Shown: positions 1 through 64,000 of the stretch, piece by piece
Numbering within the stretch: the stretch's first letter is position 1
How the letters are laid out: the number at the start of each line of letters is the position of its first letter
Assembly: GCA_010405405.1 (NCBI GenBank)
Contig: MU004239.1
Coordinates: forward strand, 1,380,722-1,444,721
From: Microthyrium microscopicum
Lineage: Eukaryota
Direction of reading: 5' to 3'
DNA: 64,000 nucleotides
The notes under the pieces: generated by a model
Database searches by the model: none
What the model was told of the DNA's origin: nothing
What the model saw: only the letters and a program-made list of their open reading frames with translations
Translations under genes and position numbers: made by a program

Positions 1-1021
1 GATGTAGAGGTTGCTGATGGCGACAACTGGTAGGAGTACTAAGAGAATGCGAGACAGAAAGGCAGAGACCGACATATGGAAGGGAATGACATTATCTAAT
101 GCGATGAAGAGGGGAAGAAGGGTGGTAAGCGCGTTGAGGAGATGACTCGTGGTGATGGACAAAATGATCAGATGCGAAAGAAGGAAGCACGTTGTAAACA
201 AGGGCATTTTGTGCGCGCTAACTTTGGCGATGATCGGCCAAACTTTAGCGGCTCTCTTCACTACTTCATCCTATTATTTAGTACTCTATTGCTCACTCCT
301 TTTCATCATTAACATTGCCGCTTTGAAAATATCTCTGAGCATTATCAAGGCTACAAGGGCCCTCATCAAACAATCAAGCACTACTATACCACGTCATACG
401 CAAAAGGCAGTATCAGCAATGTGTACCTGCTCACTGAAAAACTCTACAGGACGACTACCTCTAGATGATCTTACCACGAGCAGGGAGGAATTGTTTATTT
501 TGCGGGCCAGCTAAAGGATGGAGCTTTCGATATATGAGTTGATTAGCTTCCTTCCTAATCTGTCTATTTTGACAGGGCAGGCTATGGAATCTACTGCACC
601 GAATGCTGCCATTGCAGGTGGTGGGAACCTAATGACATTGCTCTGAGTACATGTAGTACTTACTGATACTGATTTGCAAAGAGCCATGGAAAAACAGCAA
701 GACACTTCATTTATGGTTTGACGCGTAAAAGGTCCAATTTCAATACTCTATGCTGCTATGCACCACCGACGCAATGGATTTGGTGATTGCCAATCATACA
801 GTCTTGTGCCTCGATAATCCTTGCCCTTCTTCCGCCAACCCATCAGTTCCTTGATTTCCACGCGACTTGACTGCGCTATCTTATGCGTTTCAGCCTGCGA
901 AGCCGTTTGATTCTGCAAGCCAAGCAGACTAGTATTACTTTATGTTCAATCTCCCGTTAGCTTTTGCTCACCATGACCTTTGGTGTCTCTGTTCTGATAG
1001 TGTTTGCTAATCATTGTGACC

Positions 1022-3783
1022 ATGCGTGTACCATGGCGAAAGAAGGGGAGCTCAGGACCTCGACCTCCAGGACTCCTACGGAGGATATTTCACCGAGCAC
1101 GCAAAGAAAAAGCTGGGAAGGAAGAGAAGATCGACGTTAAAAATGGCAATGTCCAATCTGTAGAGAAAGAGAAGCCGGTGGAGAGCCAGACTGCTAAGGC
1201 TCCGGTTACGTCTTCCCCAGAGGCAGAGGAGCAGCCCAGTACTTTCAATGACGAAAAAGTTGAGCAGATCTTCTCAGGAGCGCCCAAGTTTGGAATGGAT
1301 GCAGAAGATGCCGTTATTGGGGTCTTTCCCTACGCTGAAGAGCTACGGATTCGTGATGCAAGCGACTGCGTTGCTATTGCCCATCCCGCCTTTTCAGCCT
1401 GTACGGCAAAAAGGCATATGGTACCTGGTTCCAAAGACAGCAAAGCCGTAAAAGAGTACCAAATCGGAGTCTGGGAAGTACCTAACATGCTGAAGGCAAC
1501 TGGAAGAGAGCCTGGTACAGTTGGCTACGATTACTTCTTGGAGGAGCCCATATCAGACGCTAGTGGAGAGCAGAGTAAAGAAACTGCAGCAGACGGCGGA
1601 TTCGACGCTTTTGAAAACATCAATCTTCTCAATTCTGCACCAGAACGACTGGGACTGCGCAAGTTCGACCTCGAAGCCGTAGGAAACCGGCTTTCTGAGC
1701 TCGCTGCAATCTACGGCGAGTACCGCAGCACCAAAGGAAAGATACATCTTCTCAAAAAGCAAACACCTAAAGAGCTATACACAAAATTGTTCACACAGAT
1801 TCTTTCACCACCGCGACAAAATTCGATCGTCAAGGATCCTAACAGCGTGAAAGGACAAATACAGACCTTGGTTACTCTACTGAATCTCAAGTCTATCTGG
1901 TATGACTTTAGCTCTCCGGAATGGAGAATTCGAGCTGGCCAAGTTCTGTGGACAGCTGTTCCATCTGATAACTCAATAGATCCTCAGAGTGATGAAGATG
2001 ACCGCCAATTGACGGACCGAGATGTGCTGATCCTGCAGCTAGACCTGGCATGCGAGCTTCTTCTTCGACTGGATGCCATAAGTTCTATGGAGCTTGAAGA
2101 ACTTGAGGAGATTGAGCTCACTGCAGAGGAATCAGCCGAGTTCAGGGAGCTGGAGACCAAAAAGTCCAGATGGGACTTGGTTTTTGCTAGAAGTGTTTTA
2201 CGCAACGTCGAAATAAAAATGACAACCAAGGAAGTAACAACAACTGCTCCACCACAGCCACAAAAACGGTCTTTTCCATTCTTTTCGTTAACAACATCGG
2301 ACACGAGCACTGGCGAGATTACCAAGATGATCGTTCCAGAGATATCATTCCTTCCCCAGGATCTCGATAAGCAGCTATCGGGACTATTCCACTTTGCCAA
2401 AGCTATCAACTGGCCTGATAGTGAGACGGTCGAACAACAATTACGCACCAAAGTCGGTTCTTATGGCGACAAGCTCTCACTCATACAAACACCTAGCGTT
2501 TACGCCACTCCAATGGCCTCTCCGCGCTCCTTTATGTCTCAACGAAGCTCATACTTTGATACTACAACTCAACCTGACCTAATACGCCGCTCCTCCACTC
2601 CACTGTCCATGCAACTTAATCCGCCATCTTCGCACGACTCTAGCTCTAACATCATCACAAATCCTATTGGTGGCTGGCTCACCCGGTCTTATCTCACCGG
2701 TTTAGTCCTCCCAGGTAAGCATTTGATGTGCTCAAACACTGCGTGTCATGGACCCGTACAACGGATATGATCCTAGGCCTATTTAGACCTTAAGTTGCCT
2801 TCGTGGATCACAAGTTTATCACAACCACATACTAACAAATTACAGGCGAGTCACTTACCCACCTTCTCCTCTCTTCTCTACTAGAGAATGACGCGTCTGC
2901 CATTGCTGAACTAGGCGACTCAGCCAGTCTCTACGGTGGCTTCGTCCTCCGCGGCCGCAGCTGGTGGAGCGCCCAATGTATCGTCGGCCGCGTGCTCGCC
3001 GCTCTCGACGGTTCCGCCGAATGTATGGGTTGGCTCAGCATCCCCGCTGCACCAACAGGTGTAGAAAACGGCTGGTTCGACATCGCCTCTGCGCGCCTGC
3101 CAGCAGCCAACCCACCACGCATCAAGCAACGTGACATGATGAGCCGCGTAGCAGACTTTGCCGGCGGAGTAGAACCCTCTGCTCTCGAGGTCGCATCCTT
3201 CAGCATACCTGTCGATGCCACAGAGCGCCCTGATTCGGGTATCAAATTTGAGGGCCTACATCTCAGTGTCTACGACATTGATCTAAGCGACTCTCTACCT
3301 TCGCCAGCGTCCTCTGACACGCGCATGCCACCACAGACAGCTACCCTGCATTTCAGTACGCCTGATGTACAGATCCCGCTGCGCTATCTCGTCACCTTCA
3401 TCAGCGCATATCCATGCTTCCCGGAACCTACCGCCCCTGCGCTCGGTGCGGCGCCCGTGACTGCCCATCCACTACATACCAGCCAGGCATACCGCACCGT
3501 TAGCGCCGAGAGCTTATTCAGTGAACCGCCGTTTGGCGAGGACGAGGCGCAAAGCAAGAGCAGTCGACGCTCAATGGTCGAAGATGGTGAAGCGGCGGAG
3601 GAAGTCGAGCCCATTGTGATAGTGGATGCCAGAGGGAATGCGACACTGGCTTTGTTTGCACGTGCATGGTGCGCTTGGAAGGGCGAGCATGCGATCGTGG
3701 GGAGAGTAGGCACGAGCTGCATTGCTTGTTGTGTAAGGGAGGCCAGAGCGATTGGTGTCAGATTGGTGATTCGTGTCGAGTAG
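1022..3783 (+). CDS. Conserved fungal protein of unknown function, about 876 aa, 2 exons (1022-2714, 2846-3783)
   Basis: Two long ORFs join in frame across intron 2715-2845 (GTAAGC...ACTAAC...TACAG), giving GLVLPGESLTHLLLSSLLEND. The C-terminus ends in a Cys motif (CIACCVREA). Confidence 0.85.
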
Positions 3784-4153
3784 ATACATTTTCGTTTGTC
3801 CATAAGCGCTTTTGATTAAGTTGTTTTGCAGAATACCCGGAGAGATTGTTTTCATGTAGATAATAATGGTTCAGTTGGAGTCAATAAAATGCGGTGTATA
3901 TTTCACTGTAGGTGAATTATCAGATACTCATAGCATGGGCAGTTATTTTCATAGATTAGGATTCTGCAGCAGTTCTTAGAAATGTCGCGAGGCTGAGCCT
4001 CAGCCTTATTGCATGAGACAAAACTATGCTGTTTTACATGTAGATGTTTATTGACATACACTGGCATTATGGTCAGTATTAAAGGTGCATAAGGCTCTCA
4101 TTCCATTACAGTAATTATTCATTGTTTTCGTTATATGCATATCTTCCACATCA

Positions 4154-5367
4154 TCACTTCTTCTTCCCAGCAGCGATTAACTCTTCCCCATTCCTAACAA
4201 CACCCACTAAAGCACCCGTCTGTATCAACTCACTCCCACCACCACTCAGCCGATACTCAATCTCACTTAATCCCTCCAACCACGTAATCCGCGTTGCAGC
4301 ACCAACGTCCAGCTTTCCCAACTCTTCCGCTAACGCCGTCAGAATATCTGCCAACGCCAATCCCTTGGCCGCTTTGAGCTGCGCCACAAACTGCAAACAG
4401 CTCTTAATATCTGTGTTCTTCAACAACTCATCGCGGATTCGTCGTACATCGTCTGGTCGTGGTGCTGCGATGCAGTCGTATATCGTCATTTCTGTGATCA
4501 TGTCGCGCACAATGTCTTTGGCTTCTGGCTTTTTCTCGCCTGGCGCAACCAGCGGCGTGCTGGATGCGTGACATGCCTGCAGGACGTTCAAGGCTCGTCG
4601 CATGTCGCCTTTACTTAGGCGGACGAGACTTGCCACAGCCGCTGGCTCAATCTGAACCCTCTCCTCTTCAATGACCGTATCTACCAAGTGTCGAATATCC
4701 GGCTCCTTCAATGGACTGAACCTGAATCTCGTACAACGCGATAGTAGCGCTGGGCTGAGTTTGTGCGTGTAATTCGCGATGATCACAAATCGTGTATTCG
4801 CTGTATACTTCTCCATGATCCGTCTGAGCGCCATCTGAGCCGTCGAAGTCATCGCATCTGCCTCGTCCAGAATAATCAACTTATAACCAGCCAAACTCTT
4901 ATGGTCGCCAGGTTTCGGTGCCGCTGAAAAGATTTGCTTGGTACTGCTAAACGTCTTGATTTGTTCGCGGACGACGTCGATGCCTCGGTCGTCAGAGGCG
5001 TTGAGTTCGAGGACCATCTGGCGCATGTTTTTGGTGCCATAGATTCGGCGGGCGAGGGCGAGGACTGTGGAGGTTTTGCCCGTTCCCGGGGGTCCGTACA
5101 GGAGGAGATGGGGGAGGCGCTGAAGTGGGTTAGTCGCTTGAATTGAAGAGGGATTGAAGAACGAACGTTTGTTTCAACGAATTTGTTTATCGTCGCGAGA
5201 ATGTCTTGGTGGCCCTCGACATCGTCGAGGGTGGATGGGCGAAATTTCTCAACCCACGGGAGAGAGTCTTCTGCTTCGACCGGCAGATCGCGGTGTATTC
5301 GTTTGCCTTTTTGTTCAGCGCCGAATTGGACGTCAATGTCCATTCGGTTTTCCTCATCATCGGACAT
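4154..5367 (-). CDS. RFC3: Replication factor C small subunit (yeast Rfc3 / human RFC5 type), 2 exons (5367-5167, 5119-4154)
   Basis: LPWVEKFRP, Walker A GPPGTGKTS, ELNASDDRGIDVVREQIK, Walker B DEAD and SRC motif. Intron 5120-5166 has GTTCGT/ACTAAC/CAG. Confidence 0.95.
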
Positions 5368-5422
5368 TTTGGGGATTGTGGGATAGTTCTAGGAATTTTA
5401 GGATGGAGTAGAAGTCGAGAAG

Positions 5423-5436
5423 ACGCGTCGACGCGT
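5423..5436. promoter_or_regulatory. Tandem MCB (MluI cell-cycle) boxes upstream of RFC3
   Basis: ACGCGTcgACGCGT, a 14-bp perfect palindrome about 55 nt upstream of the RFC3 ATG. MCBs are established G1/S elements of fungal replication genes. Confidence 0.65.
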
Positions 5437-5810
5437 TTTCCCATTAAGCTCTATCACTAAGCAAATCGAGGCCTGTGATTGGTCAAATTCCCCATTCTCA
5501 ATGGTGTTGAGAAAGAAGCAGCAGATCGAATTCTCGAAGACATAAATAACAGTGTAATCTTGAGTTTTCCATATTGACTAGATAATGTCTCCTAACAGTA
5601 TCATAACTACTTTGCGGTTGGTGGTATAAGGCTTCAGCCTTAAGCTCTCAGATTATCCCCCACCACTCAACCTCCCCTCCACCAAAAACTAACCTCACGA
5701 TCTCATCTTCAATCCTCCACACCACATCGAAGCTCCAATCGAGCTCTACAATCACCAACATCCCCCTTCTATCCCGCTTCTATCCCGCCAAACCTCTCCA
5801 ATACCCCAGG

Positions 5811-6572
5811 ATGCCGGTACTATAGCATTATCTAACCCGTTGATCAGCACTGACATACGCAGGCCTACCACTCCGTCTTCCTCGACGAGCCCAACCAGCA
5901 ACTAATCGGCAACTTCGCCATCCTGCCTCTCCGCACCCGCACCCGCGGTCCCGCCCAACAACTTCCCGCCCTCGCAGCCGGCGACACCGATCTATCCATC
6001 GACGCCTCCCACGAGTCCTACGATCCACTCGATGAAGTACTCGCGCTGTTTCGGGCGAATACATTCTTTCGCAACTTCGAGATCAAGGGCCCGGCGGATC
6101 GAGTGCTGATTTATGGGATTTTGTTTGTTCAGGAGATTGTGGGGAAGATTAGAAGTAGTAAGTCCTCCCTAGCGGAAAAGAAAGCAGAAGGAAGAGAGGT
6201 GATGGTGGTGGAGAGGGGATATGTGTATAGGGGCTAATGTGTGGTTATAGACATGTCGAGACGAGAAGCGGAGAAGGCGATTATGAATGTGGCGCTGGAC
6301 ACAAACTTTGCGGTGCCGGGCGATGCAGGCTTTCCACTCAATCAAGCATTCGAGCCACCAAAGGAGCGCAATGAGGCGGAGGTGTTGAGACAGTACATGA
6401 TGCAGATGAGGCAAGAGTTGGCGCAGCGGTGTTTGGCGCGAGTGTATGCTGATGGGGATGCGCCGAGTAAGGTAAGTCGTTCTGTTATAATTGTTTGATG
6501 AAGCGTTGCTGACATGTCGTTTAGTGGTGGTTAAGCTTCAAGAAACGCAAGTTCATGAACATGGCACTATAA
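5811..6572 (+). CDS. ARC18: Arp2/3 complex 21 kDa subunit (ARPC3), 4 exons (5811-5816, 5863-6157, 6251-6471, 6525-6572)
   Basis: Spliced product MPAYHSVFL...LPLRTRTRGPA...FRANTFFRNFEIKGPADRVLIY...FAVPGDAGFPLN...SKWWLSFKKRKFMN. Three canonical introns. Confidence 0.95.
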
Positions 6573-6661
6573 GGAAATACAGTAATACAAAAATAGCCTC
6601 AAGGAATATCTCGATTGACTCTCAATATTGTTCATAAGCACTAGAGGGTCTCAATCTAACT

Positions 6662-8496
6662 CTATGCATCTGCCCCGACGACAGTGGCAGCTGTTTCTTT
6701 CGTCTGCTCTACATGTTCAACCCTCAATTTCTTCGGGCTCTCAGACACCGTCTCCTCCGCTTTTCTCTTCTTACTAAAGTTCCCTTTAGCATTAACCTTC
6801 CCAATAGCAGGCAACACTCTTGTCGCAGAGAAGACATATCCCTCCGGCCCACCTCTCGATGTCATCAGCGGATGTGTCCTTCCAGGTAATACCTGCCACT
6901 CAACCACCCGCGACGTCTGCAGCATTGGATTTAGCAGCAATGTTGGATTCACGGGGAAGTCTTCCTCCTCATCGTCCATACACGTCTCCACGTCCAGGCC
7001 AGTAGCCACTCGCTCTTGCATCATTTTCATATACGCGCCACGTCTTTCGCGCGAGTAATAGTCCATCAACTCAGTTAATGGCTCAATGGACGGCGAATAT
7101 ACCACGATTTGACCACCGCCTTTTACCAGCGGGACCAAATGCCGGAGTACGCTGGCTGGTTGCATGAAGCTCGCTACGACAAGCGAGTCAAAGCCGCCTG
7201 CACGCGTGGTATCTGCGACGCGCTGCGTACGTGTATGCCGTCGTAATTTGCGAAAGTGCTGGCCGCGTTTGCTGGGTTTCCAGGAGGCTAGGGTGTCCGC
7301 GTCGACTGCGGGTGGAGGGTTGGAGTAGACAGTGTCAGCAGACGGATCGAGAAGTTGCAGCCAGGTAATGTTGTGGAGATGGCTGTAGAGAGGATGGCTG
7401 GAGCTGGATGTGTCTTCGAGAATATAGCCGAAGTATCTAAGGAGACTGAGGTTTGGTTGGGTGTGCGGATGTATGACTGTTATCGTGTTTGAGGTGGCGG
7501 CTTGGTAGGTGTCTTTTGGATTTGGGCGTGATGGACCGGAGTGTGCGTCGGTTGTTGACTCGACTTGGTCGGGCATTGCGTCGTCATCTTGGTTGGTGTC
7601 CGGGTCCGGTTGTTCTGTTGGCTCCTTTTCAGAGGCTGGAGGGTATAATATGCCCATACGCTCGGCCAATGTTGCGACTAGCAAGCCTCCTGTGTCGTCA
7701 ACTACCATATATCTCCCTTGCGTTGGATTTCCTTCAACTTGGTCCAAATTCCCTGCATGATGCGCATTTGACCAACTTGCAACCAAGCCCAACGATTCTG
7801 GACGTAGCTCCATGATTCTCGACGAATCCTTATCCATGATATATTCTGCCACTGTTCCAACCTCCATAGGAAGAACCGTAAACCGCTTGAGGAACTTCTT
7901 GCTCTTGCGCAACGTATACTTTGCCAAACTAAACTCCGTCTTTTCACCCAATGCCGAATGCGCTGCCATGATTTTCGCAATGACTTCCTTCCCCGACCCT
8001 GTTCCAGCATTCTTGAGCTCTTCAATTTCAGTCATTGTAAGTGCCTGACGAGATGTGTCGTCCACAGTCAATCGATTGTTGCGCATAATGATTGACCCAT
8101 CTTCTCCAACAATATCGAATTTTTCATTTGCACTAGCAGCAGCCTCCGCGTCTTCTTTCACAGGAGCGTCATCTTGCGGGGTGTTGTCTACCGAAAGTGT
8201 CTCCGAATTGAGGTCTGAGGCTGGTACAACGCGTAGACGGGCATGTTTCTCGCCATCTTTTAGATCAAGGATGTCATATGTGCGCCAAAATGGTCGACCG
8301 ATGAGGGAGTTCGTGTGGAAGGAGCCAAATTTGCCAATGCTTATTATTCTAGACCAAGGTCAACTTTGTGCCTTCACAATCAATTGCGATCGACGGACGT
8401 ATTGGGCTTGATCTCTATAGGTTTGAGGAGACCACTGGGGAGTTTGAGAATCGCCTGGTCGCCAGGTTTTATGCGGGTTCGATTGTTCCAGGACAT
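6662..8496 (-). CDS. TRM6: tRNA (adenine58-N1)-methyltransferase non-catalytic subunit, 2 exons (8496-8399, 8348-6662)
   Basis: ISIGKFGSF, RQALTMTEIEELK, KTEFSLAKYTLRK, WQVLPGRTHPLMTSRGG motifs of Gcd10/Trm6. Intron 8349-8398 restores the frame. Confidence 0.92.
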
Positions 8497-8964
8497 GATG
8501 AGCCTAGATTGTGGAGAAATTATCAGAAGACAAAGGAAAGGAATTGTAGATTTTTTGGAGGGGAACTTTTGACGCGAGGTTGGACAATTTTTGGAAGCGA
8601 CGCCACAAGACAGGGATCCACGTTCTTCCAATATCGATACCTATTCTACATCACATCTCCATTATCCCACACAACTCCTAAACTTCTCTTAATATTTCCG
8701 AGGGCACTGGTTGTTCTCTGCAGACAGCATATTCCAACAGTCTGACCCGAGGACAAAGGATTGTTGCAACTGTGGAATGATGCCTCACCCACGCATCCGG
8801 CACCTAGTTACGTCTTTTCCTTTGTTTGCGTCTGTTGAAAACAACACTTGAAGCATCCCCTGAGCTTGAAAGTTCATATATCAAATAAAGTGAGTACTTT
8901 CCTCCAGTATAACCCTACCATTACTCACATGCAAATTGCAGCTGGTTTTAGACGTCTTGTCATC

Positions 8965-10245
8965 ATGGCCAAAGAAGTCACTATTTCAAAGTCACAGCCT
9001 CTTCCAAGAGACTTTGTGTTTGTTATGAAAGGAGATGCATACATCACTCGCAATTGGTAAGTCACACAAATATAACATATGCACCAATGCTAATTTACCA
9101 TCAGTCTAAGCGAAGCGCGCAAATGGGGAAGAGATATATTCATAGTTCAAGATGGTAAAACCCGGATTGGCGTTGGCGTTCCACGCTTCTGCTTCAATCT
9201 TGTCAAAAAGCAAGCTGCTGAAACAGAACAACAAAGAGCTGATGGCCGAGCTTCCAAGCTATCGAAGGAACATGCTGAAGCCACCAAGGCCCTGGAAAGA
9301 CTCTTTCCAAAGTTTCCATATCCAGCCAAGGACATGCTCCGGGCATGGGATGTTGGCAGTGGACGAGTAGGTCGAACCTCAAAGCTTTCCTTGGATCAAA
9401 AGGTGCTATTAGCAGTTACTGCTGTGGCTCGTCATCAGTCTACCGACTACGATGCTCTCCTAAGAACGGGCGTGACGCGCGAAGAAGCGAGAAAACGAGT
9501 ATGGGCTCAAATCAGAGACATCACTAAAGAGTGGCAAGGGAGGGAGACGGCGCCATCGGGATCAGGCCCCAAAGCATCTCTTAAAACGATAGTCGCGGCC
9601 TCCAAGTCCACGAAGACTTCTGCAAAGAAATCGACAACCAGAAAGTCTATCCCAGCGAAACCTGCACCAAAGAAGGCTACCCCGAGCAAGAAAGTAGCAA
9701 AGAAGGCCAGCTCAACGAAAACTACAGCTTCCAGGCCTGGTTTACCGCCCAATCTAAACCCGACCTCACCCACAAAGTCAATTCTGAAGCAGTCCCCGCC
9801 CCCGAAGACCACAAGACCACCGTCACCACTATCATTTGCATCAGTAATTCGTGGTCTAGCCATGATCGGATCCATGGTCAGCAGTCCGTCACGCCGACCA
9901 AGCCAAGTCCCCCAACTAAAAAGCCCATTTCAGAGTCCCACCAAGCCCGGTGGCTCACAAACGAGTCCCATCAAGATCTCAGATAGTCCAACCAAAGTCC
10001 AAAGCCGCTCTCGAGAATCGCACAATCAGCGATTCGACAACGCAAAGTTCGGTGAATTGGCTGCTCAAATCCATATGGCTGGACTACCGCTAACAACGAA
10101 ACCAGCTAAGAAGGTCAAGTTTTCGAAGAAACGCTACTATCAGGAGCCACCTGTACCAGCTTGGAAGGGAAAGAAGGCGAAGGCGCAGAAGGGAAAAGAG
10201 GAGCAGCATCCTGCGAGGAACACGAGACGGAGTACACGGAAATAG
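8965..10245 (+). CDS. DUF2293-like protein with basic K/S/P-rich tail, 2 exons (8965-9056, 9105-10245)
   Basis: FVFVMKGDAYITRNC, GSGRVGRT, LAVTAVARHQSTDYDALL motifs. Intron 9057-9104 is GTAAGT/GCTAAT/CAG. Confidence 0.8.
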
Positions 10246-10343
10246 ATTGTTGGGTATTGCATAGCTGCACATTGATTTCATGATCAAAACTCGCTACGAA
10301 TGATAACTAATAATGTCTTTTTTTGCTATTCATGTATCATCCA

Positions 10344-11764
10344 TCAGCGACCACCGAAGCGTTTCTTCTTCTTGCCTTCGTCTGGGAACTCCAGAGGGAG
10401 TTGTAGTCGTGCATACTTTCTGGTTTTTGATTCGGCCGCGGTGAGTCTGAGCGCGGTTTTTTCTCGATCGGTCGGTGCGCTGATTTTGCAGCCCAATTCG
10501 CGGAAGTAGTTCTGAGCTTTGATGGGCTCCAAACGGAAGTCGTCTTTCAAGTCTGTCGTGTCTGTAGCCAGGTCATCAACATACAAGGCCATAGCCATGA
10601 CGTGAGTGATGAGGTTGTCGACATCCCACTGGGACAATTCGTTGGCGCTATGAACATGTCAGTAAGAAGTCGTTGAAAAACAAAAATGCAAAACTTACCC
10701 GCTTTGTAAGAACCTTTTTCTCACACCATCCACTACATGCAATGGATGAGCCATCTTCTTCAATTCAAGCGGCTTTGGCATCCTCGCTCCACCCCTAACC
10801 TTCTTGCACAATCCCATGTACTCAATGCAGATCAACATATACCGCATAACCTTTAACTTGAGCACATCGCCCCTTCCAGCCGCACTGCCTAGTCGTCTTG
10901 CAACATATCGTGAAGCAACCTCAACGCCCTTGCCCTTCTGTGTCTCGTCAATCCAAGGCTGCACATCCAGATCTTCCAAAATCTCTCGCGCCACCAATCG
11001 TTCCAACGAATACACGTCCTTGGCATTATTTGCATCCAGGTTGGCCTTTGGTTTTGGTTTCGCTGCCGCGGCTTGGGCGTCCATCTCAGCGACGGTCGGC
11101 ATGTTGGCAATGCTTTCGCCGACGCTGGCGAGGAGAGCTTTGGAGGCGGCTGATGGGGCGGATCCGGAGGGACCAGCTACAATTGCGTTTTCGGTCATGG
11201 AGGCGATCATCTTCTTGGCTCGCTTGGTACCAAATTCGAGACCGAGTGCATGGCGTTGTGCGCCCATCTAGGTAGTATTAGCATATAAATCTTCAAGTAG
11301 GAGACGGTGAGGGGTACAGTTTGGGCAGCCTTTTCAGCAGCGGCCTCATCAATCTCTTCCTGCGTTGGACGCAATGTACTTCGAAGCGCGACACGGCGTG
11401 CTTGCACAAGTTTGAGCGAGCCATCTTTTGGATCGTATACGCCGATATAATGCTTCAGGAGCGCTTCGGCGGTGTTGCCAAAATCTTCTTGGCCGATGTA
11501 GTCTAGACATGGATGTTCGGAGCTATGTAAAATCAAAGACTGTTGGCTGTTTGGAACAGTATCGCGCGGTCTCTTGGTGTATGCTTTCATGGAGTGGTGA
11601 GGGACTGCCATGCCAACGGGCACGGCGAGAACTGGTGCCATTTCATCTTTGGTTCCTACCATGGAGACGCGGACGTGGTCGTTGGCGAAAGATACTCGTG
11701 ATTTCTTGGACGTATTCTCGCCGGCTGGCTCTGACTCTCGTTTGCGTTTCTTGTCTTTGGCCAT
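10344..11764 (-). CDS. RPA49: RNA polymerase I subunit A49, 3 exons (11764-11318, 11267-10699, 10647-10344)
   Basis: LHSSEHPCLDYIG, KHYIGVYDP, LGLEFGTKRAKK, YFRELGC and ARLQLPLEFP motifs. Introns 11268-11317 and 10648-10698. Confidence 0.92.
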
Positions 11765-12158
11765 GGTTGTGGATTTTTGGTTTGGTGTAGTTTGAATTGT
11801 TTGAATTTCTGATATAAAAATTTGGGTTGATTTGCTAGCTTCCGATCTATCGGCTTTGATCGGGCCACATTCGGGCCGAAGCACGTGCACGGCTAGTTCC
11901 GCATCCGCCACGTTTGTTAGCGTAAATACTACGTCACAGCAAGGCTGGCGAGCTTGACTTCTGCATGCTTGGAGCCTGATAGTCTCTGTAGATCTCCTTA
12001 AAGAACCTGATTTCTGTCTGGATTTTTCCTGAAGCTTCTGAAGACGAGCTGTTCTCAAGAAGAATATTTCAAACAATCCGCAATTTCATCTACTACCTAA
12101 GTACCACTCTTGACTTTCCCATCATACAACAATCAACATCAACCACACGACTTGCAAT

Positions 12159-12901
12159 ATGGGAGCCATTGATGGCGTTGACGATGCTATCGGCAAGAAA
12201 AGCCAAGGTCTCGTAGACCGGGTCATCTCTAAGATCAAAGGCGTTACTGATACACTCTTTCCTCCCGCTAAGCGGGAGCAATGGCTCGCCAGCTTTAAGC
12301 AATTTGCCATATCTAATCCCAAGATAACGGTAAGACTTGTTCTCATCTGATAGCGAGTAGATACTGACAGTTTATCCAGGCCTTCATACTCACCAATGTC
12401 GTCCTATCTGGGCCTCCACTTCTCCTCTTCGTTGTCTTCACCATCACCGTCTTTCTTGTCTCCTTGGTCGCAGCTCTGGTTATTGGCCTACTGGCTGCAG
12501 TCCTCTTCACCGTATTCATGGTTCTGGTCGCACTTTTGGTCGTTCTGCCAACCGTGTTCATCACCACCATGGGAGCGACTTTCATATCTCTGTGGGGATT
12601 GGGCGGCTACTACATTGTGAAATGGTTCAATGAGGGCGAAACACCAGCGGAGACAGGAGCTGCAATAGGAGACACACTGAACAGCATCACGGGTGGTAGA
12701 CTCACTTGGCTCATGGAAACCGCGAAAGGGACCGCTCTCAACAAAAAAGAAGGCGGATCGGAGAAAGAAGGGTTACTGAACCCGCAAGATGTTGCTTTGC
12801 CGACTGAGAAAGCTACTGATGCGACTTCCTCTGCAACCTCGACGGCGGGAACGGCAAAGGCGGCTTCGCGAGGCGTTTCGCCGGCACCTGCTCCACTTTG
12901 A
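12159..12901 (+). CDS. Promethin/LDAF1-like lipid-droplet membrane protein, 2 exons (12159-12329, 12380-12901)
   Basis: Long hydrophobic hairpin SGPPLLLFVVF...LPTVFITT...LWGLGGY. Intron 12330-12379 is GTAAGA/ACTGAC/CAG. Confidence 0.8.
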
Positions 12902-14210
12902 ATACTCATTATGAACAAGGTAGAAACAGTATCCAAACTGGTTTTAAGAGTCAGCGACCACGGAGAACTGGCGTTATGTGTATTTATTTCATGGCATTGT
13001 GTATATTCCTCATGGCGATATGCTTCTAGGGTTGCTGATAGTCGGTTGGCGATAGCTCAAGGGTCTGCATATACTGAAGGATACCCATACTCGTACATCA
13101 TTTTCTAAATTTAGGGATCATGCGTCTATCCTCATTGACTCTTGAGAACAAATGTGTGATGATACAGCTCGCCCGCTGTCGTTCGAAGCCAATGCACATT
13201 TGCCATAGTTCGAAATGACAGCTATAAAAACCTCAAGCTAACAGTGCAACAGCTAGCGCGATCTCACCATAATCACGGAACTCTGAGCCATACAGATGAA
13301 GCTTAAAAGGTTCTTCCGCATCCTCGGTGCGATGGGCTGGGGGCAAGATACCCGCCGAGGTGACGAGATCCCTTATTGGCTCAATCTGTGCGGCGAGGCT
13401 GCCAGCCTCATAAACGGACACTGGTCAATCCTTATCTTTTCCGCTTTCAACACCTGAATTTGCGACTCTATATGTAACAGTTCGTATTGATGTTACTGGC
13501 ATACTTGATGCCAATTGAATCATGTCCGCAAAAGATTCGGTCGACCCTGGAAGGTTCAGTGAATAATTGCGGCGAGGCTGAGAACCGTTGCGGACCTGAC
13601 TTCAGCGATAACAAACTCTCAGGGGCAATGGGTTCATGAAACAAAACTGTCCAATGCATTGTTTCTACACTCAGAGACGCATCACGATATTGAAACTGGG
13701 GCTGCTGACCAGGCGCGCGAGTATCCTTGAATAGCAACACGGGTATGAGATCTTGGAGTATGTGGTATATTTTATGGAGCATGATCACCCTGGGTATAAT
13801 GTGGCTGTACACATACAGCAGAAGAAGCGCTTCGAGTCTCAAGCTCTACGGTATCTGCTATCACAAGGTGATGTATTGGGCGAGAGCAGTTTCCACGGAG
13901 CGCATGATTCACAAGGATATACGACTGCTTAATGGCAGTGGCAAGCAGTGCAGAATGTTAGGCTCAAATCTTGCAATAGCATGAGCGATCTCATTCTATG
14001 GTCATTGCGCCAGATGATGGGAGCATTGAGAAGACTTGGTGATGCTGTTGGGTTATAAAATTAGACCAAATCTTCGATCAGTCCTGTAAGTCTCCTATCA
14101 TTTTTCAACCAAAACCAAGCAACTGCTCATATACAAACTCTTCCTATCTATCCTTTATCAAGTTATCTTTTTCATTTATCACGACAACGGACAATCATCT
14201 GTTGAAAATC

Positions 14211-16738
14211 ATGGCAGACCAAGAGGACTCTTTCCATCCAGCACTCGAAACTATGTCTCGTACAAACACAGACGGTATACCAAACAATAACAGCGGTTCC
14301 GGTCCAGTAGCTCTAGAGCAACTTCTATCAAAAGATCAAAGTACCATCCTAGGTGTCATCAGCGAGCTTCGACAGAACTATGGTGGCGAAGACTACACTG
14401 ACCTGCCTCAAATCATTGTCTGTGGTGATCAATCCTCTGGTAAGAGCTCGGTTTTGGAAGCAATTTCCCAGCTAGATTTCCCCCGAGACGGCGTACTATG
14501 CACCGTTTTCCCAACTGAGCTCACGATCAACCATCCCAACGCTTCCGAAAAACAAGAAGTTTGGATATTGTGGGCAGATGGCAGTGAGCCAACACAAATA
14601 GTACCCAAATCGGACATTCGGCAAAGTTTTGCAGAGACAATACAGCACGCCAAAGCAATCATAACTGAAAAACACGCTGGCCGACAAAATTCTTTCTTCA
14701 AAGACGTCCTGCAGATTCGCGTCAAGAACGAAGCATGGCCACCACTTACTCTCGTCGATCTACCAGGGCTCATTGCCAATCGAGACGATGGACAAAGCCG
14801 GGAAGCACCAGCTATCGTTCGAGAGATGATGTGGAGCTATATGAGAAAACCTGATACTATTATATTCGCTGTCGTTGCAGCAATGATCGATCCAGCCACC
14901 CAAGGAGTGCTTTCTATGGCCAAAGAATGTGATCCGAGAGGAGAACGGACTTTGGCAGTAATAACGAAACCAGACAGAATACAGATGGCAGATCCCTTGG
15001 AGAACAAATGGATCAGCACTGCCACTAGCTCTGAGCGATACAAGTTTGCTCACGGCTGGCATGTTGTTCGAAATCGTGGTCCTGATGATGTTGGCTCCAG
15101 CTTCGCAGAGAGAGATCTTGCAGAGGAGGAGTTCTTCGACACCCGAAATGCTTGGAAAGATAAGCTCGGTAGCTCCTGCCTGGGAGTTGATGCTCTTCGC
15201 ACGAAACTTGCCCGGATCCTGGAGACACGCATTCAAAACAGCCTGCCTGGAATTAGAACCACCATTTTCAGCAATCTTTTCAAATACGAAGCTCAACGTG
15301 AGGCCATGGGAGAGGCCCGTCCAACTAATGAGAACAAACTCAATTACCTTGTTCAAATTGCCGAGAAATTTCAAACGATTGTCGATCAAGCCTGTAATGG
15401 AACCTACGACCATACTTTCTTTAAAGTAAAAGGGGAAAGCGGACGAAGAAATCTTCGTGCAAATATCGTCAACCGCAACAAGGCCTTTGCTTATCGAATG
15501 AACAACCATGGACGACGATTTAATTGGAGGCTCAGCCAGCATGGAGCCGTTCCAATTCTGGATGATGGACTGCAAGATCTGTGTGTGCCACTACCTTATG
15601 AGCTTGAAGAAGAAAGCTACAAAGAAACTCTTCTGGAGATGATGCAGCAGACCCGAGGAAATGAACTGGATGGTATGTCGAATCCGGTACATGTCAAGAT
15701 GGCCTTCCAAGAGCAATGCGCCAACTGGGATGCAATTGCTAATGCTCATGTTGACTACGCACACCAATTGACCCTCACTTTCTTGGATCTTGCTGTATCT
15801 CATGTCACGGGAGATGCTCACATTACATCTCAAATTTACACGCAGATAATTGAGCCACGCATGGAAGAGAAACGAGCTATTCTCAAGAGCAAAGTCGAAG
15901 AACTATACTCCATATACAGAGACTTGTCACCTGCAACCCAGGACCCTGAGTGGATGTCCAAGGTGGGAGCTTTACGAGAGAAATACCTCGAAACCGGTGG
16001 CAAGCTTCTTGACCCAAGCGGATTTGTCATGGATGTCTTGATAATCTCCGAGATGTATTACCAGGTAAGACCTCCCTTCTTAGAACAGACTACTTCGCCA
16101 TCACGTACTGACTGATGTAGATTGCCCTAGCGCGCTTCGTAGACAACGTTGGCGCTTTAGCTATCGAGAATTGCCTCGTCCGAGACTTGAAGAAGATCTT
16201 TGATCCTATCCAGATCTACCGTCTAGCTCAAGAAAATCCTGAGAAGATCAACGACTTGGCGTCAGAATCTTATGAAACTGTTCACGAAAGACAAGTAGTC
16301 GAAAGACGGATCAAGAACCTGAAGAAGCAAAAGGACATCATCAGCCGCATCCGTATTCCTCACAGCATCACATCAGCTTCTCAAGCAGGATCATCCGTTC
16401 CGTTGATGAAGTTGTCCCCTCCGACTCCAGGTCCACAAGAACTTGCTCGCGGCTCTGGGTACCAAACTCCTGTGAGGTCACCGTCCCCAAATCAAGCATC
16501 ACCTGCTTCTAGCGACCGATCTTACTCTAGCTCACCAGCTCGAGATCATGATGGCCACTCTCGAGCGTCGTCTGCCACCTCCGTGGCTTCTGCATCTCCA
16601 GAGTATGGAAGCAAGGCTGCTGAGACTGCCACTATGGGTCTGTTTGGTTCTGGGAAACAATCTCCACAGAGATCGCCATCACGGGGGTTTAGGTCAAGTT
16701 TTGGATCTCGCTCAAAGCATGGCTCGCAAGGCGAGTAA
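14211..16738 (+). CDS. Dynamin-superfamily (Mx-like) large GTPase, about 823 aa, 2 exons (14211-16064, 16121-16738)
   Basis: LPQIIVCGDQSSGKSSVLEAI (G1), LTLVDLPG (G3), TKPD (G4), GWHVVRNR, and GED-like YYQIALARFVDNVGALAIENCL across intron 16065-16120. S/P-rich tail. Confidence 0.92.
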
Positions 16739-17040
16739 ACGCTGGCGAAATAGGCGATATGTTCACACACACAAAGACCAAAAGCGACTCTGATTCTGAG
16801 TTTTGAAATTGTCTACACTTCTCACGGTAACAAGGCGTTATAAGTATCATGATTTAGTATGAATGAACACGAACTTTTCACTGACAGCCATGAACAATGT
16901 GATCAATATAAATCTGCTTTATTTCATTTCTATCTATACTGAATCCCAACCCCGTTTCCACAGCCCAGCAGCATCGACAAGCACACCAGACCCAAGGATC
17001 TGACATGCTCGTCGACACTGTCGAGCTTCCAAGAGATCAT

Positions 17041-17661
17041 ATGGGTTCCATCAAGTGCCATGGGAGCCACCACACCCCATGGAGTTATCACGGACGATAA
17101 GGAGATGGCGGATAATTGAATGGCAGCCAAGTGATGCGGTGGACAATAGGTGATACGATGGGAGCCACCGCACCTGGAGTTGTCTCGGACGATTTCGGAC
17201 CAGGCTCAGACATCAATCCTAGAATTGTATGGGAACCATATGGTGCGCTGGGCAATACGTGATGCGATGGGAGACATCAGACCTGATTGAAATGTTGCGT
17301 TGATAGAGGCCAGCTCCGAGAATCCAGTCCTAGGTGGCAAGGATATGCAATCAGATGGGCGCCATGTGATGTGCTGGGCATTACGTGATGCGATGGGAGC
17401 CACCACACCTGTTTGGGATGTTGCGAACATCCAGCGCGTCCTCGAGATTCCCATCCTACTTACCGTCTGGTGGTAATAGGGCGGGAGCCAGATGACGCGC
17501 TGAGCAATAGATGATCGTCTGGGAGACATGTGATGCGATGGGAGCCAGCAAACCTGAAGAGACTTCTGGGGATTTTCAAGTCCAGCCCAAAGTCCAAGTC
17601 CTTGTGACTTGAGGGAGAGCTTTGGATGGGCAATACGTGATGCGATGGGAGCCAACGAGTC
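17041..17661. repeat. Nested degenerate repeat array: 5-6 blocks built from a 19-nt core (ACGTGATGCGATGGGAGCC) separated by 45-47-nt segments
   Basis: GTGATRCGATGGGAG(C/A)CA begins at about 17150, 17259, 17385, 17530 and 17637, with a partial copy near 17060. Three of the block lengths (61, 79, 98 nt) step by about 19 nt; a fourth is 64 nt. Confidence 0.9.
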
Positions 17662-19070
17662 CTTTGGGGTAGATCGGATTCGTTGAGTTCGTCACATCGG
17701 CCAGGGAGATTTGGTTTCCGGCGACGACAGGAGCCATAAAATTGCACAGATCATCACCCGGGAGATAGCGCAACATGATGGTGATGGTTTCCTGATCTGG
17801 ATAACACTGTTAGTTCGCGAACATTTGCAGCCTAGGAATAAGGCATATCTCACAGATTTTGCCAAGAGAAAAGGGCACAAGTCCTCCTGGAGTGAAGTCT
17901 TCGCTTTTCAGAACAGCCAAACCGGTGTCTCCTAAGATATTTTAGGCAATGGCGAGGATCTCCGTCTGAATGAAAATGTCAGTTCATATCTATTCATGGC
18001 AAGAAAGGACATATACCTCTTAGACTAGACGAAAGTCCCACCACCACAAACAGCCATCGCAAAGTGCATCGAAACAAGTGAACCAGCACCATATTTCTCA
18101 ACATCAAAGCAACGCGAGCCAAAAAGCCCAAACACAAAGAACAAAGAAGACTTCAAAAGTGATCTGGCAAAACCCACAAAGAGCGACGATTCAACAACCT
18201 TTATACCCTTCCAAAACGCCCCGACCATTCCAAAAAATCGCTCACCAGGGAGACGTCAGTCGGCGAAACCGCCTTCACATGATAGACGCAATAGCACTCA
18301 GCGGCTGATGCTTTGGAGCCTTTAACCAAAAGAGGCGTCGGAACGCCCCATTGTTCACAGAAACGTGGACTACTGAACAAAAACGTGAGCTAGTAGTTTT
18401 CTACCACCACCTACCAAAATGCCATCAACTCATTGGACAATTTGACGAGATTGATCACGTGGAGGGGACCGTGATACTCAATGTTAGCGGGTATTTTGGG
18501 CTGTTTGGGCTCACTATTGGCTGTGGTGGAAATATAAACGCCCCGGTGTTGCACAGAGTTGTGAAGTTTTCTGAGACGGGGGCTAGACTCAATGGGATCA
18601 AGGGAGGCCTTCACAGATCAGCGGCCTCTGCGTGATTTATGGACTGGACGGCGGAATTGGTGCCGGAGGCCGGGCGGGAAGGAAGCTGATGGAGGATGAT
18701 GGAAGTTGGTGGATTTATGGCAGACCTTGTGGATTTGGAATGGTGAGAGCAGCGAGTTGAGCTGAGGGAGATTGTTTTGGAGCTGGTCGATGATGATGGC
18801 CAGTATCCCATAAAGCGCTGGGAGATGCTGCATGGTCCATTTGACACGGTGTTGGCGATGTGAGACTTCAGCGACGAGCAAGAACAGATCCGCTGAGAAA
18901 CGCACATTGCAGGACTATGTTAACGAGCATCAATTCGAACGCCGGTGGAATACTGTTATAGGTCTTCACATATCTAGGCGCGTCGCAGCAGCAAGCGATA
19001 TCAAGGAGATAGATTTGGAAAGCATATGGACCATAATCGAGACCTTGATCTAACATGTCATTTCCCAACA
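17662..19070 (-). pseudogene. Probable decayed multi-exon gene or spliced non-coding unit
   Basis: Canonical minus-strand introns 17797-17853 (GTGAGA/ACTAAC/CAG) and 17966-18016 (GTATAT/ACTGAC/CAG). The spliced frame TEILAIA*NILGDTGLAVLKSEDF...GKIYQETITIMLRYLPG has an in-frame TAA at 17942-17944. Confidence 0.4.
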
Positions 19071-19210
19071 AACATTACGATCCGGCGTTTCGCACCCCTT
19101 TCGCCCAGCTATTAGACAGCAAACATTACTAGCAATCTCCTGAACAACGTTCCATTAGTCCCCTTGCAAAATAGTACAACCCGGCGTCGATTTGATGTTT
19201 TGGCGGCTGA

Positions 19211-21163
19211 TCAAATCAGCTTGAAGTACCGAAAAGCACAAATGCATAGGACGCAGAAGGTTGCGATCAATCCAACGATGCCGCCAAACCATGCCAAGCC
19301 ACCAGCGTCTTTGCCGGGCACGTTGACGTTCATACCAAACAAACCAGTCACAATATTCATGGGCACCAGAATTGTGGCGAGCAGAGTGACTTTTCCAAGA
19401 AGGCGATTGATGCGATTGCCACCTTCAATGTTGTCAACGTTGATTTGGGCCAAGAAGTTGGTATGCACTCGGGACAGGAGCTGCTCCGAATGGGACAAAT
19501 TGTCACGCATGGTGATAATATGGTCCTGGATATCGCTGAGATAGATACCCACATCGCCCGCAGGAGCAACGCTGAAGTTCTCGTTGCATCGCTTGGCGAA
19601 GCCCTTTACAACGTCGGATTTGGTGCCTAGCAGGCGCAGGAGAGTCATGACACCTTTTCGACATTCGCCAATGCGTCCGAGCACAGTGCGGGCGTCTTCA
19701 TCGCGAGAAGTGAAGACACAGTCCTCGATCGTATCGACGTCTGTCTCAATGTCCTGGATGGCAGGCATGAAACCATCGACGATGTCATCAATCAAGGCGT
19801 AACACATCCAGTCAGCAGAAATGGACATGTAGTCGCGCAGCTTGCTGATACGACGAAGCACGTTGCCAGCGTGCTGATGGGTCGAGTGCGAGAAAGTGAG
19901 CATACCAGTTCTGAAAACTACCGCGTAGACGTTGATAGGCTCCAGGTAGTTTTCCTTGTCAGCCTTGTTGTTATCGAAAGAGCGGAAAGCCAAGAAGTAG
20001 TAATGCTTGAACAATTCTACCTTCTCGCGAGACTCCTGGGTATTGATATCCTCCCGAGTCAAGGGATGGACACCAAACGCTTTGCAAAGGACGTTGACCT
20101 CATCCTCGGAGGGACTAGTGACGTCCAACCACCAGACACCGTCTTCTTCATCATGCACAGAAAAGAGATCCTTGAAAGTCTCGTCTTCTCCCAGTAGACC
20201 ACCCAGGCTGGTGGCGTGAATTGTTTCTTCACCTTCTGTAGTGAAGAAGGTATAGAAGGGTTGGGTTTTCCCGGTGCCTGATGCGCCCATACGAGCATCA
20301 TGTTTGGCCTTTTCCAGCTCGGCAAAATCATCATTGTCATCTTGCGGCTTGATAAGCGGAGATGGCAAGGCGATTGGTCCTTCCTTGTCATCCGACTCCA
20401 ATGGAATTGTCAGTGGTGTTGTCGGGACCGTAATACCTCCTGGAACATCAGCCTCTGCCTCGGCCACAAATTCTTCCAGTTCTTCGAAATCGATATCAGG
20501 CTCGGATTCCATATGCTCAGACTGTGGATAGCAAACGTCCTTCTCAGCCGAAGAATCCGTGGAGTCACTCTCGTTCTCACCAGTCACCGACCCTTCGGTA
20601 AAGGTCAATCGACGACGTGGAAGACCCTCTGCAGAGCTAGCAGCAGGAACTGGTCGTTCACCCGTGTTTGCCGTGTTGCTACGATGGCGACGGCGACGCT
20701 CAGCGAAAGCATGGATTGAAGTGGGCGGCGAAGGAGATGAGTCTCCTGATGAAGAAGATTCGCGCGATCTATTGCGACGAGCTCGGCGATGTGCGCGTCG
20801 TCGTCCTGCAGGCATACTCAAACTTGCCTGTCGAGCTTCTCCGCCATCCGTGACAATAGAAGCGTTGTCATCCACGATCGCATTTTCGAAGTCCCGAGCA
20901 ATGGTTCCGCCTTCCAAGATGCTGGGCTCTGGTAGTTCCGGACGCGCGCTTCCCTGGCTCAGGGCAGTACCCCGACGAGTGCGAGAGCTGGATCCACCAT
21001 GTCGATGGGGAACAGACAGCTGTTGGCGATGATCGTCCAGATCCATGTCAATCAAATTGCCAGTAGCATTGCCTGGGCTGACTGGCGAAACAGCCTCGTT
21101 CTCCTCCCGGACGTTCTCAGCAAGGTGGAGTGCCAACTGGTTAGACTGGTTATAAGAAGACAT
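19211..21163 (-). CDS. ALR1: CorA-family Mg2+ transporter (Alr1-like)
   Basis: WWLDV, FGVHPLTREDI, REKVELFKHYYF, ALIDDIVDGF, and GLFGMNV (GMN motif) followed by a second TM helix. Single 650-aa ORF. Confidence 0.92.
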   Translation of the reverse strand: MSSYNQSNQLALHLAENVREENEAVSPVSPGNATGNLIDMDLDDHRQQLSVPHRHGGSSSRTRRGTALSQGSARPELPEPSILEGGTIARDFENAIVDDNASIVTDGGEARQASLSMPAGRRRAHRRARRNRSRESSSSGDSSPSPPTSIHAFAERRRRHRSNTANTGERPVPAASSAEGLPRRRLTFTEGSVTGENESDSTDSSAEKDVCYPQSEHMESEPDIDFEELEEFVAEAEADVPGGITVPTTPLTIPLESDDKEGPIALPSPLIKPQDDNDDFAELEKAKHDARMGASGTGKTQPFYTFFTTEGEETIHATSLGGLLGEDETFKDLFSVHDEEDGVWWLDVTSPSEDEVNVLCKAFGVHPLTREDINTQESREKVELFKHYYFLAFRSFDNNKADKENYLEPINVYAVVFRTGMLTFSHSTHQHAGNVLRRISKLRDYMSISADWMCYALIDDIVDGFMPAIQDIETDVDTIEDCVFTSRDEDARTVLGRIGECRKGVMTLLRLLGTKSDVVKGFAKRCNENFSVAPAGDVGIYLSDIQDHIITMRDNLSHSEQLLSRVHTNFLAQINVDNIEGGNRINRLLGKVTLLATILVPMNIVTGLFGMNVNVPGKDAGGLAWFGGIVGLIATFCVLCICAFRYFKLI

Positions 21164-21654
21164 TGCGACTGATCTTCTTCGGATTATTTTTCTGTTGTGT
21201 TCTTTTTTATTTTTCGGAGTTGTAACAACCTCGATTCGGCAAGTCGCTTGTGAGCGCCCACCTCGTTAGTTGTTCAACTTGATATCGAGGCCTCGCGTAG
21301 GGAATCGCCCTACACTTAGCCTTGTGTGAAGTGTCGACCAAAAATTGTCGGTCGATAAGCCAGATTGGAAAATGGTAGCCTTGGTATTTATAATTCAGTA
21401 ATTGTGTTGTGGGACGTAAAGCGATCGGAACAATTAAGGAGGCTGATAGTCGCCTCCTTTAACCCAGCACTGCGGGCCTAGAAGAGGGTGGGGGAGGGAG
21501 AAATGGAGTCGAGCCAGCTTCGCCAACTTGGTGGTTTAAGGGGATAGGACACCGAAGCGTCAAGTTGCTGAGGAATCCGCGAATTTTTGCGGACGGAAGC
21601 GCAAGATGATAATGAGGACGATGGAGGAATCCAAGATCCAGAAAAGGGGAGTGT

Positions 21655-21715
21655 CTGCGGTGAAGAATGTTAGACTGTTGTGATGCAGTCAGGAGTAGCG
21701 GGTGTTTGGAAGTAC
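21655..21715 (-). other. Putative 5'-UTR intron of the CorA gene
   Basis: CAG|GTACTT donor, TCTAAC branch site and CGCAG acceptor; 61 nt, about 490 nt upstream of the ATG. Confidence 0.55.
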
Positions 21716-22953
21716 CTGATTCAAGACAAGGAGCTGAAGTGGATATATAACCACGACTGACAGTACTGAGACTTATTAATTTCGATTAGACGAGCGTCTT
21801 TGGCGATGGCTGCTGATGCAGAGAGTGAGTCAACAAAGGTTTGTTATTCCGTAGAATGGGTGGTGGTGGAGAAGAAGAGGCAAAGAAAAAGATTGGAGGC
21901 CAAGGACTTTTTAAAAGCGGTGACAAGCTTTGACAAGGAAAGAGCGACTGAAGCGTGGCCAGGGAGTCAGGGACTGGTCCGCTCCTGCCCAGACAATCGC
22001 CGGAACTGTCCGAAGCTAAGCTGCAATCCCTGCACCTTTTCTTGCCTCAAGACTTCAACATTTTTCTCTCGAAAATTAAAATTCTGCTTTTGATTTTGAT
22101 CCATCAATGACTGTCTCGAATTCTCAGTTCTGTTCCAAGGCCAGCCTTCTCAAAGGCGAAACCGGATACTGATGCGGCTGACATGCACGAGACAGGGTAG
22201 CTGTCATCGCCTGCATACGCTCTGCTCAATCCGACCCATGCCTGCGACCAGCATCGTGCCTGGTGAGCGGTCCGATGCCTACTCTAGAGTACGTCGTCAA
22301 CTCCCAGACGCCAAAATGCATCGAGTCTCTTCCTCGGCATTGCAAAGTAATGACCTAAAGCTTCCCAAAAGCTGGTTCCATTCGCCAATCCATGTCCAGA
22401 CTGTTGGTAGCTCCTAGTCGATCCATGGTTGTAACTCCACAAACAATATCCCGCTATTCTAGACCTCGTTCCTTTGTTCCTTGAAGCTCAATCTATCTGT
22501 GGAACTGGTACCGACGTCAGCTCCTCTTGTGTGAATCGGGCAGGGAAAGCTGCGAGCCCGCGACATCTACCATGTTCAATTGATATCGCGTAGATTTATC
22601 TTGAGTTACCAATATTGGGACCGAGGTTCGTTCTATCAGCGCCAATTAGAGCTTAATGTCTTGATCTCTTGGATTGACCCTGTTCAACCATGAAACCGCA
22701 ACTTCCAAGATCTGATAGAGCCGCATCTGTCCAAAAAACTTGGCTTTGCGGCCTCTAGCTTGATTTGGACTAGCGCATCTTGGCTTTCTTAGCTCACCTT
22801 TCCAACGATGTGGCATCTGCAGCAAATGCTAACCGTAGTCCATCAACCATCGCCAATTCCTCCACAATAATCCGACCAACTCGACCCTATCCACAGGCTA
22901 CCTCCTTGCACACTTACAGCCTTACTGCGCTGTGAGATCATATCGCATTCACC

Positions 22954-23372
22954 ATGGACGAAATTCTCGATCAAGCGCGCGACATAGTCGAAGCTCCTAT
23001 CGTACGCAACCTGTCCCCGCTAGCCAGACGACCGGATCTGACCTACTCTTTTAGGACTTTCAAGGCCAGAAACTGGCTGTTCTTGTAAATTATGGCGCCA
23101 TGAGTGCCTTTGGCGTACGTCAACACCCTATTATTTGATACCGTATGCGATGCCGTGGACGGGGGCTAACGCATTCACAGGTTGCGTCCTTCCTGACGGG
23201 ACTGACGACGTCCAACGTCTACTATGCGCTATACGTCGGCCTGGCAGGACTCGTTGTCACTATGCTCGCTGTGGTGCCGCCGTGGCCCATGTATAATCGG
23301 ACACCAGTCAAGTGGTTACCATCGCGGAAGGCAACCATGTGGGTTACGGATGAACAGAAGAAGAGTTCGTAG
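22954..23372 (+). CDS. SPC1: Signal peptidase complex 12 kDa subunit, 3 exons (22954-23001, 23055-23114, 23181-23372)
   Basis: IDFQGQKLA and VVPPWPMYNRTPVKWL motifs, two TM segments, canonical introns. Confidence 0.92.
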
Positions 23373-23755
23373 GCCGAGGCATTGAGAAGAATGATCAGCG
23401 GAATGCAGGAATACAACGGTGGTATACACTGGCGAGGCTGGGTCGTAAGAAGAACTGGTTGTCTGATATCATGATGAGGGGTATGAGATATGTGTCATCA
23501 GGAAGATGACCAATACGTTGGCCAAGATCATTATTGCACTGGCGTTATAGCATTGCGAAAAGAGCAAGCATGAATGTTTGAGTATCTTCTATAAGTCATT
23601 GTAACGAATAGCAATTAATGCTTTTACAACGGTCTAACACAACGAAAGTCGAAGGAAGTAATAATACACAAACCCGACCCATTCTGTAATAATTCCTGGT
23701 AATCTTGCGCCTTCCAATGCAAATCTGGTGATTGTTTTATCCTTTCTCTTTAATC

Positions 23756-24567
23756 CTACAATGCCCCATCTGCCGGCAAATCAGCCACCGGCGGCACCGC
23801 AAACTCCTGCCTCGCATCATCCGTCTCCACCCTCTCCTCAACCGGCGCATTCTCCCAAAGCCGTATCCAGAACTGCGGTGGATCAAGTGGTCTGCTTCCA
23901 CCATGGACTGGTGGATAGATGTCGTTGAAGTAATACCAAACTGCCATCACCCATTAGCAAGTAGTCCCAAGTCTCATCTGTAAACCAAGAACCTACCATG
24001 ACCAACAATAACCCCACAAATCTCATCCTTCGGCACAATCCCATGCATAACAAAACTAAACCCCATAAGCACCCAAGGCAACCACGGCGCCCTGAACGTC
24101 AGTAGCCCCAAAAAGCTCAACATCGCATCCGGATTCCGCCTACTCCAAATATAAACCAACACACTGCTCAACGCCGTCCCCAAAAAGAAAATATGCAACA
24201 TCGGCGCCAAACAGCTCAAACTAACACCACAAAACACCAACAACCAACTAAACCGCGCCGGACTCCTCCCACTCGCCTCCTCAAGGAGCCGCGCATATCG
24301 TTGCAGGAAGAATACGTGGAATAGCAGATCGACACCCAGGGGGCCGAAGTAGAAGTAGGAGGATATTAGACGCCAGTATTGGCCTTTGTTGAAGATGGCG
24401 TTGAGGGAGTAGAACATGTTGAAGGGCGATATTACGTGGCATTGCACGAGCAGGGAGGTTAGGAGGACGCCGGTGGTCCAGTAGCGGGTGCAGGGGGGCA
24501 TTTCGTAGAACCATTGTTCGAGAGGGAATTGGGCGGCTATTCCGCCTGGGTTGTTGAAGTCGGCCAT
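23756..24567 (-). CDS. DER1: Derlin (ERAD rhomboid pseudoprotease, Der1/Derlin-2-like), 2 exons (24567-23997, 23940-23756)
   Basis: MPPCTRYW, QYWRL, RYARLLEE, YIWSRRNP, APWLPW and GIVGH-like GVIVGHVWYYF across intron 23941-23996. Confidence 0.9.
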
Positions 24568-25052
24568 CGTGGGGTTTGTTTAGTGTTAAATGCTCAGTGG
24601 AGGGTGGATGAGTTGGAAATGAGGCTGATGGATGGTACTGATGGCACTGTTGGTACCGATGGAGCGGAGTGAAGGCGCATGGGCAGTGGTTATATGCGAG
24701 CGAAGAGGTCTGGTAGCGATGGATAAGTTACGACGGAGAATGTTTGTAGACCATAGCAGTGAGAGGGTTTAAGAGCAAGAGTGGTGGTTGTTGGAAGTGG
24801 AGGAATTGGGAGAAGCCAGGCTGGCAGATGTCTAGATCGATCTGATATTGACCAGGGTACGAGCTTTCCCCACTGCCAAACACAATTCTGCATCCTGCCA
24901 GTAGCCAAACAGTGTGAAACACTACTTTCAGTAGTCCGGAATAATGTTTTAATCATAAAATATACAATTCAGCACTCGTGGGAAAATGTACCTATGAGCG
25001 CAAACAGTAGCCCTAGACCTAGCATTCAAGCGCCACAGCTGGGATCAGATTG

Positions 25053-25058
25053 ACGCGT
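25053..25058. promoter_or_regulatory. MCB-like element upstream of the CenH3 gene
   Basis: ACGCGT about 260 nt upstream of the CSE4 ATG, with a second CGCG core (GCGCGA) nearby. A single hexamer is weak evidence. Confidence 0.35.
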
Positions 25059-25314
25059 CGGATTGGGAAAGCGCGACAAAGAAACACCAGCCACCCCGCA
25101 ACTTCCTTCCTTGGACGTCCATAACCAACATCTCCATCTCGACTTCTCCAGTATAAACAACGCCTTCAACCCCCCGAGAACACCTTCCTACCAAACATAT
25201 ATATCCAGCGAACAGATCCCACCCACCAATACACCGCAATCCCGCCTTGATCTACCATTTTTGGTCTCCCTCTTCAAACCGCAACACCAAGCCCCATAAA
25301 CAAGCAACCTTTCA

Positions 25315-25919
25315 ATGGCCCGCCAATCCTTCGGCGGAGGCAAACAACCCGCCGGCCGTGGACGAGGCGGCGGAACCCGAGGAGGTAAAACAACAGCCGG
25401 TCGAACATCAACCGGCTCCAACGCGCGCGCGCGAACCCAAGCACGACGTATGTCTTCCCATCCTCAATGATACACAGAGGCCGAGTACTAACAGACCACC
25501 ATAGCCGGCGATCCCATCCCCCGCGGAAACCAAACCAAGAAACCACAACGCTACAAGCCCGGCACAGTAGCATTACGTGAAATAAGACGATATCAAAAAA
25601 GCACAGACCTCCTCATCGCAAAACTACCTTTTGCGCGCCTGGTAAGATCTTGAACCACCCCCACTTACTCCAGTGGAAATAGTAGCTGACTGCGTTATTA
25701 TAGATCAAAGAAATCTCCCACGACGACAGCATAACCCGCCCCGGCACAACCCTCCGCTGGCAAAGCCAAGCAATCCAAGCCCTCCAAGAAGCCGCCGAAG
25801 CATATCTCGTTGCATTATTCGAAGATACGAATCTATGTGCAATACATGCGAAGCGTGTGACGATTATGCAGAGGGATATTCAGTTGGCTAGAAGGTTACG
25901 GGGTGGGTTTAATGTATGA
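25315..25919 (+). CDS. CSE4: Centromeric histone H3 variant (CENP-A), 3 exons (25315-25447, 25505-25641, 25704-25919)
   Basis: Histone fold [23 protein letters not shown]...HAKRVTIM. Non-H3 RG-rich tail, LPFARL in place of LPFQRL, RWQS in place of RFQS, and a longer loop 1 are CenH3 hallmarks. Not captured by the ORF track. Confidence 0.93.
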
Positions 25920-26383
25920 CCTTGGTTCTTCTTGGGCAGGGGAAGTTTATTTTGCATTGGTTCTGCATGGGATTTTTGGCATGGGCGTTTGTGTATGGTT
26001 ATGGAATGGCAAAGGCGTTTTTGGGGGGATGGGGAATTGGTATGTAGCGATTTGTGTTTTACGGTTGGTTATGGATGGGTTAGGGGTACGGATTAGATAC
26101 CCTTGCGAGTTTTGATGCCGCGAGAAAGCGGTTAAGCTGGATTGTGGCTTGCTTAATATGTATTCTAGGTACACCTACGCGTTCTAGCAATTGAAGCGGC
26201 TCTTCATCAGAATTGTAGAATAAATAAAGTCAATAGTCTCGATGCTATAAGAACATCCATCTCTCTACTCTGTGATCTAAGCATTCTACCTCTTATGCAA
26301 ACAACAAATGTTCCCGAGATAAAGCTCTTATATCTAACATTCAAGCAACCCAATACGCCTTGCTAACAATAAATCTACCACCC

Positions 26384-28252
26384 TTACAACTCCTTCTTCT
26401 CAACCTCCTTCTTCGCCTCACTCTCCACCGCCTTTGAAACCTCCGAGCCCATCTTCGCCAAGCGCTCCTGCACCAACGCCTTGACATTCGGCACCTGCAA
26501 CCCCAACGCCTTCCGTCTTTCAATCTCACTCCTCACCTCGTCCACAAGTTCCTGCAACTCCGCTTCCGCGTCAACAGGCACGCCGAACATGACATCATGT
26601 GCGCCACTAGCATCGCTGCGTGTGCGTGCAATACCGGGTCGCTCCATGCGTGCTTTACTCTTTGAGCTCAGGATTCCGCGCACGGGGGACGCAAAGACTG
26701 CCATGCCAGCGAGCGTGCCGATGATGGCGTAGTAGTAGACGCGGCCCCAGACTTCAAGGGAGTTTGAAGTGCGGAGGAGGACGAAGGGGGCGACGACGAA
26801 GCTGAAGGTTACTTGGGTGAGGAGCCAGGTGAAGATGTCGTAGTAGCGTTTTCGCGGCAGAGGGGTTTGGTCGCCTGATGTTGAGAGGAAGAAGGGGCGG
26901 ATGTAGCGGCGGCCATCTGGAGAAAATTAGTATAAGACGGGAAAGAAGAGATATGGGGAAGACATACTTTTGGCTACATTCTGGACAAATGAGGCTAGCA
27001 CAAATGTCATGTAGTAACCGGGATAAAAGCCATGCCACATCGCGCTGGTGACGAAGGTAGCCATGGTAGCGCGAAATCCTGGCTTTCTACCCTTAGGAGT
27101 TACGCGCAGGAATATATAGTTGCGTAGCCAATTGTTCGTGTTGATATTCCAGGCGCCTATGTACGCGCGAGTGTTCTGTGCGGTTTCGATTTCTAGTGGT
27201 TTGACGTTTACTACGCGATCCCAGTTGGCATGGCCAGTCTTGACGTTGAAGCCAGAGTAGCCTATGCCGGAAAGAATGCAAGCGCCTTCGGTCAAGGCCC
27301 AGACGCCATAGTACTTGGTACGTGCTGCAAAGCCAAAGAGATGCAGATTCCATACTCGGCGGATGAAAGGATAGGTCAGAAATTCGTCAGACAGGAGAAG
27401 ATCTGTGGTGTATATAGGGGACATTTGCAGATATAGCAAGATCCAAAAAAGTCCGACTGCCATCTTGATCATAGCAGGAGTTCCACTGCGAGGGATGCGG
27501 CGTTGTTTTCTCCGTGGTGGAGCTTTGGCTGGATCGACACCAGGAGGCAAGTCGAACATTGCTGTCGAAATATACTTTGTGTATTCCACATAGTCAAATG
27601 CTGGGCCAGCCATGAGTGAGGGAAAGAAGAAGACGTATCCAAAGAAATCTAGCAAATCCGGCATAGCTTTGATGGCGCGTTCTTTCTGAAAGTCACTCAA
27701 ATCTTCATCTTTCAGGCGTCCATCATGTACATTCCAGCAGAATGATGTGAGCTTCATGACGAGGACCATTTGAGCACCTGTGATATCGACACCATTGGGA
27801 TCATTCTTGATCTGCCTGTAAATGTGGCTAATACTCATATGGCCCATCAGAGCAATGAAAGCTACCCATGGCATCAACGGATCCCGCATACTCGCAGCAA
27901 TGCCATAAGCAACAGCGCTGCTGAGAACGATGGTATAGAGACCAGTCCATAGATCAAAGAGGCCGACGAGGTAAAAGACGCCAACGGAAATGATAAAGAT
28001 GTTCTTTTGCCATGGCTTCGAATCTGGAATGCGTTTGAGCAAACCAGATAGTGGATATGAGGCTATGAATAGGGAGAGGAGCTTGACTGGTTTATGGTGA
28101 GCACTCCGAGGTTAGGGAAAGTAGGACAGGTGGCGTACGTTCGTCAGAAGAAGCGCCAATTAAAGACGCAGCCCATTTATATGCTATCTGAATTAGCCAA
28201 AAGTAGAGGAGACGAGTTTCAGAAACGTACGAGTGTCTATATACGGCAACAT
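26384..28252 (-). CDS. ALE1: MBOAT lysophospholipid acyltransferase, 4 exons (28252-28231, 28183-28139, 28086-26968, 26916-26384)
   Basis: DITGAQMVLVMKL, WNVHDG, WNINTNNWLRNYIFLR, SAMWHGFYPGYY (catalytic His). C-terminus ends KKEL. Confidence 0.93.
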
Positions 28253-28949
28253 AGCTATAACGATGTGGAATAAGTGGGTTTGTGGAGCTGTGGAGCTAGA
28301 TGGCTTTCTCGACGTAAGGTTGGCTGAAGCTTGTGGCTGGGAGGTAGAGCTTTGAATGGTGGTCAAGTATAAGCCATACTTGAGAGGAGCGAAGTCTGAA
28401 TGAAAAAGAAGTAATAGAAGAGTGCCGACAAGTTACCACGAGGCTTGATATCAAGGAATATGGCAAGAAGTTGGAGTTGAAGTTTCTTGCGTCGATTAAT
28501 GGCAAGAGCAGCTAGAGGACCAACAAAAAGAAGAAGGAAACCCACGAGGATTGGCTGACTAGGGTGCATGTGACGTGCCTCCCTAGCATTGCCCCCGTCT
28601 TTCAGTGCAGCCCCGGTTAGCTCCCATAACACTCGCTAACTCCCAAATCATTCGATGGCTCCGGTAACAACTGATATTTCTCCATAAGCATAACTCCTAA
28701 CTCCTCAGCATAAACGCTACGACGTAAGTCTGGCCTCAAATCAAATACACAAACTCGCTCGCTATTTTTTTTTTGGAAAAGAATCAGAAACATGCATATT
28801 GACGTCTAAACAGTACGATGCAGCTATACAACCGTGGGTATCTAATCGTACATAAACTCTCCTCTTCACTGAATTTTTCTTTCCCGTATGCTACATCAGA
28901 TGGTCATTGTCGTAAAGCATCATCTCCCGCACTCCATTACACTACTCCT

Positions 28950-31900
28950 TCACCGCCGTCTCGGCCCAGGAGCTCCCTGTTGTTTCTGCTGCATCTCATA
29001 CTCCCACCGTTCTCGCTCTCGCTGCTCTTGTGCGCGCAAGTCTTGCGCCTGCTGAGTAAGAGTTCTGTCGTATCGCTGAGGCTCCATACCCCGTTCCATG
29101 ACTCGCGGTTCGTAGCCACTACCACCCCCAAGAGGCGTATGAGCCGTTCGTGGCGGCGGAACCGCGTAGCGGTGATCCTGCATCGGCTGTGGCGATGATT
29201 GTCCAGGACCACCATGTTGCTGATACATGTGCTGTTGTTGCTGTTGCTGGTGTTGTTGCTGGTGTTGTTGCTGGTGTTGTTGCTGGCTCGGAGGCACTTG
29301 TGCATCGCGAGAATCGCGAGGCTGCACTTCGTACTCACGACGATATTCCATGGCTCGTGGTTGATATTCTCTTCGTGTATCTCGCGGGTCCATTGCAGGT
29401 GTTGCCATCTGCGTATTATCGCCGAATGGACTCGAGTACGATGGCCTATTGCCATGAATCTGTTGTGACAGTGAAGTGCCACGAGGAGGTGGAGGAGGAG
29501 GTCCAGAGGCATGTGTGGGAGCGTAATTTCGGGGGCCATTAGGATAGGCTTCGTTAATTATCGGGCCGCCAGGGCCAGGACCTGGAGCTCCCGGAGTTTG
29601 TTGCGTGTATGACGATGTGCGGCTGTGGCCATAACTCGGCGGCGGTGATGGTACTCCTCTTGCTGGCTGATTCAAGGCGCCAAATGCCAATGACCTATAA
29701 GATCTTGAATCGGAAGATGGCCCTTGACTCAGTGGTTGAGCTTGTCGTAGATGAGGAGAGTCCATGTGCCCAGAAATGCCTGTTTGGAGCGGAAATTGTT
29801 GCCGTCCTGGCCAGATATCTCGAGGTCCGGCTGAAGAAGGAGAGTCATTGACTGGCGTAGAAATCTGAGAGCCAGAATAGGATGCATGGCCTAGGCGACT
29901 GCCCTCACGATACGGATCCTGTCCACCGTAAGGTTCAATCGTTTGATGTTGCATTTGCTGAGCAGGCTGTATACCCTGTGGCACTGGATGTAACGCAACC
30001 GGTTGCCTTTCGGGTTCCTTTTTCTTTGGCTTCTCTTCCTCTGCTGGTTCTGGATTCAACATAGACATGATATTAAGCCTTCTACTTGGAGGAGCAGACG
30101 GAGCAGCGGGAGCTGAAGAAATAGATGCAGGCCGTGATGCAATAGATGCAGGTGGCGCAACCGGCACCGACGCTTGGTGATGGACAGGTCTAGAGGTGTA
30201 TCCATCTCGCACTGCAGGTGGCATTGGTTGCAGTGGTCGACTTAATGGCTCAGTATTGCCAGCCTGTATAGGAGCGCCGGCTCGATCCACGAGATATCTC
30301 GATTGAGATGCTGTTGAGACTCCGAGGGTGCCGTGCATGTGGCTGACTGGAGCATCTGGAACATAAGGTCGGATGTTTGGTCCGAGATTTTGAGCGCCTT
30401 GGTGTTGCATTAATCCCATAGGCATCCTCTCTTGATCTCGAAGCATCGAGTGTTGAGGTGGCTCCGGAGCATTTTGCGCGACACTTTGCATTGCAGCTTG
30501 TAGCGCGGTGGGCCTGTTTTCTGTGGTTTGCTTTGCTAGAGTTGGACGAATCTGAGGCTCATGCTCCGTCTTAATGCGCCCCGATGACTTGATATGTCTT
30601 GCATCTTGCATCGGTTGCATGGTTGGCGATATATGGCTAAGCATCTGTGGTTGAGGATTGGATTTGACTGGAGAGAGCTCAGAGAAGTAGGGCATCCTTT
30701 GCTGCTTTGGTTGCATATTTGGAGCCGAAACTCCTGGTCTCCCAAAGCTAAGCGGCGACGATGTGTTTTGTAGTTGAGGCATCATTCCCATCCTCCCGTG
30801 ATCCTGAGCAAAAGCGTGTGGTGAACCATGTAAAGGCCCTCCTGATGGAGGACTGTCATTGTCCATCATTTCGGCTTGCTGGATTATCGCTCTTGATGGA
30901 GTGCCAAGCAGATCTTGTCGGAGAATAGAAGGCATTTCTCCCAGTTGTTCTCCTCGGTTTCTTCGAGCATCAATTAGTGTAGCCATCTCGACAATATCAC
31001 TGTTCTTGGGATCCGTGCGAAACTTGTGGTAATGATTCTTGATCTATCAATCAATTAGCAGTTGTATGTCATTGGTTTTGAATCTCATTAAAAACAAACC
31101 ATTACGGGAGTTTTCTTCCCCATGTGAACCGCAATATTGTTCCAGTCACCCCCATAGTACTTCAAACATTCCTTGAATTGATTTTCCTCTGCTACAGACC
31201 AGTAGCTAGACGGTCCTCGCTGAGACTGACTCAATGATCTCGCCCTCTCAATCGATGGCGCCAACACATTCATAGGAACGGAAGCTGGAGGCATTGTCGA
31301 CAAATTCGGCATCGGAGTAGCGAGCTCGGGATTATTTTGAATTACTGGAATATGCGGATCAGTATAAATCTCCTGGTGAGGTATCAGGTTGGACAAGATG
31401 GACTCCGAGAACATGTGTTGTGGGGGCTGTTGCACTGGAGGATGTTGTTGTTGCAAAGGCTCCTCTGGCAAAGATACCTGGGTCTTATCCTTCTTGTCCT
31501 TGGCTCCTTTCTGAGGCGAAGGTACTACCTTTGCAGCAAGCATTTGCGCGCGAGGTTTCCGGCCGGGCTTGTCCTTTGCAGGCTTTCTACCACGAGTTGA
31601 CTTCTCTTCTCCTCCAGCTGAATCGGTTTTGCCATTGGAAGCCTTCTTATTGGCAGGGCCTTCCGTATCGTTATCGTCCGTCTTGGATTTCTCATTTTTG
31701 CTAAATGTTGGAGCTGCAGCTCGACGAGGTCTTCCGGTTTCTGTAAGCCCAATTATGGTATCTTGGTTGGTCAAATCAACGTCGAGTCTTCTAGCAGCAC
31801 CCTTTTTGTTCTTCTTGCGCTTGTTCTTACCGCGCTTGTAAGGATAATCCCATTTAGTGGCATAGTAGTGATTGATGCACTCCTTGGTAGACCGTCCAAC

Positions 31901-34900
31901 CGCGTCGGCAATCTTGTGCCACATCTTGGTGCCCAAGTCGTACTCATCCCGTAGCGCTCGGTCCTCCTTCTCCGTGAAAGTATCCTCTGGAGGAGCGTAT
32001 TCAAAAACACGAAGGGTTTCCTCCACATGGCGCAGCAAAGTGGTGTCCTTGTAGATACGTAGCGACATCTCTTCCGCAGTAAGAATTGTTGGCACGTTGG
32101 CCTCATGTTCGGAATGGGCCTGAGCGGTCTTGGCATCCTTCTCTGCTTTCGCCCGGCGTTCTTCCTCTTCTCGCTTGGATTCTTCAAGCACTCGCTGAAG
32201 ATCTAAAGCACTAGTAAATAAATGCTGCCGCCTGCGTTCGGAATTTGGAGTGGCTAGTGGAAGAGGGGGAGGTTCAACAAGGGGCTCGGGGATCTCTATC
32301 ACCATTTTACTCCTCTGTGTTGCCATCGTCTCTTCCAATTTGATCTTATCCAAGCCGTCAGTGACTTTCTTCCAGTCTCGGTATAGTACTGCGAATCTGC
32401 CTCGGAGTTCATCTTGGTATATCTGATCTTTCTGATCCATTTCCTGGAAAGTATCAACTAGAAGACTTGAAACTCCATCGTCCTCTTCGTCAACAGCATT
32501 ATCAAGGTCGGACACGGGAGTTAGAGGGCGTTTAATCATGTACGGCAACAAGGTGAGGTCGGGCGAAGGTTGCAAAGACTTTTCTGGCGTTTGTCGAGTT
32601 GGCGCAGGCGCAGGCTCAGAGATATCAGTGCCTTGCATATCTTGATCTTCCGTTTCCGTAGTAGCGACTGGTGTGTCTGCCTCTCTTGGTGGTGACGGTT
32701 CGAGAATTGGCATAGGTATCTCTTCACGAGGTGGAGGTGATCGTGGAAGAGGAAGCTCGGGAATAATTCCCACAACTCCGTTAAGTCTATCAAATTCCAG
32801 AATGGTAGGTGCGACACGAGCACGCCAATGACCCGCAATGTCGATGTTCTCAGATTCAAGTGCAGCTTTCTTAGCATTGAAACGAGCAGTCTGTTCTTGC
32901 AAATCTTCTTCAGTTATACCCTCGTCGTCGTCTTCCTCATCAGTATCAAACCCAAATTGTGTGGATTCCGAGGGTGGTGCTCCCGGAGCATCTACCATTT
33001 GTAAATCCTCGTTGGAAGCTTTGCGGGGAATGAGTGATTCGGTGTGCCCAGGCAACCTTTGTAGACCTCGATAAGATGCCATGGGTCCACTAGGAAAGGA
33101 CGACAAAGGTCCCATAGGAGGATAAAAGTCCATGTCATTGACCATTGGGACGCGGGGTTGTGAATTGCCAAACCTTTCGGGAGCGGGAGTGCGCTCCTTT
33201 TCGTCACCATTAATATCGCGTTTAGCCGGAATGGTTTGAAGAGCCCCACCACCCCTAAGCGGAGGAGCCGGATTGTTGATTCCTGGAGCTATCCATTGCA
33301 AACTCGTGGTTCTAGGAGGCTTTCTAAGAGCCTTGGGTCCAGTTGGAACATTACTCGGAAGGCCATTATTATTAACAACAGCATTTCCTCTAGGTCCAAG
33401 AGGAACCGCATTTGGCGGCTGCGAGGGAGATACCTCACGGCCCAAAGGTCCTGCCGATGATGCGCGAGGAAATGCAGAACTTGCACTTCCTCTTGGACCC
33501 ATAGGCCCTGTTGGAGGTGCCAAGCGTTGTTGTATTACCGGACTACCAACTGGGATTCTTCTAGGGGTGACATCCTGACCAGATACATCTTGTCGAGGTG
33601 TTGCGGGTGGAGCGGCGGAAAAAGCACGAGGCGAGATATTTTCCTTTCGCTTTTGTTCACCAAAGGGCTGATTCTCTCTAGTTGCAGAGAATGTACGAGG
33701 TGGGACGTTTTCTGCTCGCTTCTGTTCCCCAAATGGCTGGTTGTCTCTAGCTGCCGGAGCTGTACCTCGCTCTGCCATACGATCAGCCTTGGGCGCAGTG
33801 GGTGGATTGATGACCTCGATTTGTGGCTTCGATGGTGCATTATGCGCTTCAAGTTGTGCCCTTGGAGCCAAAGGCGGCGCTTTGGGTATGTTTATAGGTA
33901 CAGCGGAGATGGCAGTGATTCCCCCTGGTGCTGGCACACTGGATACTGGTAGAGTGATTGGCGCCTCCGATACCACGGGAGGCTTAGTCGTGGTTGTGAG
34001 CGGAGAGGGAAGAGTTGAAAACGTAGGTTGATCCTTGGGGGAAACAACGGCTGAGGAGATTTTGGGTCGTTCAACATGCGTGGGATTCTCCGGGGACTCC
34101 TTAGCACTAATTGGAGTCTTTGGAGTCGAGGCACTCGGCGTGACTGGCGTCTTAATGGGAGCGGCAGGTATACTCAATGGAATACTTCCAAATTGCGGCA
34201 CGGCAACGGAAGAGTGAGTTTCGGGCTCAGTCGGACGAGCCGAATTCCGCTCCCGAGTAGCATCCACGCGAGAAATACTTGTATCAATTCGTTCAGGCTC
34301 TCGACGACCTACAGGGGGTAGCCCATCATTTATTGTAGAATGCCTTCGGATTGGCTCTGGTTCGCGTTTGCTGTCTGGGCTGGTCCTTCGGTAGGGACTA
34401 ACTTGTCGCGATCTCTCAGCCACAGATATGCCCAGCGGTGTCTCTCCCGGTCTTGCGTCTGATAATCGTGTATCAGACCGTGGTAAGGGATCCCTTCGGA
34501 CAAAGTCACGCTCATCACGATGTCTCCGATCATGCCAGTCGTCATCGCGCCCGCGGAAGTCCTCACGTCTGTCATCTCGGACGCGGTAGTCGCGGCGGTA
34601 GTCCTCTCGTGAGTCCACAGAACGGTCTCGTTCATGGCGGCGGGGTGATCTGCTCCGGGCTCGAAACGTCTCTCGCTCGCGATCTTCCGGTCCATATCTT
34701 CGAGGTCCAGACCATTCGGCCGGGCGCCCACCACGACCGCGAAATCCATAGGATGATCCACGGAACGGTGGGTTTGGATATCGGGCAGGATCTGATAGGT
34801 TAGACCCCCCACTTGGCGGCCCGTCTCTAGGATGGCGTTGGGCTCTGTCGATGTCTATATCTCGAGCACCATAATCACGCGAGTCTCGTCGATCTCGGAC

Positions 34901-35023
34901 TGGCGAGTGGCCGCGAGGACTTGGTCGACGATCACGTTGAGATTCCCAGCGATCGTGCTCAAAGTTTCGATAGGTACCAGGCCGCGAGTTGTATCTGTTT
35001 GGTTGCGGCTGATATCTGGACAT
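28950..35023 (-). CDS. SNT1: Large SANT/Myb-domain protein, Snt1/N-CoR-like Set3C subunit, 2 exons (35023-31100, 31043-28950)
   Basis: SANT1 (FTEKEDRAL...KMWHKIA...ECINHYYATKW) and SANT2 (SSYWSVAEENQF...YGGDWNNIA...MIKNHY across intron 31044-31099). RD-rich N-terminus, IMSMLNPE motif, Q-rich tail. Confidence 0.85.
29230..29287. repeat. Coding microsatellite (QQQH)n / poly-Q in the SNT1-like gene
   Basis: Three or more copies of ctggtgttgttg. Confidence 0.8.
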
Positions 35024-36087
35024 TTCTCTCAGCCCTCTGCCATCTACTTATTGTTGTAGAGGACGTCGTCAAACTGAGGCGCGTGATCTGTGGCTGTGTG
35101 GTACTAGAAGCTGGTCAAGTGTACCAGGAATGCAGCTTTTTCAGCAAGCACTACTGGCACGCGGGAGCAAGACTGGATTGGAAGCGACAGCGACTCCCAA
35201 TGGACACGATTGTGTCAGTTGCGATCAATTGACCAATTGATGAATGCGCGATTAAGCAGGAACGTCGACGGTCGATAACAGTTGAAGTAGTCAAGTCCCA
35301 AAAGGGCTGAAACGCTAGTCCCGATTTGGCTGGAACGCTAGGACTAGTGTGGCCTAGTCTGACTGCACCACTTGGAGGAACACGAATTTGGCAGGAGCAC
35401 CCTTCAAAACTGTAACGCCCTGAGATGTAGATGTGAGGATTTCCACCACAACGCCAGTGCAACTTGCTCAGGTTAGCTACACTTCATACAAGAGTGAGAA
35501 ACGTGTGCTTGAGCACCCTACCAATGCGAGTCGACGATGTGCTTGCCTCCTGAATCCCGTGACTCCAGATGACCCAAGGTCCAGCTTGAGGGATCCAAGA
35601 GGTTGGCGCTAGACTGATGTATGAAGCCCCCGTATGGGAACCTCAAAGGGAAAAATACGCGTTGATTGAGTAGAGTTTGGTAACAGACCAAATAGGCGTG
35701 TCGAAATGTCAATACAGCTTGAGGTGTCGAGCCGCTGTGAGAGCAAAGATAATCGTGTCTGTAGGATGAAGTTGTTGAAGATTAAGCAGGTACTGGGGTT
35801 GCGGAGGCTCAGAGGCAACAACGGTGTAATGTGGCGTCTAGGCGGGAGCGGCTGATTGCGCGGGTGAAGAGCTTTGGGTTGTATGATGGTGGTGATGTTC
35901 GTCGGCTTAGTTCCAATAAACCAGTTGCCGGTGCCAGAACAATGATGGATGAAGAAATCTGCAAAGTAAAGGAAGATTAGAGAGTGAGAATGTGAAGTGT
36001 TGAGACACGTTCGACAAGCAAGCGTTGAGAGTACAGACCCCCTCGGCTGCTAGCTGGCAATGATCTTTGCACTTCAACACTTGGCGT

Positions 36088-36114
36088 CTGCAAGCACTGC
36101 AAGCACTGCAAGCA
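36088..36114. repeat. 9-bp tandem repeat (CTGCAAGCA)x3
   Basis: Direct reading. Confidence 0.8.
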
Positions 36115-38937
36115 CAACCCTCGAAATGCCTTCCGTCTTCTTTGCAGCAACAAGAATATTACGCCTGGCCAATCAGACCGCGGCATAGCATCCTTGAAAA
36201 TACAGGGGACCAAAGGGCACTGGAGAAAGACCGGGGATGGAAGCACTAACCAAATATGCCTAGTCGCTTGAGTAGTTTAATATAGTGGAGGGGTTGTCTT
36301 TCGTGATTTGATGGCCATAACCCGTTGGAATAATGTCCTGATCTGTGAGAATGCATTGTCACCGTTAACTGACAGTGGCGATACCTCAACCGCGACTTCG
36401 ATATGGTTAGGGTTATCGGTATAGTTTGCTGCAATTTGCTTTGTGCCTGTCGAAGGTGGTACGTATCCGATCCTCGTTGACACTGTCGACGTTGGTGTGC
36501 GTAGCCAAGAAGTGGTAATGAAGACCTTGTAACGACTTCGAATAGAAAAGGACACAGATAACGCGGAATTTAATATAAAGTTCTGTGCGCCACGCAAGGT
36601 ACCTGAATGCAAGAAGGCCTACCAAAAATGGCCAGAAAATGGCTATTCGGTGAGCCAGTATATTCATCACTTCTTTAACGAGATTTAGAGCATCTTGATT
36701 TGGGCGTCGAACAAGCAATGAGCGATTGCAGCCCTGGAATTCTGAGAGTGGCCGACAAGCCATGTCGTTGCAGGATAAGCGATCCATTTTGCTGTCCACA
36801 AAGATCTGCATCTCGATTCTTATCTCCTACTGGAAAGGTGAAATATTCGGACTTTTCAGAACAGACAGTGGTGGGAATGTTGGGCCTGTCCACAAAACCC
36901 AGTACTTAAGTGTCATCGAACGAAATCCGGTACCATTCTCATGGAGTACCGTTCTTGACAAGTCAAAAGTCAATATGAATTGGTGGTTGAGTATCGGTAC
37001 GATACAATGCCGACTCCAAGGGTCTGGCCCACTAGGTCCCAAAACGTGGATGCGGTGGTGGCGCTCAGACGGGTAAGGTAGATTCGTTCGAGGGGGTCGC
37101 GCAGATGCGGTTCAGGGCCGGGTATGAACGATGATGGATTGGACAGCTTCCCTGTAAAACACTTCATCAGCTTTTGGGTTTTCATGACCAGGATTCGCAT
37201 GGTAACAGACGGCACTGGCCACTGTCATTGCGGTGCGACCTCTAAAACACCGTTCTATCTTTGTTTGCCCGCAGGTCTGCGCTGCGTGTCTGTGCAGGAC
37301 ATGGATTGCCGTTTCACAGCCCAGCAATTAGCAGATTCAAGATAGAGTGTTCGTGAAGGTGTGCCTGGCGTCATGATGCTGATCTGCGTGCTGTTCTATA
37401 TCCAATAGATATTGGGTGTTGGACTCGTCATTTGCTTCCCCATTTTTGAGTGATGGTAGAGCAGTCGCAGTCTGCTGTGAGCTGATGGAATTAAACTTCT
37501 GCTCTTTGTCACAGTGTCGCGACTCGCAGGGACGCAGGCGCGAACCTGCAATAGTTAGCTACATTACGGAGGCATCGGGTACGCACAGTCTGAGACTTGG
37601 CATTTATAGGCTCCCCACAGCCTACAGGTGTGTAGGTAGTCTGAAAATGAGAAACTGGGCGATCGTGTCATGACGCCGACGTAAATGTCCAGAGGATGCA
37701 TGGGTGATGGGTTGAAATGGGTGTTGCGCGGAGCTTATATACCTAATAATCATATACAAGCAATCGGGAAGCCCAAGACTTCACAACTACGGTTCATATC
37801 TCAAGCTAAATTTCTCTCAACTATGGTACTACGATTGAATACAGCTGTACTCATGATCAGAGCTGGTTGACTAGATCTAAGCGTACGAAGTAGACATCGT
37901 CAAATGAAGAATCCCTGTCAGTTCGGCCCGAAAACCACAACCCGTCGGGACGGGGCAAAGTGCGTACCTTTATTTGCTTTCGCCTTTCAATTTCTTCCAA
38001 AATCATGCAACTTCTGCAATTATCCACCTTCCTTGTGCTCCCATGAGGTTCAGATCTTCTGGAGGGATTCATCTTTAGTATTCTACTGGATTTGTCTTCC
38101 GGGATAGGCGCATCTCTAGTCCTTTGGACTAGATGAAAATGTCGTTGCGAAGACCAATGCTTCCTCATAGTTCGTGTGCTTTGGGTTTTATATCCACCTA
38201 TAAAGAGCATGACTCCTTGCGAATCTACATTCATCTTCAATCTCTATACTCTATCATTGAATCGAACATGGGCAATAGATCGGAGGGGTGGTGGTTCCCC
38301 GCTTCAAGTTGAGACAAGGACAGACTGCCCCAACTACCGCAGGTTTTCTCACGCTTGAAACGTGAAACGAAATGCAATGTTCGCCATCTCTAAACATATG
38401 GCATAGTAGCGTGGATACTCGTCGATTCGCTCTGCAGACACGATAGGTCATGAAACATCAGACAAGTCGCTTTGATATGGTCTATGCAACTACGACGTCT
38501 TCAATTTTTCTCGTAGGAAATGAGTTTATACTACGAGCACATGAAGTAGGATGAAGGTTTATCGCTAGCGGCCGCTAGTAACTTTCTCAACATCGGAAGG
38601 AAGGAGCGGAAGAATTTGAGAGTTGGTACCGCAAATGGCAGGTACGACACCTACGCTCGTTGAAGCGCTGCCATATGAAGAGTTCCAAGCCACAAAGTCA
38701 ATGAACACTCTTCTCTTCAAACGCAACACAACAGGAACAACCTATCGATTATATCAAAGGTATAAGCAATATCATTGTACAAGAGATGACGTTGGCCATC
38801 GTAGTAAATAGGAATCTGATAGGGAACTAACACAAAGGATATCAAGTTCAGGATCACTCCCCCACAACGCCATTCCGCACAATCTCAATTTAGGTACAAC
38901 CAAACGCTCCCAAGGCTCCCTCGCCATATTACTCAAC

Positions 38938-40203
38938 CTAGACACCACCAACAGTAACCGTCATACTCACCGGCGCTCCATCATTCACATACCCGCTCTG
39001 ATCATTCCCATCACTAGGCGGTACATCATCATACGGAAACGCATATCCCTTCCCACCAGCTACAACATTATGTACAATCCGACTGTAATGATTCGTGATC
39101 GAGTTTTGGTAGAAGGATGAGAAAGGACTCGGCATTTGGTTGGAAACCAACAACGTACTGCGATTGAATGCGGCGGCAAGCTGGGGAATGATGTTGTTGC
39201 GCATGACATTGCTGCCGGTACTGAACGGGCCGCTGTTTGATGAGAAGATGTCTGCGGTGTTTGGGCGCGCAAACGTCTCGCTGCCGATGATGATGTTGCC
39301 GTTTTGCACGCTTCCAGTGAGTGTTTGGCCGCTGACGTTTGACGTGAGTCGTGAGTTTGTGTATTGTGTGAGCACTTGGTTGATGTAGTTGTCGTAGTAG
39401 CCGTTGAAGTCGCCTGGGTGCATTACTATGTCATTGTTGGGCGAGAGGACGCGGAGGAGTTGGCCGTTGGGGCTGTTGATGAGGAGATTGGTCCAGCCTT
39501 GGACGCCGTCTGCGGATGTTTGTTGCTGGAGCTGGGCGGCGACGGTTTGTAGACCGTTAGCTGGCATGCCGTTGACTGTCTGGATGCCGCCGGAGGAGTT
39601 GGTAAGGGATAGCGCGATTGGGATAGAGACAAAGTCGACCATAGTGATGTTGGCGTACATCTGATTGGAATTGTAGGTGAATTCTGCAAAGCCCCAGTTG
39701 ACGTTGTAGTTGGGATCCGAGCCATTGGTGACAGAAGGCTCTACAAGGCCTGGTGAGTTTCCTCCGGGATTCAGCAGAAAGGTAAGTGGTTGGTCGATTG
39801 AGAACCAAATTCTTCCTCCAGCGATGTGGGGAATGGTTATGGTCCTGGAATTGCCTGGAGCTCCTAGTGCAATGGCACAATTGGCTTGAAGAGGACTTCC
39901 TACCCGGGATGGAGACGCAGGATAGTAGGGAGTCAGCCCGTCTGCTTGAAGAAGGAAAACTGCATAGTTGTTGTCAATTGCTTGGCCAGTCACATAACAG
40001 TATACGGATCCGGAGCTTGTATTGTTCTTCAGTGTGATAGGAAGAGTTGTTGAAGTTGAAGCTAAAGATCTGCTCATCGGGGCGTCGGTCTTCTTTGATG
40101 TGGGATCGGTGTTAGCTTGCGTGGACCGCTTCTTCGATGATCTGAACTTGGTGATGAGCCCCTTGAGCTTCGGTTTCAACGAAGGGAGGCAGTTTGATAA
40201 CAT
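38938..40203 (-). CDS. Glycoside hydrolase family 64 beta-1,3-glucanase, intronless
   Basis: GGRIWFS, GLVEPSVTN, WGFAEFTYN, YANITMVDFV, LAAAFNRSTL, TNHYSRIVH and GYAFPYDDV motifs. Confidence 0.92.
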   Translation of the reverse strand: MLSNCLPSLKPKLKGLITKFRSSKKRSTQANTDPTSKKTDAPMSRSLASTSTTLPITLKNNTSSGSVYCYVTGQAIDNNYAVFLLQADGLTPYYPASPSRVGSPLQANCAIALGAPGNSRTITIPHIAGGRIWFSIDQPLTFLLNPGGNSPGLVEPSVTNGSDPNYNVNWGFAEFTYNSNQMYANITMVDFVSIPIALSLTNSSGGIQTVNGMPANGLQTVAAQLQQQTSADGVQGWTNLLINSPNGQLLRVLSPNNDIVMHPGDFNGYYDNYINQVLTQYTNSRLTSNVSGQTLTGSVQNGNIIIGSETFARPNTADIFSSNSGPFSTGSNVMRNNIIPQLAAAFNRSTLLVSNQMPSPFSSFYQNSITNHYSRIVHNVVAGGKGYAFPYDDVPPSDGNDQSGYVNDGAPVSMTVTVGGV

Positions 40204-41957
40204 GGCTTTGGAATAGGAATTGGCAGCATAGATTGAATATACACGGATGTGGTAGGTCGAAAATAGTTTGGATATGGATGCAGATGAGAAACAATTAGAA
40301 AACCAACATCGAATATCTTGAGATCAAGTACAAGGATGACGTCTAAGAGAAGCGGAAGTAACAGCCTCATTCGAAGGAAGGCACTATATATGGCTGCAAC
40401 AGCCATGAAAAACCTGTTGATCGCCAACTGGCAGGTGGGAATAATGCCTACCTTAAATCAAAACCTGGTCTCAGATCAAATGGGGCAGCAGAAAGAACCT
40501 GTCATCCAATCCAGGCAAGTGCAAACAAAGTCGTTACTCCAAAATCATCCTCTAGCCTATTATGCCCAGCCAGCCAGCCATGGTGAGAGACGTATATGCC
40601 ATGCGAAGCGACGCCTTGCCAGTCACAGACACTTTTATGCCATGTGGAGAGTCTGCCACGCGGACTCAGATTGACATCTCCAAGAAGAATACTGTAACGT
40701 CATCAAGGTATTGCAGAGCCCAGTATGACAGTACGAAAAATGCATTGTCTAGATTGGCCAAATCATCATGTCATCGGATCTTGGAGCTCATCGATTTGTT
40801 ATGCAATGCTCATGGTGGGTATGGTGACGCAGAGGGCCTTGTCGCCAGGCCAGGGGTTTTCTCCGGGATGCAGAGACATTGAATGTCCATTGCGCAAAGA
40901 GTAGAAACAATTAACAACTTGTCTTTCGATCTTGTTGGCCGAGAAAGCAGTACAACCAGTATCGGACAGCGGAGAAGAAGCTCCACCTGCAAGCAGAGAA
41001 GCAGTTGAAGTTGTTCAGAATGCGCTCCAATCGGAAAGAGAGGCAACGCGACGCCGCATGGTGCACCTGCAGCCGCCCACGTTATTTCTCAACTACTATT
41101 CGTTCTGCCAACATATCTGGGGATATTTGACGTGTTCCTTGGAAATAACCCGAGTGCAAAAGCAATATATCCAAGTACCCGGGTTCTTGGGCTGACGGGT
41201 CCAAGGTACCTGTACTAGTCCCTTCAATTGAATGCATCCAACGTGCTGAGGCGAAAGACTTGTAGGCTTTCCTATTTGGGATGTTATGTCTTAGCTATGG
41301 GTCACATTCGCTATGCGTCGAACGAGCATTGCTGGCGAATTGTACGAGTCTCTATCCCATGTCAGTCATCGAACAACGGAAACGGAGAGCTTTTGTGGCG
41401 CGGGACTGTATCAGGCTGGAAGCTTTATGAAAGACGCAGCATTGAAAGAAAATAAGCTACGAAAGCAGAAGGTTCCATATTACAAGGCCTCTCGGGTCGT
41501 ACCACGTTGGCGAAGCGTTGCTTTGGCAAAACAAGGAGTAGGTGGATTGAACAGTACAGTCTCGGACTGTCCTTGCTTTGTATGATAAATTTTGTGCTAA
41601 AATCCTGTTTCGACAAGATCAATGGTACAACACTGTGCCCCTACACACGATGTGTTCGCTCACAGTACGACAAGTATGGAACTATGCTTTAGTTTGAATT
41701 GTGGTATTCCACATAAATTCTCCGTTCCTCTGTTGGGTATCATATCTAACAAGAGAATGGCAGTCATACACTGCTAAAATGCTGTATAGTAAGCTCAACT
41801 TACAATAAATCAGGCTCACGGCCTATGTCATAAATGCATCCTGACTCCCTGCAAATCCCACGGTTTAGCAATTACCCTCAACATGCTCAAAAGCTTCCTT
41901 CAAATCAAAGGTCCAAAAATCTCCAAAATAACTCCCGGACAAAAGAAAATGGGACGT

Positions 41958-44900
41958 TCACATAAGAGTACATCGAGAGCTCTTTTCCTCTTGCTTGCCA
42001 AACATTGGTGTAGCCGTGCGAGATCCAGATGGGGTTGAAGCGTGTGCAGGTCGTGTAGGTGTACTGCCAACGCGCCACCAGTGACGCCGTGAAGAAGGAG
42101 TTTGGGGTTCGGCGTATCGCGACATAGTATGTTGAGGGGCAGTCGATATTCTATCCACTATTGGACGATGTACTGCTGTATGTGTGGAGTAGCTTCCATG
42201 TGGCATGTCGCTACTATGTCTACTGTCTGAAGCGTCGGTCTGTGGTGGTGGTGGAAGAGGGCGCATTAGTTCAGCAGATGATACCCTGCGACTGTTCCTA
42301 ACGGCGAACTGCGGATTCGGTGGGGCCAGCGGCGAATCGTCTCTAAGTAAGGAGACGCGATTGCTCTGAGAGGACACCGGAGTAGAAGGTATTGACGATG
42401 CTGCCTGACCTGGTGGCGTCCTATACTGCTGAGAAAATCGATTCAATTGAGGTGGGGTGACCTCATGCTGTGATATCGGAGTAACAGGAGCACTTGCTGC
42501 CTGTAATGCGGGCGCATGAGGTATGCGTAAAATAGAGCCTCCGCTACTTACACGGCGATGCCCTCCTGGAAACGTGAAAGGACTATTCAGAGTTCCAGGC
42601 ACGGGTGCTGTTGGACTTGAGATGGGAGTTTGCGTAAGACCAGGGAGAGTACCAGTTCTAAGTTGTGGAGGATGTGGAGCATTAGATGGTAGTCGAGAAA
42701 TCGATGCGTGTGATGATTGAGTGGTAGTGGGCACTGGGCGACGAATTACTCGACTAGTTGGCTCACGAGAAGGTTGAGCAGGCTGAACAGGTATGTTTGG
42801 AGGGTTGTGTGTAGAATAACGAGTTGAATTACGATTAGTGGTGGTGTTGCTTCGATTTGTGGGAGGGTTTGCTCTTGAAGCAGCTTGTTGATGTGGTAAT
42901 ATGGGCACTTGAACTCCAGAGATGACTCTGGACACTCTGGAGCGCATGCCATGAGGCTGTGGAGGTCTTTCCGGAACATGTCCGCCCGTGAGCACTCTTT
43001 CAGCCATTCCTGGAATGGCTGTAATGGGAAAGCTCGTCGCATTTGGTCCAGGAGCATCTGGTGTTGCGCTGTACGGTGGGGGCGGGGGAACCCAATTATC
43101 GGCGTCGCTTTCGTGGGGAATTTCTCGCATGCCATCAGCTCGACGATACTCTAATGGTCTTGATGGCGCCGATCTAAGATGCATTCGAGAAGATGGGGCA
43201 TGTTGCGCCACAGTTGCCGCTCGATTGAGCATGAACTGGGGTCGTGGTGCCGATTGAGAATATGGTTCATCGACTGCTACCCCGGGGCCGAATTCAGTTT
43301 CCTCACTTCCAACGTCAGATACACTGGAGAAAGAGCGCCTTCGTCTTGGGCGATTTGACCGTAGGTCAACTTCTTGAAACCCAGCGATACTACTTGTTCG
43401 ACTTGCTGAGCTTGCAGATCTTCTTATTCGAAGGTTTGGCATTGGAGGAGCAGCGTCTCGATTTCTGCGTGTCTGATTTCTTTGGACTTGAGTTCGACGT
43501 CGCACTATGTCGACTTCTCTTTCAAGCTCTACCTGCTCTTCTGCGAGTTCTTCAGCCAAAGGTATCTCATCCAAATCGACCAAGATATCATCTGAGCCAG
43601 TTGCTGGAAGACGAAATCTCTTGAAATCAAACAGTACCACCCTTCCGCTGGCTGCCGGAGATGCAATCGGTTCCACGTCTTCAGGCATACCCAAAGGAGC
43701 AGTGACCACCAGTGCTAGAAGTCTTTCGATAGGGGCATTATCTAATTGTAGCCACTTCAGACAACTAACAGTTTCTGGAGACGCAGCATTGCCTTTCGAT
43801 GGCAATACAAGCCTTTGTACCGGCGCAAGTCCCATTGCACCAGCAGCATCCAGCGTCGCTTCATCTCTCCAGCCTGTTGGCAGTTTATAAGTCCATATTT
43901 CTCCACCAGTCTCCAGTCGGACTGCCGTAGCGATTTGGGAGCCATTCGAAGAGACTCCCGGAAGCGTGTCTTCAAACCGTTCCGTTTCACTCCATGCTAC
44001 TTCATCCGGTATACCCAGAGACTTTCCGGTGAAATTCTTGAGCGCCGCATCAAACAAGCCAAACCGGCCCCATTGCGAATGGATGGCTAGTAACTCTGAT
44101 GTCTGACCACTGCTAGGATCCGGAAGGAAGACAGCTTGTCGTGCTTGCAGTTTCTCTGGAAACAGTAGTTGAGAAATCCACATATTGGCAATAGGTTGGG
44201 GCTCTTCTTCCTCTTCGTCTTCCATGAGCATGCCTTGGTCGAATCCGCCACTTGTGGTCAGAAAGATTGAGGTTCGACTCTTTCTGGCTGGCGCAGTTAC
44301 AAGCAGCGATTTACCATCTCCGGAGAATGATGCTGATTCCACAGAGCCGCAGTTGATCTGTCGTCGATCCGATCCAGAAGGAAGTCCAAGACCTATTATT
44401 TCGAGGCCATTTTCCGATCCAGCAGCCACCAATTCTCCAGAAGCGGAAATTGCTATTGTTCGAGCATCATTATCTAGTAGTATAGTCTGCAGTTTGTCAT
44501 TAGCACCACTTATAGATTCCTTAGATCCATCACCACATTGGTAAACATCAATTTTATGTGCATTGGTGAGAACAGCATATTTTCCAACATCGGTTATTAC
44601 AACAGCCAAGGGTCTTCGACGCAAACGAAACGCTCGACAGTGATTCTTGAAGTTTGGTAGATCTTGAGCAAGCAGAATGTATAGAGCGGCGGAACTATAT
44701 GCAACAAGCCATCTGCCCTTCGAGGACACGCTTAGACCGAACGACTCGGGAAATGCAGACGAGGTGGCACTGATGGATACGAGGTCGACAACTGTTGTAT
44801 GACATGGCGAGTAAGTCGGGGATCGAGGGCTCGTGGGATTGCTTTCCTGTTCTTGAGGTATTGCAGCATCGACTACGGACAGGGCTGAGGTGGGAAGGGA

Positions 44901-45020
44901 TGATTGTGGAACGCCATCTGATGAAGAGGACATAGTTGAAATGCTGGTCATGTCAGGTCCATCTGACTCTGATGCTTTCGGATCATTGGGGATATGAAGG
45001 ACCCCAATATGGTTCTGCAT
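41958..45020 (-). CDS. 1020-aa protein with N-terminal WD40-like beta-propeller, disordered P/S/R-rich tail and C-terminal CaaX (CTLM)
   Basis: Propeller-like strands (ARTIAISASGELVAAG, SASFSGDGKSLLV), EIPHESDADNWVPPPPPY motif, long uninterrupted ORF. Confidence 0.8.
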   Translation of the reverse strand: MQNHIGVLHIPNDPKASESDGPDMTSISTMSSSSDGVPQSSLPTSALSVVDAAIPQEQESNPTSPRSPTYSPCHTTVVDLVSISATSSAFPESFGLSVSSKGRWLVAYSSAALYILLAQDLPNFKNHCRAFRLRRRPLAVVITDVGKYAVLTNAHKIDVYQCGDGSKESISGANDKLQTILLDNDARTIAISASGELVAAGSENGLEIIGLGLPSGSDRRQINCGSVESASFSGDGKSLLVTAPARKSRTSIFLTTSGGFDQGMLMEDEEEEEPQPIANMWISQLLFPEKLQARQAVFLPDPSSGQTSELLAIHSQWGRFGLFDAALKNFTGKSLGIPDEVAWSETERFEDTLPGVSSNGSQIATAVRLETGGEIWTYKLPTGWRDEATLDAAGAMGLAPVQRLVLPSKGNAASPETVSCLKWLQLDNAPIERLLALVVTAPLGMPEDVEPIASPAASGRVVLFDFKRFRLPATGSDDILVDLDEIPLAEELAEEQVELEREVDIVRRRTQVQRNQTRRNRDAAPPMPNLRIRRSASSASRTSSIAGFQEVDLRSNRPRRRRSFSSVSDVGSEETEFGPGVAVDEPYSQSAPRPQFMLNRAATVAQHAPSSRMHLRSAPSRPLEYRRADGMREIPHESDADNWVPPPPPYSATPDAPGPNATSFPITAIPGMAERVLTGGHVPERPPQPHGMRSRVSRVISGVQVPILPHQQAASRANPPTNRSNTTTNRNSTRYSTHNPPNIPVQPAQPSREPTSRVIRRPVPTTTQSSHASISRLPSNAPHPPQLRTGTLPGLTQTPISSPTAPVPGTLNSPFTFPGGHRRVSSGGSILRIPHAPALQAASAPVTPISQHEVTPPQLNRFSQQYRTPPGQAASSIPSTPVSSQSNRVSLLRDDSPLAPPNPQFAVRNSRRVSSAELMRPLPPPPQTDASDSRHSSDMPHGSYSTHTAVHRPIVDRISTAPQHTMSRYAEPQTPSSRRHWWRVGSTPTRPAHASTPSGSRTATPMFGKQEEKSSRCTLM

Positions 45021-46023
45021 GTCAGAATATCAACATGGCGAAGAGTTGAAGGGTGTGAGAGAGGTGAGACAAGCCGATTGTCAAGTCAACTCCTAAAGGT
45101 TGTGCTTCGTGAGGGGGCGAGCTGCAGAGGCGTAATACATGGCACCATCAAGTGATCAGATAGGGTATATGAGCAGCAGCGTTGTCGTGTACGTATGGCG
45201 ATTGACCGATGACAGTGATAATGAAGGACGTGAAAGAAGTGAGAGGACGAACGTGTACGCGATGTTACTGTTGGAGAGAGAGTTCCTGAGCAAAGCGGGC
45301 CTCAGTAGTAAAGTTTAGTTTCGAGCTTGAACCCGTTGGGAGCTTTGGTTACATTTAGTCCTCGCCAGTTGAAACAAAGTGCTGACTAAGGTAAGGAAAA
45401 TCCATTACTAACCATTGCATAGCGGCAATGATAAAATGCGACTGATCTCTCTTGAACTTTCAGTGTTCATCTTCAGCCAGCAACAACTGCCATCAGTTAC
45501 CTCCTCACCTCATGGTTGGAATGAACCGTTCTTCTAAGGCGAATAGTCCTCAGATTTCGAGTTCGAAGTTGAGATATGCAGAGGCCATAAACGAACGTGC
45601 GGGCTCGATGTCGAAAGCGTGTATGACTGCCTCTATGTCTCCGGTTCCGTGGTGCTATGAGTACCGCGACCAAAACATCGTTGCTGTTAATCGCAGGCCG
45701 ATTCCGCAGGGTCTAGAGCGAAGAGCACATGGGTTTTATGATCAAAACATACTAAATGAAATCTGACGTCAAGATCGAACTTTAGAAGCGTCATACATTT
45801 GTCGTGATATACATCTAGGGTCTTCACTCTTAACTACAAGAATAGCTACTTAAGATCAAAGTATTGATTGCTGAATTTGTTCTCACAACCTTAGACATTC
45901 AATTGAATACTGACACCTTCAAAGTAGCCCCCCCTTCACCTTTTTTATCCACAAAACTAACTATTACATTCAGGTATTCTATCAGCAGCTTCCATTCACC
46001 GATCAATCATCGAGCATTTCATC

Positions 46024-46254
46024 ATGGCACCCAAAGAAGACACAAAGAACAACTCTCAAGTGCCTCAACAGTCGAAGGATCAAAAACCGGAGAAATGGTC
46101 TGTCGGGAACAGTGACACCGAAGGGGCTGTGAAGGCTTCTGGAGGATTTGCATATCAAACTCCCAAGGAGAGAAATACTCCAGATGATACTACCCCTTCG
46201 AAGTCAAAGCAAGGATCCGAGGACGCGAAGGAGAATGTACGAAAGGACATCTAG
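46024..46254 (+). CDS. Small hydrophilic protein (76 aa), unknown function
   Basis: Good start context (ATCATGG), C/T-rich leader, K/E/S/Q/D-rich hydrophilin-like composition. Confidence 0.55.
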   Translation: MAPKEDTKNNSQVPQQSKDQKPEKWSVGNSDTEGAVKASGGFAYQTPKERNTPDDTTPSKSKQGSEDAKENVRKDI

Positions 46255-48401
46255 AAAACAGCACCAAGTCCATCACAATCGAAGTTGTAGGTAGCCAAAT
46301 TTAACACTGCATATTTCCTGTCGTCAACTCCTCATGCACGCCGTATCCTGTGATTGTTCCGTCTATCATATGTCAATAGTTTTAGAGGTACTGTCAATCG
46401 ATCCGACGTCCCACGATATATGAATAATCAAGCTAGGCATCCGAAGGTATCGCAAAACGACTTAGTCAAAGGGGCTCGTTTTATTATGTTAGAATCAAAA
46501 AGTCACGCATCTGTACTACAGAGACAAAAGCGCAGTCGAGTTGAGGCTCACTGCACAAGCGGAGAAGATTTATCCAGGTAAGGTTGGCGTATGCCTCAAG
46601 TCATGGTTTGATCTGAGGACAGTTCCGTTCTTGGTTGGTGGCGTTGAACAACACCATGCATGTCACTAACAACGAACATTGGCCTTTTGGATCAAGCTCC
46701 GCCACCAAGAGCCGGACTTCGTAATCTCGACTACGTCTGCGTGCCCCTCCTGTGTAGTGTTATGCAGGTCGCCTATAGAACTTCGAAGCTCTATATGAGA
46801 AGATCAAGCAAGAACATCACAGGCACTCATATATCACTGTTAGACTTACCGCATTTGTCCTGTCACCAAATGGGTCTCATCCACAATTAATCGGGTCTTC
46901 GAAGCCATTGGTGGATCTACTCTCCCTCCTAACAGATTTGCATGCAGTAAGCTAATGCAGCAACAGCTATCCTTAGAATTCTTCCGATCAAGCTTGGCCA
47001 ATCGCTGCTACTACAACCGACCGAAGTTATCAAGGAGAAAAAACGAGCCCTTTGGAGGTAAGTGTTACCTCGCCACGTTATTAGGATATGACACCTTCGC
47101 AATGGCTTATAGGCGCTGAGGACTGTAGGGTTAATGTCCGCACATGCTGTACTCTTTGACTGCTCCTGGTTCTCGTGCTCGAGCGTCGAGGCCCAGTCCA
47201 ACTCCCAACCGCAAGACGATGTCTTACTTGTTACAGTAACCAAAAATCCTTACGATCAAATATATGGAATGGCCATGGCAGTTGGTCTCAGTCATGTAGT
47301 ACTGTTCGACTTTAGCAGCAAGGGTGGCCCACTTCCGCTGGCACTTACATTGAATAGGAAACTGATCTCCACGGTCAATTAAATCGCTGACTTGAACACT
47401 CGGCCAAGGCATGTCAAATTCGGATAATAAATAAATCAGTTTAGGGACCATCATGAGTTCATGGTCAGTGAAATTGTCAGACAGGTGAGAAGTCGCCGAC
47501 CAGGTAGCAAAAACTGCAACAACCGCATCTTCGAACAATTACACCAAACTTCATGATCTGGGGACTCTGCGATGCCACTAAGTAAGCTTCATGGTACCTA
47601 GCCAACGAGGCGCATAGGACGTAGGAAAACCGACCTTGCAAAGGTCCGGGAAAGCCTTTCTGAACGTCGGAATTTTCCATCACTGCAGCCTCACGGTCTC
47701 ATTTTGCAAATTTATCCCACCAAACTTCTAAAACACCGGGGTCTACACAGGAACTCATCATGAGAGTCCACCTCACATTTCTCGTGTATTTCAGCGCTCC
47801 GTAAACCTGCAGTGATGCAAACTCCGCGCAAAGCCTCGATCACTGCCCCCCAACACCATCAAAACCAATGCGAGTATCCCGTACGAAAAAGTGCTTCAAG
47901 GAGAGAAAAGCCCTCTTTTTACTCCTCTCTGAATCAAAAAAGACACAATGCATGGAATCGTCTGCGACAACAATGATGCTCAACTCCAGCCTTGGCAGCG
48001 GCAGTCTGTTACAAGAACCGTATCACGTTTTCCAGAACAACACCGACCACCGACCAACTACGCATAGTTCCTTGGGCGAATCTTTTAGCTAAGGAATTGT
48101 TTGGGCGACACAGAGAAGACGTTGTTTTGCACGCCTGGTCTTGGTTGACCTGTTGAAAGTCGTTCGTTATGGGCTGGGCGGGTGGCTGTGAACACTGGGT
48201 ATCATATGATTGTTTTGCTGTAGCCGACGAGATGAGGTAAACATAGATGGGAATTTGACGAATATTATAGTGCTGGTAGGCTGTTGGGTGGTTTGCTGGT
48301 TTTTCGGGAACTTGTTGTGCTCTGAGAGTTGACTTTGGCCGAATTTTTCTTTTCATCATAGCTGGTCTATCTTCAACTTAGTTGCTTTTAATATACTCAT
48401 C

Positions 48402-49506
48402 ATGCATATCTCGAATATTCTTCTCACTGGCCTGGCCGGTTTGGCCGCTGTTGAGGCAGCTCCTCAGCAGGCAAAGGGACAGACGGCTCAGCAACAAGTT
48501 GCCATGATCCCACAAGGAATATCGCAAGCAAAAGATGGCTCTGTGGTCCTAGATACCACCGCTATGATCAAGTAAGCTAACCGCCTTCTCACGATAAGCA
48601 ACCAGACTAAATAATAATAATAGCAATCTCCCCATCCGTTACCGTGTCTCCGCTCCCGCAGCCATGTTCAAAGCTGCGTCCGGCGTACCCGGTGCCGCCG
48701 CCGCTCCAGATGCTACATCACCCATGGGAATGAACGTCCTTCTGCACGGCGACGGCGGAGCCAGCTTCGTCGCCTATCCGAACCAAGGAGTGCAAAATAA
48801 CCTGATGGGAGTCACAGTGCTAGCACCCGATCCGAACCTCTTCTGGGGCGGCGGACAGGGACTCAAACGCACGATGGGCGTACAGCATGCACAAGCAGTG
48901 AACGATCTAGTGCAGAAAGAAATGCCAAAGATGGTAGCCTTCAACATGTCGAACGTATATTTCACTGGAGTCAGTGGAGGAAGTCTAATGATGTCTGGAT
49001 TCTGTAAGAACCCTTCCCACCCTGCTAAGTATGGCACCACCGCTAACAACCAAATCTCAGTCATACCAGCACAAATGAAGAACTTCCCCAACACAGGCGT
49101 CCTCCTAATGTGCGGCGCCCTCGCCCCACAAGTTCCCTTCCAAGACATGAAAAACGTAATCACCAGCACTACAATCCACTACCAATCCACCACCAACGAG
49201 CTCGCCAACCTGCAAATGTCCATCCCACAAGCTGTCTCCGCCTACGAAGCCATGGCCAAGAGCGCTGGCATGACTCCAGAGCAGATCGGCAAAATGCAAA
49301 CCATTGACAATACTCCGCAAGGCGGACACTGTGAATTCGACAGCAAGGGGTTTAATAGTGGTATTCAGCTGGTGCAGAACAGCTATAAGAATATTATGCA
49401 GCCGGGTGCCACGGGCCAGGTCACTGGGATTCAGACTAATGTGCTTAAAACTGTTGTTGGGAATGAGAAGCCTACTTTTGGAAAGGCGCCGAGAAGGCTG
49501 TTGTAG
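48402..49506 (+). CDS. Secreted alpha/beta-hydrolase-like protein, 3 exons (48402-48571, 48624-49003, 49061-49506)
   Basis: Signal peptide MHISNILLTGLAGLAAVEA, LLHGDGG, nucleophile-elbow-like GVSGG, GGHCEFD. Introns 48572-48623 and 49004-49060. Confidence 0.82.
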
Positions 49507-50872
49507 GGATGCATGAAGTAACGGACCTTAGGTTGCATGAACGATGGCCAGGAAAGAAGAAAAGAGGTGGTGGTGACGGGGTAGAGGATGTTGTTTCACT
49601 AGCCAAGCTGAATGGCCATTGAGAAGTGCAGTCAACGCCTTGTCTTTTCTTTTTGGTGCGAATCCACGACGTCAGGCGGGCATAAGCAGAGTAAGCGTCT
49701 TAGCTTCACGCTGTGGTTATCTAGTTGTATAGAACCAGGATCAATTCAATAAGTTACATATGTGTCAAGAAACTAGCCAGTGATGGGGAAGGTACTATTG
49801 AGTAAAAAGTGTGTTGTCAAGCCTGTATACGATCCGAGGGCCTCACAAGAAAAAGAATGCATAGAACTCTTGTCACTAGAACCAAAGATCCGCACATGTT
49901 ACTACATCTAGCACATGTCGGTGGAGGAGCAAGTCCGACTCACCGTGGCTAGAATGCTTTTCGTCAGCATAGTGGCATGAAACACAGAAACATAGGTGCC
50001 AAAACAGATCAGACACCAGAGTACAGAAGTGTTCAGGGAAACAAGTTTAGAGCAGAACAAGATGATCAGCAAGATCGTGGATCTTCTAGCCAGCTTCCTG
50101 GAAGACCAAACGTTCGTTGCATTACTCGAGTCCATTCCGTGGATCAACTATCAACGATCTTGTAGATCATGTCTGACCTGACTATCGCTAGAACTTCATT
50201 TGACAATACGATATAATGGCAAAGTTATGATATGAGCATATATTTGCTGCATCAGTCGATGTAGCTACTGCAGTGACTATGACTATTCTTCTAGTAACTA
50301 CTCGTACATTGGATGGATATGATGACAAGAGCGGCTCTATTGGATGTGTCTCAAACGACGCTAAAAGATTCTCACCGCCTCTGTATGCTCAATGAAGCAT
50401 AATTTCTGGTCGTTTCATAAGCCTATGCGGAACCACGAGCCACCAGAAGAACCAACCCCTCCTCTTGTCCCCCCTTTTAGTGTTTATCCACCTGCCTGTC
50501 CATTTCACGGGTCCAGGTTTTAGAAAACATGCCAAGGCTATGCAAACAAACCGATCTAATCTGGTTTGGTTCTGTCTCGAGCGACTAGTGTGGCGACAAA
50601 GTGATGTTCGCTCATGTGATACACAAGTGACGCATGGAGATAATGAATGATGTGGAAAGTGAGTCTCAGTCAGTGTTGCCACTGTGAGATTGCTCGAGAT
50701 TGGATTGCTTTTGATATGGCCTATGTAGAGTGTGGGGTATCTGATCAAATTTCCTTCTTAGGACTAAGATCGATGTCATTGAGTGCGCTGTTGCGGTGGT
50801 ATTGGTAACAAAGTGAATGTGTGGTGGTAGTAAAGCATGGAGAAACATCAAATTCGTAATGATCGTAATTCA

Positions 50873-51926
50873 TCAGTGGTTTCCGAAACACCGGCCATTG
50901 GCGGCGCAGTATCCATCGTGTCGTGAGCACTTGTCTTCGTTAAGGAGCGTAGAAATGGCGGTAGGTGGGGCGCCAGTGTGATTTGACCATGAGTGTTGTC
51001 GGTCTAGACGTGGAAGTGAAGGGATTGTGTCGTAGGAGTGTTGAGTGTGCGCAGTACCCATTGGATATGGTAGTCTATCTTGAGGTGACATGCCTGTGAG
51101 AACAGGGGTTTGCTGATACTCTCTTGGCTGCTCGTAGTAGGCTGGAAATGGCGAAGGCTTCAAGATGTTGTGCACAGCTCTGCTGTTTGGGCTGTCGCCA
51201 GGGGTCGGTGGCCGTCTGACTGTGTTAGGATTGTATTTCCAAGTGTCTTCAAGCTGAGTTGCAGACGCATCAGTGCCGTACTCAGCTGCTATTGCCGACC
51301 AAAAGTTTGATCGGTGGGAATTGTAGATGTTGTGTAATCGGTCCGCATCCACTGGATTTGGTGGCATCCCTTGTGGCATTCCTTGATTGTTTGTGTCTAT
51401 TCTGAGACCTGCATAGCGGTCTGGAGAAGTCTCTGGGCTGAGTGCTGGTGGCTTTGGAAGTAGAATCTTGTGTTGCGCGCGACCTGGAGATTGATGCATG
51501 CCTGGATAGTTGCCCGCTAACGAGTGATATCCATTGGATTGATGCGGTTGTGTTTGGAAACCATTGTGATCGAAACCAGGAAGAGGATATTGTGTCATAG
51601 AGCGGTTTGAACCAGTGGATGATGTTGAAGATGTTGTTGATGTTGAAGTTCTTCTTCTTCGGTGGCTTCCATGAGAGAGTTGATGATAATGAAGACGGCA
51701 TGCAAGTTCGGTCTTCTTAAGATGAGCTGCAATATGCTTGTATGGCATTTTTTGCATTCGTGTCTGAATGAGATATGCTTCCTGAAGATTGATTAGTATA
51801 GATTCCAGAATATGGCTTTCTATTGCTTACCTCTTCTTCTGACCACGATCTGTTACCACCAGTTGACATCTTGCGAGGCTTTGGGACCACCGGGGTCGGC
51901 CTATCAAAATCGAGTCTTTGATGCAT
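50873..51926 (-). CDS. Single-Myb-domain transcription factor, 2 exons (51926-51831, 51781-50873); start could instead be the ATG at about 51869
   Basis: RSWSEEEEAYLIQTRMQKMPYKHIAAHLKKTELACRLHYHQL across intron 51782-51830; FWSAIAAEYG; AISTLLNE. Confidence 0.88.
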
Positions 51927-53124
51927 GATGAAGTGAAATGGGCAAAGTGAAATAAGAATAGATCAAAAAGGGGTATCAAAAACTTTGTTCACAACAAGAA
52001 GTGAAAACTGATTAAAACAAGTAGGAGATAGAATTGACCAGCAATGTCTATTGTGAAAGTAAAGAGCCCAGGCTGATGGAAAGATTGAAGGCAAGCAGAG
52101 CAAGATATAAACTTGAGCCTTGGGTGAACAAAAGCGGCAAGGTTTAGTTTAGAGGCGGCAGGAACAATACAGGGTAGGCAGGAGAAACACCAGGGACCAG
52201 CGCCGACCGAAATACAGGTCGGTGCAGGGCGGACGGGCAATCTGTTGAATCGGCCGGCCACGATTTGATGTGGACAACGTTTTCAAACTAAGCTAGCAAC
52301 AAGGCCCTGCAACAGTTTGGAGTGAAGGCTAAACGAGAGAGTGGCGCCAGCATGAATTTGCTGGTCGGGCGGCAGCAAGGCTGGCGACACATCTCAAACA
52401 TTGTCTTTGTTGCCCATAAGCCCTGGCCCGATGATGGACCCAACAAGGGAGACACGGGCGTTCCTGAACGTTGACAGGAACAGGAAGCCATGCCCGCCAT
52501 GCGTGGGAGCCATTAAGAGGCTCTGTGGGCATTGCCCATGCATAATTGCGTAGAAACCAAGGTAGATAGGCCGAAACAGATCAAGCTGGGACCTGGATGG
52601 TGCTGCTGCTGCTGGCATGGGCATAAGAGGCAAGGATTGGTATAGGCTCTAGCACCTAACTCTTAGCAGACTACTACATCACATACCAAGTAGAATGATA
52701 TGGGTGTTAAAATCACATGGCGCGTAGGCACTAGAGCTGTCAAAGTGGCAATGAGGACAAAGGGTGTGCGCGAAAAAGTAGAATGCAGCGGAGCATTAGA
52801 GGTCCGTGGTTGAGCAGCCAAACATAAAGAGTCTCTGGAGAAACAGACATGTCGGGACGTTTCAAGACCAGGTTTGGTAAAGGAGGCTCACGTCTGGAGA
52901 GGTGCCAAGCACGAGGCTACAGGCAGTACCGCGCAAGGCAGGAAGCCGAGCGCGGGGAGTAAAACATGAAAAGAGCCTTTGCAAATTTACTTGGAGAATA
53001 GAAGCGCAAAAGAAAAAGATGAGTGTGATAGTCAAGGTGTAGATAATGAAAGGAACACGCGAGATCCAGGAGATGGACGTGGATAGCCACTGGAGAGGGT
53101 CGGCAGCACAAAATATCTGTATCC

Positions 53125-53156
53125 GAGTAGTATCGGATCCTGATCCGATACTACTC
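53125..53156. repeat. Perfect inverted repeat, 15-bp arms and 2-nt loop
   Basis: GAGTAGTATCGGATC-ct-GATCCGATACTACTC. Confidence 0.95.
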
Positions 53157-53206
53157 TTTCGTCCTAATTTGGCTTAACTGTGGCTCAAGTGAAAATCACC
53201 TAAAAA

Positions 53207-53247
53207 GAGTGAAATGTGCTATCACTCAGTGATAGCGCATTTCACTC
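53207..53247. repeat. Inverted repeat, 20-bp arms (1 mismatch) and 1-nt loop
   Basis: GAGTGAAATGTGCTATCACT-c-AGTGATAGCGCATTTCACTC, extendable by CTAAA/TTTAG. Confidence 0.95.
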
Positions 53248-53453
53248 CTCTTTAGCGTCTTAAACTGAATCACTTGTGGGTCTTCCTAACGGAAACTAGC
53301 TAGATTTTGACAAAGACAGTAAGATGCATCTCATATCGTTGCAAAAGACTAGGCTCAAAGAGGTTACAGTTGTCAACCTTCAGAAAAGTGGAGTGATCAA
53401 GATATCTTGTGCTGCCGACCCTCTCCACTTGCCCATACAGGGCACCATCTGTA

Positions 53454-54016
53454 TGACGGCTCATAACGGCCACCCTGGCCAGTTCAGCAAAACCAAAAAG
53501 TACAAAATCTATGTATTCACAAATCAATTATTTACAACACAAATACTACATATTTAGACAATCTGAAGAAGCCAAATTGCAAGTTGAATTTCGCTTGATT
53601 TTTTGAAGCTTGAAATCACTAGCTAATTATGGTTGTTCATGCTGAATTTTCAATCCATGAAATCTATGCATCTTTTTGACGTTTTGGGAGTGCATAAGGA
53701 GTCACTAATTTAGGGGCGCTTACTTACTAACTTAGGGGGGGTCCCCCCACTAACTTAGAGGTATCTTGATAAGCTCTACTTTTTACCAAAAAGCAAAAAA
53801 CATCAATAATTATAAAGTCCTACTACTCGTGTCAAAATACGTAAATATAATATTTTGAGACATTGCAAAAATACAGAAAAATTCAACTTGCTATTTAGCT
53901 TCTTTAGAATCCTCAAATTTGGGCTCTTTGTAGTGTAAATAATTGATTTGTGAATACACAAATTTTTGGATTTTGGATTTTGGTGAAGTGGCCAGGGTGG
54001 CCGTTATGAGCCGTCA
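53454..54016. mobile_element. Non-autonomous TIR element (MITE), 563 bp, TA-flanked (Tc1/mariner-like target site)
   Basis: Perfect 28-bp termini TGACGGCTCATAACGGCCACCCTGGCCA within about 140-bp imperfect inverted arms. TA at 53452-53453 and 54017-54018. AT-rich, non-coding interior. Confidence 0.88.
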
Positions 54017-55007
54017 TAATCTGGCGCTTGCCGGGTCGACTTGTGGACTGGCTCAGAAATAATGCCTACTGCTTGACTGCCTCAAGTGCTGTTAGGGAGG
54101 CGAGATGCAAGCAGCAGCATGCAGTATGCAGCCGACATGAAAATCGAGTGAGCAGTAAGCACCAGCAATAATGTGTGCAAGCAAATCGAGGGCAGTTTGG
54201 ACGCCATCCGTTTCTTGCAGCAGCAGTTTCCCAAGCCCGTTCAGATCAGAATCAGATCGACAAGTCTAAGAACAGAACAACATAGCGGCGAGATATTGGT
54301 GAACTGTGGGGGGAACTCGGATCGCTTCACAGCTGGAGCTTTTGGGAGCCCTATGTGGTAGGGCGCCAAGCTTGCCAGAAGAGCCGCATATCTGGATTCT
54401 AGACCCGCATTTCACACGCACGTCACTTCAAGTCCCGTAATGCGCCAGAGAGAGACGTGGACAGTAGCGGCGTATGGTGAGAGAAGAGGGCAGAAGCATT
54501 GAATTCGCCGATACGCCGAGCGTTATCAATTGTGAGTTGAGTGAGCTGACCAAAGTGCCAGGCTCTTGCTATGGTACTGCATCTATGTCTGATCAGCTTC
54601 ACAATGGTTGCCAAGGCTTATGGGATTCAGGATCAAATCCATCATGGGTGATATTTGATGAGCGTTGTCGGGTAGAGTGGGTGGGAGTGTATTGCAGAGG
54701 ATAGTTGCATAAGTGGTAAATTGGAGTCATGGACAAAATGCATAGGTACTGGTAGATCCACGTTAAAGGACTTAGTAATAATGCGTGCGCATGTTCAATC
54801 AAATGTACTAGGCAGGAACAAGCAATCCTTCCAAGCCTTTAGTTTGGATTGGCGTGGAAGTGACGATGCATACATGTTATTTCAAGAAACTAGGCAATCA
54901 ATCCTTTCAATTCGAGATGATGCAAGCCATTGAAGCCAAGTGGGAAGAAATAAGGTTCTTTGCAGGAAAGCGCCACCCCCGCTAACTTGTTGTTTGGCAG
55001 GAAATGG

Positions 55008-55041
55008 TGGGATTTGATGATGATTGGGATTTGATGATGAT
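55008..55041. repeat. 17-bp direct duplication TGGGATTTGATGATGAT x2
   Basis: Direct reading. Confidence 0.8.
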
Positions 55042-58000
55042 TGACGATACTGTGGTGGAATACTCTAGCAATAATGAGCAGGAATTGTGCAGTACCAAGC
55101 TACTTCCTGCCTGCATTTGCCGGCATTCATGCTTTTCGCTTCAAACCTCCCGTAGAGGTATTGATCACTGCGGATAAACAACCCAAATTTTGTTTCTACG
55201 AGTAATGGTGGTGATACTATTAGTGTCCATCCAATGAAGGAATTGGTACGTACCTGTCAGACTCGGAGTGAAGCCAGCCTTATGGGAGGCAGTATGTCCC
55301 AAGAGTATCTTCTTGCAGGAGTGATATCAAAATGTGTACATGTGACAATCTCAAGCTTATCAATAGGCTAATATTGCTTTCGGATTTGTATACTATTAAA
55401 TGTAACTTTAGATTTTACAGCAGAATGGTTTTACGAATAGTTTTGAACTTTCCTGTCAAATCAAGTGCTTTGGTTAGTGCGCATATCTCGAGAATCAGTC
55501 AAGCCTTGCCAGCTCTTCTAAAAGAGTATGATTTCCCCTACCGGGCCAACACTTGTAGTGCACAATCTTATCATGCACAGGCACTATCTTTAAGGTTATT
55601 GTTAGCACATGCAATGTCTTCGTCCGCATCGAATTATTCTGTACTGCTATCGAGCCTGATCCGCCAAAATTTGGCCTGCAAGTAAGAGAGAGGTACTCTG
55701 CTTGACTTCGTAACCTCATATTAAAGCCGGTACCCCTCTATGTAAGTAATTCTTGATAAGCAATTTAGTATTAAGCCGCCTGATTACCAGATACGGAGTA
55801 GGATTGAAAAGTATTGTTATGGATATGGAAAATCATTGCAGGTACCATAATAGATAGCCTTCTTCAAGGCCCAAATGCATCTCATTGTCACGCGTTCAAA
55901 TCCCACTACTTTGGGGCCGCTCTCTGGGCGATAGTTTAGTAAAATCTTTCGTATATCCACGGAAAACCCATTATCCGATTTTATGATCTCCAGCCCACTA
56001 CTCAGGCAGGTTTCTTTGTTTAAATTGACCCAAGTTTAGCCACTATTCATTAACCGAATCCTCGCAATTCACCAGGCCTACCGCTGTTCCTGCTCATCTG
56101 CACCACACCTTTGGCCTGGATGCTTGTGTCTCCTCCGCATTTTAATTTCGACTTCATCTATCAACAAGCTTAATTCTCATGCTTACTGAATATATCATTT
56201 CTATTTCCACCTAGCTTCTATCTCTTCGGAGGCCGAGTGCCGTTCAATAATGCAAGCTTCCTTCACCGCAGCATGTCTTCTGATGTATTTGTCCCATGCT
56301 TCTCAGAATCACAGCATCCAGATTCCCGGTAAAGTGCCGGCGCCGCTCCTCAAGGATCCTGGCTGATGTGTGGCAGTCTCCTGTGATCCTTGGCAAGGAC
56401 TCTCAAGGCCTTGAAATAATACGGACATGTGCCTGCTCTTCCTCGTCGTGCATGGAGGACATTCAATGATGCAAGTGTCCATCGTAAAGTATCCACTAAT
56501 CTTTGCACTCTACGGACACTACTGCGTGTCTTCTGCACGCGAGTTAGCGACATTATTTCATCCACTTTGCTGCTTAACCATCTAGCCTTCCACTGTTCTG
56601 GCACCACCACAGTATCTCCATGTCTTGTACCTCTGGGCTCGATCGAGGTAATAATGGGCGCTGCCACCGCGATTACGCTACATGGGAGGCGTTTGATTCT
56701 ACGGCTATTGGTGCGCGCGAGAAACCAGCATGTGTTTTGACAGCTTTGCCATGCAAATGATTGACCTCGGAACATTTGCATAAAACAAATTGAGTGCATG
56801 TCGTTGGGATTGAAAGCTGCACGAGACGACGAGGACAAAGTGTTGGTACTCTGGTTCGTGGCTCGGGTGATCACGAAACACCCTCAATCTCTTCATATAT
56901 CAGCCCAACCCAGCGGATTCCTACCTAACCTCCACTTCTGGCAGATCTATCGCCCGTGGAGTTTGCTATCAGCCAATATTGCGGAGATCATGACAGTTAG
57001 CGCGATGAGAAGAGAAAGTGCTCTATGAGGTATACTTTGCACGTCTTCTGAGGTTAGAACAGTGACTCGAGCCCTTGTCAAAGTCTTGCTCAAGCTTGGT
57101 CAGTACGGTAGCCAGCGCTTCTCCAAAGAGTCCAAGATGGACTTTGGAGAAGAAAATCAATGATCCGAGATTGAAATTGCCAGCCCCCCCTTGGACGAGG
57201 GTTTGCATAAACATGCCTGGTCAGCAAGACCGCCATTGGCGCAATGGCACCACAAGTTGCAGAAGGATGTCTTGGGATGTCCTTTGGACATATTTCTACC
57301 CCGCTTTCTGCCTCCAACAATCATCCCAACACCTTGACGCCAGCGGCAGTGCCAGCGAGCACGGCCAGCCTCCGATCAGGACTCGAAAATCTGGACTGGT
57401 ACCTACTAGCTGTTGCTTGCGGGCTCGGCCTTCTCAACTTGTCTACGGAGTCCTCCATCCGTATCCAGTTGTGTCTTGGTGCTGCTCATCGTGAGCTGGT
57501 GTCCAACGAGGCGCTCGTTTTACTTTGCGCCTTATCCGGCTCTCGCGGCCTCGGGGTTCGAAGTCGTGTCGACGGCCGTGCCGTGGTCGCAACATATGAG
57601 AATTGGCGCCTACTTATCATGTATCTCTGCGTATACAGTACGCCTGGCGCTGGATCACCAAACCAAGTGACGCCCTGATGCCATTGCTTCCAAGGTTCAA
57701 CGTTGCCCCCTCTTCCCCGCCCCGTGGATGAATGGCTTGCTTGCTGGCTGATGGAATGGCGTCTGGTCTGGGCGTCTGCTCATATGGCGTATGTGGTAGT
57801 ACACGATGGATATTCATTGCGAGAACATGGGCGTAGGCTGAACGTTGCTTTTGCACTCCGACCTGTCCAAGTGGCCGGTAACCGATAGCTTTCCAGCAAT
57901 AACAGATCAAGACTTGGACTGGTGGATTCTGGCTACTAGTAGTCAGGCTTGTCATCTGTACATTCGTCGTCGCAATATGTAAAAGATCAGGTCGGACATT

Positions 58001-59238
58001 CCACGCCAACCGTAGTTTTTGTTAGTTCTTTTATGTCTCAGACTTGACCGTTTCCTCCCATCCCCTCCACATTACGTCCCGACCCGCTTGCCCGATCTTC
58101 CCAAGTTCTCGAGGCTTGACTTGCACAAGTCGATACCCAGCAAGATACCCTTGGGCTAGCATTAGTCTGATTAGTTGGCTTCATTACCAACTGGGGAAAT
58201 CACTCTTACTATTCTCTCTCTCCCAGCCACTACTCAATTGTAAATTCAAGGATATCTTTTCCATCGACTCAGCTGGCCCCCTGCTCATCATCCCTTGCGA
58301 CTTTTCGGTACACATACCGGACAACGGACAACAAGTAGAGGGACGGATATATGACTGAACTGCATTGACCAGTTTATTCTCTCATCGGGCATAAACCGAG
58401 CGTCAAACTTGGTTGGGTCAGTGTCGAGTATACTTTAGACCGATAGGTCAAGCGGACACAACAACGGTTCTTAATACACAAGTTTAACATCATATCCAAC
58501 TTGAATTACTTGCATATACAATCATCAAATCATATCCATGTAAGTGCCGTATTTCCCCACACCTTGATCAGCTTCTTCATTGGGCCCAGATCATTCGGTT
58601 GCTCTTTGTCTCTTCGCATTGAATTGGGGCATACCACACTCACTCACTGCTACCTAGTGGTGAGATGCATAGTGTACTTTGACCACCTCTTCTGAAATAT
58701 ACTTACCACTACCCGTTCTCTTCAGGACCCCGCTGGAAATCCCCCGCAGCTTCAAGCTATGACACTTTGACGGTCTAGAGACCTGATCACGACCATATCT
58801 GGGTTCAATCTGCCCGTCAAAAGGCAAACCCAAGACTGGGACTTTGTTGTCTAAAGACGGGTTTTACCTTTTGCCAGCCACCTTTAGATCGAATCTCCAA
58901 GGCTTTTTATCGCGGCTACCATTTGGTTCTATTGGATGAGAGCTGCTGTCAAATACGGGAAGCCTCCGCGAACAGGGAGCCACCAGTTATCCACCATACA
59001 TACACTGATACCCCCGTACCATTCAGTCCGCACTTATTGACGTGGAAGACTGGAATAAAATACTATATTCTTACTGCTCTTCACTGGTAAACCCCCTTTC
59101 CCAACCCAGATTGGCAGGAGTTGAGGACAGGCCAATTTCTCCATCTTCGGAAGCTACCACCACCACACTAGAGCACAACTTCCTTCCCTGCCACCAGGCT
59201 CTTGCCTATTCCATCCATTTGGAAATACACAGAACATC

Positions 59239-60789
59239 ATGTCGTAAGATTACGCTTCCATTCCCCTCTTCAATCTTCTTCTAAACCCCAACACTCTACC
59301 GTGGTCGCGTAGCTGTCGTTTAGACATTCAACAACTGTTGCTATCAGCCGCCTAACATTCACCTTCTCACAGATCACCGTCCTCGAAACGGACACTCAAA
59401 CCAGCACCACCAGCCGCTCCCAGCGAACAAACCCCATTTGGCCTAACACCCAGCAACATCAACCAACAAATGGCAATCGCCGACCCATCTTCGCAGCTCG
59501 CAGTCCCCGGCGCAGCATCCACCTCGCCAATATCCCCAACAACCATCCCGCGCAAACGGCGCGCCAGCGGCCAACCAGCAGCAATCGCACCAGCAATCGC
59601 GCCACAGCCTTCGCCCGCACAGTATGGGGATCCGCCTGTGAGCGCAAAAGTTGAGGCTTCGTCTGCGGACCAGGGAGGACAGCCGGCGACTAAGAAGGGC
59701 CGGACGAACACGCCATGGACGGCGGCGGAGGAACAACGGCTTAAACAGATGCGGGATCAGGGGAAGAGTTGGAGTGAGATTGCAAAGACGTTTCCGAATC
59801 GAACGGAGGGAAGTGTTAAGAAACATTGGTATAAGGTAAGCTGCGATTTCACGTTGTTGAATCCTTTGTCGGGGAGTACTTTCTGGAATGGATCTGGTGA
59901 TCCATGTTTGGCGGACTATATGGTGTGCTCACATCGAATGCGCTGGCTACCTTCATACTCTATGAAGAAGAGATACCTTAGCTCACACAAAAGCGCCTTC
60001 AACCATGGATGATTTGTTCGAAAACATGGGAAGACAAGTATCTCTCTGCAAAAGAGGCGATGGTAGCTATCCAAGTCAAGGAGGCCGTATCATTGACTAC
60101 GTCGAGCCGTTGTCAACTTTTGCCCCATGCGACAATATCGCTGGAGAATGTCTCATACACCACTTGGAGTCCAGAAAGTCACCACAGTCTATTTCCAAGC
60201 TCTTGCGCCGGACTCCAGAGAAAATGCCACGGCATAAAGTGGACGGATTTACACTTGCATTTCCACTCGGTGGTATTCATTTATGCGTGCCAACCGTGCG
60301 TCCAAATGAGAAAAGAGACCGCACATCGATCACTTGCGCTTTGATGAACGAGCTAACGATGTGCGCTTCTGCAGGACATGCATTATGCCGAATTCGATAA
60401 CGACGAAAGCCAACAACTGCTCACTGCAATCAAAGAATACGAGGCAAACAAGTGGAAAGTAATTGGACAGAAGTTAGGCAAGCCAGCAAAGGTACGTCCC
60501 GGTCGATGATCATTGAAACATTTAGTTTCAGCCCTTTCTGCATGTTTCCTGTACACTTTGCGCATGTCATACTGTCGATATTTGTTTATGGTTCCAAGAG
60601 AGGCTTGAAGGATCAAGAATCAGGATTCAATTTGCCCACGAGTCAATTGAAAGGGGCCTTCAATCCTTCCTTGCTTCTTGTTCTGGAGCAACCCTCGCTT
60701 AAACTTCATCGTGGGCCTGAACGAAAAAGCTAATATGAACACAGGCTTGTGAACAATACGCGAAACAGAACTTTGCTGGAACGAAATGA
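59239..60789 (+). CDS. Two-repeat Myb-domain protein, 4 exons (59239-59243, 59373-59835, 60375-60491, 60745-60789)
   Basis: KKGRTNTPWTAAEEQRLKQMRDQGKSWSEIAKTFPNRTEGSVKKHWYK|DMHYAEF...AIKEYEANKWKVIGQKLGKPAK|ACEQYAKQNF. All three introns have GT donors, CTAAY branch sites and CAG acceptors. Confidence 0.9.
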
Positions 60790-63329
60790 ACCAAAACTTT
60801 GGTTCCGCAACACTTCTTTCATGACGATCTGACCTTACGGCATAAACGATTTGCATTCTCTTCTCAGTGCGGCTTCTATTCGGTTTTTAGCAAGATACCA
60901 ATACTTGTTTACGGTTGGTTTTCAACTTCTCTTGGGTCAAGCATTAGGCCCACCCGCTTTGCATTGGAATGGTCATTTGCATTCGGTTCTTCTTCTCTTT
61001 TCTCTTCTTTTCCGGATCTCTCATGTCCTGTGGCTTTTCTGCTGTCTACACATTGCGCCTATTGATGCTAGTCGTGATGTCTAATTCGTCTTGTCTATCG
61101 CTTTAGCCATGGCGACCTTTGGATACAAGAAGAGTTCTGGTCCATCTCTTACCTGGCATGGCTTTCATGGATTTCGGTTCATTCAGTTGGCGGCTCAAAG
61201 AGTCTATGCTTGGAAAACCAGCTAGAGTTCTTGCTGATGGTTTCTGGGGCATAAGAGCTTTGAAAAGGAGCAATAGTTGCTGGCACACTTGTACAATAAT
61301 CAAATATGGGTTGAAGGCCTTCTTTTATGTCTGGAACTTGCTAGACGACAAGCCAATCACTCTAATTGAATGAACGTCGGATGCTGATATCATGACTGTT
61401 ATGATACACGAATCAATGCGCCTCTACTTTTTGGTTTGAAGCCTGATATGCGGTGTATATCAATGCCAACAAATCAACCCAGTTTCGAGATTTCCTGTAA
61501 ATGATCGACCTAAAGACTCTCAAAACCTCTTGCCTCCGAAAGACTCGCCTTTCTCCCAACTGTTCATCGACCTACGAATATGCTCTGCTCTGGTCAGCGA
61601 TAGGGCCGCGTCGTCTTCACCAAAATTTCAAAGTTTTCCAATATGGGCTTATTGTTGTCATTGCATTATATGCACGATGCATTGATATGCATGTAGATGG
61701 TACCAGCATTCTCTTTGTTTAAGACATTAACTTATACGATATTAGGTATAACTACCTACCTATTCTACCACAACAGCCAGAGCGTCTTCCACCCACCCTA
61801 TGAGACAATATCCCAATGGCCACTATCATATTCCTAGGTTTGAAACATTGTCCCAAGCTCTCTACCACAAAACTCACACATTATAAGTTTCATTCAATTA
61901 CCATCAATATATTCCCATATCATAACAGTGCCCCAGCGATTCTCTCACACCCACTGCCCACAGCCACCCAGTAAAAACGCACACACATCCATTTCCCATC
62001 CACCGACCAGATTTCCTATATCACGCGAAGTTAAACAACTCACGGTCACACAAAACATCTCAACAAGACACTTCTTAGTCCCCACAAAAAAACAGTACCC
62101 TGCAATACAACGACGCACCCCTACCTACGCGGCCCGTCTCGCGCCTTTCGCGTGCTCCCGAACCGTCCCACCCAGCACCTTTGTGCAACAGCATTCAGTA
62201 TTTTCTTTGCGCCGTAAGACCGAGCCCAAAGCCTTTTTGCTTGTACGAGTACAACTTGCTGCACCTGTCCTAAAGTTCGTTGCTTTGCGACGAAATGCTG
62301 GATACACAAGAAGGCCGTGTGTGACAGATATCGGGACTATGTAGGTTCCGACGTCCAGTTCACACAAAGTGTGGCACGACGGGAACATCGCTGTGTGGGT
62401 AACATATGGGGAAGTTGGCGGTGAGTGGTTCCTTTGATGGGAAATCATTGGGGTTTGTTGGGGTATGGTTGTGTGGCTATGGCTATATGTTGGTTGATGC
62501 GCGATGCACATATGGATACAGTTATGTTCTTGAGACTTGTGTTATAGGGACACGGCGTTGGTGTATAAGAGTGCAGCAGACTGGTGGCCGCGCAGCGCAT
62601 ATATCGGTGGTCACGAATAGGCCAGCGGGGAGTGCAGAGAATATTCTGAATTCGCTCTTTTGCGAGCGTCATGCTTTTGTTCAATATTCTTTTGGTTTAC
62701 GGTGGACGGTGAACCTCGTTGCTCTAAAGTTGCTGGTACATGAGGTATTTCGACTGAGACGCTCTGACGGGAGGGAACGGTCTTGAGGTCATGCGATTCG
62801 GGACTGGGCCGCAGTTAGATTGGAAGGGCAATATAATTTGATATTGCGGCGCTCAACTTCAAGTGTACCGCCGGTACTGATATACGGAGATAAGCACAGT
62901 ATTCAATGTCATGATGCTCGAAGGTAATAACGATGAGGAGACGATGCGGAGTATCAATGAATCAGTGATCATATTGGAGGGAGACTGGCCGAGGTTGTCA
63001 GTCCAAAACCCAAATGTCATCAGGTTGTAAGGCTGTGATGGCGCCAGATGGATTGCTTGCAGGAGATCAGCAGAATGTGAGGTTGAAAAAGCAGTGATGA
63101 CAATTGACAAGCAGTTCCGGGGCACGTTGTAAATCTTCCTATTGGACAGTAGATCAATGTGGAGCTCGAGGCTTCGAAAGTGGGAAAAGAGGCTTCTCTA
63201 TGACTTCCCTACAGGTTACCTGGCGCTTGTTATTTGCTGATTGCCAGAGCCCAAGTCCCACACTACCTCTGGTGCGCGTTCTGTGGTTATTAGGGCAAGA
63301 TCTGGCCTATAAATTCTGCTACAGATCTA

Positions 63330-64000
63330 GGATTCTAATTAGGGGAGACCCTAGACTAGAAGAGTATACTATAGTATAAATTTATATAGTAGCTTGCTTA
63401 GTGGTTCTATATATTACTAAGGATAATATATCTTAATACTTAACTTTATATATTCTTAGTGTTATTTAAATCTTTAGATCTTACTCATTTTAACTAATCT
63501 CGTTATCTTGTCTCTTCTTATAATAAATTTAGGTAAGCACCTTACTAAATTTAAACGCTAGTAGGTATAGGATATAATATTATAAGAATACTCTTGCTAT
63601 AAGATTGCTAGAGCCCTTAAATATTCTTAAACTATTATATAATATTAGTATAGGAAGCTTAAAATAACTACTTTATTTAATACTATTAGTATAGTTTAAT
63701 AACGTTCCTTAATTAATTTATTAAAAACTATTACTTTAGTAGAATATCTTCTATCTAAACCTAATTCTACTTAATTTAAGATAGCTAATTACCTATTGGA
63801 CCTATTTAATATAGAGGTTAGCTAAGATTAGGTCTATTGTATGCTAAAGCGTATAAAATAGATTAAAAAGAGGGTAAGTCGTTACTATAGCTTTATTTAA
63901 TTAATTCTTATTATATTTACTCTAAAATAGTGCTATAACATAGCTATTTAATAGTCCTTATACCTTTATTAAGAATTCTATATCAAAATAAATAATTATT
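63330..64000. mobile_element. RIP-degraded AT-rich repeat (transposon relic), continues beyond the window
   Basis: Abrupt GC drop, TpA excess, near-absence of CpA/TpG, no ORF in the track. Family not identifiable. Confidence 0.8.

Follow-up and report, generated by a model that had tools for sequence, protein, structure and literature searches.

The question posed by this locus is whether a row of repeated blocks that begin and end like introns are introns at all. The blocks lie on the minus strand of a 64-kb stretch of the genome of the dothideomycete Microthyrium microscopicum (the window, meaning the whole of that stretch), and a preliminary description had read them as sister introns separated by mini-exons, with a non-coding higher-order satellite as the alternative. 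On re-analysis the blocks, their coordinates, the donor-like hexamers, the three TAG ends and the spacers of 47, 47, 47 and 45 nt were all reproduced on the minus strand (Table 1).

The array spans approximately 630 nt and consists of five units of block plus spacer, with start-to-start distances of 107-145 nt. The units are homologous head-to-tail and 44-65% identical in pairwise comparison, the repetition is far beyond chance, and TRF assigned the array a period of 126 nt with a 76% match. Nested within this is a 19-nt unit, GATGG-N3-CCATC-N6, which alternates two inverted 5-mers; its cores recur along the array as direct repeats. Mismatches number 0-2 in five copies of the 19-mer, the first in each block being nearly invariant, and 6-8 in copies 2-4 within each block. 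Elsewhere in the 64-kb window there was no 19-mer match with fewer than 4 mismatches, and BLAST with the whole array returned only the self-match. The array does not have the form of a MITE itself, as a search across the window for paired terminal inverted repeats found none. A protein repeat was considered and rejected: the 161-codon frame over the array gave no Pfam match, and the 19-nt period shifts the frame.

Table 1. Coordinates of the array, its parts, the neighbouring features and further arrays of the 19-nt motif (positions in the window, or in the named locus where one is given)
Feature	Position	Strand	Description
Whole array	17031..17661	-	19-nt unit GATGG-N3-CCATC-N6; transcribed, unspliced in RNA contig
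Block 1	17601..17661	-	61 nt; starts GACTCG (GA for GT), ends AAG; no branch motif; perfect core 17635-17653
Spacer 1	17554..17600	-	47 nt; resembles 3′ arm of introner-like family
Block 2	17456..17553	-	98 nt; GTTTGC..TAG; one additional 19-nt unit; no branch motif; core 17528-17546
Spacer 2	17409..17455	-	47 nt; homologous to spacer 3 and to DNA upstream of C9 copy
Block 3	17330..17408	-	79 nt; GTGTGG..TAG; branch-like CTGAT at -25, the only block with one; core 17383-17401
Spacer 3	17283..17329	-	47 nt
Block 4	17219..17282	-	64 nt; GTCTGA..TAG; no branch motif near end; core 17257-17275
Spacer 4	17174..17218	-	45 nt
Block 5 and last degenerate unit pair	17031..17173	-	GTGCGG at 17173; cores 17148-17166 and 17050-17068; no acceptor
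GT-AG intron, 57 nt	17797..17853	-	CTAAC at -17; removed in RNA contig
GT-AG intron, 51 nt	17966..18016	-	CTGAC at -17; removed in RNA contig
Putative 80-codon ORF	17754..18104	-	First ATG; spans both verified introns; hydrophobic start
AATAAA in AT-rich stretch	16918..16923	-	Possible 3′ end of minus-strand RNA, from sequence
Dynamin-family GTPase gene	14212..16738	+	Convergent neighbour; one verified intron 16065-16120
CorA-family Mg2+ transporter gene	19211..21163	-	Upstream neighbour; 3′ UTR an alternative source of minus-strand RNA
Motif array	L053:4300-5750		Period 118-121 nt; contains assembly gap; just upstream of ATP synthase alpha gene
Motif array	L080:4765-5249		Period 148 nt
Motif array	L081:4760-5236		Period 76 nt
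Motif array	L082:4282-4736		Period 135 nt
Motif array	L062:4579-5045		Period 135 nt
Motif array	L052:4890-5068		Period 19 nt
Motif array	L055:6223-6482		Period 19 nt

Three sequencing runs contain the stretch, none of them catalogued as RNA; one, X1, was taken as RNA because four introns are absent from its contigs. X1 is a single run kept as contigs, a form in which minor forms are dropped and strand is not given. Its 5,966-nt contig (depth 602) lacks the dynamin intron and both minus-strand introns upstream of the array, and is continuous from 16119 to 17796 with no joint, gap or altered letter, spanning the whole array unspliced. The blocks are therefore not removed from RNA in X1, and the junctions 17553>17456, 17408>17330 and 17282>17219 proposed in the preliminary description are absent from the contig (one run, contigs only). 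This shows that the unspliced form of the array dominates in X1, with which splicing elsewhere, or rarely, remains compatible. The other two runs, X2 and X3, each hold one short, identical, unspliced piece of the array at a depth of 2-3; both carry the labels of other organisms, and their pieces, probably cross-talk, were set aside.

The putative 80-codon frame of this minus-strand transcript ends at 17754, and the array would therefore fall in its 3′ UTR. We conclude that the array sits in a transcribed, probably untranslated region. Further along, a low-depth X1 contig (depth 2) skips 54 nt at 14347-14402, with the CT..AC ends of a minus-strand intron, within the dynamin coding region. This skip suggests spliced antisense RNA, perhaps as read-through from the array transcript.

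The possibility that the blocks are, or were, introns has its origin in their boundaries. CAG/GT with G at +5 occurs in four of the five units, and AG/G in four of four. Three of the four AG-ended blocks have a GT donor and only one has a branch motif 8-30 nt before YAG, so that as a set they lack the signals of an intron; as the preliminary description had itself cautioned, block 1 has no GT and the block at 17173 no acceptor. A branch motif is found at -17 in both RNA-verified neighbouring introns, and in 40 of 45 introns of an introner-like family described below.

Excision of the blocks leaves a single frame open, as the preliminary description had stated, but this is weak as evidence, since an open frame of some kind survives in 16% of shuffles. 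Once joined, the spacers extend, in phase, an open frame of 72 codons that lies upstream and crosses the verified intron at 17797-17853. Against an intron reading, the 47-nt units fall into three different reading frames, and the upstream frame contains a stop and lacks an early start once the acceptor used in the RNA contig is taken into account. Use of a second possible acceptor in exon 2 (TTAG ending 17933; 17933-17941) would connect the 72-codon frame with the hydrophobic start; in the RNA contig only the acceptor at 17966 is used. No credible homologue of the upstream frame was found: the 72-aa frame entering the array matched only itself in a genome search and gave no lead in an atlas search. 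Twelve other matches among 1.84 billion representatives, multi-stretch and at 29-39% to long repeat proteins, were judged spurious from one sequence. The public 146-aa gene model, an orphan without a homologue, enters block 1 unspliced and terminates inside it.

We then consider the segments between the blocks, described initially as much more divergent. The spacers are nonetheless mutual homologues: all six pairs align above shuffles (z 2.6-7.3), S2 and S3 are identical at 30 of 47 positions, and 15 of 47 columns are invariant among the three 47-mer spacers against approximately 3 expected, a likeness that is due in part to the common GA..CAG ends by which the spacers had been defined. Given this homology, CAG/GT is one ancestral site copied by tandem duplication rather than four independent signals.

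A single copy of the array subtype was found outside the array, at G000:C9:1424838 (L089:4880-5030; E 6e-8), and no other outside match was obtained. This C9 copy is not tandem and is intergenic, with an ORF ending at 4765 before it and the next long ORF at 5373. It has approximately 25 nt of spacer, AG/GT, the core, and TAG/G some 80 nt further on in common with the array, and its spacer part matches spacer 2 (p=0.005). As the copy carries both spacer and AG/GT, the AG/GT lies inside a dispersed unit. Selection for splicing would also explain the preservation of AG/GT and of TAG/G at ~80 nt.

On this evidence we consider it unlikely that the blocks are introns produced by tandem duplication of an exon-plus-intron unit, whether they are removed in some minor isoform or under other conditions, or carry splice signals that have decayed. 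Same-gene intron duplications with duplicated flanking exons have been described in fungi (PMC3609843, in the passages drawn on here), and we leave some weight on real or decayed introns because both boundaries are preserved in the C9 copy and because the frame through the joined spacers continues the 72-codon one. The sister-intron interpretation is nevertheless not borne out, as the array is unspliced in X1 while the upstream introns are removed, and three of the four AG-ended blocks have no branch motif. The alternative of a non-coding higher-order satellite fits an array of unspliced, homologous tandem units.

The motif of this tandem repeat is widespread in the genome. The array core had 26 genome matches against 1 for the control, a shifted 15-mer 107 against 3, and a motif profile, run on the window stretch and on 56 stretches of 9.9 kb surrounding listed matches, 449 sites against 6 when the sequence was reversed. 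The preliminary description had asked for a genome search for the 19-mer; copies lie in many other introns, and these introns form an introner-like family. AGGT precedes only 6 of 166 strong motif sites. Motif clusters between short ORFs were also considered as integron-like gene cassettes, and this was rejected as the ORFs are exons of ordinary genes.

The motif also occurs in other tandem arrays with unrelated spacers, at periods of 19, 38, 76, 118-121, 135 and 148 nt. Among TRF rows with a period of at least 50 and GC above 30%, 10 of 17 carry the motif, at 8 loci including the window; the scanned loci were chosen for the motif, and this is no test of enrichment. Two of six arrays (L080, L081, L082, L062, L052, L055) lie within predicted introns. 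The ATP synthase alpha gene that follows the L053 array also has a motif-bearing last intron (274 nt).

The recurrence of such arrays, one of them just upstream of the ATP synthase alpha gene, bears on a functional reading, in which the array would serve on DNA as a co-opted group of sites bound by a host protein or a domesticated transposase, or be a 3′ UTR or lncRNA element recruiting an RNA-binding protein. Consistent with such a role, the region is transcribed, and the first 19-mer of each block has 0-2 mismatches even though identity between units reaches only 44-65%. Conserved cores are, however, also expected where slippage or gene conversion homogenises the repeats, and the fold is modest for the whole array (z -2.1) and absent in single blocks (z -1.1 to +0.9). 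We regard a functional platform as quite unlikely, and return to the origin of the array as a repeat.

The dispersed relative that gives the motif a context is a 213-bp non-coding element with 46-bp terminal inverted repeats and CA..TG ends, which has the features of a MITE. All 40 scored candidates (of 191) were full-length and, apart from the query, 84-92% identical; the terminal repeat had 151 matches against 0. Target duplications in paired MITEs were perfect over 5 nt in 20/66 and over 6 nt in 13/66 (together 33/66), as opposed to 0.4% in mismatched pairs. The terminal repeat, whose inner part is matched by the array motif, contains CCATC-N6-GATGG-N3-CCA, and in older MITE subfamilies the letters of the 6-nt spacer are identical to those of the genome-wide motif. 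The CA..TG ends and 5-6-bp target duplications resemble those of cut-and-paste transposons with CA..TG ends, either hAT5/hAT6 elements, with 5- and 6-bp duplications, or the CMCT clade, with 2-5-bp duplications, as these are described in the relevant passages of PMC12730594. Unlike either, the 213-bp MITE shows both 5- and 6-nt duplications within one family.

An autonomous partner was sought among 19 RIP-decayed hAT relics, of which the 15 examined held no trace of the MITE terminal repeat, and in 20 stretches around unpaired-looking MITE ends, where only short elements were present and no long element lay between the ends. A KDZ search was blank, as was its control. The hAT transposase relics (L138-L152) lie in AT-rich DNA, with 13-25% GC in 15, and contain TAG/TAA stops, as heavy RIP would leave, whereas RIP seems to have largely spared the short MITEs. 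As no autonomous transposon was found, it is by inference that we speak of a transposase-binding site, which the 19-nt motif likely is.

The introns in which the motif occurs form a family of their own. Motif clusters are numerous in introns of 110-600 nt in ordinary genes, and the 5′ end of the family, GGTAAGAWTYCCC, has 31 occurrences against 0; a motif lies within 250 nt downstream of 19 of 30 such donors, and upstream of 1 of 30. A 223-nt profile retrieved at least 56 distinct full-length copies from the 56 stretches and the other DNA analysed. These many similar introns reside in unrelated genes, including those for phospholipase D, IRE1, ATP synthase alpha and a ubiquitin protease. The insertion site is G/G (50/56 and 41/56, counts that are partly circular because the ends were snapped to the nearest GT/AG), and a flank duplication of at least 2 nt is seen in 1 of 56. 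In keeping with introner-like elements (ILEs), the family thus lacks a target-site duplication and has canonical splice signals and a stable fold (z<=-2 in 27/45). Intron phases are distributed 17/19/12 among the 48 copies with open frames; the in-frame test itself is weak, at 48/56 against a null of 59%. Four motif-bearing copies are annotated as introns in public gene models. Our ab initio intron caller is crude and its low-score calls are artefacts; a call was accepted where Pfam continuity, a public model or the profile supported it, and not otherwise.

The copies have diverged considerably. Mean identity among 45 aligned copies is 63% (maximum 84%), and pairwise identity is 57% in the arms and 66% in the core. 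Since the arms outside the core are still 57% identical, entire introns have been copied, rather than fragments alone being dropped into old introns. Of 105 motif clusters, 12 overlap a full copy, 29 a one-armed copy and 25 the core alone; the other 39 overlap none. A degenerate copy in phospholipase D could be scored in 63 of 73 metagenome loci, representing 40 environmental fungal lineages: an intron is at the same nucleotide in 0 of 40 and nearby in 3; an intron of that gene without the motif is equally rare, being missing from 24 of 25 loci. Two of the three phospholipase D motif introns lie in unalignable regions, with 0 of 73 loci scored. One environmental fungus (L224:3880-4090) has a phospholipase D gene with two introns flanking a 7-nt micro-exon beside the tested position.

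Some family introns stand in head-to-tail pairs with no exon between them (AG/GT; L088:5136-5337 and 5338-5520, and L075:3128-3562 on the minus strand), an arrangement suited to recursive splicing. At 16065-16120, the verified dynamin intron (56 nt) starts GTAAGACCTCCC, like the 5′ end of the family, and contains CCATCACGTA, which resembles the motif; this intron may be a member of the family that has shrunk. At L193:1502-1932 a MITE end lies inside a family intron, from which it follows that the MITE moved after the intron was present.

Homology links the approximately 90-nt core of the family with both halves of the MITE. The intron profile matches 52 of 64 MITE copies against 0 of 64 reversed, and the MITE profile matches 31 of 45 introns. 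In a 900-nt search the array matched the MITE (E 0.005) and intron profiles (E 2e-5 to 7e-3) only through the motif.

This raises the possibility that one or more introner-like copies landed at the locus, lost their splice ends and expanded into a satellite, leaving the array as their decayed remains. The family profile aligns weakly at 17536-17693 (profile positions 43-199, E 1.6e-4 in 900 nt), and spacer 1 together with CAGG gave a match to the family 3′ arm (p=0.0002), where CAGG is internal and no splice site. Spacers 2-4 gave no match to that arm, however (p 0.17-0.35), and the C9 copy points to a different subfamily. Over all DNA analysed the 223-nt profile had no match to the window at E<1e-3. 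Membership of the blocks in the family was rejected on this ground and on their lack of the family 5′ and 3′ ends; nor do they resemble introns in unrelated genes end to end, their one outside copy being intergenic. We therefore hold descent from such introns to be highly unlikely: the 223-nt family is a separate, old introner-like family in M. microscopicum, apart from the array.

Together these data lead us to consider it probable that the array is a transcribed tandem repeat, unspliced in the tested RNA assembly, which likely arose by local duplication of a 110-145-nt piece of a MITE-related dispersed repeat. It has head-to-tail units, a monomer motif in common with the MITE terminal repeat, and one dispersed unit on C9, as a transposon-derived minisatellite should. 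In the mechanism we propose, a MITE-related fragment that already included the so-called exon and intron would have landed downstream of a small, spliced minus-strand transcript. Slippage or unequal exchange between motif copies would then have multiplied the piece five-fold and added or removed 19-nt units, as at other arrays. The CAG/GT and AG/G "junctions" would be one ancestral sequence copied along the array. That motif is also the core of the separate introner-like family, although the array is not built from those introns.

Comparable repeats are known from animals. Tetris of Drosophila virilis (PMC4079207) and DTC84 of Donax (PMC3879986) appear in the passages used here as transposon-derived minisatellites, or as MITEs or foldback elements bearing tandem repeats. 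Like these, our locus is a short array from a piece of a non-autonomous inverted-repeat element, with nested periods and dispersed relatives. Unlike them, it has five units only, at 44-65% identity, and lies inside a transcript in a gene-dense fungal region; what is known of its parent element comes only from the shared motif and a single copy elsewhere.

The 223-nt family has its counterpart in the ILEs of Dothideomycetes, which in the portions consulted of PMC3609843 and PMC4457414 (and van der Burgt 2012 as cited there) are long, structured, degenerating introns, similar end-to-end, in unrelated genes and without target-site duplication. The window blocks differ from those ILEs (PMC3609843; PMC4457414) in having no family ends, branch point, folding or splicing. 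Sister stwintrons and symmetrical introns of Hypoxylaceae, to judge from the parts of PMC8469720 drawn on, are like the family in being proliferating introns that are palindromic within themselves and lack target-site duplications, and head-to-tail pairs occur in both. Their 45-55-nt inverted repeats are terminal, whereas the palindrome of the 223-nt family is internal, and the window array, unlike the Hypoxylaceae introns, is unspliced. Ascomycete introners are called an outlier without terminal inverted repeats or target-site duplications in the section of PMC9860276 used here, and no homology between fungal ILEs and MITEs is reported in the consulted passages of the ILE and MITE literature. 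Our literature search, whose coverage left subscription journals mostly outside, found no paper on the 223-nt family.

An old introner-like family is thus present in M. microscopicum despite a score of zero introner families in two surveys, as given in the supplements of PMC9860276 and PMC12130899. In the material consulted, the PMC9860276 survey scores Dothistroma as zero too, and old families therefore escape its pipeline.

By itself the array is an ordinary small satellite, and shows that a duplicated AG/GT can mimic a string of mini-exons. The link between MITE and introner matters more. We offer, tentatively and as a doubtful proposition, a model where the 19-nt motif is one transposase-binding site common to the MITE, the local satellites and the introner family, whose 90-nt core would be half a MITE. 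Introners would then be a DNA-transposon derivative with the binding sites inside, having gained arms with splice signals and inserting at G/G without target-site duplication. If a founder intron merely carried a MITE scar, the likeness between MITE and introner is a curiosity. If true, descent of the introners from the MITE would let the origin of ascomycete introner-like elements be traced to a transposon, with a named site for testing; and if the shared site serves mobilisation, how ascomycete introners move would become testable.
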